Assembly: GCA_010093605.1 (NCBI GenBank)
Contig: MU004189.1
Coordinates: forward strand, 1,247,834-1,311,833
Direction of reading: 5' to 3'
Origin: Lophium mytilinum
Taxonomy: Eukaryota
Length of the DNA: 64,000 nucleotides
The notes under the pieces are model-generated. The model had not been told where the DNA came from. It was given only the letters and a program-made list of their open reading frames with translations, and ran no database searches. The first letter of the stretch is position 1. Every line of letters begins with the position of its first letter. A program made the translations under genes and the position numbers. Shown in pieces: positions 1 to 64,000 of the stretch.

Positions 1-3000
1 GACTACCACTGCTGGTGTGACCATCCAGTCCCCGCAGCTCGATATCAATACAGTAGCAGCTGGAGGAGGGTCGAGACTATTCTGGAAGAACGGACTATTT
101 GTTGTTGGCCCGGAGTCAGCTAGTGCACATCCTGGACCAGCTTGCTACCGGAAAGGTGGCCCTCTAACAATTACCGATGCTAACCTCTTCCTCGGGCGTT
201 TACTCCCAGATTTCTTTCCCAAGATCTTCGGGAAAAAGGAGAACGAAGGGCTAGATGCTGAGGCAAGCGAGAAGCTTTTCCAAGTGCTCGCCGCCGATAT
301 CAATAAAGAGGTCTCCGGAGGAAATAAAGACAAAGAAATGTCTCTCGATGAAGTCGCTTATGGGTTCATCAAAATCGCCAACGAAACCATGACTCGCCCC
401 ATTCGATCGTTGACGGAAGCCAGAGGCCACGATACCTCAAAGCATAGACTCGCGACATTTGGAGGCGCCGGAGGTCAGCATGCGGTCGCAATTGCCGAAG
501 CTCTCGGCATATCTCAGATACTCATCCATAGGTACTCTTCCGTTCTTTCAGCATATGGAATGGCCTTAGCAGATGTCGTGGACGAACGTCAAGAACCGGA
601 ATCGAAGGTGTGGTCGGATGAGAAAGAAGTTCGGGAGTATCTCCAGAAGAAGATGGCAGATCTCAAGGCAAAGTCCACAGCCACGTTGAACGACCAAGGC
701 TTTGAGGGTGACAACATTCAATTCGAGGAATACCTCAATGTACGATACCGAGGAACTGAATCGGCTTTAATGATTATCAAACCCACGAAAGAGGAGGCAG
801 AGAAAGAATATGATGGCGATGAGTGGGCATTCGGGAAGGCTTTCGTCAAACAACACGAACAAGAGTTTGGCTTCACGCTACCCGACCGAGACATTATCGT
901 TGATGATGTCCGAGCTCGCGGCATCGGAAAGACCTTCGAGGGTCTCGAGAAAACCGTCGACCAACAGCTCAGAGAAATCAAGCCGAAGGACCTGCCCAAA
1001 GGTGAGAAGCAATACTCTACCAGTCAGGTGTACTTTGAAGGCGGTCGCCAAGAAACGCCTATATACAAGCTCGAGGATATCGCGGTCGGCGACCGGATCA
1101 AGGGTCCTGCGATAATTGCCGATGGCACTCAGACGATCGTCGTGACGCCTGGCGCATCCGCACTACTGATCAATACACATGTCGTAATCAACATTGGTGA
1201 AAGCGATGAACAGGACAAGAAAGTGGACACGAAAGAGGTGGATCCTATTATGCTAAGTATCTTCGCTCATCGGTTCATGGCGATTGCGGAACAGATGGGA
1301 CGCGCATTGCAGAAGACTAGCGTGAGTACCAACGTCAAGGAACGTCTAGATTACTCTTGCGCTCTCTTCGACGCTGAGGGTGGTCTCGTTGCCAATGGTA
1401 CGTATGGAACCCATGATCCTGTCTCATTGCTAACCTCAAAAAGCTCCACATTTGCCCGTCCATCTCGGCAGCATGTCGACATGCGTAAGGAAGCAAGCCG
1501 AGATCTGGAAGGGAAAACTCAAGCGCGGAGATGTGATCGTATCCAACCATCCCATGTTCGGAGGCACTCACCTGCCGGATATCACGGTCGTCACCCCAGC
1601 CTTCTCTGGTGACAAGATCATATTCTATGTCGCATCACGTGCCCATCACGCTGACATTGGTGGTATCCTGCCCGGCTCCATGCCACCGCATTCGCGCGAA
1701 CTCTTCCAAGAAGGCGCAGCAATCAAGTCTGAAAAGCTCGTCTCCGAGGGTCATTTCAACGAGGAACGAATAACAGAGCTCCTTCACACGGAACCGGCGC
1801 AGTATCCCGGCTGCAGTGGGACGAGGTGTTTAGCAGATAACATCAACGATCTCAAAGCTCAGATCGCAGCCAACCAAAAGGGCATCAATCTCATCAGCAC
1901 CCTCATAGAAGACTACGGAGAAGACGTCGTGCAATTCTACATGACAAATATCCAAGACAACGCCGAACTTAGCGTACGAAACCTACTGAAAGAAGTCAGC
2001 AAGCGCTTCGAAGGCCAAGACCTCTCAGCCATCGACTTCATGGACGACGGCTCTCCTATTAAACTTAAGATCACGATCGATGCCGAAAAGGGCGAAGCAG
2101 TGTTCGACTTCGAAGGGACAGGGCCGGAAGTATATGGTCAGCAGACCCCAATCTCTACCTCCACAACCACATCACCACTAACGTATCAAAGGCAACATCA
2201 ACGCCCCAGAAGCCGTAACCTACTCCGCGATAATCTACTGCCTCCGCTGCCTCATCTCCGAAGACATCCCCCTAAATCAAGGCTGCCTAAAACCCATCCA
2301 CGTCAAAATCCCCAAGAAATCCTTCCTCTCGCCTTCCGACAACGCCGCCGTCGTTGGCGGAAACGTGCTTACCGTGCGTTACCCCCTATTCCCTTTCTAC
2401 ATCCTCTCCCTACAAACCCCAAGCTAATGTGAATGTAACATACAGTCCCAACGTGTCACCGACGTCGTCCTCCATGCCTTCCGCGCCTGCGCCGCCTCCC
2501 AAGGCGACTGCAACAACCTAACTTTTGGCTTCGGCGGCTCGGCTTCGGACGCCACCGGCCGGAAGACCGAAACAAAGGGCTTCGGCTACTACGAGACCAT
2601 CGCTGGCGGCTCCGGCGCCGGACCGACGTGGAACGGCACCTCGGGCGTGCACACGCACATGACGAACACGCGGATTACCGACGCTGAGGTGTTTGAGCGC
2701 CGCTACCCGGTTATCTTACGCGAGTTCGGGCTCAGGGAGGGCAGTGCGGGGAAGGGGATGCATCGCGGTGGGGAGGGCGTGGTGAGGGATATCGAGTTCA
2801 GGATTCCGGTGCAGGTGAGTATCTTGTCGGAACGGCGGTGTTTTAGGCCGTATGGGCTTGAGGGCGGGGAGGATGCTGGGGTAGGGTTGAACATTTGGGT
2901 TAGAGGAGTAGAGAAGAAGAAAGGGGAGGAGGGCAAAGCGCAGGAGTATAGGTATATTAGTCTTGGAGGGAAGAACACGGCGAGTATGACGCCTGGGGAG

Positions 3001-3144
3001 AGGATTATCATAAATACGCCTGGTGGGGGTGGGTGGGGGAAAGAAGGGGGGGAGAGTAGGGTGGTGAAGCAGAAGGATCCGATGGAGGGGTGGAGGAAGG
3101 GGAGTTTGGCGGAGAGGCAGAGTGTGGCGGAGGCGTCGGCGTAG
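1..3144 (+). CDS. OXP1: 5-oxoprolinase (ATP-hydrolysing; hydantoinase A/B domains), 5' end outside window
   Basis: Motifs [68 protein letters not shown]. Introns 1398-1443, 2137-2191 and 2374-2445 join the ORF fragments in frame; stop TAG 3142-3144. Confidence 0.96.
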
Positions 3145-4408
3145 AGATGTGTGGAGGCAGTGCTATAGAGCAGCAATTATGTGTTTATTCTGCCTTTGCA
3201 AAGAATCTCGAGAGGCTTGATCAAGCGCTGAAGACTTGATTGAACCCGCGAACGGCTGAGAAATTAACGTTAGGGGTATTTTCAGAAACAATATGTCCTC
3301 ACCCACGAGTAACCCTCGCGACAGGTGGGGTGTTCCTCACGTGCCGCTCACGCGCCCGCGTTCTCGCTGGACTATATAACGCTACAGCACCCCCACAGCG
3401 AGGCCTGTTCGGGCAAGTCTTGGCAGCGTGCAAAAAGTGTGGAAGGCAGAGAAGTTGCGTCCAAAATTGCCATCACGTGCCATCGCGATTTGGCTGAATC
3501 TTGACGCCCCCTAGACCTTCGCCCGAGTATAAATACCTCCCCTGATATTACTGCTCCTGCTTCTAGCTAGCAAGAGGAGGGCTGTGGTTGAGGGGTTTGG
3601 ACTTCTCAAGTGAAGCATAGGTGTGCTGGGTGTTCAAAATCTGAATACTATGAGCACATGGTGTGTAGCAAGCAGGCGGAAAGGGGGATTTGTGGGAAAA
3701 GGCCCAGTCTCGAAGACCATGGGTGCAAAACTGGGAGTTGCGAGACTCCATGGTGTGGAAATAACGGAATGGTACCAGTGGGTGATGGGGAGGTGGGGAG
3801 GTGGTAGGATTGGTGATGGTGGTTGGTGTCGTGTTTGGATGGTGCTGGAGATCATGATTGGAGGGAGGGGAGGAATACATCGTTTATGTACGACGATGGG
3901 AAACGGGTATAGGGGAGATGGTGGTCTTCATCAGCGTCTAGTAAGTCCAGCACACCCATATATTCGTGCGCTAGTGTCCGTTTGATGTCCACGCAACCTC
4001 CGATCGCTCCACTGGAGACTCCTTGAGCCAGGTTCGCACCCAGACAAATTCTAACGACACCATTGTAATCCGCGCTGTCGAATTTGCACTCCCGCCTACA
4101 CAACGCCTCCCATGGCAACATCCCATCATAGGTTTTGAAAGCCCGAGCACACCATCACTGCACCATGGGACGCTTTGGAGGAACTGATTTAATCCTCAGA
4201 CCAAACCGACCGTCCACCCATCGAGCCATCTGATGGCATGATTTGCACCCACAACTACCCGCCCTCCATACTAGGATCTGGTCGTCATTTTCGAACCACC
4301 AACAAACACTCTTCGTCGACCCATGAAAAGAAATGGAAGTCCTGGGGAGAGGTGCATTTATAGGGGAAAGAGAAAAGGAAAACCGATGAGTCAGCAGGTC
4401 GTGACCAG

Positions 4409-5461
4409 TCACGGGCTACTCACGTTGACCGCGCGGGAGAGAATGAGTAGCGACGTGACCAGCACAGCGACCCAAACCGTACGCTGGACGAGAGCGGTAC
4501 CCAAGGTCGCGCTAAAAGGGTCACAATCTTGCTCTTGCTTAGCCTTTTCAATCGATGTTGGTGGATTACGTTGGCTAGGTGCAGATGGATCGCGCCCTTG
4601 GCGACGGTCGTTATCCAGATCAACCTAGTCTATTTAGCCTCTTGTACAGCTTTTGTCAAGGAGTGCTGAGTTACTAGATGGCTGGCACATGCGTCACCCT
4701 GCTGCCACGCCGAGCCGAAACATCCGTACTCATATCGATAGATGCAAGTGTATATGTTGTAGCCACTACTACTGCTGTATGTATCTATGCGCTTTTGTGG
4801 AAGGGGCCTGCCGTCAGGCCCGACCATGACTATTTCTTTCTCGGGGGGTCTTAGGGGAAGGCCTCTTGACTGAAATCGAATTTAGTGCCATCACAGATAT
4901 AGCGTGATTGCGGAAGAAATTACCAGGCATTTCATACATGCATCACCATTCCGCCACACCCAACCGGAGCAGTAGTATTCGGACCAGTAAATGCACTGGT
5001 ATTTGTTGTAACCACTGCCACTGTCGTACCCGGACATCTCTCTAGCGTCGTGAGGGGCGACCGTCTACCTGAATTCGAAATTAGTAGCCTCACGGATATA
5101 GTATGATTGTAAATGAAGTTACAATGCATCTTGCACATATATCATCCCTCCGCCGTACCATGTTGGTGCAGTCGGATTCTAGCCGGTTTATGCAATGGTA
5201 TGAGTTGTAGCCACGGGTGACAGGATTGTTTGGATGGGGCCTGCCATCAGGTCCGACCATCTCTTTCTCGATGACCGTCTCTCTCGGGGGGTTTGAGCGA
5301 TGACCGATTGCCTGGGTTCCAAGTTAGTAGCCTCACAGATACAGTCTGAATGATGAGAGAGTTACCTGGCAGTATGCACATGCATCGCCATTCCGCCATA
5401 CGAAATTTGGACATTGGTAGTCGCATCGGTAGGTGCAAGCATATTTGTCGTAGCCACTCAT
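4409..5461 (-). CDS. Uncharacterised protein(s) with four tandem C-x7-C-x10-C-x2-C/H (putative Zn-binding) modules; one fused ORF or two adjacent ORFs depending on splice acceptor
   Basis: ATG 5461. Exons 5461-5366, 5311-5123, 5068 (or 5064)-4924, 4869-4675, 4624-4409. Phase-0 GTAA(C/T)T...YAG introns of 54, 54, 54 and 50 nt. Modules CTYRCDYQCPNFVWRNGDACAYC, CINRLESDCTNMVRRRDDICARC, CIYWSEYYCSGWVWRNGDACMKC, CIYRYEYGCFGSAWQQGDACASH. Last exon is uncertain. Confidence 0.75.
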
Positions 5462-5609
5462 TTTGGTAGAGATTGAAAGTAAATTTACCTGAGATATTGT
5501 GGCCTTAGTTTAGCTGCCTAGTGTTTCGACAGACGGGGCATAGAAATGTCGATGATATCAGCCGATGGATGATGGAGAGGAGGTTCGGAAAGTTGGGAGG
5601 AGATGATAG

Positions 5610-5623
5610 CGGTCACGTGACCG
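5610..5623. promoter_or_regulatory. 14-bp perfect palindrome CGGTCACGTGACCG (extended E-box) in the divergent promoter of the Cys-repeat gene and the ketopantoate reductase gene
   Basis: Seen directly; it lies midway in the ~290-bp gap between ATG 5461(-) and ATG 5753(+). TCACGTGA is a typical bHLH site. Confidence 0.5.
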
Positions 5624-5752
5624 TAGTCCGCCGGGCCGACTCCGATCCCCGACCCCACTCTACCTCGTCCTTCTCGAGCTAGCACAACACAACTCAATAT
5701 CAACTACGTGAGTCCTTCCATCGTCTTTCCAAGCATTATTAATACTGACAGG

Positions 5753-6907
5753 ATGACTGATAGCCAAAAGAAAAATGTACTTGTCATCGGCGGCGGAGCA
5801 GTGGGCGCAATCGCAGCACTGAATCTCGAAAAAGGAGGCCTCGCAGCTGTCACGGTCGTCCTACGCTCAAACTACGAAGTAGTGAACAAATCTGGGTATG
5901 ATATTGAGTCATGTGACCATGGAGTGCTGAAGGGATGGAAGCCCACCCATGGTATATCCATATCCTTCACGTTTCTTATAATTCAATGCTTATTTGAACC
6001 TCCACAGTCCGCCCCAACGTCCCCGACATCTCGAAGGAAAAGATAAAGCCCTACGACTACATCATCTGCACAACCAAAAATATCCCCGACATGCCTCCCT
6101 CGCTCTCCTCCCTCCTCTCGCCAGCCCTGCCTTACGAGAACACCACCACCGTCCTCGTTCTCATCCAAAATGGCCTAAACATCGAGAAGCCTCTCCAAGA
6201 CGCGTTCCCCACCACCCCCATACTCTCAGGGGTCAGCTTAATCGGCACCGCTGAGATCAAGCCCGGAAAGATTGTTCAAGACGACCACGACCGCCTCCTC
6301 ATCGGTCCGTTCCAGAACCGCTCACTAGCCTCCGTCTCGCAGATCGAGGCGAGCTTGGATTTCGTGAAGATATATAAAGCGGGCGGGAAGACGAATTGCA
6401 CCTATTCGCCGGATGTCGAGCATGACCGATGGCGGAAACTGGTGTACAACGCGTGCTTGAATCCGATCTGTGCGATTACGGGTTTGGATACGGGGAGGAT
6501 CCGATTGGCGGATGGAGGCATTGAGGGGTTGGTGAGGCCGGCCATGGAGGAAATCGTGGCTGCGGCGAAGCATAAGGGGGTGTTGTTGGCGCCAGATGTG
6601 GTGGATGTGATGATTGACATTGATCCGCTGGAGATTTATTTGAGTCCGAGTATGTTAGCTGATGTGAACAAGGTAGGTGTCAACACATTGATCTTGACTA
6701 GACATCGAAGAGCTAACTTCGTATCAGGGTAATTACATCGAGTTCGAAAATCTACTCGGCGAGCCGCTGCGTGAGGGAAAGGAGTTGGGCGTGCCGATGC
6801 CAACGCTCGAGGTGCTGTATAACATCTGCAAAACGGTACAATGGCGAACGAAGGAAGCTAGGCACTTGGTAGAGATCCCGCCGAAAAAGAGCGCGGTGAA
6901 GAGCTGA
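5753..6907 (+). CDS. Ketopantoate reductase (ApbA/PanE) family oxidoreductase
   Basis: Rossmann motif VIGGGAVG, LIQNGLNIE, RWRKLVYNACLNP, PSMLAD, IEFENLLGEP. Introns 5952-6007 and 6673-6727; probable 5'UTR intron 5708-5751. Confidence 0.9.
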
Positions 6908-8982
6908 TTGGCTTAGGATGTAGTAAGTTGGTTGAATATGAATCCTTATAATCACGATATAATTTTATCTGCAGTGACTGACAATCGGCCACCTCCCTGT
7001 GATGGCGATCGTGCTTATTATGTGTGTTTAACTACAGTCTCTTGGGACTGACACTAGGGACGAAAAGCATTGGGGCAGCTGACGCTTTTTGATAAATTCG
7101 ATCAAAGCGCGAAGCTAGAGTCCTTGAGTCTAATTCGCATCTATTTAAAAACAGCCGAAGGACTTGTGTTTGCCACAAAGGTAAACTCTGGATTATTTGC
7201 TTGTTGTGGTTTTCCTTCGTGTTAAGCCCAAGGAAAGCCTCGGATGAGTATCTAGTTTGATCATTTTGTCCCACCCGCCTCTAATCTTGGCTCACGGCCA
7301 TTCAATCTGCATCAAGCTTTGTTCAAGTATCCAGCGAACAAAGAGTTTACATTTCAAGCACTTCTATTTCCATTATGTCCCGAATTTCTACCTCTGTTTT
7401 CCATCCTTGAGAACCTCAATGCCACCCTGCTTACCGTAACTTAGCAGTATCTCGACTTTTTAGAGAACTCTCTCCCAATTGCAGACTCCTTTTGATTTCT
7501 CTTCCCCTTTTCAAGCTGCCCGAGCTCAGGCGCATCCCTCGGGCTATAGACCCAAGCTGACGCTATCAGAAACACTAATCCGGCGTACTCGACCCTCGAA
7601 TACCAGCGGTCGGCGGGTGGATCCGAATTTGGGGGATTTGGGGGCGTATCGGGCGCCGATTAGGCGGAGTACGAGGGAGACGAGGGGGAAAATTGTGAGT
7701 AGGGAGCCAGGGGTTATACATTCTGGGTTGGAGAGGTTGGCGATTTTGTTTTTGAGGGAGGGGAATTCCGCGGATCGGAATAGGATTTTTGAAAGAAACC
7801 CAGTCGCAGTATCGTAGACTGCCTACCCTAGCCGAATAGTAACATGGTTACAACATGAATAAGATCAATGAGCGCTGGCGTCTACATATGAGCCAGCTTT
7901 CGTGACTTTCCAGCTGGGGGATATTGGAAGGGGGTAGGGTGCATAGAAACCGATGAATCGCCATGCAATATCAAATTTCGGTATGAAGCTGGAGATGCTA
8001 CGTCATCCCTTCCGAGGCCTCCAGTCTTCGGGTTCTTAGCCGAGACCGCTGTGCGAAAATTTTCATGCGTCCGTCGCGGAGCTGTGGAGAGACGAACTCA
8101 CCACCATTCTCCAGCTGGACCCTGCCTGTTTGCATGGCGTCAAATCACCCTGTCTGCAGCAGGCCCAAGATCGGACTAACAGCTGGAGCCTTTGCTGGAT
8201 ATCTCCGCCCAAGGACCACGCAACGCATCGATTCATCCCATCTGCCCATCCAGCGACGCGCTCGCCGAGCAATACACCAGGTTCTCTCACCTTCAGACCT
8301 GGAACACAAGAAGCAACTTTCCGCCGCCGAAATACAAATTTCAGTCTGACATTCCGCTTCCTTTCATTCAGGCGGCGGCGCAGATATCTCCACGCCGCGT
8401 ACTAACACCAAAAGAAATAAACAAACAATAATCGCTCGAGAGGGGATTCTAAAAAGAAGGCAATACCTTGCTAAGGTGATAGCATTGCTGAATGGAAAAC
8501 AAGTAACAGTCTCCGGCAACTGACGTTTGGCTTAATTTCGGCTCCGTGAACACAGATCTTAGACTAGAGCCTATGGCCTAGAACGTGGTTGGTATTAAAC
8601 ATTGCAGATCAGCCTGTAGAGAAGTCGTCTTCTCTGATTCTACAAAGGTATAGGTGTGCATGGAGTTTAGAACCATGTCTCGTGCCTTTTTTTAGGTAGG
8701 CTGAGAGGCGAGCTTAATTAATGTCGAGCGATTATCCAGGTAAAGCCCAATAAGTATCTTACGAATGCAGTTCAACAGTCGGTGAGCTGGACGATAGTTG
8801 TTTGTGGAATTCTGCGGGCGTCTGCTAGCATGCGCAAGGCATGCGGACTTCCCGAGCTAGGCAGACTAGGCAAACTAGGCAAACAAGACTGTAGGCTTTA
8901 AAGACGTAATGGTCCCCAACATGCTCTCAATCTTGCTCTTCCTCAGTCTACTTCTAGTACACCCCTTCCTCTTTAAGAACCT

Positions 8983-10116
8983 ATGTCAGCAAACTTGACC
9001 ATGGTGTCAGACCTTCGTGAGTGGCCTGAGATACGCCAGTCACTTTATGCGACCCATCTCTGCGGCCTCGTAGCCTACTGCCAGCTCGGCATTATCACCC
9101 ACCGATTCCGCGCGAAGTGGGACGGTCAGAGCATCATCCTTCCCTTGGTCTTCGTTTTTTTTCCGCTGTTATACATTTGCCAGATCTTGGTAGCTATCCC
9201 ACTGGCTCTGCGAAATCTCCTTTGGCGACCGCGTGAGGGCCTCAAATACTATATCTGTGCAGTGCTGGGCATCTACACCGTGAGGACGAGTTTTGTTGAC
9301 GAGGACGGAATGGTAGACGACACGTCCAAAGCGAAAGGACTGGCCCTCTTGCTGGACCAGTTCACGCCCCGGGCCATACCTCTCGACCGGAAGTGGTCTG
9401 ATGGCAGGATCTTCAGTTTCATCGTCACCCTAGCTCCGCTCTATCAATGTACCTCGACGTCTCTACTCTACATCCGCCGCTGTACCATGCAGGGGGCCAA
9501 ACTACTAGATGTCGACCATCGCATCGGTTTGATGGCCATTGGCGCATCGCTCGCCTTGCTCGGCTACTATTTCTTCGAGGTGACGGGGTATGACTGGCAA
9601 GATACTCTTTGCACGCCGACAACGTCCGGAGGGATCAAACTACTGGACTATCCTCTCGGAACGCTGCACAAATTCGATCAAGGCCTAGGAGGCGATGTTT
9701 CTCTGATCGAGAGTATCGACGTCACGAACAAGCACGTCTACGACTGCGTGCTTGCTGCATGCGTCCATCTTATCCATCTCCGCTTTTCTGGCCGCTGCTT
9801 CCCGCTTTTCGAACACAGAAACTCGAACAGCCACAGCATAGCGACAGCAACAATCCTTCCCAGTGCTGTTGCCCTGGTGGCGAGCGTGCCGCTCATCGTC
9901 CGCTCGTTCTGGGCATCGCCGGCGAGGCAAGTGGTTTGGAAAGGGGATAAGCTGGTGAGATTGCTCATACTACTCGCCTTGTCATACATCGCTACAGCAA
10001 CTATCAACTCCGAAGTTAGGGAGGTGAAACAGGTGGTGGGGCAACATGTTACGACCTCGTGGAACCAGGATTGGATGTGGAAAGATCCTTGGGCGGACTT
10101 CTTGTGGCCGGTTTAA
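8983..10116 (+). CDS. Hypothetical multi-pass membrane protein (377 aa, intronless)
   Basis: Long ATG-initiated ORF with several hydrophobic segments and a Trp-rich C-terminus (WMWKDPWAD); no family recognised. Confidence 0.7.
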   Translation: MSANLTMVSDLREWPEIRQSLYATHLCGLVAYCQLGIITHRFRAKWDGQSIILPLVFVFFPLLYICQILVAIPLALRNLLWRPREGLKYYICAVLGIYTVRTSFVDEDGMVDDTSKAKGLALLLDQFTPRAIPLDRKWSDGRIFSFIVTLAPLYQCTSTSLLYIRRCTMQGAKLLDVDHRIGLMAIGASLALLGYYFFEVTGYDWQDTLCTPTTSGGIKLLDYPLGTLHKFDQGLGGDVSLIESIDVTNKHVYDCVLAACVHLIHLRFSGRCFPLFEHRNSNSHSIATATILPSAVALVASVPLIVRSFWASPARQVVWKGDKLVRLLILLALSYIATATINSEVREVKQVVGQHVTTSWNQDWMWKDPWADFLWPV

Positions 10117-11069
10117 ACGCAACAAAAGCAACCCAATGGAATTTCGAACGCTCGTTGTTTGCCCCTAGTCGAAATTGAAGAAGAAAAGGAAGAGCAGCAT
10201 GCCAGGCGAGTCGGATCTAGACTTCCTTAGGACATGGATTGGGCAGCTGCAAATAAGACATCATGTTCGAAGCAAATACTCTCCATGCATTCCTAAAAAA
10301 CCCCCGTCTCGTTTCCGCTCTCTGAAAACACCGGCACAATACTGTGCACAGACCGCGGATCTGACTTGCTATCACGTGATCATAGCATATAATGTCACAC
10401 CACGCTACAACGCACCTAATCCCTCCCATGGCACCAACTCAAACCTTATAACGACCTCCCCTCCACTCAACTATCTGACATAAACCCCAAAACAGCCGAT
10501 CCTCGATTTTCCTTCAAGCTTCGTCCTTTTGTTCGAAAACAGAGACCTGTGGTCCGATGTCTTTTTTCTCTCGCCGCCCGAGCGCCTAGCAAGCTTTTCA
10601 AGGTTCAAGATCAAAATTCTTCCAGCTTTTCTTCCGCAGTTTACCTATCATACCTCTCGTATATTAGGCAATCTTGAACTCCGTTGTATATTTCATACGT
10701 TCGGAATTATACAACCCACTTCAGCTCCTTTTCTTATATCAGAATGGTCAATCTTACACCCATCTCGGCGGCCATCGACCCGCCGAGGAACGCTATAGCA
10801 CTTATTCCACCCACTCAGCCAGCTTACTCAACGCTTCCGTTCTAGCGACAAATTCAGATAGGGACTAGGCCCGACGTCGCGGCCGCAAGACCCTGCGACG
10901 ACTGGGCCACTTGCACCACGACCGGGTTCTGTTCCACACATCAATCCGATTGCCCTTCTTCCTTCAGCACCTCGACGAGAACGACGACGCCCTTCACGCC
11001 CCCACCCTGACAAAATCTTACGGTTATATCTTTCAGTCATTTCATTCGCTCTATGTTTTGGAATAGCAG

Positions 11070-12194
11070 CTAGCTCATCCTTCGCCAAACAGCCTCCGCC
11101 CCAGCCCCCGAACCCCCGCCTCCACCTCCTGTCAAGTGCAACTCGTATACTTCCTTCTCCTCCCCCACCCCTCTCAAGCTAACCCTCTTGCCCGCCATCA
11201 CCCCCTCAACGACCCTCACAAGCGCCTCCCTATTACTCAGCTCCTCAGACAGCCAATCGAACCAGCCCGACGACTTGATGCCCCGCAAGCGGGCTGGGGC
11301 CTCCTTCTGATAGTAGTCCCGGTCGTGCTTGACCCACTCCAGGAACTCGCGAGAATAGCTCTTGGTGTGGAGTGTGAAGAAGTTTCCGAGGAAGGTGAGC
11401 GTAATAGCCTAGCTAGTCAGTACGAAGAACAGAGAAAAAATGGGTATCAGCCCCGCGAGTAGGAATAGGGCATTCTCCACGAACCTGGATAAACGCAGGA
11501 GGATCTGAAGTCTTAGAGTGGTAGTACTGCGCAACCGTCGCTAGCTGACGCTGCTGATGCAACGCAGTCTGGCTAGTGCGCAGCGTGTTGCTTGGGTCTA
11601 CGATCTGAGTTTATTAGTACCGCTTGCTGGAGAAGAGGGAGGTGGGGGGAGACGTGCTAGAGCTGTTACTATGCGTCCGCTGCTTATGTGCTCAGCAACG
11701 AGGTCGGCCTCGCAGGGGTATTGGATGCCCCCTCTAATGTAAGATAATTTCCGCTCGGTACTGATTCTTCCGTGTTAGCGTAGAGGTTGGCAAAGAAGAG
11801 GTTGCGCCTACGAGACTAGGATCCGCCCACGCCCAGCCGCCTCGTTGCGAGCTGCGATGGTGTCGAAGAGGTTCTTGGCTAGCCGATGAGTGAATTCGAC
11901 GTCCCAGAGCTGGTGTTTTGCAGCAAGGTCCCATATCTCGTCTTTGTACTCAGATGAACCTTGCTGAATGCCATGGATTTTAGTCGCGTGACGGCGCAGC
12001 TCCTCTTCTTCCTCGGTACGCTCACATGGAGGGGCTTCATCCCCAGCAGTAGGCGAGAAGCTGCATTCGGTGTCGGAATCGGAACACTTCGTTCTGGAGC
12101 TGGAGTCGTAGAGGTCCCAGGTAGGTTTTGCAGGAGGTCTCTCGTGGAGGCGCGATTGGCGGGACTTGGCCGACTTCGAGGACTTTTGGCCCAT
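11070..12194 (-). CDS. Hypothetical ~314-aa protein with N-myristoylation-like start (MGQKSS); paralog of 22838-23696
   Basis: Exons 12194-11812, 11760-11658, 11604-11485, 11408-11070 give an open frame. Intron 2 (11657-11605) has a GC donor. Clear similarity and identical intron positions to the gene at 22838. Confidence 0.8.
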
Positions 12195-12774
12195 TTTACG
12201 GTTAGTTCGAGGTGGGAGGAAGTTGTTTTATAGACGGGCGTGAGGTGGCTGGTGAAGCGCGACGCGAAGAAGACTAGCAGAAAGAGTCGGGATGAGGCTG
12301 AAGGACACGACAACTCGGCGTGGCGTCATCCGGAAAATTCACAGCGTCTGGTCAAGCGTCTTGGGGATTTATCTGAGAATGTTTGGGGTACTCACTTGAT
12401 GTCAAGCACCAGGCTCCATGAACCAAGAACTTCGCTTCAAAATATACGATAGGAAACAAATACTTAGAGATGAGGATAGCATACTGCAGGTTAGACCCAG
12501 GAGAGCTTCGCCATGCGACTGCTCTTGCGTGCTGAACACACCGCTGAATATATTTGAAATCTCTTCGCATGATTTAAACCTAGAAGCCCGTATGGCTAAA
12601 GCTTCACTATCGAAGTTAGAGACTAGAAAGCAAGCACGGCGTCTCTACACACACCGAAAATCATACACAAGATATCTCCATCTTGTGGCCCACTTTCGCA
12701 CACTGCAAACGCCATCAACGTACCCAAATATCGACCCCCAACTTACGAACCCCCGAATCTCCATACCCAACCCC

Positions 12775-15700
12775 CTAAACCGCCCTATCCAACGCCTGCC
12801 CCCTACACATCTCCCAATACACCCCTCTCCTCCCGAGCAACTCCCCATGCGTCCCTACCTCCACCACCCTCCCCTTCTCAAACACCAGTATCACATCAGC
12901 ATCCTTCACCGTACTCAACCGATGCGCGACCGCCACCGTCGTCCGCCCCTCCTTCGCCCTCCCCAACGCCGCCTGCACAACCCGCTCACTCTCCGTATCC
13001 AGCGCGCTTGTCGCCTCGTCCAGCAGCAACAGCCGCGGCCTCCGCACTAGCGCCCGTGCAATCGCGATGCGCTGCCGCTGCCCACCCGAGAGCTGGGAGC
13101 CACGGCCGCCGCAAAGCGTGTTATACCCATCGGGCAAACTAACCACGAACTCGTGGATATTCGCTTGACGGGCGGCGTCTTCTATCTTCTCAGTCGTCCC
13201 GGTAGATGGGTCTGCGAGGCCCATGGCGATGTTGTCGTAGATACTCGCGTCGTACAGCACAGGCTCTTGTTGCACGAGCGCGAGCTGGGCACGGTAGAGG
13301 CGCGGGTTGCGCTGAGGCAAAGGCGTGTCGTCGAAGTGGATAACGCCGGAAATGGGGTCGTAGAAACGTTCGAGGAGGGCGATCATAGTGGTTTTGCCGC
13401 AGCCCGAGGGGCCGACGAAGGCGGCGAATTGGCCGGGGTGGACGTCGACGTTGATGCCTTTGAGGACTTTGGCGTTCGGGCGAGAGGGGTAGGAAAATTC
13501 GAGATCCGTGCAGGTGGCGTGGCCGGGGTCTTTGTCGGAGTAGTCGCTCTTGACAGTTGTTTCGGGGTCTTGGGGAGATGGTGCGTCCAATTCGCGGATT
13601 GTGGGGATTTGGGTGCGGAACCAGAGGATGTAGTTCGCCGCGGCTTGCGCTTTGGTGATGCTGCTGGTGTATTGGAAGAATTGGGCGGCGGCTTCGCCGG
13701 AGAAGATTATGCCTGTGAAGACGATGAAGAATTGGGTGGTTGAATATTCTCCGAGTGAAACCAAGTGGCCGCCGTACCTGAGGATGTAAGTCTCAAGCTA
13801 AGAATAAGATCGTGGAAGGGGAACTAAAGATGACTTACCAGAAACCCAAGGACATGGCGGCGAAAGAGATGGATTGTGTCAAGGCATACCAGAACATAGT
13901 CCATATGAGCGACTTCATCGATCGTGCAGCTACTCCTCCGACCCTCTCTTCATATCTTTGGATGATGTGCCTTTCCATGGTAAGGGAAGACACGGTCCGG
14001 ATGGCTGAGACGGCTTCAGCCGCGAGACCTGCACTACTAGAGAATCTCTCCGATGTCTCTTTCTCGAGCTTTCCCTCGAGCACAACACGGAGGTAGCCGC
14101 AGGTTACTTGAGGCAACAGAGCGCCGAATATGACCACTAAGCCTAGCTTCCATCCAATTACTAGAGCAAGGATGCAACTAGCAGTTAGATTGACGCATTG
14201 AATGAGGACGAGACCGATGTTGAACCCTAGTAGCTCTTCCAGGTTTGTTGGATACGTAGATAGTCGGGATGCAAGTGCGCCCGCCGTATTCTCTGGCCTG
14301 TCGAAGAACGCCATATCCTGTCGAATAGAGTTATCAAAGAGCTCTAGTCTGTACTTTCGAGCGACCACCTAGACCCAATTAGCTTAGCCGTCGAAGGCAA
14401 TTTTGATCGTTTGGAGGACGCACCTGAGCTATTCTGTTACCCACGAAGCCTACGGTGAAGTAGATTCCTAATTGCGCAAGAGCCACGATGAAGAACATGA
14501 GGGCATAGAAGTTGGCATCACTGGTCCGTTTGGCGCCTTGGAGTTGAAACGTGTTAATCGCTTTAGATAGTAGTATGGACTGCGCGGGGAATGTGAGACC
14601 TGTACATTCATTAGTAAATCGAGGACTAACTTTCTGTAAAGTAGCAAACTCACCACCGAGGGTAAATGCAACCGCAGACAGGAGAAAATAGTACCACAGG
14701 TGCATTTGTTCCCCGAGCATAATCAATACACACCTGACGAGACCGTAATTCATAGTCTGGCCGCTCTTTTTTTCTAAACCTTCGTCTGCGTGTAGTGAGC
14801 CGACTTGTGTGTTGGTTCGAACCAATGAGACTTTGTGGTCAAGCGGTTCCGCATCTGAACTTCCATCCATGGCTTCGTCTGAGTCGCCACTGGCTGCTCC
14901 AAGGTCTTGAGCTCTTACGAGTTGAGCGTAAGCATGATTGGCGGCGATCAGTTCATCGTGAGTCCCTTGTTCAATGATTTTACCGTCAGAAATGACTGCA
15001 ATGTTATCGGCGTTGCGGACGGTCGATAGCTTGTGAGCAATGACTAATGTCGTGCGATTCTCAGACACGTTATCGAGGGCCAACTGGACGATTTTCTCCG
15101 CATGGGGGTCAAGCGCGCTGGTGGCTTCGTCTAGGAGTAGAATCTGTGGGTTGGAGATAATAGAACGAGCAATGGCTAGTCTTTGCTTCTGGCCACCTGA
15201 AAGCATGATAGCGCGTTCACCAATTTCTGTATGGTATCCCTGACATTTGTCAATATGTCTTTCCGAAAATGAAACGGAGATTTGGTACCTTTGGTAACTG
15301 CTCAACGAATTCATCCGCGTACGCTGCTTTGCATGCTTCTTTGACCAATTGCAACTGATCATCCGGAGATAAGCCCGCCTTCTCGGTGCCGAGCAATCCA
15401 AACGAAACGTTCTCGAACACGGTCCCATTGAACAATACAGGTTCCTAGAGTGAGTCAGATTTGAATATCCACCCCAACAATAACGGAATAGAGAAAGCTA
15501 TGTCATACCTGTTGGACTAGTCGAATTCGAGTGCGTAGCCATTCTAGGTTGACTTCTCGTATGTCCATTCCATCAACGAGAAGACGGCCTTCTGATTGGT
15601 CATACCACCGCTCCAGCAGTCCGATGATAGTGCTTTTGCCGGATCCGCTGGCGCCGACTAAGGCCGTGGTCTTCTTCGGCGGTATGACGAGACTCAACCC

Positions 15701-17090
15701 ACGGAGGACGGGAGCATCAGGCCGTGAAGGATAGGCGAAGTGAAGACTCTGTGCCTCGATTTCTCCAATGCACTTGTCCGGACTCAGCCCTTCGGTAGAC
15801 ATGGAGTCAATCTCTGGGACGCGGTCAATGACTTTGAACAGCTCAGCCGCAGCCGAGGAAGATTTGGTGATTTGAAGGATCTGTGGGCCGACTTGAGTCA
15901 ATGCGGCAGCAGCGACAATGACGGCAAATATGACGCTGTCTCAGAACATTAGAGATCTGAGCAACCGTAGTTCGAAGAGAGACTCACGTTACAACCTTGC
16001 CTGACTGCTGGATCTCACCACTAGAGTATAGTCGGATGCCCTCCCAAAAAGCAAGCGCATAGCCGCAGAAGATACAAAAATATTCGATGGAGAACAAGGT
16101 GCCGTATATGGGAGATTTTTTATTCCCAACCTTTTGAGCGTCGGCAAGAAGCCCATCGTATTTTCGAGACATCAGCGGCTGCAGCCAGAAGGCGTGGACA
16201 GTTCTCATGCTGGAGAACATCTCTTCGGCCATCAATCCGGCTTTGGAATATATGGGCAATGATTGGGCCTCGTTCTTTACAAGCACGGCAATCGCACCAA
16301 ATGTGACTATGAGAATGGTAGGAACTATGCTGATGGTAATTAGAGTGAGCTTCCACTGAACCGCAAAGGCAACTATGAAGGCAGCGAAGAAAGTCGTGAT
16401 GCTTTGGATGGTAAGGGTGAGTTTCTCGGCTATGCCAGAGTTGACCTCGTTTCCGTTAGTGGTAACTTGTACTGAGGTAGATCCAGCCTCCGAGGAGTCG
16501 AAGAAGGCAATATTCTGGCGCAAAGTGTGCTTTAGAAAGTCAATTCGGAGAGCTCTTGTTGTTCTAATGGCGGATACTGAAATCAACAGCTATATCGGCG
16601 GCAGATTAGACCAAGCCGAGGTAGTCACGTGATGAAAACGTACCGTATGGATGTAGGTGAGACAGAATTTCCCAATGAATAGATAGACAAAGTACAAGCT
16701 ATGGATATATTAGAGAGTGCCGATACACTGGTGTTGTGGGCATGGCTCACCTCAGTGTCCGTATATCGCCTTGAAACTTCGCCGTTGTCGACTTCCCGAC
16801 TGCAAAGTCATTGAATGTTGTAACGAACTTTCCGAATATAACGTCCATTAAGGGGAGAAGAACACCAGCAGCCATTGCCGCGATGAAGGCGACGATGTTA
16901 AGCACCCAGCTGGTGGAGTCGGCATATCCGAAGACGCGCTGCAAAGCTCATCAGACATCGTTCGCGTCACGAAGCACAATAGACTCACAAAGTAGGCCTT
17001 TACTCCACCGCCCTCCTTGCCCTTCGATTCAGCCTCAACGTCCCCTTTCAGACTCTCATCAGATCCAGATTTCTCGTGGTCACGTGCCAT
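12775..17090 (-). CDS. Full-size ABCB (MDR/P-glycoprotein-type) transporter, TMD-NBD-TMD-NBD, multi-exon
   Basis: Walker [10 protein letters not shown] and GPSGCGKTT, two LSGGQ signatures, two [11 protein letters not shown] motifs, two TM domains; ORF pieces separated by canonical short introns. Confidence 0.95.
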
Positions 17091-17431
17091 GATATTGGAT
17101 CAAGCTCGGAACGTCGTAATTGGAACAGACGAGAGGTAGTCTCTAGAACTAAGATAAAACTAAGTATATTTTTGCTGTATACATCATGTGCAGTCTTCCT
17201 CTGATGTGGTGCATACTCCGCAGAGGGAGGCGGCGCTATGTGTATGAGATTGCAGCGGAGGCCGAGGACACCGACGAGAAGGCAGAGGCATAGCAGAATC
17301 CAGAGGCACAGACATATGAGGGATACGTAGCCGCACGGGTTGTCGATGGAGGATGACTACATGTTGGCGGTAAAGAGGCAAAAGTAGCACTAAGGAAAGT
17401 CTACAAGGGTATGATAGGGCTTGGCACGGGA

Positions 17432-17439
17432 TCCGCGGA
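17432..17439. promoter_or_regulatory. TCCGCGGA (matches the yeast PDRE consensus) in the ABC transporter / Zn2Cys6 divergent promoter
   Basis: Exact 8-mer, with flanking CGG/CCG triplets, in the 477-bp intergenic region. The same 8-mer occurs at ~7767 and ~43671, so chance is possible. Confidence 0.4.
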
Positions 17440-17567
17440 ATCCGCTGCTTTCATCGGTTCCCAACCACCACACCCCTTCCCTCCACACGGCAACTTCGCC
17501 ACACTTTGTACTTCCTCCACGCCTCCATCGCGCATTCCTCGGGCCCCGAAGCCCCCATACTGCCAAG

Positions 17568-19951
17568 ATGAGCAGCTCTCGATCGAGTTCAGTGGATGCA
17601 GGGCAGGCATCGTCCGCATCCAATCAGCGTGCAGTATGCATGAATCATGAAAGATTTCAAAGAGACTGATATTGATGCCTTCCAGTGCGACAACTGCCGA
17701 ACGAGAAAGATCAAGTGCGACAAATCAACACCCTGCTCAAGCTGTAAGGCCTCCAAAACAGCCTGCCGTACGACGCAGGAAAGGAGGGACCCTCGTCAAA
17801 GGGTGCTCATCTCCAGCCAATAGTAAGCATTTCATCCTTTGAAGTCTAAGATGGATCAGGCTTACTCTGACTGTCAGTGAGAAAAAGATCGATCGGATCG
17901 AGGACCGCCTTGTCTCGATTGAGAGGATGTTGCGAATGCTTACTACTGATATGACCGCTACGCAGCACAATTCCCCAGACTCGGGCATATCGGTTGCTCC
18001 GGCATCCCATGCGTATGAAGAAGCCAATCCGCCCCTCGATGATGAGGTGCCTTTTGAGGGAGACACGAGTCTCAATGCACATACTGTCTTCGCAAGCCGG
18101 TTGCTTGAGCAGAAAGTTGGTAGCGATGGTTTCACCGGGCAAAATCCGGAGATGGTTGCTGCCCTCTCATCTCTCCGAAATATAGTTTCGAAAGAGTTCA
18201 CCGAGGCTGAAACAGGCCAATCTGGAGACACTCCGAGAAGCAATGCTGGAAAACCACGACAAACAAGTATCGAGCGACCTCCACGACATCTTGTGCTAGA
18301 ATTCCTGAAAAGCGCCGACGGTATGACCCAAACCCCGATGCCTGAGCCTAATAAGCTTACCCAATTTTCTCTTTAGAAGCCAACTTGAACGGACTTGGGT
18401 ATTGCTTTTTCCCTTTTCTGACTGGACACAGACTCAGGGACATATGCTTGACCGTTTATGATAACGAGCATTGCTCTACGACTACACATGTCCTGTTCTA
18501 TGGCGGCTTGCACACGGCATTTGTGGACTACCTTATGGTCATGCATGATGACGCAGTGGAAAAGCAGTATGGGCCACTTGCAGCATTGTGTAGGCGCAAC
18601 TTCGAGTCTCTTCTGCTAAACTTGCCCCTGCTCATGCCAGCTACGATCGAGAACGTACAAGCTTTGCTACTTGGTGTAAGTTTTCCTCGTCCGTTTGCTG
18701 CTCATGTCTAATATGTCAGGCCTGCCACTACATGGAGCTCTCCAAGCCCTCCTCATGTTGGACCCTAACCGCCCATGCCGCAAGCCTAAGCCAAAGTCTC
18801 GGCTGCCACCGAATTTCGTCCATGAACAATGATCCGGAAGACGTCAAAGAGATGAAAATGTTCCTCTTCTGGTCAATATATACCATTGACAAGAGTCTAT
18901 CCCTCCGCTTGGGTCGCTCGTCCACGATCCGAGATGACGAAATTTCAGTCCCTCAGCCGTCCCCGGGAGGATCTTCACCAGCTATCTGGCAAGAGATGGT
19001 TTGTTATTGGTGCAAGTTTGCGAGAGTTCAAGGACAAGTGTATGATCAATTGTACAGCCCAGCAGCGTTCGCGGCTAGCGATGAAGAACGAATTGAGAGA
19101 GCCAAGGTGCTCGTTATCAAAATCGGAGAAGTCAATAAAAGCAATCAGGTCAGTTCATCCCATGATGCAGCTGGTATTATCATGTCGTAATCCCTCGCGC
19201 TAGTCAAAATTGACCAAGGACCCTATTCCGGAAGATGCTAGAAATATATTCTCGTACGCGGATCAAGTTACAATGTACTCCACTTTAACACTCATATACC
19301 GCGCCATACCTCCGCGGTTCAATGATATCTCGAACACCTTCTCTACTGAATGCATCGAATCAGCACGAGCGGCTATACGGCAACATCTAGAGTGTGCCGA
19401 CCAGTACAAGAACAAGCATCCGGAGTACTGGGCCGGCTATATAGGATGGTATAAAAATAATCCCAACCACAAATACATACTCTGCCCGTGCTAACCAGCA
19501 TTCTAGGGCGGTCATGAATGCACCTTTCACGCCTTTCCTGGTACTCTTCTGCCATGTAATCACCGTCTACGATCAAGCCGACCTACAGCTCCTCGGTAGC
19601 TTCGTCGACACCCTTCACTCGTACACGAAGACTTCCGTGAATACTGAAAAGCTACGTCGCCTCTTCGACGTCTTCTACCGCGTCGCGAAAGTCTACATGG
19701 AGTCTAAGACTCAGGATCTTTATGGCCCGCAACTAGCTGGTACTGCGATTCCGCCGTCAAACGAATTCATGGACGTTGGCTATGGAGCGGAGTTTGACGC
19801 TTATTTGAGCCAGCTTGGCATGGCGCCAAACCCAGTCTATCCCAACACGGCGCAGGAGAACGATTCCACGAATCTGCAAGAGTGGTTTTCTGGGAATCAG
19901 TATATCATGGGTTTGCTGGAGCAGGATCTTACGAATATCGACATGCCCTAA
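17568..19951 (+). CDS. Zn(II)2Cys6 transcription factor with fungal-specific TF middle domain
   Basis: After intron 17634-17685: CDNCRTRKIKCDKSTPCSSCKASKTAC. Later LFWSIYTIDKSLSLRLGRSSTIRD (Fungal_trans motif). Multiple introns; stop TAA 19949-19951. Confidence 0.92.
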
Positions 19952-20447
19952 GGATGTTCCGATCGAGGATCAAGGCCCTACATACTAATTTCTAACCAGC
20001 TCTTGATTACGAGAACCTTCCCAGATTCGCCAAGCCACAATAGATCGAGAGGAATAAAAGTTGGATGAAAGCACTAATCCGGCTGGAATTTAATCACCGT
20101 TGGACATTTAATCACAAGGGCGGTATGTGTCACGTGATCTGTGTACCCCTCACCGCCCATCTGGAAGAGCCCGGATGCGGTGAAACATCAACCTTTTCGA
20201 CAAAGCTCTCCACGCGCTGGAAAAGTATAGCCCTGCGTACTATTTGTCGCCCCACTATTGGACATAGCGCTGAATCAAGCGCCATACTTGTGCAGGCTGC
20301 AGTGCTTCGCCTTACGGGATTGGGCACTGCCACCATTGCTAGCCTTATTGACATCTGCTCCTTCTCTCGTCTCTTTCTGGGGCCGAATTGGACCTTCATT
20401 TTTCAATATATCGATGTACTACCGCTGTTCTCCCCTGCATTATATTC

Positions 20448-22547
20448 ATGTTCCATATTCGAAGGAAAACACAATTCCCTTGGAAGGCTCACGCCAGTCT
20501 AGAGGACCAACCTCCTCCACAGCGCTGTGGGATACGGCGACTTTTGACGTATAGGGACATTCGACCTCGTCACATATACAGGCATACTCCACTTCCGCAT
20601 TCTCAAGCTATCCGGCTCCTCTACCTGCATCCCGGAGACCCAAAGCGGGACATCCGAATATCTTTGCAAACCCATAATGTTTCCGATTCATCAAGACTAG
20701 ACTATACAGCTATCTCATATGCCTGGGGAGACGGAGCCTGCAACATCTCCATAGAGTGCGATGGATCCATCATGCTGGTCACGGAAAATATCTATCAGAT
20801 GTTGTTCCATATCCAGCAAAAGGACTCTACTCGTCTTCTCTGGGTAGATGCCATTTGCATCAATCAGTGTGACGCCCAGGAGAAATCGCAACAAATTCTA
20901 CTCATGAGAAATATTTACTCCGAAGCTCCCCGAGTAATAGTGTGGCTTGGGGCACCAGATAAATTCCGGAAAGTTGCTACGGCGATCGCGACTTTGAAGG
21001 AGATGGCGCATTGCTACCGTACATCGGCAATTGTGCTATTCGCAGAGAACAAAGACAAAGATACAAATTCATACAGTGAGATGATGAATTATAGCTGTCA
21101 GTCCTTGTTCTACTTCCTCGGGCGGCCGTGGTTCAAACGCCTATGGACATTTCAAGAAGTTTGTCTTCCGGAAAACCCCACACTGCTTTGCGGAGCTCAG
21201 GAAATTGCCTTCAACGAGGTCTTTGACGCAACTTGTATGATATTCAATACCTCCCTCGGGGATGACTGGTTTACGCAAAACAACCGGAGCAAATTGGCTT
21301 GGGCACTTTACGACTGTACAATGGTTCGAGACGTCCGACGTTACGAAGGCCCCCAACCACATCGACTGCCTCTTTCCACGTTGCTATGGTGGACTTCCGT
21401 AAGACTGGTGAAAGATCCCCGAGATAGAATCTATTCTCTGCTGGGACTTGCAACCGGCGCAGCGATACATTCCCTCAAACCAGACTATCGTGAACCGTTC
21501 GAGGAGACATACGTGAAATATTCGAAAGCCATGATCGAGGATGACGGCCATCTGGGGCTCCTGAGCTGTACTGGAAGACTCTCGCGTAACGAGACTCTGC
21601 CAACTTGGGTTCCGGACTGGACGCAGGAATTACGTTTTCTTCCGTTCGTGGTCCCGGGGCGACCTTATTCTTACCACTTTGTGAACCAAGGGGCTATCCC
21701 TCAAAGACTTACCTGGAGAACCGGTGGCGTGAAAGAACTTTGCCTTTTTGGTTACAGGATAGACACAATACGGTTGATAGTTCCACTAGACCAGCTTCTC
21801 GAGGAGATCAAAAGGCACCATCCGACCAACGGCGAACCAAGAAGCTGGAAGCGAGTTATGAAAGTCATCACAGGCCTAGTAACACTGGCATCTGTAAGCT
21901 CTCCGTATTGGCCAAGTGACGACTCGGCTGAAATGGCCTTCATGCGGACACTGTGTGCGGGTTGTTTTCCAGACTCTGGCGTCGTAGACGAGACGGAGAA
22001 ACTGCGTTGCTATGGCTCACATAACCGGTGGGCTTGGGAACACGCTAGCTCTGCTCGCCGGGAAGAAATGGAGCACTTGAACCTAGATCCAGAGAAGGAT
22101 TGGATTGCCACTGCTCAGGATATCAAGAGTCTTTATGACAACCTTTTCGAAGAGTTCTGCTCTCCCAGTACCAGCGGAGTCGAAGAAGATGCTGGACATG
22201 ATTTGCTAGTTGGGAACAGCAGTCTGTCGAGTTCCACAAGCATATTCAGCTTCGTTATTGAGGAGATCTGCCACATCATCAGACTGTACACTTGTAATAG
22301 GGTTCTTTTCGTGACCGCAAACGGATATATCGGGCTAGGCCCATTGCATACTAGAGCTTCGGACGAAGTATGCACGTTGCATGGCGGCTACGTTCCATTT
22401 TCGCTCAGACGCACCGATGTGGAAAGCAAGTTTGAGCTGCTTGGAGAGGCCTACGTTCATGGTATCATGCAGGGCGAGCTTTGGAATAAGTCGAAGCCAG
22501 CCTATCAGGGGAAGGACAGTATGTTTAGCCCGGTAACCTTGGTGTGA
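20448..22547 (+). CDS. HET-domain (heterokaryon incompatibility, het-6-like) protein
   Basis: IRLL, YTAISYAWG, LWVDAICINQ, MRNIYSEA, PWFKRLWTFQEV, DPRDRIYSLLGL, LPTWVPDW, and C-terminal FVTANGYIGLGP...LLGEAYVHGIM. First in-frame ATG is 20448. Confidence 0.93.
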   Translation: MFHIRRKTQFPWKAHASLEDQPPPQRCGIRRLLTYRDIRPRHIYRHTPLPHSQAIRLLYLHPGDPKRDIRISLQTHNVSDSSRLDYTAISYAWGDGACNISIECDGSIMLVTENIYQMLFHIQQKDSTRLLWVDAICINQCDAQEKSQQILLMRNIYSEAPRVIVWLGAPDKFRKVATAIATLKEMAHCYRTSAIVLFAENKDKDTNSYSEMMNYSCQSLFYFLGRPWFKRLWTFQEVCLPENPTLLCGAQEIAFNEVFDATCMIFNTSLGDDWFTQNNRSKLAWALYDCTMVRDVRRYEGPQPHRLPLSTLLWWTSVRLVKDPRDRIYSLLGLATGAAIHSLKPDYREPFEETYVKYSKAMIEDDGHLGLLSCTGRLSRNETLPTWVPDWTQELRFLPFVVPGRPYSYHFVNQGAIPQRLTWRTGGVKELCLFGYRIDTIRLIVPLDQLLEEIKRHHPTNGEPRSWKRVMKVITGLVTLASVSSPYWPSDDSAEMAFMRTLCAGCFPDSGVVDETEKLRCYGSHNRWAWEHASSARREEMEHLNLDPEKDWIATAQDIKSLYDNLFEEFCSPSTSGVEEDAGHDLLVGNSSLSSSTSIFSFVIEEICHIIRLYTCNRVLFVTANGYIGLGPLHTRASDEVCTLHGGYVPFSLRRTDVESKFELLGEAYVHGIMQGELWNKSKPAYQGKDSMFSPVTLV

Positions 22548-22837
22548 GGAATAGTGGGTGAATTGGTGTCTTCGCTTGTCCCAGGTTCAAGTCGCTTGAC
22601 TGGTCCAACGTCATTTCAGCAAGCTCGATGGTCAGGCACGTGTCAGGCTCTCGTGCGGAGGCCCATTCTTGAACTCACTTAGCACCTCACTTGATAGCTA
22701 TTTCTAGAAGGTTCCTCTCTCGCTTAACTTGTTTCCGTCACCTAAGTACACGAGGTTCCTCTTCAAGCCCACCGTCAATTTCTCTAAGCTCTCACTTCAT
22801 CAAACAAGAAACGTCATATTTCGGAGACCTGGTTGCC

Positions 22838-23696
22838 ATGGGTCAGAAGGCATCAGTTCCCGCCACCGCCGCTAGAGATGGACCCCACAGCAAATGCAGC
22901 AACTGCCGCCCTTTCGTGGAGGAAACTCTATGGGATCCAGCGTGGTCCGAGGAAGGCCTATGGGACTTAGACCTCACCCGCACAATTGCGCAAGAGATGT
23001 TTTACCGAATTGCTGAGAAGATGAGCCTCGGAGAGCACATCGTTCAAGTTGCGTGAGTGTAGCTACGAGCCCAAGCTTGGCCCTATCTCTGACGACTACA
23101 GGATCGACAAACCGGTATCCATAGTGGAAGGTGGCAAGAAATATCATTGCACAGCCGATATCGTGGCGGAGCATTTTAGTACCAGAAGGATAGTTACGGG
23201 ACTGGTACAAAATTGCAGAGCAGGAAATGATGCGCGGCTCTGACACTCTATACAGATCCTGGACCCCAAAAACGCGAACGAAGATTCTTGGAGCCGCGAC
23301 AACCTCTCGCACTTCCAGCGGCACCACTTGGAGGCCATTGCTCAGCAATACCACTCACGCAGTCAACCCGGCAAGGCTCCGGACACCTACGAGGTCAACC
23401 TAAGCCCTCGCGGGTCGTCGTTCCCTTCCAGTATTGACAGATTCTAGGCCGTCGTGATCGTATTCAAGAGCCACTACTTCATGGTCATCGAGGGCACGAC
23501 TACGCCTGCATACTTGGACTGGCTGGGACACGCGGTCGACTTCCGAGCGAAGCCGGACCCGGACTTCTCGCACTTTAGTACTCAAGGCTGGTTCAACCTT
23601 TGGGGTGAGGATGGACGCGGAAACCTAGAGAGTCTGATTATGCGTATTGGGATGGCGCTTGCGGGTGAACGTCGCAATAGGCCAAGTGACGCGTAG
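22838..23696 (+). CDS. Hypothetical ~234-aa protein with N-myristoylation-like start (MGQKAS); paralog of 11070-12194
   Basis: Exons 22838-23052, 23102-23204, 23256-23393, 23448-23696 give an open frame with canonical GT-AG introns of 49, 51 and 54 nt. Confidence 0.8.
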
Positions 23697-24136
23697 ACCA
23701 TACTATGCCGACAACATCACTTCTAGTGCGGCGGCCGATCTGGATTGAGAGGTCTACAGGCTCTCTTACGATACCTGGGACCTGGAAGTATTGTTAGAGT
23801 GAGTATGGCGTGTCATTTTCCAGCAAGCAGCGCTGAGATGGGAGTAGAGAGACAAATGGCCGTTTAGACCAGTCTACTCAAGCGAATAACCACACCAAAT
23901 ACTCTTTCACTTCAATTGCACTGCATTCATCAAAGTGTTTATTTTATTTCCTGGGAGTTTTAAGCCCAAAGATATCGAAACAAGTTGCAAATTAGAACAA
24001 TGACAAAGGGAAACAGAGAGAGAATGATCTCCTTGGCAGGCCCGCCGGACTAGTCATTCGTGCAATCAAACCAATGGATATGCCAAATGAAGGCTAAAGG
24101 CCATTTTCTCGACCCCAAAGACCGCAGATTTCGTCT

Positions 24137-25168
24137 TTATAACTCCTCCATTCTTGCCCTCTTCGCCCCCGCGGCGGCATCCTTCCCGTATTCCTCTCGC
24201 TTCCTCTTCTGCTCATTCTCCCTCTCCTTTCTCCGCTCACGCGACCGCTTCGCAGTGGCCTTCCTCCTTCCTCTCTTCTCTTCCGCTATATCGCAATAAG
24301 ACTGTTTCACGGTGCTGAGATATCTATCAAAGACAGCATCATTGCACATGGTAGTGCTGTACTCTTGCCCATGGGAACTATACTCATCTTTAAATATCAA
24401 CCAAGCCGCGACCACCTGTGCCTGACTCTGCGGCAGCTCGCCCACCATCTCGAACGTCACACCGTTCGCGACGATTGCCAAGGTTTCCTTCTCGGGCAGC
24501 CATTTCACATCAGACCGCTCGTAGTTACGGGATGGAATGACCGCTGCCACGATGCTGTGGACCAGTGACTGCATCTGAGGAAGCGCTTCGCTCCAATACT
24601 CGCGCTGGAATTTGAAGTATGGGTTCTTTCGGCCCTTGGGCACATGAGGGCCATCCGGACCCGCTTCTTCGATGCGCTGCACCTGCGCTGCCGGCAAGTT
24701 CATGTCGACGACTACATGCTGGATGCTGGAGGGTAGGCGGAAGTTGGCTTCGTCAACCCAGGTCCAGCGCAAATTGAAGAGGCCGTAAGGCCTCAGGGGA
24801 TTCCGAACGGTCTTGTCGTACGATGGGCGCGGTGGCCAGCTTGTTGTCTCAGTGCTGAAGACGTAGATGCGGATGGAGTTGATGCCCGGCCACTCGCGCT
24901 TTGTATCCTCCGCGCGCTCCTTGTAGAAAGCATCGAGAAGCACAAGCCCGTCCACGCCGCTGGGGTTCTGGATAATTGTGGGCGTGGATGGTGGGGGGAG
25001 CCAGCTGCGGCGGATCTCCTCTACGTCTGCGAGAAAGAGCTTGCAGACGCCGGCAGCGGGAGTCGAGAGATTGAATCCGTCGCGCTCGCTGATCTTGATG
25101 GTGATGGTGTCGGCGAGGATCTGCTGGCGGAGCTCGGCCGGGAGGGAGGTGAGAGTGGTTGGAGGCAT
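24137..25168 (-). CDS. Hypothetical protein with N-terminal F-box-like motif and basic C-terminal tail; tandem paralog 1
   Basis: MPPTTLTSLPAELRQQIL start (ATG 25168); intronless; colinear similarity to 26164-27144 (SWLP, IIQ.P.G, WPG, VRNPLR, HVVVD, GPDG, QREYW). Confidence 0.8.
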   Translation of the reverse strand: MPPTTLTSLPAELRQQILADTITIKISERDGFNLSTPAAGVCKLFLADVEEIRRSWLPPPSTPTIIQNPSGVDGLVLLDAFYKERAEDTKREWPGINSIRIYVFSTETTSWPPRPSYDKTVRNPLRPYGLFNLRWTWVDEANFRLPSSIQHVVVDMNLPAAQVQRIEEAGPDGPHVPKGRKNPYFKFQREYWSEALPQMQSLVHSIVAAVIPSRNYERSDVKWLPEKETLAIVANGVTFEMVGELPQSQAQVVAAWLIFKDEYSSHGQEYSTTMCNDAVFDRYLSTVKQSYCDIAEEKRGRRKATAKRSRERRKERENEQKRKREEYGKDAAAGAKRARMEEL

Positions 25169-25380
25169 CGTGGAGTTGGAGCCAGCTATGTTGATGTTGA
25201 TGGTGTTGTGGAAGATGGAGGTGGGAAGAAAAGAGGAGGACACCGGTGATTAGGTTCCTGAAATACACTTAAGCGTGTGGTCACGCGCTCCGTCTTCCGC
25301 TGGTGAATGTTTTTACCCGAGGAAATGTTAAGGCCACCGGGTATTAGACCGCCTTTTCGAAAGGCTAATGTGGGCTATCT

Positions 25381-25900
25381 GGGGTGCTTCTTACAGTGGT
25401 GTTAGGCAAGCAAAACTATATTTATAGTGGTAAGATAAGGGCGTGAAATCCAGGCGCTAAGAGGCAATATAAAGGCGGCAGAGGAGGTATAAGACTACCT
25501 TTTGGCATGGCTAATCCGTAACATCCAGAGTGCTCCCGGCAATGGTGTTTAGCAAGAAAATGTAGAGTCAGAGAGATGAGATATCTTATTAGCACAGAAG
25601 CAGAGTGCTAGATTTAAATGCAGGAGAGTAATTTTGGGCCGGAAGTTCGAAATGCGACCACCTTCTCATGCAGCTGAGGAGTTCTAGGTAGGGAACTCCT
25701 TACAGTGGTATTCAGCAAGAAAGTTTAGAGCGGGAGAAGTAAAATCCTTACTAGCAGAGAACTAAGTGTTACATCTAGGTACCAGAGAGTAGCGTTTAGG
25801 CGGGGGGATAAAATTATACTACGTTCTGACATACCCAATGCGTTCTAGCCAGGGTGCTCTTTGAAGTGGTGTTGAGCAACCAAGACTGCAGTCAGAGCAT
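25381..25900. repeat. Degenerate tandem repeat, ~3.3 units of ~146-163 bp
   Basis: Unit starts at 25381 (ggggtgcttcttacagtggtgttaggcaag), 25527, 25690 (agggaactccttacagtggtattcagcaag) and 25851 (agggtgctctttgaagtggtgttgagcaac); units 2 and 3 align along their length. Confidence 0.65.
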
Positions 25901-26163
25901 CGCGTATCCATGTGCCCAAGCTTATGATCTAGCATTTTATATCATTTTCACTCATATGAAGATTAGATATCTCCTGGTCTACTGAGATAAAACCATGCTG
26001 TCATCACATAGTAATCCATAGTTCATTTTAGCAAGCATGCAAAAGAAATGTGTTCCCACTGATTCGACTACTGATGCCACACAGACTGCCTGGAAGGCAC
26101 TGCAAGACTCTATCTAATCATCCCCAATATCAACGCCTCTGTTCGTCGACCTCGTCTCTAGCC

Positions 26164-27144
26164 CTACATCTTCGCCCTCTTCGACGCTGGCGCATCTTCC
26201 GTCTCCTCGCCCCACCTTTTCGTCCCTGCTCTATCCTGCTCTATCCACAACTTCTTCAATTCTTTCGCGCGCTGGTTCTTCTTCTCCCGTTTCTCCCTCA
26301 TGACCCTAGTTGTTACAACCCTCACGTCCTTCAGGTAGTCAATCAGACATTGCTCCCAGCAGAGCACACGAATCCTCGAAGAAGCGTGATTACGCGTTAC
26401 ATCCATCGCCACAACCTCCACCTGGCCCTCCGGCAACTTCCCGATCATCTCGTAACTCCTCTCGCCCACCGCAGGCAGCGTCGCCCCCCGTCCATGCATC
26501 GCCCAATGCTGACCGTACTGAACCTCGTCCACAAGATCGGCGATGGTGCTGAGTGCGAGGCGCCAATACTCACGCTGCCAACGAGTATACCGCTGGGACC
26601 GACCATGCGGAATGAGCGCACCATCAGGACCACAAGCCTCGATGTCTTGAAGCTGCGTCTCGGGCATCGTCAGGTCGACCACGATATGCTTGATGGACGC
26701 GGGCATGCGACGGAATGTGCGAGCCCAGGTTGAGGGGACGTTGAAAGCGCCGTCTAATCCCCCCGTAGCCCTCAGTGGATTTCTGACATGCCCCTCGCTC
26801 TTAGGCGCTTTTTTGACTCGCTCGGCGTCGCGGGTGTAGAGTTGGACTTCGATGGTCTGGAAGCCGGGCCAGGAACGGTTGCTGGACTCGGCGCGCTGCT
26901 TGAGGACGTGGTCGAGGAAGTGGAGCTTGTCCATTCCGGTTGGTGTCTGAATGATGGTGGAGGTGGATGCCGTGGGGAGCCAGCTGGGTATGATCTCTTT
27001 GACGTCGGCGTGAAGCTGGCGGCAGACGGATGCGGCTGGGGACGAGACAGCGAGTCCGTTGGTGCCGAGCTTGATGCCGATCGTGTCACTGAGAATCTTT
27101 TGGCGGATCTCGGCGGGCAAGGAGGTCAGGGTAATGGGAGACAT
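26164..27144 (-). CDS. Hypothetical protein with N-terminal F-box-like motif and basic C-terminal tail; tandem paralog 2
   Basis: MSPITLTSLPAEIRQKIL start; 326 aa, intronless; ends in SKRAKM, like AKRARM of paralog 1. Confidence 0.8.
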   Translation of the reverse strand: MSPITLTSLPAEIRQKILSDTIGIKLGTNGLAVSSPAASVCRQLHADVKEIIPSWLPTASTSTIIQTPTGMDKLHFLDHVLKQRAESSNRSWPGFQTIEVQLYTRDAERVKKAPKSEGHVRNPLRATGGLDGAFNVPSTWARTFRRMPASIKHIVVDLTMPETQLQDIEACGPDGALIPHGRSQRYTRWQREYWRLALSTIADLVDEVQYGQHWAMHGRGATLPAVGERSYEMIGKLPEGQVEVVAMDVTRNHASSRIRVLCWEQCLIDYLKDVRVVTTRVMREKREKKNQRAKELKKLWIEQDRAGTKRWGEETEDAPASKRAKM

Positions 27145-28959
27145 TGTTAAGTATCGGAGGCGGATTTCGAGCTTTCGAGATGCAATTGAGAGAGCAAGAC
27201 TGGATGTGGTGGTGGAGAAGCTGTACGAATGAGGGGTGTAGTGTCAAGGAAAGCTGTGGGCGCCGGGAAGAATTTTTCGATGACGCTTCCCAGCCATCTT
27301 TTAAAAGATACACCTCTCGAAGTCACGTCATATATTTTCTTGGCACTCGCTTCTGCAATGGTGAATGACCACCAGGTCCTAGCGTTCACGATAGTCTAGA
27401 GATTGGATGCCACTACACTTACCAAAGTATACTTGAAGCAGAAACGGAGTAGTTCTTGAGGGTTGCTATGAGCAATGGCTAAGACTCAGCAAGCTTGAAA
27501 GCTCCTGCGTGGTTATCACATGCTCTCAGGATCGGGTTTTAGCAAGCCGCTATAGACGAGGGTTAATCAGCATATTCACTACTCTCGCTTTGGTTGTGTA
27601 TGCAACTTAATTTCGAAGTTGAAGGAAGTTCGACCTGAGCGGAATATCAAGATCTAAGGGATGAAACTTCCCTCCTAGCTAGCATCCGGAAGGGCTCGTA
27701 ATTCTTTACCTTTAGCAACTTGCAAAGCATTGTGGTTTATTTAATCGGCACGATCTTCGGTATCTCAGCTTTCTTCTCAAAAGTAAGCCTGGGGGACACA
27801 CTCACGGCCATCACTAGGCTCGTTAACTATGATTATAGCGGTATTCAAGAGGTCGTTTTCGCAAATCTCACGCTTTAGTGGCCGTCTAGAGTGAAGGTCA
27901 AGAGGGCATACTAGGAATGATTACCGTTGCGGAAATGGAAACTATGGTATCAGTTGGGAGGCCGAGCGACTGTTGACGATACAACAAGCGGGGTCGACCC
28001 AGCCGCGTTACTATGGATGGTAATGCGGTGAAACCACACATATCTGAGCCCTTGGATAAGCAGCCAAGGATTGGAATGTTGGCCCCCGGGGCCGATGTCT
28101 CGCCCATTGCCGGCTCTGGTCATTGCTAGCGATCGAGTCGTGTGCATCGTCCTAATTGGTAATAGCGCATAGACTGCATATTCATAGTGAGTTTTAGAGC
28201 ACTTCCATGCCGCCTCCTGATAGTCAGGTTCATATCACCGAAGCTCAATATGAACCCTCCCCTTCAATACTTCGATGTTTGCTCTCTTGTCCTTCTTCCT
28301 TAGCGGCACGTTACACATGTCTCGCCATTTTAGTTCTTTTCTCCAAGTCCGCTATCACATGTTCAGACGATATCTCCGGCGAGTAACAAGGCTGAGGTTG
28401 GAAGAAGGCTGAACCTCAGCCTTGCCTACCCGATCTACTCGGTATGGTTCCCCGCTTGCCAAGGAGGGTCTGGGCGCAGCCTTGCATGTTCGAACACCAT
28501 CTTGACTATAATTGGAGTCAGCTTTGTGCTGGCATCGGGCTAGCTGCAGGTAAAGTGCTGAAAAGGATCACCAGATTGCTCTGAGCCTCGCTCACGATAC
28601 AGCCACCACCTACTGATCACCAATCCACGACTCTCAATGCCCGTACACGAATAGCAGCGTGCTACCAGTATAGTGGAAATGGCTGTGTAGTGTATGATTC
28701 CAGCCCCGGGACCAAACTTGTGGCATGATCTTATCTTTCCGATCGGCATAATTGGACAGAATATGCTGTGCCCAAGGAACGCCTTGGGACCCACGTATCT
28801 GTGCACCACCACTATTATGTACAAAGCTACCCTTGTGCTACCGTCCCAGCGTGGGGAAGTCGTACAAAAGGTAGTAGTCCATCTAGACTTAAAGTCATGA
28901 AGCGCCCTCGGAAACTCTAAGCTTGTATTGCAAATCTTCATCCAACTGTCGTTAAGAAA

Positions 28960-30672
28960 ATGGGTGCATACGTTTCGAAGAACATCTGCCAGTCGGACTG
29001 GGGGGTGGATATGAACTGCACAGTCAGCACGAACAAGTCAACCGGCCACCTCATCATCGGAGGACTTCAGTATGGAGAGTTTGAGGGCGATCCAGATATC
29101 GCTGGCGTTGGTGTAAGTGGAAATGGGAGAAAACTATAAGAACAACGTGCTAACATTTCCGTCTTACCCTAGGTATTCTATGTCTTCTTTTCCATCGCAG
29201 CAACAGCTCTATCGATGAGCATGCTGTATCTGGGTCTTCAAATTCTCAAATATGTACCTTTGACCGGAATCAACGTGATTCATCGAATCCAAGAGCATGA
29301 GAAGTATGTTCCTCTCCTCATCTTCAACCATACTAGCTGACTTCTTGTTCCCATAGAGAAAAGGACACCATCTCCAAACGAGTCGCTTGGTCCGACGTCA
29401 TAGAAGGGATCATACTCAGCTGCAGCGACCAACAAATCTTTACTTCTGGGGCCTATGCTATCACCCTCCGCTACGCACAAGGCTGTAAAATTTCCGCTTA
29501 CCACTACAACATCGTCGGTAACATGTAAGGCTGGAAACCCCCGAGTTCATTGGAGATAGGAATTCGTATCGAAACAGGATGCTCATGACATGTGCTACAC
29601 ACCTAATGTCAGTGACGGTCGTTAGTCAATACTGGAAACATAAGATCCTCGCCGTCGTCCGGATCCTCCTCGTCACCGGGCTGTACATTGCTACCGGCCT
29701 CCTGCTCGCCAACCAGAACGTCGCCCAGACACCGCGATGGCCGACCAATGTCCCGAAACGTAATGAGACCGACTCTCTCCTAGTGCTTCATGCAGCATGC
29801 TTTCAATCGGACACTGCGGGTGTTTTGAAGCAGACCCTAGACGACAGTTTCAAGGATTCAGACTCTTTTTTCGACAAGACGCTTCTCAATTCAACGCCCA
29901 ACAACAAGATCGTGGGCTGGAACTTCTTCATCTTGATGGTACTATGGTATGGGTTCGCCATCATTGCGGAAATAGTCCGCCTCTGGTACCATCGCCGCAG
30001 TCGTGCGGACGCTCACCAACGCGCTCAGCGCAAGGGCCCAGCAAAATGGGTCTACTACATCTTCTGGTTCTATCAATTTGGCGGAGCTGTATTTTGTACT
30101 GTTGCTATCATCTACTCATTCGTTTACATCCGAAGACTCCGAAGCTGGATGGGACACTCGGGATGGATTCAGCCAGATGATGGGAAGAACCCAGAGAGTG
30201 TTCCTTACACTTTCGGGCAGCTTGTACCAATCTTCTTGACGCTTTTGACATTGTTTACTTTCTGTCAACTTATTGGGGGTATGTGCCCTCCCACTACACC
30301 AAGAGATGGGTTGAAGGCTAACATAATTTCTCAGACAAATTCAGCGAGCGCCGCCATCGTGGGGGAACCAACGATACAGAAACCGGCCAGCACGCCCTAC
30401 CGACCCAAAATGGCTCTCCGTTGTTGCCGTATTCCCCGCTTTCGGATAAGAAGGATGATTATACCGTCACTGTGGCCTCAGCTCCCATTACGCCAAGTCT
30501 TCAGATCGATGAGCCGCAGCTGTTCCCGTCTCCGATACTGCAGCAAAGACCCCCAATGAGGCCGAGCAATCTTTCGAGTCCCTCGATGGCATCAAATAGC
30601 CCGTCTAGCTCACCACTGATGTCAAGCCCAGGGAGTCCCGCTGCACCTCATAATGACGCCCATGAACGTTGA
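28960..30672 (+). CDS. Uncharacterised fungal multi-pass membrane protein (DPDIAG.G / SDQQ / C-S-YH / TFGQ family), multi-exon
   Basis: MGAYVSKNIC... GDPDIAGVG|VFYVFF; SDQQIFTSGAY; GCKISAYHYNIV; YTFGQLVPIFL. The last intron (~30279-30334) joins to the frame ending at 30672. Confidence 0.8.
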
Positions 30673-30826
30673 TCTTGAAGTTATCGGCATATGATCGCGT
30701 TAACTGATTCGCGGAGACTCTTACGACAGTTCCAACGATGATCTAGTTGATATGAGTATTGTTTTGATTGGTCGAGCTTTACAAGATATGATGACTTTTC
30801 GGAAGCGTGAGGACGTCTATAATGGA

Positions 30827-31097
30827 CAGGGCTACCCTTCAATCAACGAGTTGACTTGTTGATTGATTGATTGACGTTTCTGTCAATCAATTCAATCAAC
30901 GGGCCTTCTGGGAAAGGTTCAATCAATCAATACGGGGGGCCTAAATCGGTTGACCATACAAACGTTCGTGAACTTTGTCAATATTGTCAATATTGACGGG
31001 TTCAATCAATCAATCAACGGCGACACCTGCTGACTAAGCTGTCAATTCAATCAATGGCGACCCCCTCCGTTGATTGATTGAATTGACGGCAGCCCTG
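30827..31097. mobile_element. Non-autonomous hAT-superfamily MITE (271 bp)
   Basis: Perfect 8-bp TSD ATAATGGA (30819-30826 and 31098-31105); TIRs CAGGGCTACC / GGCAGCCCTG (9/10); many internal TCAA/TTGA repeats in both orientations. Confidence 0.9.
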
Positions 31098-31289
31098 ATA
31101 ATGGATGAAACGATATTTACGATATGAATTCACTCTAGCCCATAGTGATTTAGTAACCTCTTGCCATTACGTAGAAGTAATAAAATAAATCATAAGGCAT
31201 TGAGCATTCGCACCACCAGTCTGCTTTCCCCGCGCTTGTCGTTCAGGACCGGCGTCTCGGTTCCTTTCCATACCCGGTTCTGTTACATC

Positions 31290-32520
31290 AGACAGGTATA
31301 TATTTGAGCCGAAAGGGAAGTTGGGGTGCCTTCAAACCTCTCCCTGGCTTTCGTTGCCGAGCTATGGTAAGCTTTGTCTTTGCCTTGACGACAAACTTGG
31401 AGTTATCCGCAACCGACAACTCAAAAGAAGGGGAGCCGTAGCTGACCACCAAGAACCAAGACTTTGACCTTCGTCAGTAGACAACGTAGTGCGAGTTTGC
31501 TGAAGAACTGCTCAAATGCCTGAGCCCAAGAGAACCCATCGACGGGGCTGAGTTTCCTATCCATCATCTCCAGGGGGGCAACGATATAGATCTGGCCGTC
31601 GATGTTTGCCAGCGCGACTTCAAAGATCTAGAACCACTCCGTTTCGGTGGAGGCGCAATAAAAACTAGCCAGCCTCACTGCCATTGACTCCTCAGTCTGG
31701 AGCTTGTGTCTTACTTGATGAGGTGTTTGAGAAGGTCGTTTGGTAAGATACTCGACAGTGCACCGTTCTTCTGCGGCGTTTTCATAGCCATCAAGACCGG
31801 CACGTTTGCGGCATGGAGCTGTTCCATCACGTCCACGCAGAGATCTCTTATGGCAAACCGAGAATGAAAATTTTCTAGAATGATTGATTGCGCGGATCCG
31901 TTTGTGGAAGACCAGTGCCGCAACTTGGGTGACTGCCAGAAGCTGTTGGGTATCGATCGTAATGCTGTGGTGTGGGAGCGTCATTGCCTTAAAGAGTAAT
32001 GATAGCGGTACACTTTCATGGGGTTCCATATGAAGCTATACAATAGGGATACCATAATCTGGGAGAATTGTACGTTCGATAAATACTAGTTTGTGTTCAT
32101 TAACGCGCACGAATGAACTTGCGATCTTAACGGAAGAAGCTAGTGCTATGTTCGTTGCTTACTTACACGTCACTGCGGTACTTATCACGTTGATCCTACG
32201 GTGCATATCTCTGAGCTCTGCCTGCTAATATTACAACGCTAGTCGGTCGATAATAAAGGAGCTCCGTGATATCTGCTTCATAATATCACTGTATCGGAGC
32301 TCAGCTGGTCTTGTGATACTATGAAAGACGTGCTGGAGCTTCCTTCCGTCGTGCCAGTCACGTGCTTGGATCAGGAATTTTGGGATGTAGGCATAAAAAT
32401 CGGCAACCGCCGTCTTCAATCGTTCAGTAGGATGCAGTATAGACACCAGTTCGACGCGCGGAAGAGTTCCTGCAATTTAAAAGATCGCTTTCGTAAGTGT
32501 AACAACATCCTTCTCATTGT
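31290..32520 (-). pseudogene. Degraded NACHT-associated / NLR-like gene (DUF7708-like N-terminal helical region plus degenerate NTPase-like region)
   Basis: Fragments LHPTERLKTAVADFYAYIPKFLIQARDWH...SITRPAELRY, LHAANVPVLMAMK...DLLKHLIK, STETEWF*IFEVAL...QIYIV, interrupted by stops and frame changes; no clear 5' end. Family assignment from recall. Confidence 0.6.
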
Positions 32521-33463
32521 TTATTACAGCCACGCGATAACTCCCCACATACGAAGTGCACAGACCCACTTTTATTTTGAGAGTATATATTTAGTTTTAT
32601 TTTTCAAATCTCCAATTGTTTCGTCGCGGGGCACATGGAGAGATTCAGACATTGAGCACAGTGTGTTTAACAGCGCTTCTCCGCCTGTCGGTGATTAAAA
32701 ATGGGACAATGTGGAGTCACTTCGGTGTGCAGCTCTCCACGCCTGGGTTCGACCCCGGGTAAAAGCAGGTGCAACCCTCTTCTTTTGCATTTTTTATTCT
32801 TTTTCTATCTTTTTACTCTATATCTTTTTTATGCGCGATATAGATTCTACTTATTATACTTTTGCAATCCTATTGGTGCTTCTAGGTCACGTAATAATAA
32901 CATTGAAACCTAGCTCGAGCGGCTCTAAGTAGGTAGATCGAGGGCTCGAAAATTCCCGTTCAACAACCTTAGACGCTTATAGTCTATCTACGGTCGAGCT
33001 AAAGTTCTATAAATACTCCAGGATCTATCAGAGAGTAGACTAAGTGTTAGACCAAGCATGTAGACGGAGGTGATAGATCTCCGTAAGGGTGGTTGTTAGC
33101 GCGTGGTAGCTGGATGAGGAGTTTATGCTTCCACACCAAAAGCGGAAAAATAGTAAGTAGGTCTTCATCGAAACCGTCTGCAGTTTCCATTACTCGAAGA
33201 CTTGACGTGCAAATTCAGAATCCTAAGAGATCTTCCTCGAGGCATGCAGGACATACAGATGATCTCCCTCTTTCCATCCCATCTCCTTCCATCCCGTCTC
33301 CTCTCGTCCCAACTTCTCCAGAATAAAGTTGTCCAATCCAGGCAACCGCACGATGTAAGCGAAAATGCTGTCTACATCACAACGCGCACGAGCTTCCTCT
33401 CTTTCCTCTTCATCGTAAGATCCGCCAGAAGCAGCCCTTCTCGCCGACGTCGACGCCGCCACC

Positions 33464-34577
33464 ATGGGCCGTACAAACGTAAGCTATTATCTTCCTTTCA
33501 TCATGATCGCACATAGCGGCTCTTCTCTGGCCAGCTCGACGGGCCTTCTGTTCGCTGTTGTCCTCTGAATGACTGCCTCTCTCCCAGCTCGTAGCGTTTA
33601 TAGACTCGAGGCTAACGGCAAATAGACTCACAAAACAACGACCGCTGCTGCTCCCGGCCTAGCCGATGACGCCCCTCCTCCTACCGCGAAGCCCCGCCGC
33701 GCCCCCAAGGCCTCAGGCGCCCGCGCCGCGCCCCCTCCCAGCCGCCCGCCGCCGCCCAAGGAGAAGAAGGCGAAGAAGGACAAGAAGGAGAAAGAGCCCG
33801 CGAAGCGCGCCCGGAGTTAGTTCCTCCCGTGATAAGCTCCTCTGATCCTATACTGCGCTGGGTGTTTCGAGATCTTAGGCGCTGTCTTAAGATACTGAGG
33901 GCACTCCAGCAGGAATGGACTTGTGAAGTTTGGAATATAAGAAGCTAATGCATGTGATTCAGAAGATGACGACGACGATGACGAAGAAGAGGAGAAGAAG
34001 CCGGCGAAGAAGGTCAAGAAGGCGAAGAAGCCAGTCCGCGGTTCGTTTCCCTCGTGTCCATCCCGTACAGCCTGATTCATAACGTTATTTTCACGGGTTT
34101 GAAAAGAATCAAACGCTCTGAAGGGCCGCATGGTGTTTGGCTGTTCGGACTAGTTGAATGTAAAGGACTGACGCCTTATTTTAGCACTGACTCTGGAGAC
34201 AGAGACAGACAGCGAGTTGGAGAACCTCCAGCTCAGCCAAGGTACGTCTTACCCTTGATCTGAACTGTCCCCTCAAACGTCCTGAGATTTATCTAAGGGC
34301 TTTGAGGAACTTCAGGGCTCGGCGCCATAATCAATCTAGTAATGTAGATTACTAATGTTCCATTTTAGAGGGAATCGTGGGCCTGTTGCGCCGAGTGCGC
34401 AATTTAGAGGAGGCGCTGTTGCGTTCGGAGCGTGAGAGGAAAGAGGAGCGAGCCGCCCAGCAGAAGAGGAACGAGTTCCTTAAAACTCTCATAATGTCGG
34501 TGCAGGGGTTGGTGGATAGTGGGCTCTTCGCGCTAGATGGGCAGGTTGAACGGCTGGAGCTGAAGGTTTTTAGCTGA
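33464..34577 (+). CDS. Hypothetical 182-aa low-complexity protein (Pro/Ala/Lys-rich, acidic tract, C-terminal coiled coil), five exons
   Basis: Perfect Kozak GCCGCCACCATGG. Exons 33464-33478, 33626-33815, 33963-34040, 34185-34241, 34369-34577 are phase-compatible and open to TGA. Confidence 0.8.
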
Positions 34578-34785
34578 GAGTGTGCCGGGAGGGAAGGGGG
34601 GGGGGGGGGGCGGGTGGACCGGGCGTTGTATAGATAGAAGAAAATTCGAAAGCATCTGGATCTCACCACGGGTAATGACTCCAAATTCGACTCTTTAGTG
34701 ATTACCTGCGCGACTATAAGCTCGGGCCTGTCGCTCATCCCGGTGTGAATTCCGTCTTTTCGAGAGTTCTTCCTCTAATTTTCTC

Positions 34786-37703
34786 TTAAGTGTCACAGGC
34801 CTTTGGTATTGCCCTAAGGACTTCGTCTGGAATGTTGTCGGAATCTCTTAGTCGATCAAGAAGGAGAGCCATTATTTCTGGATGTCCAGATGCGGCCCTC
34901 ACGACGCCTTCTGTTACCCTCACTTCTTCTCTTCGATGATATAGAAGTGTCTTTATGATCTCTTTTCCGGCAGTGGCGTTGCCCGCTGCAGTCTTGAGCA
35001 TTTCTTCCGTGACGTGTACCTCGTCACCTCCTTTCTCGAGCCAAAATACTACTACTTTGCGACCGAAATCACGCCGTGCTGCAGCATTCAGCACCGGAGG
35101 CGTAATTCGAATCTTATCTCCGTGGTAGTGAAAAAATATATCCAGTATTTCGCTTCCGTTAACGTGCTCAGCCGCGGCTATCAGAATGTCTTCTGTGATG
35201 GCAATGTCCTTTCCTCCATACGAGAACAACCTGTCCACCAGGCCCCATGCGATGTGACTGCTAATGGCAGCTTTCACAACCGCTTCCGGTATTTCGACCT
35301 TTTCTTCTCGTATACGACGCAGTTCGAACATTACACTCTCTGAATTATTTTCTGCCGCAATTTTGAAAATTAGTTCTGTGATCTTGACCTCGTCTTTTCG
35401 ATACTGAAGCAGTACTTCCATTACTGTATGCAATGGATTTGCTGCCGCGATTTTGACAATTTCCTCTGTGATCTTGAATTCCGATCCTTTTTCTTCAAGA
35501 AATCGGCGGATTATCGCTGCTCCGTATTCATTCCCCGCTGCAGCTTTGAGAACTTCTTCCGTAATCTTAATTTCTCCATTTCGCATGTCGAGAAGAATAT
35601 TTGCAGCATTGCCATTCTCCCAGGGATTCCCGACCGCAGCTTTCAGGATAGCCTCCGTAATTATGAACTCGTGGCCTCGGGTTTCGAGCAGGAATAGCAT
35701 TGCTTTCTTATCCAAAGATCCTGCGAAGTGGAGTATTTCCTTCTCAGTGAGTTTCTGACTTTGCTCTTTTTTAAGGACCTCTAGAATAGCCTCCACTCTC
35801 TGTGCTTCCCTTGATTTTGTTACTCTTTCATGGCCCGGCGCTCTTGTCGGATCAGGCGTCCTTTGGTATGCTGAAGCTAGGTCTTCGAATACGCTCATAC
35901 TATTTAGTGTGTCTGTATGGGTGCCTCCTTGCACACGAATCCTTGCCTGTATCACCTGGATAAGAGTGGCTTCAGCTGCCTCCAAATCCTGGTTACTCTT
36001 ACACATCAAGCCTAGTGCATCCATACATCTCAAAGTGTTTGGATGATCTCTTCCTACAGCGCCGTTACAAAAGTCCATAGCATCCTGGATCCTATCCTTT
36101 ACCAGGACGAACTCTTCAGACTCTGCAACGACCAGGGCTGCATTTGATAAGCTCTCGGCTTTGAACGCCGAATCCGTCAGGGTTCGACCCCATTTTGCCT
36201 CCAATTCTCCGTATTCCTGATGGTGGAATGTTCTTTCATACGGTTTCCAGTCCCAGACTAGTAGAACATTGCGCGAGGGGCGGTTGATTTGCTTGATATA
36301 TGTGATCCAGCTGATGTATTTACTTGGTGATCTTGGGGAACCATTGGTAATGATTCTCAAACCTGCCACTAAGTCTACGTCATTTGTGACAGCAGCAATT
36401 TGAATAATTCCGAAATAATCTTTGCAGGCCCTGACAATCATGGGTGTCGGGCTATGCTCAAAAAGACTGATTAGATCGCCCTCCATGATGGGTTTTGCTG
36501 AGCTTCGGAGAGTCATCGCAACTTGGTCTTTTGATTTCGTGGTTTCATTCCAGAAAATTACTTCGACTTCTTGCCTGTCGCTCCAAGAGATATTTGGGTC
36601 CACCCAACAAATCTTGCCAATGATACAGCCCTAAGCCTCAATCACCGCCACTTCGCCGTTCCCTAGGGTCTTAATCGATAGAGTCTTGCCGAAGATAGAT
36701 AGGACCAGATTCATGAAAACCTTTGCCCATGGCACCTCATAGTCAGGTGATAGTCCTGCTGCAATGGGATCATCACAACTCATGCCTAGCAAAGCAAAGA
36801 CCTTGTCGTGCCTCTCGGTAGCCTCATGGGCATGATACATGTCTAGGAGCTCAACTAAGGAGCCGGTTTTCAAAGAGGTCCGTCCCGACCACCATATAGT
36901 AGATCTTGGACGGAAGATTGCTTGGTTTATCAGGATGGCGACTAAACGAATCAAACTTTGCGATGTCGCGAACTCCTTATACGGAAAGTTGAATCGCTGT
37001 AGTCCTACACAGAATGTATATCCATCAATCTGGGCTCTCCCGCACGTAATTAGGATCTGTCGGGCTGCGGCAACCTCTTGCAATATCTAGACCAACGTTG
37101 TCAGTGAAACTGTAGCATGCTTTCTGGCCACTGAGCTCTTACCCAGATGCGCCGAAACCACGGCCTCTGAATCAGGCCTAGCACATTGTCGCGGAGTTCC
37201 GCGGTCATCGGGGGCGTCGCGAGACTCTTATCCGCCGCAATACCCAGGTCTTCGATCGCTCGATCGCTCCCTACTGCGGACTCCCCAAGCCATGCAATGA
37301 CGCATTTGGCTTTACCGAATATCCTCGCCATGCACTGAATCTGATATCCTCGCTCTTCCAAGTCGTCCTGGTTGATACATATGGCATCTATCCAAATCAC
37401 CCGCTCGATGTAGCGATTTCTGAGGCGAGATAGTGCTGCATGAAGGTTTGCCGTGACACCGAAGGGACAGTTGCTGAGCAGGATCCTCGAGCGATTTGTT
37501 TGCGGATCGCCCCATACGTAGGATAAGGCTTCGTATAAATGAGTTCCTGTATCCGGGTCCGGAAAAAAGTATTCGAAGAGCTGGCATTCTATCATCGCAT
37601 TTTCGTCTTCGTTGGGAAGCAGACGCAGCAGACGAATGCTGTTGGCCCCAATACGCCTTTTCAGAGGTGAATAACGGTATACCGACATGCTTTCGGTCGT
37701 CAT
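34786..37703 (-). pseudogene. HET domain + TPR-like segment + ankyrin-like ITEEVLKAAA repeats (DUF7104-like), interrupted by one in-frame TAG at 36633-36631
   Basis: HET motifs YEALSYVWG, IWIDAICINQ, PWFRRIW|ILQEV (intron 37142-37087). VIEA-TAG-GCIIG continues in the same frame into a 605-aa ORF with GRDHPNTL (TPR-like) and about ten ITE...AA repeats. Confidence 0.8.
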
Positions 37704-38142
37704 GAAACGACTTCTGATTCAAGGACCTTTGCCCTGCCGTCTTGTGTCTCAGTCGGGTTTAAAGGTAGTGGTGGGGCTGCAGATGTCAGCCTGGAAGATC
37801 AACACATACCTAGGGCTGTGCCACCTTTATGCGCCCCGAGCACCGCCAGGTAGGCACCTAAGCGCCGAGCTAGTTCTAAGCCACACTTATCCCCCTCGTT
37901 CTGCCTAAAATACCTCCTCCTTGCACTGCTTCCCTTTTCTTTACTATTACCCTCCTATTTTTCTACGCTTAGTACAACCTAAACTAGCTAGGTACGCTTT
38001 GCGAGCGAAGCCGTACCGTTTCGCGACATTGCTCAACCTAAAATCACGTTATACGCCCAGGTGAATAACGTCGTTGCCGGGTTTCTACCACTTTGCAAAC
38101 TCGTAATCACTAAAATTGCGAAGTTTCGCCTTACTTCACAGT

Positions 38143-39146
38143 ATGGCGACAGAGGACGCTGATCAGTCTTCGACTGCAGTCGTAGAGATTGCTAGAAACG
38201 GCAATGTCATCTTAGTCGTGGGTCCACGCGAGAGAAGGCTACAAGTCTGCTCAACTGTCCTCAAGAATGCCTCGAAGTATTTCAACGCTATGTTCGGACC
38301 GCACTTCTCTGAAGGCCAGGACTTGAGGGTAGCCCGTCCCAAAGAGGTACCAATGCCGGAGGACGACGCGAACGTCTTGGAGATTCTCTGCAATATCATA
38401 CATCATCGGAACGATGCTGTACCTGAAACGCTCTCCGGAACTGAGGTCTTCGACGTTGCAGTCGCCGCGGACAAGTTTGACTGCGTTGTTGCTATAAAAC
38501 ACGCTAGCACGCTTTGGTTGAACCCAAGGGAGATCCAAGATGTCATAGAGCTTGGACATCTCATGGCTACTGCATACATACTTGATAACGCACAGGCTTT
38601 CAGCGAAATCACGCTCGCAATGATGCTTCGCCACAAAGAATCCTATCTTCCGCTCGCGGACGAGGAACTTGTTCCATGGAGGACCTTCTGTAAGCTTCAT
38701 GCCGGCATATTTTAGACACGTGCTAATAGTATCGTATAGATCTCCTAGAAGAGCGAAGGAACCACATGCGCGCAGAATTGCAGCAGATCCTACTTGACGG
38801 AAAAATTCAATTCGGGACCGATGACGGACCCGAATGTAGCTGTAGTTGGTCAAGTCGGCATAGCTCTGCTTATATGGATCTCCTTCAGAGAGAAGGGTTA
38901 GAGCCCTTAAAGATGCTCAGCAACATGACAGTCACGGAGGTTCTCGAGAAAATGGAGAGGATGAATGATCCGACCATACCCCGCGAATGGAAGCCATGCA
39001 ACTATAGGTGGCATCGGAATCCCGACCTTCGGATCATGCGCAAGTCTAAGCTAGATATTTTCAAGAAAGGCAATCATGGCCTTTGCATTGACTGTATCCG
39101 GTCCAGCACCACAGACGAGAAGCAGACTTGTCGGATCAAGCATTAG
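38143..39146 (+). CDS. BTB/POZ domain protein
   Basis: GNVILVVG, LKNASKYFNAMFGPHFSEG, MPEDD, LCNIIH, AVAADKFDC; intron 38690-38739; C-terminal GLCIDC. Confidence 0.9.
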
Positions 39147-39448
39147 TAGCACTCCTATTCCTCTATATAGCTAAAGGTAAGTTGTTGCACCCTGTATTCT
39201 ACCTGTGCTCATCAAATTAGCCTTACCCAAAAGATTCAGAGGTCAATCAAGAAAACACAGTTCTCACTTTATCTCCTTCGAAAAGTGGCAAGGCATAAGT
39301 TCTAGCCTATGCCAAACGATGAACACTTCAATTGAAATCACATGCAGGGATGGGCTGGACGTCAATTTGCAGGAATACGAGTTTACTACAGGGGCTGCAG
39401 GTGGGGGCTTTTATTCTAGGCACAGCGCCGCTATAAGGTGTCGCGTCT

Positions 39449-39886
39449 TCAACCACGCCTCCTCCAATACTCCACGACCATATAAGCAGCAAAGGACACG
39501 GCGAAATGTTTCCACCACGTCTTCCAGTCTCGATCCATGCTTCGTGTTCCTTCAAGATACTTCGTACGATAGCTAAATCCTTCGCCCTCCCGTTCAAAGT
39601 ACTGAATCTCCATTTCTCTCTCCCACTTCGGCTTCGATCTTTCCCACAGTGTCGAGTAGTAAGGCTTGGTGAGCTGCTTAGTTTCGAACCATTTTGGGGA
39701 TGCGTTCCAGACGTCCAGAAATCGGAAATGGCCAGGGTGCTCAGGGTCTTGGAAGACGTCGAAAAGAAGACATTCTGGCTCGGCGGCACAAGCGGCCCAG
39801 ACTGGGCGATGGGCCTCTTTGAATTCTTCGATGCGAGATGGTTGGTTGTAGAAGTTAACGAAAAGGGTAAGTTGCTTTGATGACAT
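39449..39886 (-). CDS. ABM (antibiotic biosynthesis monooxygenase-like, dimeric alpha-beta barrel) protein with C-terminal hydrophobic tail
   Basis: Pattern EEFKEAH..VWAACAAEPECLLFDVFQDPEHPGHFRFLDVW...KPYY; 145-aa intronless ORF. Confidence 0.8.
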   Translation of the reverse strand: MSSKQLTLFVNFYNQPSRIEEFKEAHRPVWAACAAEPECLLFDVFQDPEHPGHFRFLDVWNASPKWFETKQLTKPYYSTLWERSKPKWEREMEIQYFEREGEGFSYRTKYLEGTRSMDRDWKTWWKHFAVSFAAYMVVEYWRRRG

Positions 39887-40598
39887 ATCCTATGAAATTG
39901 AGCACGAGATGGGTTTAGCGTTGCGAGCAAGAAATTTGTGCCCGTGGACCCTCCTTTATACATGCTAAATAGTATGAGTTGAGGCTAGGCTGTGTAGTCA
40001 CGTGACTGTTCAAGTGTACAGCCCCATTGCGTAGGTACGCTGTGGCTAGCGAATTGCAGAAGAGCTGCGTAATAGAGGATCTAGAACCTTGCAAGAAGCT
40101 TAGAATACTGGACCCTTGCAGCCACTTGCACACTACACACCGCATGCGCAAGAGGGTTCAGGGCCCGAATTAGTGGTTTTATCACCCTAGAGAGTATCAT
40201 TGCGCTTACGGTGACATGGTGTGATTTGTAAGCGTGTCTTTTAAAAACCAGTCCCAATTTGGAGGGGCCAGACCACTTTCCCAAAGAAACCAGCTCGGTT
40301 AGTATAGTGTTGTGTGATAGCGGCTTGTGGATACTCTACGCAGTGAGCCAGCGATATTGTAGGCAATTCGGACAATGCTTCGACTCGTATCATTGAATAG
40401 AAAACCGCCTCTGTTTGCATCCGATACTCCTCTCTTCCGGGTTAGCATTTGCTAGACCTTACTGTATCGTACGTATGAAAATATAATCGCCGATCCACCA
40501 GCCCTGACCCTGACCATCGTGATGATATCGTTCTCTCATTGTAAACTCAGCTGCCGCTCTTATTGGTTGTGATCGATTCGCCCCCTGAAGCGCCCTTT

Positions 40599-40680
40599 GC
40601 CCTACGCTAAGCTGGAAAGGTTTCTCCTGCCCTACGCTATGCCCCAAAAATTGGTTTTCGCCCTACGCTAAGCTATAAAA
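40599..40680 (+). promoter_or_regulatory. Three phased direct repeats GCCCTACGCTA followed by a TATA box
   Basis: Copies at 40599, 40629 and 40660 (30/31-bp spacing); TATAAAA at 40674-40680; ATG at 40738. Confidence 0.65.
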
Positions 40681-40737
40681 TGACTAGCACCATAGCTGGA
40701 AGCGCTTAGATATACTCAGGCTCCCCCACACTGAAAG

Positions 40738-41792
40738 ATGGCCTCGCGCGTGAGCTACCGTCTCGCATCACCTTTCGACATCGACTTGACAGCGGAAACG
40801 CTATCGTACTTGTGTCCAAAATTCAACGCAGCGGGCCAGTATCACGATGCAGACGCGTAAGTCTTCTCTCCCCATGTAACGACTCTAGCTTTTCTCCCGC
40901 GTTGTGCAAAATAATACAGTTGGTCTAAGAAAGATCTGTACGCTAACTGTGACTCTGAAGCAGACATCTTCAAAATACCTACCACACTGAGCGCGGGCAG
41001 GCTTACTTCTCGATTGAGAAAGATAGTATTTCAGACGGGCTAGCACCGGGATCTGGGTCTTCACTGCTACTTGATGGCGGCCCTCAACAGCCTCGCAAGG
41101 CGCACAAACCTGCCCCGAAGCGCGGCCCCGCCCTCGCATACCTACTCGGCAACACCATCATCGTGGAAGACGCGTACGGCAAGGTCCTAATGAAGTACGA
41201 CATCCCTGGAACCGACCCCTATCTCGAAAATTCTGAGCCTGAAGGCAGCGAGACATGTTCCAATTTCTCTCACTCATTCCTGCCACAGCTAGGGCCGCCA
41301 GACGTGGACTTCTCGCAATTTGACGGCCTCTTCTCGTCCGATTCGCCGCTTTCCATCAACGACAGTTCACCAAGGCCCGACTCGCAGTTTTCGGCCAGCG
41401 AGAGCCCACCAATGCCTGAATTGCAAGCAACCCCGTCTCCATCCCCATCCGAGCGCAGTATTTCAGAAAAGCATGGCCCATTCGTTTGCAACGTTCCGCA
41501 CTGCCGTCGTGACGGCAAACCTTTCAAAAAGAAGGGTGATTTTCGCCGGCACCAGCTGCTGCATGGCCCGGCGATATGGATGTGTCCGATGGACTTTTGT
41601 CCTTACCGAAAGAAGGGATTCTCTCGGAAAGACAAGTTGGTATCGCATCTAGAGAGGGGTCATCGAGAGAGCAAGGAAATGGCGAAGATGCTCGCTTGGG
41701 ACCCGATGAAGCCCTTGAAGTCGTCTGGGTCGGAAAAAGAAGGCTCGAAGATGGATTGGGCCGAGGGTGAGCTTGGATTAGAGTTCGTGTAA
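40738..41792 (+). CDS. C2H2 zinc-finger protein (two fingers)
   Basis: FVCNVPHC...FKKKGDFRRHQLLH and WMCPMDFC...FSRKDKLVSHLERGH. Exon 1 40738-40856 and intron 40857-40963 join in frame to ORF 41163-41792. Confidence 0.85.
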
Positions 41793-41804
41793 CAAGTGTT
41801 ACTT

Positions 41805-41959
41805 AGGCTCTCGTTCTTATCTATGGCATTTTCTTCGTCCTCTTTCGTAGCATTGTCCTTCTTCTTTTTTCTAGCACTGTCTTCGTTCTCTTTTCCAGCC
41901 TGGTCTTCGATTCGTCTTGTAGATTAAACCTTGTTTTCCTTTCTCGTGTAGTCTTCATT
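41805..41959 (-). repeat. Degenerate 24-bp tandem repeat (~6.5 units) encoding charged octapeptides on the minus strand
   Basis: Reads NEDYTRKE/NKV*STRR/IEDQAGKE/NEDSARKK/KKDNATKE/DEENAIDK/NESL with one TAA. Confidence 0.5.
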
Positions 41960-42647
41960 ACAGGCTCTAGATTAGTCTTGATTAACTTTTCTGGGGCGAC
42001 TATAGAGCCTCTTGATGTAGGCCGGAATTCAGCTCAAGCCGTCTCGAGTAAACATATGCCGTGTAAACGCCGAAGAATTTCTGCGTCTTACCCGAATTAT
42101 GGGACGTCTGCTCAAGACAGGTATGTCTCATCGATGACGCTCCACTCGACCAAAGAAAGTGGCCAAAGAAAGTGGAGCCGCAGACTAGGGTCACGTGTAC
42201 TAACGGTCACGTGCGAGGCTGAGAATAACACACTCTTGTTTGTTCTCTCGTATGGCGGCGCCGCAGCCTCATGGGTGTTCAAGACCCTTTTTCCTTTCGT
42301 CCATTTCAAATTAGAGAAGCAATATCGATGTGATATTACCAGACGTGATCACCCTCTTTAGTGCTCCACAGCTTGTCTTTCTGGCCGATGAGGCTGAAGG
42401 AGCATCCCTTTTGGGCTGCGGGGCTTAAGGCTATAAGCACTTGCGCAAGTTCAAGCCTGCTCAAGGCTGACCTGTTTGGCTGCATGCGCAGTACACCAAT
42501 GTTAGAACGTGGCATACAAGGCTAAACCAGCCTCGTTCTTGGCGGGGCGAACGATGCATACATATACATATCCTTCTTCAACCGCTGATAGTCCGCACTC
42601 CAGCCTATTCCTAAGTCGACCTTTCAGCCTCGTTCAGAAACTTTCCA

Positions 42648-44085
42648 ATGGGGAACACATTCGGCTTCATGAAGCTCCAATTCAAGGGCGGGATCCAATT
42701 CATGGTGTTGATATCTTGCAAGGCTGAAGGTATAGATCTGAACCAAACTTGCAGCCTAGGATTCGCTCCCAGCCACGAGCTCTCATCCATTGGGAATATC
42801 ACGAAGGGGAACTTGACGCCTCGACTGGGCATCGCAGGCTAAGGTGCCTGTCAAACTCTTCTTTGTCTTGGTCTATCACTGCTAATTCGTACAGATTTGG
42901 CTGGGCAGGCTCTCTTTTCGCGTTGACAATGGTTGCTTTTGTCTTTGTAGTTATTGAGCTCCTCTCAAGATTCGAGCCAAGCCGAAAGTTGGCATCATAT
43001 GGCAAATAAGTTGCCCCTCTAGCCTCTCATATTTACATGCAATAGTCCTCGTTCAAGCTAACGTTGGAGTGTATAGGGTTCTAAAGCTTGTGTGCTACTT
43101 CAAAGATCCACCGGACGAAGACGTCAACGACCCAGAGCGGACGATACGATACAGGGCTAGACTCGTGGCCGGCAAACGAGCATACGTGCTTGGAGCGTCA
43201 GATACCCAGACGATCTTAGTCGCTGCCTTCATGCTCAGCTTTGTCGCCCAGGACAAGTGTCAACTGATATCCTACCATTTCATCGTCGCTGCCGACATAT
43301 GACGATTTCTTAATTAGTCATCGTCTTCTCGGTAGCGTTGGTGCGGACGCATTGGAGAAACCCATGGGCAGTGACCTTCCGGGTCCTATTGTCTATCGGA
43401 GCCTTCGTTGGTGTCGGCGTCACGAAATTCGGAGAGAACAACTACATCCTAGAGTGGCCGCCACCCGAGAATCGACATGACTGTGCAATTCTGCTTCCGG
43501 TAGCGTGCTTGTTGGAGACCGATCTGTGGCCGTGAGTCAAGAAGCAAGTGGAGGACCACCAGGCTGATCTTGGATTCCTTATACATTGTCCTAGTCTTCG
43601 CGTTCTTGATAGCACATGCCTCGATGGGTGTCCGCAGATGGGAGGGTAGACACGGAGAAGGCAATCCCAGTCCGCGGATGTGGGCAAACGCCCCCGGATG
43701 CTTCACTACCTTTGATTGGCTCGTCGTGCTACTTATCCCCACCGTAGCGTTAGTATGGGTCTTGAAACAACTCCGTATAGATCGACTATGGGTCAGAGAC
43801 TCTGGTCGGATTAATGACCCCAATCCCGAATTCAATCTGTGGAACTCTGGTCAGCTGATTCCATTGGGGGTATTTGTTTTCATCCTGATGACCGTGCTAT
43901 CTGAACTGAAAAGTAGACAGGGTGAGGCGGAAAAGAGAAGAAATGGACACGTGTGGGCGAGGATAGCCGAAAGAGACGGACTGGAGTTGGGACGTATACT
44001 CGCGGCTTCTCAGCCCCCCTGCATGGTATACAGGGAGTTCGGTCAGAAAGACATCCGCCCACTCATGTACCATTGTCGGCTTTAG
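42648..44085 (+). pseudogene. Pseudogene of the same membrane-protein family as 28960-30672
   Basis: LGIAG*G, SDTQTILVAAF, KCQLISYHF, RTHWRNP, WPP, LLPVACL, WNSGQLIPL match family motifs; premature stops at 42840, 43300 and 43533 plus frameshifts. Confidence 0.7.
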
Positions 44086-45903
44086 GATATTAGATTACTC
44101 TATGGTGCGTATATCTCCTAGTCTCTTTAGGCACTTAGTTGTGCATGTCCCATTCATGCTTAAGCCAAGAATGATGACTTCCATCGGGCAGTTAATGTCA
44201 GAAGTCGGGCCAGGACATTATTTAGCGTAAAACTCTAGAGACACCTACAGAGGCTCTGTCAGACTCATGTGCAGAGGTATTGATAGATCGGCAACAAGGT
44301 TGGTAGAGGAAAGCTGGAGGATGGCCATTCAGAGGGATGCAGTTTTCCGTTACTTCAAAAGTTGCTGTCTACTCGCCACTGTCGGTTCCTTCCTAACGTC
44401 GGACTTGATCTATTAGCATCTTCCCTTTACCATACTAAGGTCCTCAGAAGATCACAAATGGTCAACTGCTCATCAATTACTCTTCGCACCATCCCAGTCC
44501 GCAATACATTCACTGCATTCCCCCTCGGACGGAGAACGTGCAGCACTCATGCGCTCATGATGAACCCAAAATAAGATTTCCAGCTAGCAGCTTCTCAACC
44601 GTGGTTCACCGGGACCATCCCCTAACACTATACTAGCTCATGCAGATCCGCGCGTCATCCATTAGACCCGCCAACCCGTCAGATTCCCCGCACCAAGCTA
44701 AATTTCTTGAAGTGTAATTGGACGTCTCAAACGGTTGGGTTTCCCGTACGAATGGATGCTAGTGAGTGAGGTGTGGCGCGGACTGTGAGTTCAACCATGA
44801 TACCAGCTGTAAGAACTCGCGTTGTATACAATGGTTTCACCAAAGGGATAGGGTTTGTTCGAAGTCTGTAAGCGTTACAGTATTTGCAAAATCCTTACAT
44901 TGAGGTTCTGTTACAAAGATGCCAAAATAGCATGACAAATCTACTTCAATTAGTTTTCCCAATAAAGAGCCATCCCGGCGCGTCTATTCTCACATTGGCT
45001 CTCGAACCATCAAAAATCCCTACTGATTCCGGATATGGCTGAAGAACAGCGTGAATATTGTTATTGCTATGAGCCTTCTCGAAGGAGTAACGCCGTCCAG
45101 CCGTCCAACCCCTGTGTGCTATTGGTCCTGCAACTCGCATAATGCTAAAGTAAGTCGATCGACAGCGGGGAACTCGGAGAAAACGTAAGCAGTCGCTACC
45201 AAGCTTCGCAGTGACGGTAAGCTTACCTCGAAGCGGATCGTATGCATCCGAAAAGAGCCACTTTTGAGCCCAGAGCCTTCCATGGTGTAGACCCTAGCCC
45301 CAAAGCTACTGTTTTGATGCATCGCCGAGACGTTAGGGCGTAAGCTGAAGGTTTTAGCACCGAAACGGGATCATGGATAATGCGCAGCACATGCGTTGTC
45401 TTGGCGCGAATGATAGTGAGAGGTTGGGATAGGTCGAACAAGTTCGTCTCTCGTAAAAACTGCAGGCACACACAGATTTATTATTAGAGAAACCTATCGA
45501 TGCAGCTCGGAGAGGTTTCCGTGCTTTAGAATTGCCCAGCCTCTTTTGTAGATCTGATAGTTCTGCTAACGCAAACAGAGAAGACGGGGTTTGAAAGGAG
45601 TGAAGGTGTTCAGCTGATGTTGAATATACTTCCTAATCTGGAATCAGTGAGCGGATATTGCTGTACCCGGGAGAGAAGAAACCCTTGGCTGGGATAGTTG
45701 GCACCATCATGATGCTCAATCCGCGGTGAACAGCGTCAATATTCATCTATGACCAAAGAGACGTCATGTAACTAGGCCTGGCCGGAAACAGGTCTTGAAG
45801 TATATATAGCTGGCCAAGTCGCACTCTAAAACGAATCATCTGATCTCCAGTATTCAAACCAAAATCACAACCTTTCAAGACCTCATCGATTTCCATCACC
45901 AAC

Positions 45904-46325
45904 ATGAGATTTACCGCAATCGCCTTGGCCTTCGCTGCCGCCCTTACCGTCTCGGCCGCTCCTAGCCCCGGCAATTCCAACTCCAACGACAAATGGTCCT
46001 GCGAGTTTGACCTCCAGGGTGGAGGCGAATGGTACCAGTCTGATTATGGAAACTACGGCGAATGCCACCAGTGGGGAAACAAGCAGAAGTGCACCGGTGC
46101 ATATCTGCACAAGGGTATTATAGCTTCCCATCTTTTGGTTTACAGGATCTTGGAGCTCAGAGCTAACGCAGCCTCGCGACGGTAGGAAATAGCAAGGCCA
46201 AGAAGGTCTATATGTACAAAGACAAGAACTGTAAGGAAGAGATGAAGGACTGCCAGTATGGCTCGCAGCAATGGTGGAAGAATCAGCCCCAGCAGTATGG
46301 CAGCTACTGCGTCAAAGAATATTGA
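45904..46325 (+). CDS. Small secreted cysteine-rich protein (116 aa, 6 Cys), effector-like
   Basis: Signal peptide MRFTAIALAFAAALTVSA; intron 46115-46185; exon 2 encodes GNSKAKKVYMYKDKNC...YGSYCVKEY*; TATATATA at ~45801. Confidence 0.85.
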
Positions 46326-47210
46326 GGTGAGCATAACTTCTGGACAATCATACAATCGTCGCTGACCGAGAGCCATAAGACTGCGTGGGTTGAAGATGCA
46401 TCGCATCGCAAACATTCCTTTCGCGGCTGTTGCTGGTTCTTCAACGTTCCATATGATGTAAATAGTAGTGGATAACGACGAAAATGAGTTCATGAAAATC
46501 CTCGTTACGTGTTCGTACACGACACTAAACTTTCTTACTTGATGAGTGCTCAATCTTGTTTAAACCACTGAGTATCACTTAATCAGACCATACACAATAC
46601 TACCGGAAAACACACTATGTCGTGGTGATCTGCGCAAGCATCATGCTTCTTCTCGCTAAACTGACTGAGGCGCTCTGAGAGCAACCCATGATTCTTCCAC
46701 ATCGCCTTTGGGAAGCTCGTTCACTCACTCTTCTAAAACATCCCAACTTTATGAATTCCACGTAATGTGTAGACCTCCAGTCAAAGCTAGCCCAAATGAT
46801 TCCTGCAGAATGCATCACCTGGTACCCGACTTTCCTCGCCTACACTTTCCATCTCAATTAATCTACCCGCGGCCGCCCTGACACCCCCGGCCCGAGAGCC
46901 CGCCTCGAAAACCAGCAGTCGCAATTTGATACCTCGTGAAGAAATCACGCTGCCACTGGTTCCTGGCGGATTTCGCTTCCTGGATAGTATCTCGAAAGTG
47001 ATGTTTGAGCAAATGTGGGCCCGTTGTATCATCCGCCGGGGGAGACGGACATTTCATATTATTCCGTCCTTTTGGTTGCGCATCTGTAGACCGCTTTACG
47101 CGCAGTATATAACCCACGTTTCATTCAAAGCTGTCTCAACCCGTTCACGCGAATACCATTCTTGTTCGTCGTCCAGCGTCCTCGCGCCTCGCCTCCGAAT
47201 CGTTTCCAAA

Positions 47211-48655
47211 ATGCGCCTCTCCACCGCCCTCGCCGCGACTCTATCGAGCACCGCACAAGCAGGCACCCTCCTCTGGGACGGCCGCTTCAACGAGTTCAAC
47301 ACCAGCGCCGACCTCACCAACTGGTCCTGGGCCAACCAAGTCGGCCCGTACCAATACTACATCCACGGCTCCGGCCCCGTCACCGACTACGTGAACCTCT
47401 CGCCCGACTACAAGAACCCCGCCGACGTAGTCAGCAAGCAGGGCGCCAAGATCACGATCGACGATACCGCGAAATGGAATTCTGATATGTGGCGGACGGA
47501 GTTGATACCGCAGACGACGGCGGCGATTAATTCGGGGCATGTGTTTTACCATTTCAGCATCAAGAGGGGCTCGGTGAATGTGCCGAGCGCAACGAATGAG
47601 CATCAGATTTGCTTTTTGTGAGTGTGAGGGTGTAGCTGAATGTTGGATTGATAGGACGCTGATAGGGTGCAGTGAGAGCCATTTCACGGAGTTGAAGTAT
47701 GGATGGGTGAATGGTGAGGCGGGGACTACTGATACGAATTTGCAGTGGATGGTGGGTGGGACTAGCAAGTGGACGACGAGTTTCGATGCGGATGTTTGGC
47801 ATAACGTGGCGTACGAGATTGTAAGAAATCTTGGGACGTGTTGCGGGGGGTGGTGCTGATGCTCAAACAGGATTTCTCGGCCAATACGGTCACGTTCTGG
47901 CATTCCACTGGTTCAGACGCTCTCACGAAGACTGCGGGACCGTTCTCCGCGAGCACTTCATCGGTAAGACTGTTTGGCTGATTTGGGAGTATCTAATACA
48001 GTGACAGGCCACAAGTCTGGGCACACTGGTACGCCACTGCTTGGGGTACCCCCACGGGGTTTTGAAGACGCAAGGGCGATGTCAAGCTTCAAGCAGTGCA
48101 GACTAGACTGCTTCTTGACTAATTGCCTGCTCAGCAGCTAGGCTACCCCAAACAGTGGTGTTGGGTGGATAAACTGGAGCGAGCCCGTGCCTAGACTTGT
48201 GGCCTAGGACTATAGACGAATGCTGAACAGTATTCTAGAATGGCGCTGATTGGCATCTCGGAGTTCTTCGACTACCCCGTAGTGGCCTTGACGGAACTGG
48301 CGCCGAAGACTGGTTCTTCAGTGGCACATATATCGAATCCGGCTCTCTCACAACGGCGATTGGATCTGGCAGTGGGACCGGAGGCTCAACCGGCGGGACA
48401 ACTGGTATAATCACTTCTGCTGCTGCGACGACATTGGCGACCTCGACGGTTGCTGCGGTTTCATCAGCATCGGCTGTTGTGGGAACAGTTGCGAAGTACG
48501 GACAGTGTGGCGGAAGCACCTACACGGGAGATACTAATGTAGGTCGTCCATTTCGCAATTCCTGTTAAGGCGTGTTTGCTAACCTACTGGCTCTTTAGTG
48601 CGTATCCGGGTCTAGCTGCACAAAAGTCAACGACTATTACTTCCAATGTACCTAG
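47211..48655 (+). CDS. Secreted glycoside hydrolase family 131 beta-glucanase with Gly/Thr linker and C-terminal CBM1
   Basis: LWDGRFN, WSWANQVGPYQYYIHG, RTELIPQT, EHQICFFESHFTELKYG, DWHLGVLRLP; CBM1 YGQCGGSTYTG..C..C..VNDYYFQC. Introns 47618-47672, 47821-47870, 47964-48238, 48539-48598. Confidence 0.93.
47999..48212 (+). mobile_element. Tc1/mariner-type MITE copy 1, inside GH131 intron 3
   Basis: TA|CAGTGACAGGCCACAAGTCTGGGCAC...GTGCCTAGACTTGTGGCCTAGGACTA|TA; removing it leaves a normal 59-nt intron. Confidence 0.85.
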
Positions 48656-48772
48656 GGGAGGAGTGAAAAGTGGTGGACCCTTCTCCGGAAACGCTGGCTG
48701 CGCACTGTAACTGGCTTTACAAAACACAATTATAGTGGTTACTAAAAGACACTTACTATATTTCGTGACGTA

Positions 48773-48999
48773 CAGTGACATTCGAATTGTCAGTGCACGC
48801 TTGTTCGCCACTACTTGGGGTACGCCACAGGATTGCAAAAATCCCATGCCGATGTCGAGGTTCAAGCAGTGCGTATTAGACTCCCTCTTGACTGACTAGC
48901 TACCGAGCAGCCAGGCTACCCTTTATATCGATGACGGGTGACCAGTATTCGAGCCAAGCAGCGACGATTCCATGTGCTCAGAATTATGATCTAGTACTG
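48773..48999 (+). mobile_element. Tc1/mariner-type MITE copy 2 (diverged), just downstream of GH131
   Basis: TA|CAGTGACA...GTACTG|TA; interior (cgccactacttggggtac, ttcaagcagtgc, tcttgact, aggctaccc) aligns with copy 1. Confidence 0.75.
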
Positions 49000-49103
49000 T
49001 ATGTCCACGAACTTCCGATGTAGAGAAAAGGCTTTCTTCATCATCTCGGCGGGGCCATCTAGTAGAGATTGTTTAAGCCCAGATAGAAATCTTAGTCTTT
49101 CCA

Positions 49104-50100
49104 TCATATAGTCGGAGAGCGTCGAAGGGATGCGATAGATTCCCGGGGGTTGATTTCCTTCAAAGTCATCGAGAAGAATTTCCCGTCTCTACAAAATAGG
49201 TTGGAGTCTTGCGAGGCCTCAAACTTCGGCTTTGCCCGACCTCTTTCAGCCTCGAGGACACGCTTCTCGAAGTCTTTGAGCGCCTTGCTTTTGCCGCCAT
49301 CACCCTGGAGAGCGTAACCTTTGCGGGATCGCAAACTCGAATATTGCGACCCATGTACAATGTTCGACGAGAAGGCGCTAGGTGATGGTGACTCTCTCGT
49401 TACGAAACGAGTATGGCGGTCGCCAGACCTGCGAGCGATGCCGATGAGAGATTCGGGGTCGGTGGGTTGATAGGCGCCGGACCTTTCTCGCCTTATACCC
49501 CCGGTCATGTAGAGCAGGGAAAGGCATATGATAATAGCCACAACTAATGCTACCATGCCGGCGCGCCAGAAGCGTCGTAATATCAATGCTTTGTGATGCG
49601 AAGGCCTATACCTAGCGGGGCAGGACGGAATCGTGGACTTGACAACGTGGACGAAGCGAGTGATCGGAGGTGGTCGCAAGGGCTGATTCAATGCTGATTG
49701 GCAATCTGAAGAAATCGTATGGTTACTAGCCTGCGTATGGGTTGAGCAAATGTCTTTTAATGCGTCACGTCACGTTGAAGTATCTTACTTCTTCATTTGC
49801 GCACCACTCCCAGAAATCTTTCTTCGCTGTCCATCGCGCTAAATCGTTGGTCTGTATGGCTGGGGGAAGGTTTGCGATGGCAACAACTAAGCCTAGAAAC
49901 GTCACAAAAGCTACCACCGCAGTAATAGTAACGTATTTCCTCCACTCTTTGAGTTTTTTCCGGACATTGGCGCGAAAACTATGAGTCTTTTCTATACATT
50001 TGCTAAAGAAGCAGCTTACGTTGTCCGCCATAGTGGAGTTGATGACGTCGATTCCCCGGCCACGAGCGATTTCCTGGAATAGCGGCATCCACGACGGCAT
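49104..50100 (-). CDS. Hypothetical two-TM fungal membrane protein (LARWTAKKDFWEWC motif)
   Basis: ORFs 50100-49789 and 49730-49104 join in frame across intron 49788-49731; two hydrophobic segments. Confidence 0.65.
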
Positions 50101-50759
50101 GATGCGCGGCTTTGGCAGTCATGAAATGTTGTTATCTGTGCTTCTCGTTCTGAAGGGAGCATAGCACGAATGTGAGTTCACGTTGTCTGTGTGACTTGAG
50201 TCGGTGAATGTGTTGCTCTCGTGCCATCAATAAGAGCCAGGACGTGAAAGTGGGGTTGAGAGGGGAACGCGCACTCAAATACGATAACAAAACACTAAAC
50301 CTGCATGACGCCAACTTCAGAGAAAGCGTTTGGGCGTTGTTCAGCTATTATTGGTCCATGTACGGGGTGGCACATGTGGCACAGACACCACAGCCAATGG
50401 TAGATATGCCAGGCATCAAGGCACCAACAAGGCTTACCGAAGAGCGTCGGTTTCCGGTGAGTCAACTGGGACTGAGTCGTTGGCAATATGAGAAAGAGTA
50501 AGACGAATAAAGAGGGCGCAACGTGAAGCACTGCTTGAGAGATAAAATTGTGCAGTATAAATGAATTATAGGGGATGCAATGCGCATTACACATGAAAGC
50601 TTCTTAACCTCGATTTTACCGTCTGACTTCAATTTTATTAGCCGCTATGAGACTTCAAGATCTTTAATGCGTGCTGGTCGAAAATCAAGTACTTCGTTGA
50701 CCCTCAAGTAGAGTACTCTGTTGACACTCAAATCTGATTGAACTTGCGATGTAGTCCTA

Positions 50760-50987
50760 CAGTACCCGGCCATAAGTCTGGGTACATAAAATTATTTTTA
50801 CTTTACTCTAACTTTGCTCAACCGACACTACTGTTAGGGGTAGCCTGGTTGCTAAACAATTAGTCAGTTAAGAGACAGTCTAATCTATACTGCCTGGAAC
50901 TCGACTTTGCGGCTAGAGGTTTATAATCTTGTGGGGGTGCCCCAAGCAGTGGCGAAGCAGTGTGCCCGAGCTTTTGGCCTGTCACTG
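50760..50987 (-). mobile_element. Tc1/mariner-type MITE copy 3 (inverted)
   Basis: TA|CAGTACCCGGCCATAAGTCTGGGTAC...GTGCCCGAGCTTTTGGCCTGTCACTG|TA; the interior is a diverged reverse complement of copy 1. Confidence 0.8.
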
Positions 50988-51413
50988 TAAAGTTCCATGC
51001 CTGCGAATAGACAGGCGTATAGTATAGAAAAGGGTTGGCTAAAAGAGCGGTTGAATAGATCTCACCGCTTAAAGAGTTTGATCGAAGATGAGTAGATTGC
51101 AAAAGGTGGTTGTTGTAGTGAGTCGAGATCATGAAGTAAAAGTGAATGAGATGACCGCGCCAAGACCTTCGAGAAGCTCGGACGTTATTGGCAACCTGGC
51201 GGTTTGTTTTGTTATCGACCTTGGTTCGCATCTCTACCTCAACACCACCGCACCTCATCGCGATATTGCAGCTGTTTTCTGCTTCTTCATCACGAGCGCC
51301 TTACTTCCCGATGATATAAACCCTTCCATCCCTATTTTGCGTTCCGTGCTTGCTACTCTCACATCACCCCACCGCCACAAGACGTCACCGCAACCACCAG
51401 CTGCAGCGCCGCC

Positions 51414-53622
51414 ATGGCGTCAGAAGTCGACTATCTGGATCCCTCCTTCGAGCCAAGCTCCGTCACCGTTCCGCGACTCCGAAACATCCTCCTGGAGAAT
51501 GCGGTCCAGTACAACTCATCGGCGAAGAAACCGGACCTCATCGCTTTGTTCAACGAACACGTTGCGCCAAAGGCCTCCAGGATCTTGAAGTCGCGATCGC
51601 GAACAAAGCGCTCCGCCAAGGGCATAGAAGATGTGCCGTCCAGCCAGTCGAGTACTCTGGACGACGTGGAGGATGAGGTGCCTGTGCTGCCCACACCGAG
51701 CACGGTGAAGCGCACCTCTCGGAGGACCACGCGCGCCACGACCGAGGAGGAAGGCGACAGGACTTTGGTACCTGGCCTACCGGCTACGCGAGGGAAAACC
51801 CCGTCGAAAGCTGCAAAGCATGCGCGAGAAATATCGGATGTGGAGGTTGAGGAGCGCCCGGCGGCTCGGCGTACCAGGCATAGCGTCACGCCCGCTGTGA
51901 AGGACGAGGAGTCAGAACCGGAAACATGGCATCGGCACGAAGACATCGAGAGCCCCTTCTCTGCGGATAATCCCTTCCAGAGCGGCAGCTCTCCGCCTCA
52001 AGCAGAGACACGGCCCGACCGACGACGAAGGACTCTTGGGCCTGTCGAGAAGGAGAAGAGGAAGAGCAGCGCAAGACGTCGAACGGAGCAACCAAGAGTA
52101 GAGCAGCAGGACGACGGCATTGTTGTCCCAACTAGGAGAACCTTTGAGATGCCCGCGACGCAGCTCAAGCGAGAGAGAGCATCTCTGACGCCGAGCGCAC
52201 AGCTTAAGCGGGAGAGGGTGTCTGCAACGCCCAGCGGCCTAGAGCCCGGGGAGGAGTTCACACCAGAGGAGACTATGGATCTCGTTCACGAGCAGGAGCA
52301 GAATGGTAATGTTGCCGTCCTGCCTCCGCGCCGGAAGAAACAGCCAGCAAAGTCAACTGGCACGCTCAAAGCTGGCATCTGGGCCGTGTCTCTGGCATTG
52401 GCAGGTGGGCTGGGTACGGCATGGCGACAGGAAAAGCTTGCCGTTGGGTACTGTGGAGTCGGACGCGAGCAGCCCTCTCTGGCTGGCATCGATATCCCGG
52501 AGTGGGCGAACGACTTCATCCCGCAATGCGAACCATGCCCGACACACGCGTATTGCTACGGCAACCTCGAAACAGTATGCGAGCCAGATTTCATACTCAA
52601 GCCACATCCATATTCGCTCAACGGACTCGTCCCGCTTGCCCCGACCTGCGAACCGGACAGCGAAAAGGCCCGGCGTATCGGCCAGGTCACCGACAGAACC
52701 GTTGAAATTCTCCGGGACCGACGGGCTAAATGGGAGTGTGGCAGTCTAACCGATGGCGACGGCAATCCGATACCCGCGGTTGAGATGACCGAGCAAGAGT
52801 TGAAAGAAGAGATGTCCGTGAAGCGTCGTAAGAGCATGTCACAGCAAGAGTTCGAGGACTTGTGGACCGGCGCCATTGGCGAAATCGAGAAGCGCGATGA
52901 AGTCATCACAAACACTGACGCGTATGTTACTCTCTCTCCTTGCTACTATTCCCTGCGTAAACTCGTTCTGACACTCGAATCTGTACTAACAGATTCGTTG
53001 CTATCTCTACAGAGTCACCGGCCGACGAACCCTCACCTCTATCTCCACCGCCAAAGTTCCCTTCGGCTGCAGCATCCGACTCTGGGTCAGAGGATCACTG
53101 GAACGACATATTTGGCAGCTTGTTGGCATAGTCCTCTTCCTCGCGTCTGGGTCGTATGGGTGGTCTAGCATCACATATGGTCGCCAGACGGAAGTGAGGG
53201 CGAAGAAGCTTGCGAAGTACGCTCTCGACCGGCTCGCGTCCCACGCGGCGCTGAATTCACAAGAGCCCGGGGCGTACCCGGAAGTGGGGATCAGTATGAC
53301 ACAGCTCAGAGACGACGTTTTACGAGATGAGTTCTCAGCAAAGCGGAGACAGAAGTTGTGGGAGAAGGTGCAGAGCAAAGTCGAGCACAACTCCAACGTT
53401 CGCGCAGCGGTGCGTGAAGGTAGGAGCGGCGACGTAGCGCGGATGTGGGAATGGATAGGGCCCGTGGAATACATAGAAGATGGGCGCGGCAGTGGTCGCC
53501 GTGATAGCGGCAGGCGAAGTCTGGGGCCTGTTGTTGGATCGAGTCCTGCGCGGGCGGGCACGCCTCTCGGGGACGACACGAGGCGATCTGGCAAGTGGGA
53601 TGAGGGCAGGCCGATCTATTAA
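51414..53622 (+). CDS. SRC1: Inner nuclear membrane protein Src1/Heh1 (HeH/LEM + Man1-Src1 C-terminal domain)
   Basis: YLDPSFEPSSVTVPRLRNILLEN..Y.SSAKK.DLI.LF (HeH); TM1, GYCG, CEPCPTHAYC; intron 52922-53012; TM2; LRDDVL, NSNVR, WEWIG. Confidence 0.92.
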
Positions 53623-53992
53623 TGTTTGTGTATTACCTTTCACATGGCTAACGTTGGTATCTCGGACGTGATGGGTGGGATAGTGGACATGCTTCAGAGG
53701 CGTTGGACGGGTTGGAGATACCTATTTTCATAGATTGATAATGTTTACATCGTGCATTCATGATCTTTTCTATCGATTGACTTTTGAATTACTCATAATT
53801 CTTAACTTTCGAACATTCTCTTCTGTCGACTCAGGACCGTGCACGTGACCTTCTACCTGCCTTGGCGCGCTAATCCAATCGAGGCGCACAAGCGAATCGA
53901 GGAATTTCGACACCACAGAACTTCCGCGTTGACAGCAGCACATCGCCCTCTTCACACGCTTCACCCAACACACGTCGAAGAACTCTGTCAAG

Positions 53993-55160
53993 ATGGTGAG
54001 TACCCCGCCTGCTTCTCATTTTGCTATATACCATGGAATCGGAATTGCGACGCAGACGCGGCTTGGAGACTTGAGATTGCGGCGAGCGACGACACCCCCA
54101 CCAGACTGCACGAGCGCTGTATTATGGACACGACACCGGGATGGATGATCTTTAGAGCCAGGGGAGGGATTTTAAAGAATAGGGTCGTTGGAAGATATGT
54201 TACAATAGGGAATATCGCGGAAGATGGCTGGAATGATAAGAGAACTGAGATGGAACAACTGGCTGGAAGAGCCGCGTCCGTTGGCGGAAAGGATCAATCG
54301 AGACCCAGCATTCATGGCGATTGGACATAGGATATTAGACCGTGGGCGCGAAAAAGGGCTCTTTGCAGTCCCCAGAAGCTTCCGCGTCTACATCGCGAGA
54401 TCGCAGACGTGCACTTCTCCGAAGGGAAGTGAAAGGATTCCTCCAGGTGTACGTGCTCACCTACGACCTTCCAGGACGACGAGCGTACACGCTTTCTGCA
54501 ACACCTCAATACTAGGAGTTGGAGATAAACGCCTGTCCGCCCCGCACATATCTGGATTGCGATATTCTCGACAGCAAAACCACAATCTCAAGTCCCAAGC
54601 CAGCCTCACGAGCAAGATCCGGACATGCCAGAACTGGAGGTGTGCCAAAGTCTTGTCGATCAAATGCTCACATTTATTCTCAGGTGAACGTTCCCAAGAC
54701 CCGCCGAACCTACTGCAAGGGCAGGGATTGCCACAAGCATACCGTCCACAAGGTACACCCTCTCGTCGTCCTCGGTCCGAATCGCATACTGATAGCAGTC
54801 TAGGTCACACAATACAAGGCGGGCAAGGCATCGCTATTCGCACAGGGAAAGAGGCGTTACGACCGCAAGCAGGCCGGTTACGGAGGGTACGTGGTCTATG
54901 GATGTCTAGCTCACAGGACTCCAGCTAATGAATCTCAGTCAAACAAAGCCCGTGTTCCACAAGCGTGCGAAGACCACGAAGAAGGTCGTGTTGAGGTTGG
55001 AATGCAACGTTTGCAAGACCAAGGCGCAGCTCGCGCTCAAGCGGTGCAAGGTACGACTCTCCCAACTTGAAATATATTCGAACAAGTGGCTAACTATCGT
55101 TCTCAGCACTTCGAGCTCGGCGGTGACAAGAAGACCAAGGGTGCGGCGCTTGTCTTCTAG
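53993..55160 (+). CDS. RPL42: 60S ribosomal protein eL42 (L42/L44), Pro56 (cycloheximide-sensitive type)
   Basis: Exons 53993-53995, 54684-54752, 54804-54886, 54939-55050, 55107-55160 give [12 protein letters not shown]...[12 protein letters not shown]...[17 protein letters not shown]. Confidence 0.96.
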
Positions 55161-56535
55161 ATGCAGAACTTTCCTTCTCTTGAGTGGTTCTTCTGGGATA
55201 TGGCAATGGGTGAGGGCATGCATTGGGCTGCTGCGGAGATGAAAGAGGGGTGCACTATGATTGCATCCGAGCCAAAGACGATTGATCCATCAGACCTCAA
55301 CTCTTTGACTGGCTACATACTCATACAGTGAGCAATGAGTGATCTGCACTCGGCATTACTTTGAAACTCGTGACTGGAGACTACTAATCAGTAATATGAC
55401 CTACTAATCAGGAATCTTCAACCGACCTACTACTTATGACAGTTTCTCCTTCGTTTCCTACTACCTTTGACCTCCTTTTGAAAGCATTACGCCTCCTAAA
55501 CTATCTCGAGATGAAACCCAACACCAGTTGGTGGGTCACGTGATAGCCGAACGTTCCCACATCCATCTTCAATCCAGAACTCACATGTCAGCAACCATTC
55601 TCCCTCAACTCCTCCGGGAAAGGTTTGCCAAAACTGAAATGCTATACGATTCAGTCCGCCCGTCTCTTTCCCGTGACTTATCCTAAAGCCTAGGCTCAAC
55701 GTCTTCCCCGCATCCCCAGAAACAGGAAAAGGGCCGTGCCGATGATGCAAGGGGCGAATCAACCTCACCACCACCAACATCATCATCTCGTACGACACAA
55801 ACTGCCGAGGCATCTCGCACTCCCAGCCGTCCCGCGGACTCAATATTCACCTCCACATCCAAATGGAGCACAGCTACATCGGAGCATGCTTCACCGTGGT
55901 TACTGCCGTCCTTAGCAATGCATCTTTGATGCACGGCAGTTGTTGTCACTGGTGCATTACTCGGGATGCATTCAGGCCGACTACGACCCCTCATACGACA
56001 AGCTTATCAAGCTTCCTCAGATGCTACAAGAGAGGCGAAGCTTTTTTCCTAGGCCGCCAGCATGTCGGTGGTACGATTCTCGCTTTATGTCCGGCGATTG
56101 TTTCCGGACCATCCGGTCTGTAGTCCAGTATGGAGCGTGTCACTATTCGGACTTCGCTGTTCGTAAATCTCCACGTTTTACGATCTCCTGTTTTTATTGA
56201 CAGTCCCACTTAGCAATGATGCTAGATCTCAAGCGTATCCGTTTCATCCAATAGCCAACGCAACATGAGTACAATCTTCCCGGTGACCCGGGATACTCCC
56301 CACGGGGTAGAGGTCCGATCGGGGATAGAGATGTGGCTGCAGTGCGCCCAAGGCCCCTGTCCCCAGTGCTTTTGGCTTTGTGGACGAAACGGTAGGAAGA
56401 TCGTCGTACGGCACTGACGTACCTTCGATTTGCCGTTTCCTTTGGCTTCCGGTCCTTCATTCATATGTTCGCTTGTATCCCTTCGTTTCTGTCTTCTGTA
56501 GCAATTGGACTTGAGTTGCGCTTTTGATTTTCAAG

Positions 56536-57748
56536 ATGTCGGACATGAACCATATCGAACGGCTGCAGACCAGTGACATGGAACTGGGGGCTACCGAAGC
56601 CGTCCAGCGCCATGCCTCTCGTCATGTTATAGAACGCAGACCTATTTCTCAAAGGAAGCTTGACTTCGAGCATTCCAGGCCGAGATGGCTGAGGGAGATG
56701 GCTGCTGAGGCCACGGGCGTGTTCTTTTACGGTATGTTTACACACAAGAGCGTGTTGGGTGAGAATTTACTGACATGGGCAGTCTACCCTGGCATCGCCT
56801 CAACCGCGTCGTTTTTCCTCAATGACACCGAGCCGATCTTTGGCTCTCTCTTCCAGATCGGATGGGCATATGCCATTGGTATTGCCTTCGCTATCATAAC
56901 ATGTGGTCCTACCTCCGGTGGTCACTTCAACCCAGTACAGTCCCTCTCAATTGCGTTTCTAATTCTTTTTATTTACCCTCCTTTAGGCTATCACCCTCTG
57001 CTTCGCCTACTGGCAAGGTTTCCCATGGAAAAAAGTCCCCTACTACATCTTCGCCCAAATCTTCGGCGCCTTCATGGCCGGCATGATCCTCATGGGCCAG
57101 TACCACGAGCAGATCTCCGCCTACTCCGCCGCGACGAAAGCCGCTGGCAAAGGAACCGTTTTCAACGGCGGCCCGGCGAGCATTCTCTGCACGTTCCCAG
57201 GCGAGAATCAGAACAATCTCGGCTATCTCTTCCTCATCGAGTTCTTCGTAGATAGCTTCATCGTACGTACCCGTCTCCCCTTATCTATTCCCGCGCTCGA
57301 TTATCAACACTAATTTCGCCAGGGCATCGTGATCTGGGCCTGCCTCGACCCGGCCAACCCCTTCGTCTCCCCCGTCTCCGCCCCCTTCACCATCGGCCTC
57401 GCCTACGCCAACATGGTGTGGGGCTTCGCCAACATCTCCATCTCGACCAACCTCGCCCGTGACCTGGGCACGCGAATCGTCGCCGCGATCTTCTTCGGCG
57501 GGGAAGCGTTTAGCTATAAGAATTACTCCTGGATTGCGATTCTAGTGAACGTACCTGCGACGTTCTTTGCGACGGCGTATTATGAGTTGGTGATGCGGGA
57601 TAGTTTGAAGAAGATTGGGACGGGCAGGGCGGTGCATGCGGAGGGGGAGGAGGGGTTGACGAGGCATTTGAGTCGGGTGGGGGTAATTGAGACGGGGATG
57701 TCGGGGGTGTTGAGGAATGGAGGGGAGAAGGGGGATAGAAATGTGTGA
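56536..57748 (+). CDS. MIP-family aquaglyceroporin-like channel (NPA / NLA motifs)
   Basis: SGGHFNP|AITL and STNLARDLGTR; introns 56732-56782, 56935-56986, 57263-57322. Confidence 0.92.
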
Positions 57749-57856
57749 GAGTTGTGTGGAGACGAACTCGGTTAGAATAGTACGTACACGTTTAATAGAC
57801 ATCAAACACACGGCTCCTCCTCAATACATTTCCAATGCCTAAAGATGAAATTTGCC

Positions 57857-59590
57857 CTATCCGTAGCAAAGCGTGATCGTCGTGACAAATATGAGCTCCC
57901 CGTTCTCCAGCTGCTTCTTAACCGCCACTTTCGTGCTCACACCGTTGCCAATGGACTTGTTGATCCGGTCAAGGCAGTCAAGAGATGCTCTTCGCCTTCT
58001 AGCGCATCGGACAGTGCTACTTTCGGAAGTCCTGGAAAGAGAACTTTGGGGAGCCTCGTAGGAAGAACCATCGTAACAGTCTAAGACGTCTTGGATATTC
58101 TCCTCTTCCCCTATCTCTGTTTCCATGTCCAACCACACGACACCGTCGAGAAGACCTGACACCACAACAAACCTGTTTCTAGGGTTTTCGTGCTCAGACA
58201 CAACGCCTCCCCACAACCAACGACCACCGAAATCAGGACTCAACGGAGATATATGGAGCTCGTGCGCCGCACACAACGAAAACATCCCGCTCGCAGGACC
58301 GCCCATCCCTGCGGTCCACCAATAGTACCTCTGAGCCCCTCCTAAGTTAAACTTACTGAGAGCCCTTGTCCAAGGGGGATTTCTGACGTAGATCTCTTGA
58401 GTCTGCAAGTCGGCAGGTAGGCGCATAACCACCAGATCTGGCATTTTTGGTATGCACAATCGAATGTAGTCGCCCGGCGGGGAAAGATCTTGCTGAAGCA
58501 AGATTATAACGCGCATATCGTCTTCGTTCTGGCAGTTTAGGAAGCCTATGACTGGCAATGGGATAGTACCTCCCCTGGTCAAATCGGGGGGAAAATGAAT
58601 ACGCAAATCATCCAGGACCGAGGAACTCAGCGCAAGAACAGGTAATTCGATGCGGAGGCCTTTGTTAGTCAGAGAGTATTCAGAATGCGAAGGGTTGTGA
58701 TAGTGTGTTACACCCCCACAGACGGCAAATTCAGCGGGGGAAGTGGCAAATGGTCCTCTGTATTGTTCCCATTCGCCGGTGTGAGAAGGGGCCCAGGCAA
58801 ATATGGATTGATCAGTGGACTCTTTTAATATCTCGCGCTGGAGCCGAGCAAAAGCATTCCTTCCTTCTCCGTATATCATCGGCATATGAACACCAAAGAG
58901 CCCAAGCAGGCTGTACGCAATATCTTCTACCCGCGTTGTTCGTCGGTTGGATGCCCATGACATGATCTGGGCAATGGTGTGTTTGGTCCGGTCAAACTTC
59001 AGAAGGGCCACGAGAGGAATCTTAGTGACATCGCTTATCAGCTCATTGAGGCTCCTTTTGGAACCGATATCCTCCCACGTCTTGTTGAAAAAAACCACGG
59101 TGGATGGCGCTAGAAGCTCTTGGAGAGTCCAACCTCTCGTGAACCATTTGCTCGTCTTGAACTGATTCGCAGAACTTTGGCGCTCCCTGAACCGTATGAT
59201 CTCCTTGAAGTTCCGGGGTTTCCAAGGATAGTAGAACTCTTCCAGTGAGACATCCGTGGGATATACATCTGCTAAGTATGCATAGCAAACGACAGCTTCT
59301 TCGTACCACCGGTACATCGAGTTGATGGCTTCCGAAAGCTCAGTGCTATTCGTCTTGTCGATGCAACATGTATCGATCCAGACGTATTGGAAACCGTCCG
59401 ACGCTGCTATCTCGCAGCACTTCCTGATCTTCGTGTGTCCCGCCAATTCGGGGACATTGTGTCGAGCCGTGGCAAGCGCTTGGAGAGACACCTCATCTTC
59501 TTCCCACGTATGCGAGAGAATGGCATATGGAGGGGTAGCGTCGCCGAAGAACTCTTTTAGCTGAAGAGTCGCTGTATCGAGGAGCCGCAT
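57857..59590 (-). CDS. HET-domain protein (HET-E-type N-terminal HET domain, no NACHT/WD40 visible)
   Basis: MRLLDT, PYAILSHTW, YVWIDTCCIDK, ELSEAINSMYRWY, SKWFTRGWTLQELLAP, RRTTRVEDIAYSLLGLF, IYGEG, DQSIFAW, TNKGLRI; ATG 59590. Confidence 0.93.
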   Translation of the reverse strand: MRLLDTATLQLKEFFGDATPPYAILSHTWEEDEVSLQALATARHNVPELAGHTKIRKCCEIAASDGFQYVWIDTCCIDKTNSTELSEAINSMYRWYEEAVVCYAYLADVYPTDVSLEEFYYPWKPRNFKEIIRFRERQSSANQFKTSKWFTRGWTLQELLAPSTVVFFNKTWEDIGSKRSLNELISDVTKIPLVALLKFDRTKHTIAQIMSWASNRRTTRVEDIAYSLLGLFGVHMPMIYGEGRNAFARLQREILKESTDQSIFAWAPSHTGEWEQYRGPFATSPAEFAVCGGVTHYHNPSHSEYSLTNKGLRIELPVLALSSSVLDDLRIHFPPDLTRGGTIPLPVIGFLNCQNEDDMRVIILLQQDLSPPGDYIRLCIPKMPDLVVMRLPADLQTQEIYVRNPPWTRALSKFNLGGAQRYYWWTAGMGGPASGMFSLCAAHELHISPLSPDFGGRWLWGGVVSEHENPRNRFVVVSGLLDGVVWLDMETEIGEEENIQDVLDCYDGSSYEAPQSSLSRTSESSTVRCARRRRASLDCLDRINKSIGNGVSTKVAVKKQLENGELIFVTTITLCYG

Positions 59591-60244
59591 CGTGACTCTT
59601 GAAGGATGTTTTAAGAAGTGACCAAAACGGTAGAAACGTGACACGGCCTCGGTCTGGTTTTGACCACGCAATAGCAACTGCAGGAGTGGGCTTCAGCACT
59701 GAAGAAATGAAGGAAGAACCCTACTGATTTTCAGCCTGCTGCAAGGATAACTGACGAGGCTGAAAGTAAGGTGTTCTCAGCCTTGCACGTGATAAGTATT
59801 GAATCTAAGCTACTATAATAGGTCGATCGAACAAATGTTGTCATTTTGAAGTACTACAGGGAATACCTCTGAAAAGCTTCCTCAGATGAAGTCTTTCAGA
59901 GATGCTCAGTCCATAGGCGTGGCGATTAGGTAGAAAACCGAGGACCGAACTAGGTAGGTATGGCTCAGCCATGGGACTGTGGCGCAGGACCGTGGCTCAC
60001 CGATTTTGTAAATCAGGCACCCGCACTTCGATCCTTGGGATGCAGCTTGGAAAATCCAGGATTCAGGCAGATGCCTGCACAGAGCGGTATATCAAGAGCT
60101 CCTCTCCTCCGTGTTACTTACAAGAAATTATCGATGAGGCATTATCCGATACTGACCACTGTCAACCCCCTTCCCCCCCCCCCCCCTAAAGCCTAGTTGA
60201 ACGGTTCCAATACACGCACACGGACACCTCTACTATCAGCCAAC

Positions 60245-61705
60245 ATGACCTCGTCCACCTACAATCTTTCCGCAGACCTGACTCTCATGATCCTCATGGA
60301 GCTGGAGTCGCCGACCGACCTTTACTCTTTCGTTCGGACCACCAAGCTCTTCTACCAGATCTTTCAAAATCACAAGGCTTCTGTCCTCTCAGCTGTCCTT
60401 CACAATGCCATCCATCCAGCGATCATGGAAGATTTTCTTCTTGCGAATCGCGCCTACTCAATTTGCAGCCTCTCTGCACGACGAGAATACATTGCAGATC
60501 TGCCTGGGCACTTTCGACGTCGCCTCAGGAACAAGGAGTACCGAAGCCGGCGGCTACAGCGCGTCAAGGGCTATCTAGAAGAAGATGAGTTACTGGAAAA
60601 TTTTCGCGACCTTGACACACTCTACTCCCTCTGCAACCTATGGACGCTGGTGAACGGCTTCATTGACGACTTCGCGGCAAGAGCACAAGCTAAACTTTTA
60701 GCATATTGCCTCCGCGGACCAGTAGCTCCTGGAAAGTCGGACCCGCTAGTCGAACAAATATCCTCCACTCCTCTCTCGCGACTTGAACGTGCCCGGCTGT
60801 TCCGCGCCTTCTGCCGATTCGAGGAGTACAGGCGTCTTTATGGTGGTCCAGATCACGTCTGTAAGCGCCTTGATTCTTGGCCGCTTGGAGAAAAATTGGT
60901 ACAGAAAGATTTCTTGGCACGCTATCAGCCATGGGAGCTTCTCGAGATGTTCAGCATCCACAACTATCTAATTAAGAGGATGACCGAGGTGGTGCATGAA
61001 GAGGAGGACACGCTATTCACAATGTTCGCAGAGAATGTTGAACGGGAAAGTGATGATACAAAGAAATTCACATCTCTGGAAAACTTGGAGCTGTATGACC
61101 TGGAAATGTTCGATGACAGGTACTTCCAAGACTGCCAGATCAAGTTTATGGTGGAGCTTGGACTTCCTTTCTTGAATCACATTGCCACCGCAGACTTTGG
61201 CCGGCGTTTGGTGGCCATGAAGTCTTTCACAAATGACACATGTACTCCTACGCTGGATGAAGTTCTGAAAAGGGCTTTAAATACGCATTGGGCGATGGAT
61301 AAAGCTCCAGATCAGGGAAGGTACGAAAAGGTTTTTAAGGCGCGCTTACGTCGAGAGAGCCCGGGATATCATTTCTTCTCCCCTTCTAGCCCAACGCGTT
61401 ACCCTCTGTTACAGGAAGCCGGCATAATCTTCTGGGATCAAACGAGACTGGACATAGCCCCTAGCGGGCTACTCGACGTCTTCAATCCATATGTTCCTCC
61501 GTGGAAACCGTTCAGAAACGGAGACATATACGTTTATGTAGACCGTAGTTCGCCCCCGCCCCAGCCCAAACCCGAGCGAAGGCCCACGATTGGGGAGAGA
61601 CTGCAGAGCAGAGTCCGCAGTGAAACTCTTCGACAGCTAGGCGAACTGGAGAGCTATCACTATGTTGATGAGATCATCACGTTTCTGGAAGATCTGGAGT
61701 ACTAG
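60245..61705 (+). CDS. Hypothetical ~486-aa protein with F-box-like N-terminus
   Basis: Long intronless ORF; LSADLTLMILMELESPTDLYSFV start; PLSRLERARLFRAFCRFE, PWELLEM and GIIFWD resemble a common fungal uncharacterised family. Confidence 0.75.
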   Translation: MTSSTYNLSADLTLMILMELESPTDLYSFVRTTKLFYQIFQNHKASVLSAVLHNAIHPAIMEDFLLANRAYSICSLSARREYIADLPGHFRRRLRNKEYRSRRLQRVKGYLEEDELLENFRDLDTLYSLCNLWTLVNGFIDDFAARAQAKLLAYCLRGPVAPGKSDPLVEQISSTPLSRLERARLFRAFCRFEEYRRLYGGPDHVCKRLDSWPLGEKLVQKDFLARYQPWELLEMFSIHNYLIKRMTEVVHEEEDTLFTMFAENVERESDDTKKFTSLENLELYDLEMFDDRYFQDCQIKFMVELGLPFLNHIATADFGRRLVAMKSFTNDTCTPTLDEVLKRALNTHWAMDKAPDQGRYEKVFKARLRRESPGYHFFSPSSPTRYPLLQEAGIIFWDQTRLDIAPSGLLDVFNPYVPPWKPFRNGDIYVYVDRSSPPPQPKPERRPTIGERLQSRVRSETLRQLGELESYHYVDEIITFLEDLEY

Positions 61706-62681
61706 TCCACCTACGAGCTCAACGTCGATTAATGCTGGCATTACTTGTTTCAACTAGTAACAGGTCACTCCAGTCGCGAACGGACCCTGCAAGGACAAAA
61801 GTCATCGAGACGCGAGCTCTCTGCACGCGATCCACGTCGATCAAGAACGTAGCTTAAAAGGGAGGCAGGTTAGCAAAATCATTCAGTGTTCTACTTAGGC
61901 GGTAGGATATGAATGGAACTTTTAGAATACCGACAGCAATCTCTACTCCGTTTTACCCCATTTCTACCTTCATAGAATGGATCACTTCAATCTCCCATGT
62001 CTTTTACTAATCGCTTCCAGACGCAATGCCTCTAGACGTAGGCCGGCACAGTGCCACCAAAGTCCCCTAAAGTCCCCTGAAGTCCACTGCGCGGAGCCAT
62101 TTCAGTCGTACGGCAAATCGCAATTCACAGCCCATCCAGCACATACAGTTCTAGGCTATACGTTTGCGCACACAAATAACACTGCTTAAGTGTCGCTTTT
62201 GCAAGCTAGACGCCACTACCAGGCGCGTCCAGCGTCCACATAGCGAGACTACCTCTTAGTCAAGAGGAAGCTCAGATTACGCTGGCTAAAATTTGACATG
62301 ACGCCTACGCTGTGGTCACCCAATGGAGGTATTTCTCGCATGCCCTCATCGCTGATATTCAATAGGATGGAAAATGGTGGCATTTAATTCCTGAAATCGC
62401 ATCCCTATGGGTATAGAACCCGAAGTGAACTAATTTAACATGTGAAGCTCGTCCGATGCGCAAAAAGATAGTGGAAATTCTATGATACGTAGGCCCAGAA
62501 GCACGTGGAATATGCAAATGATGTTGCGACATGCGACTGTTGGGTTCGCTGTGGGCAAATTAGACCTCGGTTTGGAAATAGCGACGACGAAGACGAAGGA
62601 GAGACGAGCAGCGCAAAATTTCTTTATGAGACTAATCCCAGCAGCACCCTCGCGTACCTAGTAGCAGTCAAAGTCGAGGAA

Positions 62682-62870
62682 CGTACGGCTATCCAGCCGG
62701 GTACGGCGATCGAGCCAGGTACGGCGAAGAATGTCCCTTCCAGGCTGAGGTACGACAAGTATGCGTTCAGCTATCTTTGGTCTTGCTTACTTGACACCAC
62801 TGTAAGGAGTACCCTAGCGCGCTAGGTAGCATGTGTTAGCCACGCTAGGTAACATGTATTAGCCTCGCTA
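62682..62870. repeat. Two short tandem repeats (18-bp gtacggc... x~2.5; 24-bp cgctaggtagcatgtgttagc.. x~2.5)
   Basis: Seen directly at ~62682-62727 and ~62813-62870. Confidence 0.5.
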
Positions 62871-63600
62871 AATAGTAGTGGTAATTTTCACTCTTATGCA
62901 TTGATGTTACTCTTTAACACTTAGATCGAGCAGATGGAGCACCCTGCTTCTGTGCTAATAAGATGTCTCCCTGCTCTGAACCTACTTTTACTTACTTCAT
63001 ATCACTGGGAGTAATACCCTAGGTCCTATATACCAGCTATGCTAAAACGCAGTCTGATATCCCCTACATTGATAATTCTACTATAACTGTCTGTTTTGCC
63101 AGATGGTCGCCTAGTGGAAACCCAATTTGCGTAATACTCCTCGCCTATTAACTGCTGAACCATATAGCGATTAGTCCTCTTGATTATCGGGGGATTACTT
63201 ATCGGGGTGAAACTTAGCTCCCAATTGCAGTGCTGAATTGGAGGTGGCACAAGCCCATAATTGCTAATCGGGGGCGCCTTACTAATCTGGTGGGAATAAG
63301 TACCAAGCCACTAGCTACTAACTACTATGATATAGTGTCTGTGCAGGCCTCGGGGAACTCGCACTTTGTAGGCACGGATATTCGACGGAAATAGGCCTTT
63401 ATCGCCGTAAACAAGGCTTGGCATACCAGAAGAATAGAGGGACTCGGTCTCCTCTATAACATTGAACACGCGAACAGTCACTAAAGATTCAAGGTCTCTT
63501 GTTTGGTAGGTCTGACTACTCGTAAACCATTCCAGCCTCTGTCCTTCTTGTCATCAGCATCGTCAATTTTCTTATGTCCGCTATGATCGGTTGAGGCGAG

Positions 63601-64000
63601 ATGCCCACTTCCGCAGAGATCGAAAATCAACAGCCCGGTGCTTTGGGCTCTTTACAGCGACCGAAGCGTCACCAGGTCGCCCGCGCTTGCGACTGGTGCC
63701 GGGCGTATCGGATCAAGTGTGACGCTAGATCTCCATGTCGCAATTGCGACTCCAGTGGTCGTCAATGCAGCAGCACTGGCGCGAACCAGATACGCACATT
63801 CGCTACTGCGACTAGGTATGTTGATGGTTGATCTAACCAGAACATGCACGGAACTCGGAACTCATGCTTGTATAGAGAAATTGAACGGCTGAAGTTGCAG
63901 ATACAAGAGCTTCAACTTCAAGTCACTTACCAGCACCCTACGGAGAAAGATGAAGGTTCCAGCCGACCATTAACACTGTCTAAATCTACTCGTTCTTTGC
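63601..64000 (+). CDS. Zn(II)2Cys6 transcription factor, 3' end outside window
   Basis: ACDWCRAYRIKCDARSPCRNCDSSGRQC; intron ~63816-63874, then coiled coil EIERLKLQIQEL. Confidence 0.9.

Follow-up and report, generated by a model that had tools for sequence, protein, structure and literature searches.

How a cluster of four short cysteine modules, packed into about 1.1 kb and each closed by its own intron, is read into protein is the question raised by this locus. The window, by which we mean the whole 64,000-nucleotide stretch analysed, is fungal DNA of Lophium mytilinum, and the locus lies on its minus strand, on contig C9 of a 43.4-Mb assembly (coordinates without a contig or locus label are window positions, on the minus strand unless stated). 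An oxoprolinase-like gene stands on one side and a divergent ketopantoate-reductase-like gene on the other; these neighbours suggest no functional link with the locus. The short divergent promoter common to the locus and the ketopantoate-reductase-like gene contains a palindrome, GGTCACGTGACC, at about 5610-5625, and a similar sequence, GGTCACATGAC, occurs near 5915. Elsewhere in the window, positions 8977-10116 of the plus strand hold a 379-codon intronless open frame in which no Pfam family was found at E <= 0.001.

Three-frame translation of the minus strand gives four modules of the form G-Y-x2-Y-x-C-x7-C-x10-C-x2-C/H, as a sequence-only reading of this DNA had described. Their cores, numbered 1 to 4 in the direction of reading, lie at 5455-5366, 5212-5123, 5013-4924 and 4764-4675. 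Across all six frames of the window the full motif is found four times, and in none of 20 shuffles; the bare cysteine spacing is found four times in the window and once in the 20 shuffles. One codon past the fourth ligand, all four modules meet a GTAA(C/T)T donor in phase 0, and the introns that follow measure 54, 54, 54 and 50 nt in locus order. The resemblance claimed among the three introns of equal length is real: ungapped pairwise comparisons give 40, 36 and 41 identical bases of 54, and intron 4 is a more diverged copy. Between module cores, 51-61 bases out of 90 and 12-17 residues out of 30 are identical. Modules 1 and 3 both start Met-Ser-Gly-Tyr-Asp, and the linker MVGPDGRP does recur after each of them. 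No stop codon or frameshift interrupts any of the four cores. Cysteine fills 15 of the 16 ligand positions; modules 1-3 are all-Cys and module 4 has His as the fourth ligand, a position held by Cys in all 198 homologue matches. Both conserved Trp residues and the conserved Asn are missing from module 2.

The RNA evidence consists of contigs of X1, the one public run found for this stretch, whose label as RNA is a guess. The run skips canonical GT-AG introns in the neighbouring gene and has zero cover in the intergenic bin 5679-5819, and therefore behaves as RNA. Its contigs contain the joints 5366/5311, 5123/5068, 4924/4869 and 4675/4624, exactly the predicted bases being skipped; all four introns are thus spliced in X1 at the junctions that the sequence-only reading had named, and the locus is expressed.

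The same junctions do not produce the single four-module gene that had been proposed. Junction 5123/5068 leads into eight codons and then an in-frame TAG (5044-5042), nine codons past the junction, which the earlier reading missed, together with a fifth, 420-nt intron from 5488. Two two-module ORFs are found instead. ORF-A carries modules 1 and 2 in 103 amino acids and is identical, letter for letter, to P0006, the public gene model KAF2495464.1 (hypothetical protein, Lophium mytilinum). ORF-B, whose ATG lies 4 nt past the ORF-A stop, comprises 174 amino acids with modules 3 and 4 and a hydrophobic tail. A protein search over 84-2000 residues returned, among 1078 candidates, only P0006 and P0007, the public model of a two-module paralogue described below, with ORF-B absent, and no 174-aa two-module protein is present among the 95 family representatives described below. 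ORF-B therefore seems to be unannotated in that collection, so the description of the gene as hidden holds for ORF-B and fails for ORF-A.

A single protein could still be made if intron 2 ended 4 nt later, at the alternative in-frame AG at 5065; use of that acceptor, giving a 58-nt intron, would fuse the ORFs into a 278-aa four-module frame with no internal stop. The AG is present, the frame is open, and contigs drop rare variants. However, X1 has the 54-nt skip, with no 58-nt skip listed among its contig joints, both branches of the transcript rejoin at 5068, and the public model stops past module 2. We regard one four-module protein as very unlikely, and the fused form as a minor isoform at most. 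A-to-I recoding or read-through of the ORF-A stop was also considered as a route to fusion and rejected; translation would continue in a frame other than that of module 3.

The exon-intron structure can be followed in the direction of reading. A 5' leader exon (5489-5552), common to both isoforms described below, has an adapter loose end at 5552, where contig cover ends, and a contig joint given as 5065/5486. It contains a 7-codon uORF (5518-5541), again in both isoforms, that starts at the first ATG (transcript position 12) in a weak context, with T at -3. The start codon and module 1, which is N-terminal and near the family consensus, form exon 1 of ORF-A (5366-5461). Intron 1 (5312-5365; 54 nt, phase 0) precedes exon 2 (5123-5311), with the MVGPDGRP linker, an in-frame ATG at 5260 and module 2. 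Intron 2 (5069-5122; 54 nt, phase 0) is followed by the last eight codons of ORF-A and its TAG (5042-5068), a segment that serves as 5' UTR in the skip isoform. ORF-B exon 1 (4924-5037) has its own ATG and an N-terminal module 3, and after intron 3 (4870-4923; 54 nt, phase 0) the second exon (4675-4869) repeats the pattern of linker, in-frame ATG, here at 4827, and module 4. Intron 4 (4625-4674; 50 nt, phase 0) leads to the last exon (4409-4624), 71 codons and TGA. Its tail is hydrophobic, as had been suggested (19-residue hydropathy window 1.96), and the stretch at about 4477-4421 is a possible C-terminal membrane anchor. The covered region 3957-4408, downstream of ORF-B, is taken as 3' UTR from X1 contig cover. 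A contig of low depth (5.9) spans 3429-4200 and has a plus-strand GT..AG joint at 3940/4200; it is possibly an antisense or convergent RNA under the 3' UTR.

The fifth GT-AG joint in X1 removes 420 nt (5069-5488, CAG|GTAAAT ... CAG), from a donor at 5488 in the leader to the acceptor of intron 2 at 5069. This alternative intron cuts out all of ORF-A except its last eight codons. The donor lies 27 nt upstream of the module-1 ATG, and between the two there is no AG. Two paths result. When the 5488 donor is not used and introns 1 and 2 are removed (path A), ORF-A is the first long frame; when 5488-5069 is spliced (path B), ORF-A is gone and ORF-B becomes the first long frame. In path A the main ATG is at transcript position 92 and in path B at 96; in either case it is the first after the uORF. 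Just upstream of the donor, positions 5489-5520 resemble the end of a relic intron (branch-like CTAAAC/CTAAG, then CAG). The 5488 donor may be an AG|GT boundary re-used from an earlier duplication.

Seven bases at the 420-nt joint fit either side, an ambiguity of the kind that template switching, or a genomic deletion carried by part of the culture, might leave. The joint runs, however, from a good donor to an acceptor that is proven and has a branch motif; only molecules retaining intron 2 contain the repeat, and no such contig is listed. Nor is the region specially folded (RNA fold z = 0.50). Either origin for the joint is highly improbable. Rfam gave one match, far under its gathering score (E 0.88).

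Whether both paths start from the same leader was addressed by contig-overlap arithmetic, in which the observed bin depth was compared with that expected from four contig layouts. A single leader contig (5486-5552) with two branches rejoining at 5068 gives a bin depth of 1468.2, exactly as observed, against 1052.6, 1256.7 and 1271.9 for the other three layouts. As only the shared-leader layout reproduces the observed depth, the same leader is touched by both paths. As far as 5515 the contig of path A coincides with that of the leader, and some A molecules therefore carry the 5488 donor unused. The leader, skip and downstream contigs have depths of 983, 969 and 983, values that can neither rank the parts of the gene nor give an isoform ratio; with both paths near 1000, neither is a trace product.

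Those near-equal depths, which are not what a sum of isoforms would give, are a weak hint of a different arrangement, in which ORF-A is a gene nested in the first intron of gene B, with mostly its own starts, an early poly(A) site, or both. The choice between products would then be made by transcription start or end, and there would still be two proteins. Such nesting is the leading alternative, though less likely than not, given the A molecules that reach 5515 with the donor unused and the lack of any of seven poly(A)-like hexamers between 5068 and 4637, loose as fungal signals are.

Path A might also be bicistronic, with ribosomes reinitiating at ORF-B and the B-only mRNA tuning the ratio of the two products. 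The stop-to-start gap of only 4 nt would favour this. Reinitiation past a 103-codon ORF is usually poor, however, contigs across two ORFs do not amount to one transcript, and ORF-B is already explained by the skip isoform. Bicistronic RNAs have been reported in a filamentous ascomycete, according to the accessible part of one source (10.1101/2021.11.08.467853). We think reinitiation an improbable addition here, compatible though it is with the reading that follows.

The best explanation, to which we give a probability of about 0.72, is that the locus holds two tandem paralogous genes that share a promoter and a 5' leader, each with one predicted two-module protein as its product. Its transcriptional basis, seen in the contigs of one run, is a pair of spliced paths that part at 5488, at the end of the leader, and come together again at 5068. 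We propose that a single-module gene was duplicated together with its intron, that the module pair was then duplicated again with its start codon, and that the first pair was closed by a stop codon. A leader donor with no acceptor before the first ATG would then have allowed the second pair to be translated from the same promoter, and use of the single donor at 5488 would act as a switch between the two predicted proteins. In this way splicing would give the duplicated unit its own N-terminal copy of the module without a second promoter. The arrangement may have survived because the family module is normally N-terminal and the splice supplies an N-terminal copy.

A broader version of the switch can be drawn from the same sequence. 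The 5488 donor might be left unused or joined to any of the acceptors at 5312, 5069 or 4870, which would make the locus a miniature variable-exon cassette; in each case the first ATG past the uORF keeps the frame of the module that follows. Any of the four diverged fingers could then be made N-terminal, in two soluble proteins and two with the hydrophobic tail. Of the four options, X1 contains the unspliced and 5069 forms only, and, since a single duplicated linker supplies two of the three in-frame ATGs, these are not independent coincidences. The cassette is an unlikely extension of the two-gene arrangement.

The sequence-only reading had also called the modules an uncharacterised C4 domain, and this proved correct; many homologues have identical spacing. 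At E <= 0.001, a profile built from six modules, the four here and two of a paralogue elsewhere in the genome, found 95 representatives, of which 88 have the strict motif; the other seven are five unrelated-looking repeats and two proteins with shifted spacing. A deeper profile returned 176 proteins, 120 of them listed. Genera with named members include Tuber, Dactylellina, Candelaria, Aulographum, Botrytis, Sclerotinia, Fusarium, Hypoxylon and others, which by class placement we take to span the filamentous ascomycetes. Examples such as FFUJ_08452, FVEG_11420, BCIN_13g02820 and SS1G_09574 are annotated as 'hypothetical' or 'uncharacterized', and the returned records hold no functional name except an automatic RanBP2-type label on P0007 (UniRef). 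Pfam scans gave no family for the five locus exons, one sub-threshold zf-CCHC match for P0006 (E 0.28), and, for 27 family members, eight families each matched by one of the 27 (E 0.012-0.19). Atlas matches are to unnamed ascomycete clusters at 0.75-0.88 and are leads only; a short-protein homologue search with A3 gave 11 candidates, none scored. No paper was found in open-access text under family gene ids or short motifs, though supplements may mention the ids. The family is conserved across filamentous ascomycetes, has no Pfam entry and carries no functional name in the returned records.

The typical member has a single N-terminal module followed by a beta segment, and the locus does not match this layout, with two modules per ORF and no beta segment. 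Among 207 proteins, 199 have one strict module, one has two (P0006) and seven have none. Many homologues have a conserved three-stranded segment after the module, which is missing in both ORFs here. Kept at the locus are the cysteine spacing, the Gly-Tyr before Cys1, the Val-Trp core, the A/S-x-G-R past Cys4 and the N-terminal Met-Ser-Gly start. We conclude that the locus is a variant architecture within the family. The three metagenome loci examined are all single-module, so no second organism with the two-ORF layout was found among them. The hydrophobic tail is likewise particular to ORF-B: none of 111 homologues has a hydropathy window of at least 1.6, and no second copy of the tail exon was found in the genome. 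ORF-B may be tail-anchored in a membrane and ORF-A soluble.

The intron position can be traced beyond the locus. A GT donor stands at the conserved place in three of three metagenome loci, two of them near-identical. In 231 predicted homologues the donor place is occupied by Val in 58, as if those models ran into the donor, and the post-intron x-x-G continuation is seen in 168; among 169 homologue models with that continuation, 165 have their first Cys no further in than residue 21. A phase-0 intron placed one codon after Cys4 is, from these comparisons, ancestral to the family. In one single-module homologue (L018, 2444-2501), donor-like GTAAGC and GTAACT lie upstream of the ATG with no acceptor between, and a related locus (L019) keeps only the first of the two. 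These sites could represent an ancestral skip option, or chance.

Two further family loci occur in the Lophium genome, both on contig C6. The first (L002 minus 1624-1090, about 424 kb) has two modules, with a phase-0 donor at both, the second being GC, and corresponds to public model P0007. That model splices earlier and loses Cys3 and Cys4; it is probably a mis-annotation. This paralogue may be alternatively spliced too, and its second module has an in-frame ATG of its own. Just downstream, at L002 760-975, is a degenerate tandem repeat of about 55 nt (GCCGCC...CCACCCGCTGG). The other locus (L009, minus strand from 1572; about 1472.5 kb on C6) is a single module with an expanded C-x10-C-x19-C-x2-C spacing; it reads GT at the conserved position and has a short tail with S-x-G-R.

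Against a scoring profile made from 232 non-self homologue rows (145 unique), module 3 scores 51.4 bits, the best in the locus, module 1 45.9, module 2 39.8 and module 4 35.8, the N-terminal modules 1 and 3 thus outscoring the internal modules 2 and 4. The internal module of the C6 paralogue has the highest score of all six, 56.4 bits, and decay of internal copies is therefore no general rule, although this module does have an ATG of its own. Medians for the family module are 8 aromatic residues in 30 and a net charge of +3, against a net charge of -1 to +1 in the four copies here. Having lost the basic charge of the family, these copies have probably lost its original specificity.

The purifying selection suggested earlier is borne out at the ligands, where 21 of 24 pairwise comparisons among the four modules are identical against 65 of 156 at other positions. 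For module 2 it is unclear: pairs that include this module have dN/dS of 0.61-1.2, and about 1.1-1.2 against modules 1 and 3, whereas pairs among modules 1, 3 and 4 have 0.29-0.53 (about 21 synonymous sites in each comparison). With its missing Trp and Asn residues, its dN/dS near 1, the His for Cys in module 4 and a tail that has no homologue, the locus could be a decaying duplication in which only some modules work, the ORF-B tail came about by accident and the skip is noise that does no harm. Yet all cores are open, with no stop or frameshift, despite intron divergence of 0.35-0.59 changes per site; the pairs without module 2 stay in the lower dN/dS range, and 15 of the 16 ligands are still Cys. 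Decay of the locus as a whole seems unlikely to us.

The history of one module to two to four that had been proposed is upheld in part. Modules were duplicated with their introns, and the repeated linker and twin starts support two steps. The introns and the tree give this order no backing, however: introns 1 and 3 are the least alike pair among the three 54-mers, and a tree of the four units has none of its five inner branches starred, the duplication order not being recovered.

An AlphaFold model of ORF-A, from an alignment of 54 sequences, reaches pLDDT 89-97 for residues 1-40; this part contains two short strands, and its helices span 12-15 and 29-34. C28-x2-C31 is placed at helix 29-34 with pLDDT above 90. 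Module 2 is modelled at pLDDT near 54, with little alignment support. A Fusarium member gives the same pattern together with a separate three-stranded segment. Sequence searches of the PDB returned no match, fold searches of the PDB and a viral library gave nothing at E <= 0.001, and the ORF-A model had no hit at Z >= 2; the best hit of the Fusarium model (Z 2.8) is on the beta segment only. Fold searches are weak for a domain of about 35 residues, and blank results do not show a new fold.

Each module quite probably binds one zinc ion through its four Cys positions, and the finger most likely serves as an N-terminal binding module. The models suggest a compact, treble-clef-like finger, its last Cys pair opening a helix. 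Because the module carries no secretion signal and its surface is rich in aromatic residues, it most likely binds a macromolecule inside the cell. A protein is a tentative first choice of partner and a nucleic acid a close second; plain metal buffering is an unlikely role.

The label on P0007 invites comparison with RanBP2-type zinc fingers, which follow the pattern W-x-C-x(2,4)-C-x3-N-x6-C-x2-C. The module resembles them in its four Cys, the 10 residues between Cys2 and Cys3 and the terminal C-x2-C. It differs in having seven residues between Cys1 and Cys2, no Trp two residues before Cys1, no Asn at the diagnostic place, and helices in the model. RanBP2-type identity was rejected: none of 238 motif-bearing proteins has the pattern (Asn 0, Trp 0), and Pfam scans gave no zf-RanBP match.

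Treble-clef fingers, among them GATA, LIM, HIT and the halves of ZZ/PHD, place two ligands at the start of a C-terminal helix, and in both the ORF-A and the Fusarium models the last Cys pair stands at such a start. The accessible text on GATA-like fingers describes a knuckle, a hairpin and a helix (PMC7614390). Unlike a treble clef, the module has its first two Cys seven apart with a short helix and no C-x2-C knuckle, and its models gave no significant structural match, in searches that are weak at about 35 residues.

If the two-gene reading is right, about 1 kb of sequence shows a way for a tandem duplicate to gain expression straight away, no additional promoter being required: a donor lying upstream is joined to an acceptor that was already there, which turns the older copy into an intron. 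Annotation pipelines keep one such ORF and drop the other, so more fungal pairs of this kind may be hidden. The locus looks lineage-specific and hence of limited reach; the finger of the family is small, confidently modelled by prediction and easy to test.

Polycistronic read-through transcripts are known in fungi (PMC4503453; 10.1101/2021.11.08.467853), and the accessible parts of these reports likewise describe two non-overlapping same-strand ORFs that can share one RNA, the genes also being transcribed independently. Here, unlike in those RNAs, it is a splice from the upstream leader that gives access to the downstream ORF, and a separate promoter would not be needed. We found no fungal case of a two-gene shared-leader layout in the open-access literature, and the accessible text of a review of hidden features of fungal genomes (PMC11413187) contains no such layout.

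The closest parallel lies in flies. The accessible text on Drosophila sesB/Ant2 describes tandem duplicates expressed from one promoter through alternative splicing (PMC7504413), and a second source, seen likewise in its accessible part, counts 130 fly genes sharing a promoter and 5' exons (PMC4528330). Like sesB/Ant2, the present locus has a common 5' noncoding exon, as seen in one run, and non-overlapping paralogous coding regions chosen by alternative splicing. Unlike sesB/Ant2, it is fungal and occupies about 1.1 kb in all; its upstream gene has no acceptor before its ATG and is expressed when the donor is not used; and that gene shares its last acceptor and exon with the 5' UTR belonging to the downstream gene. 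The arrangement of genes is a variation on one already known in flies, built here from an unnamed and widespread domain.
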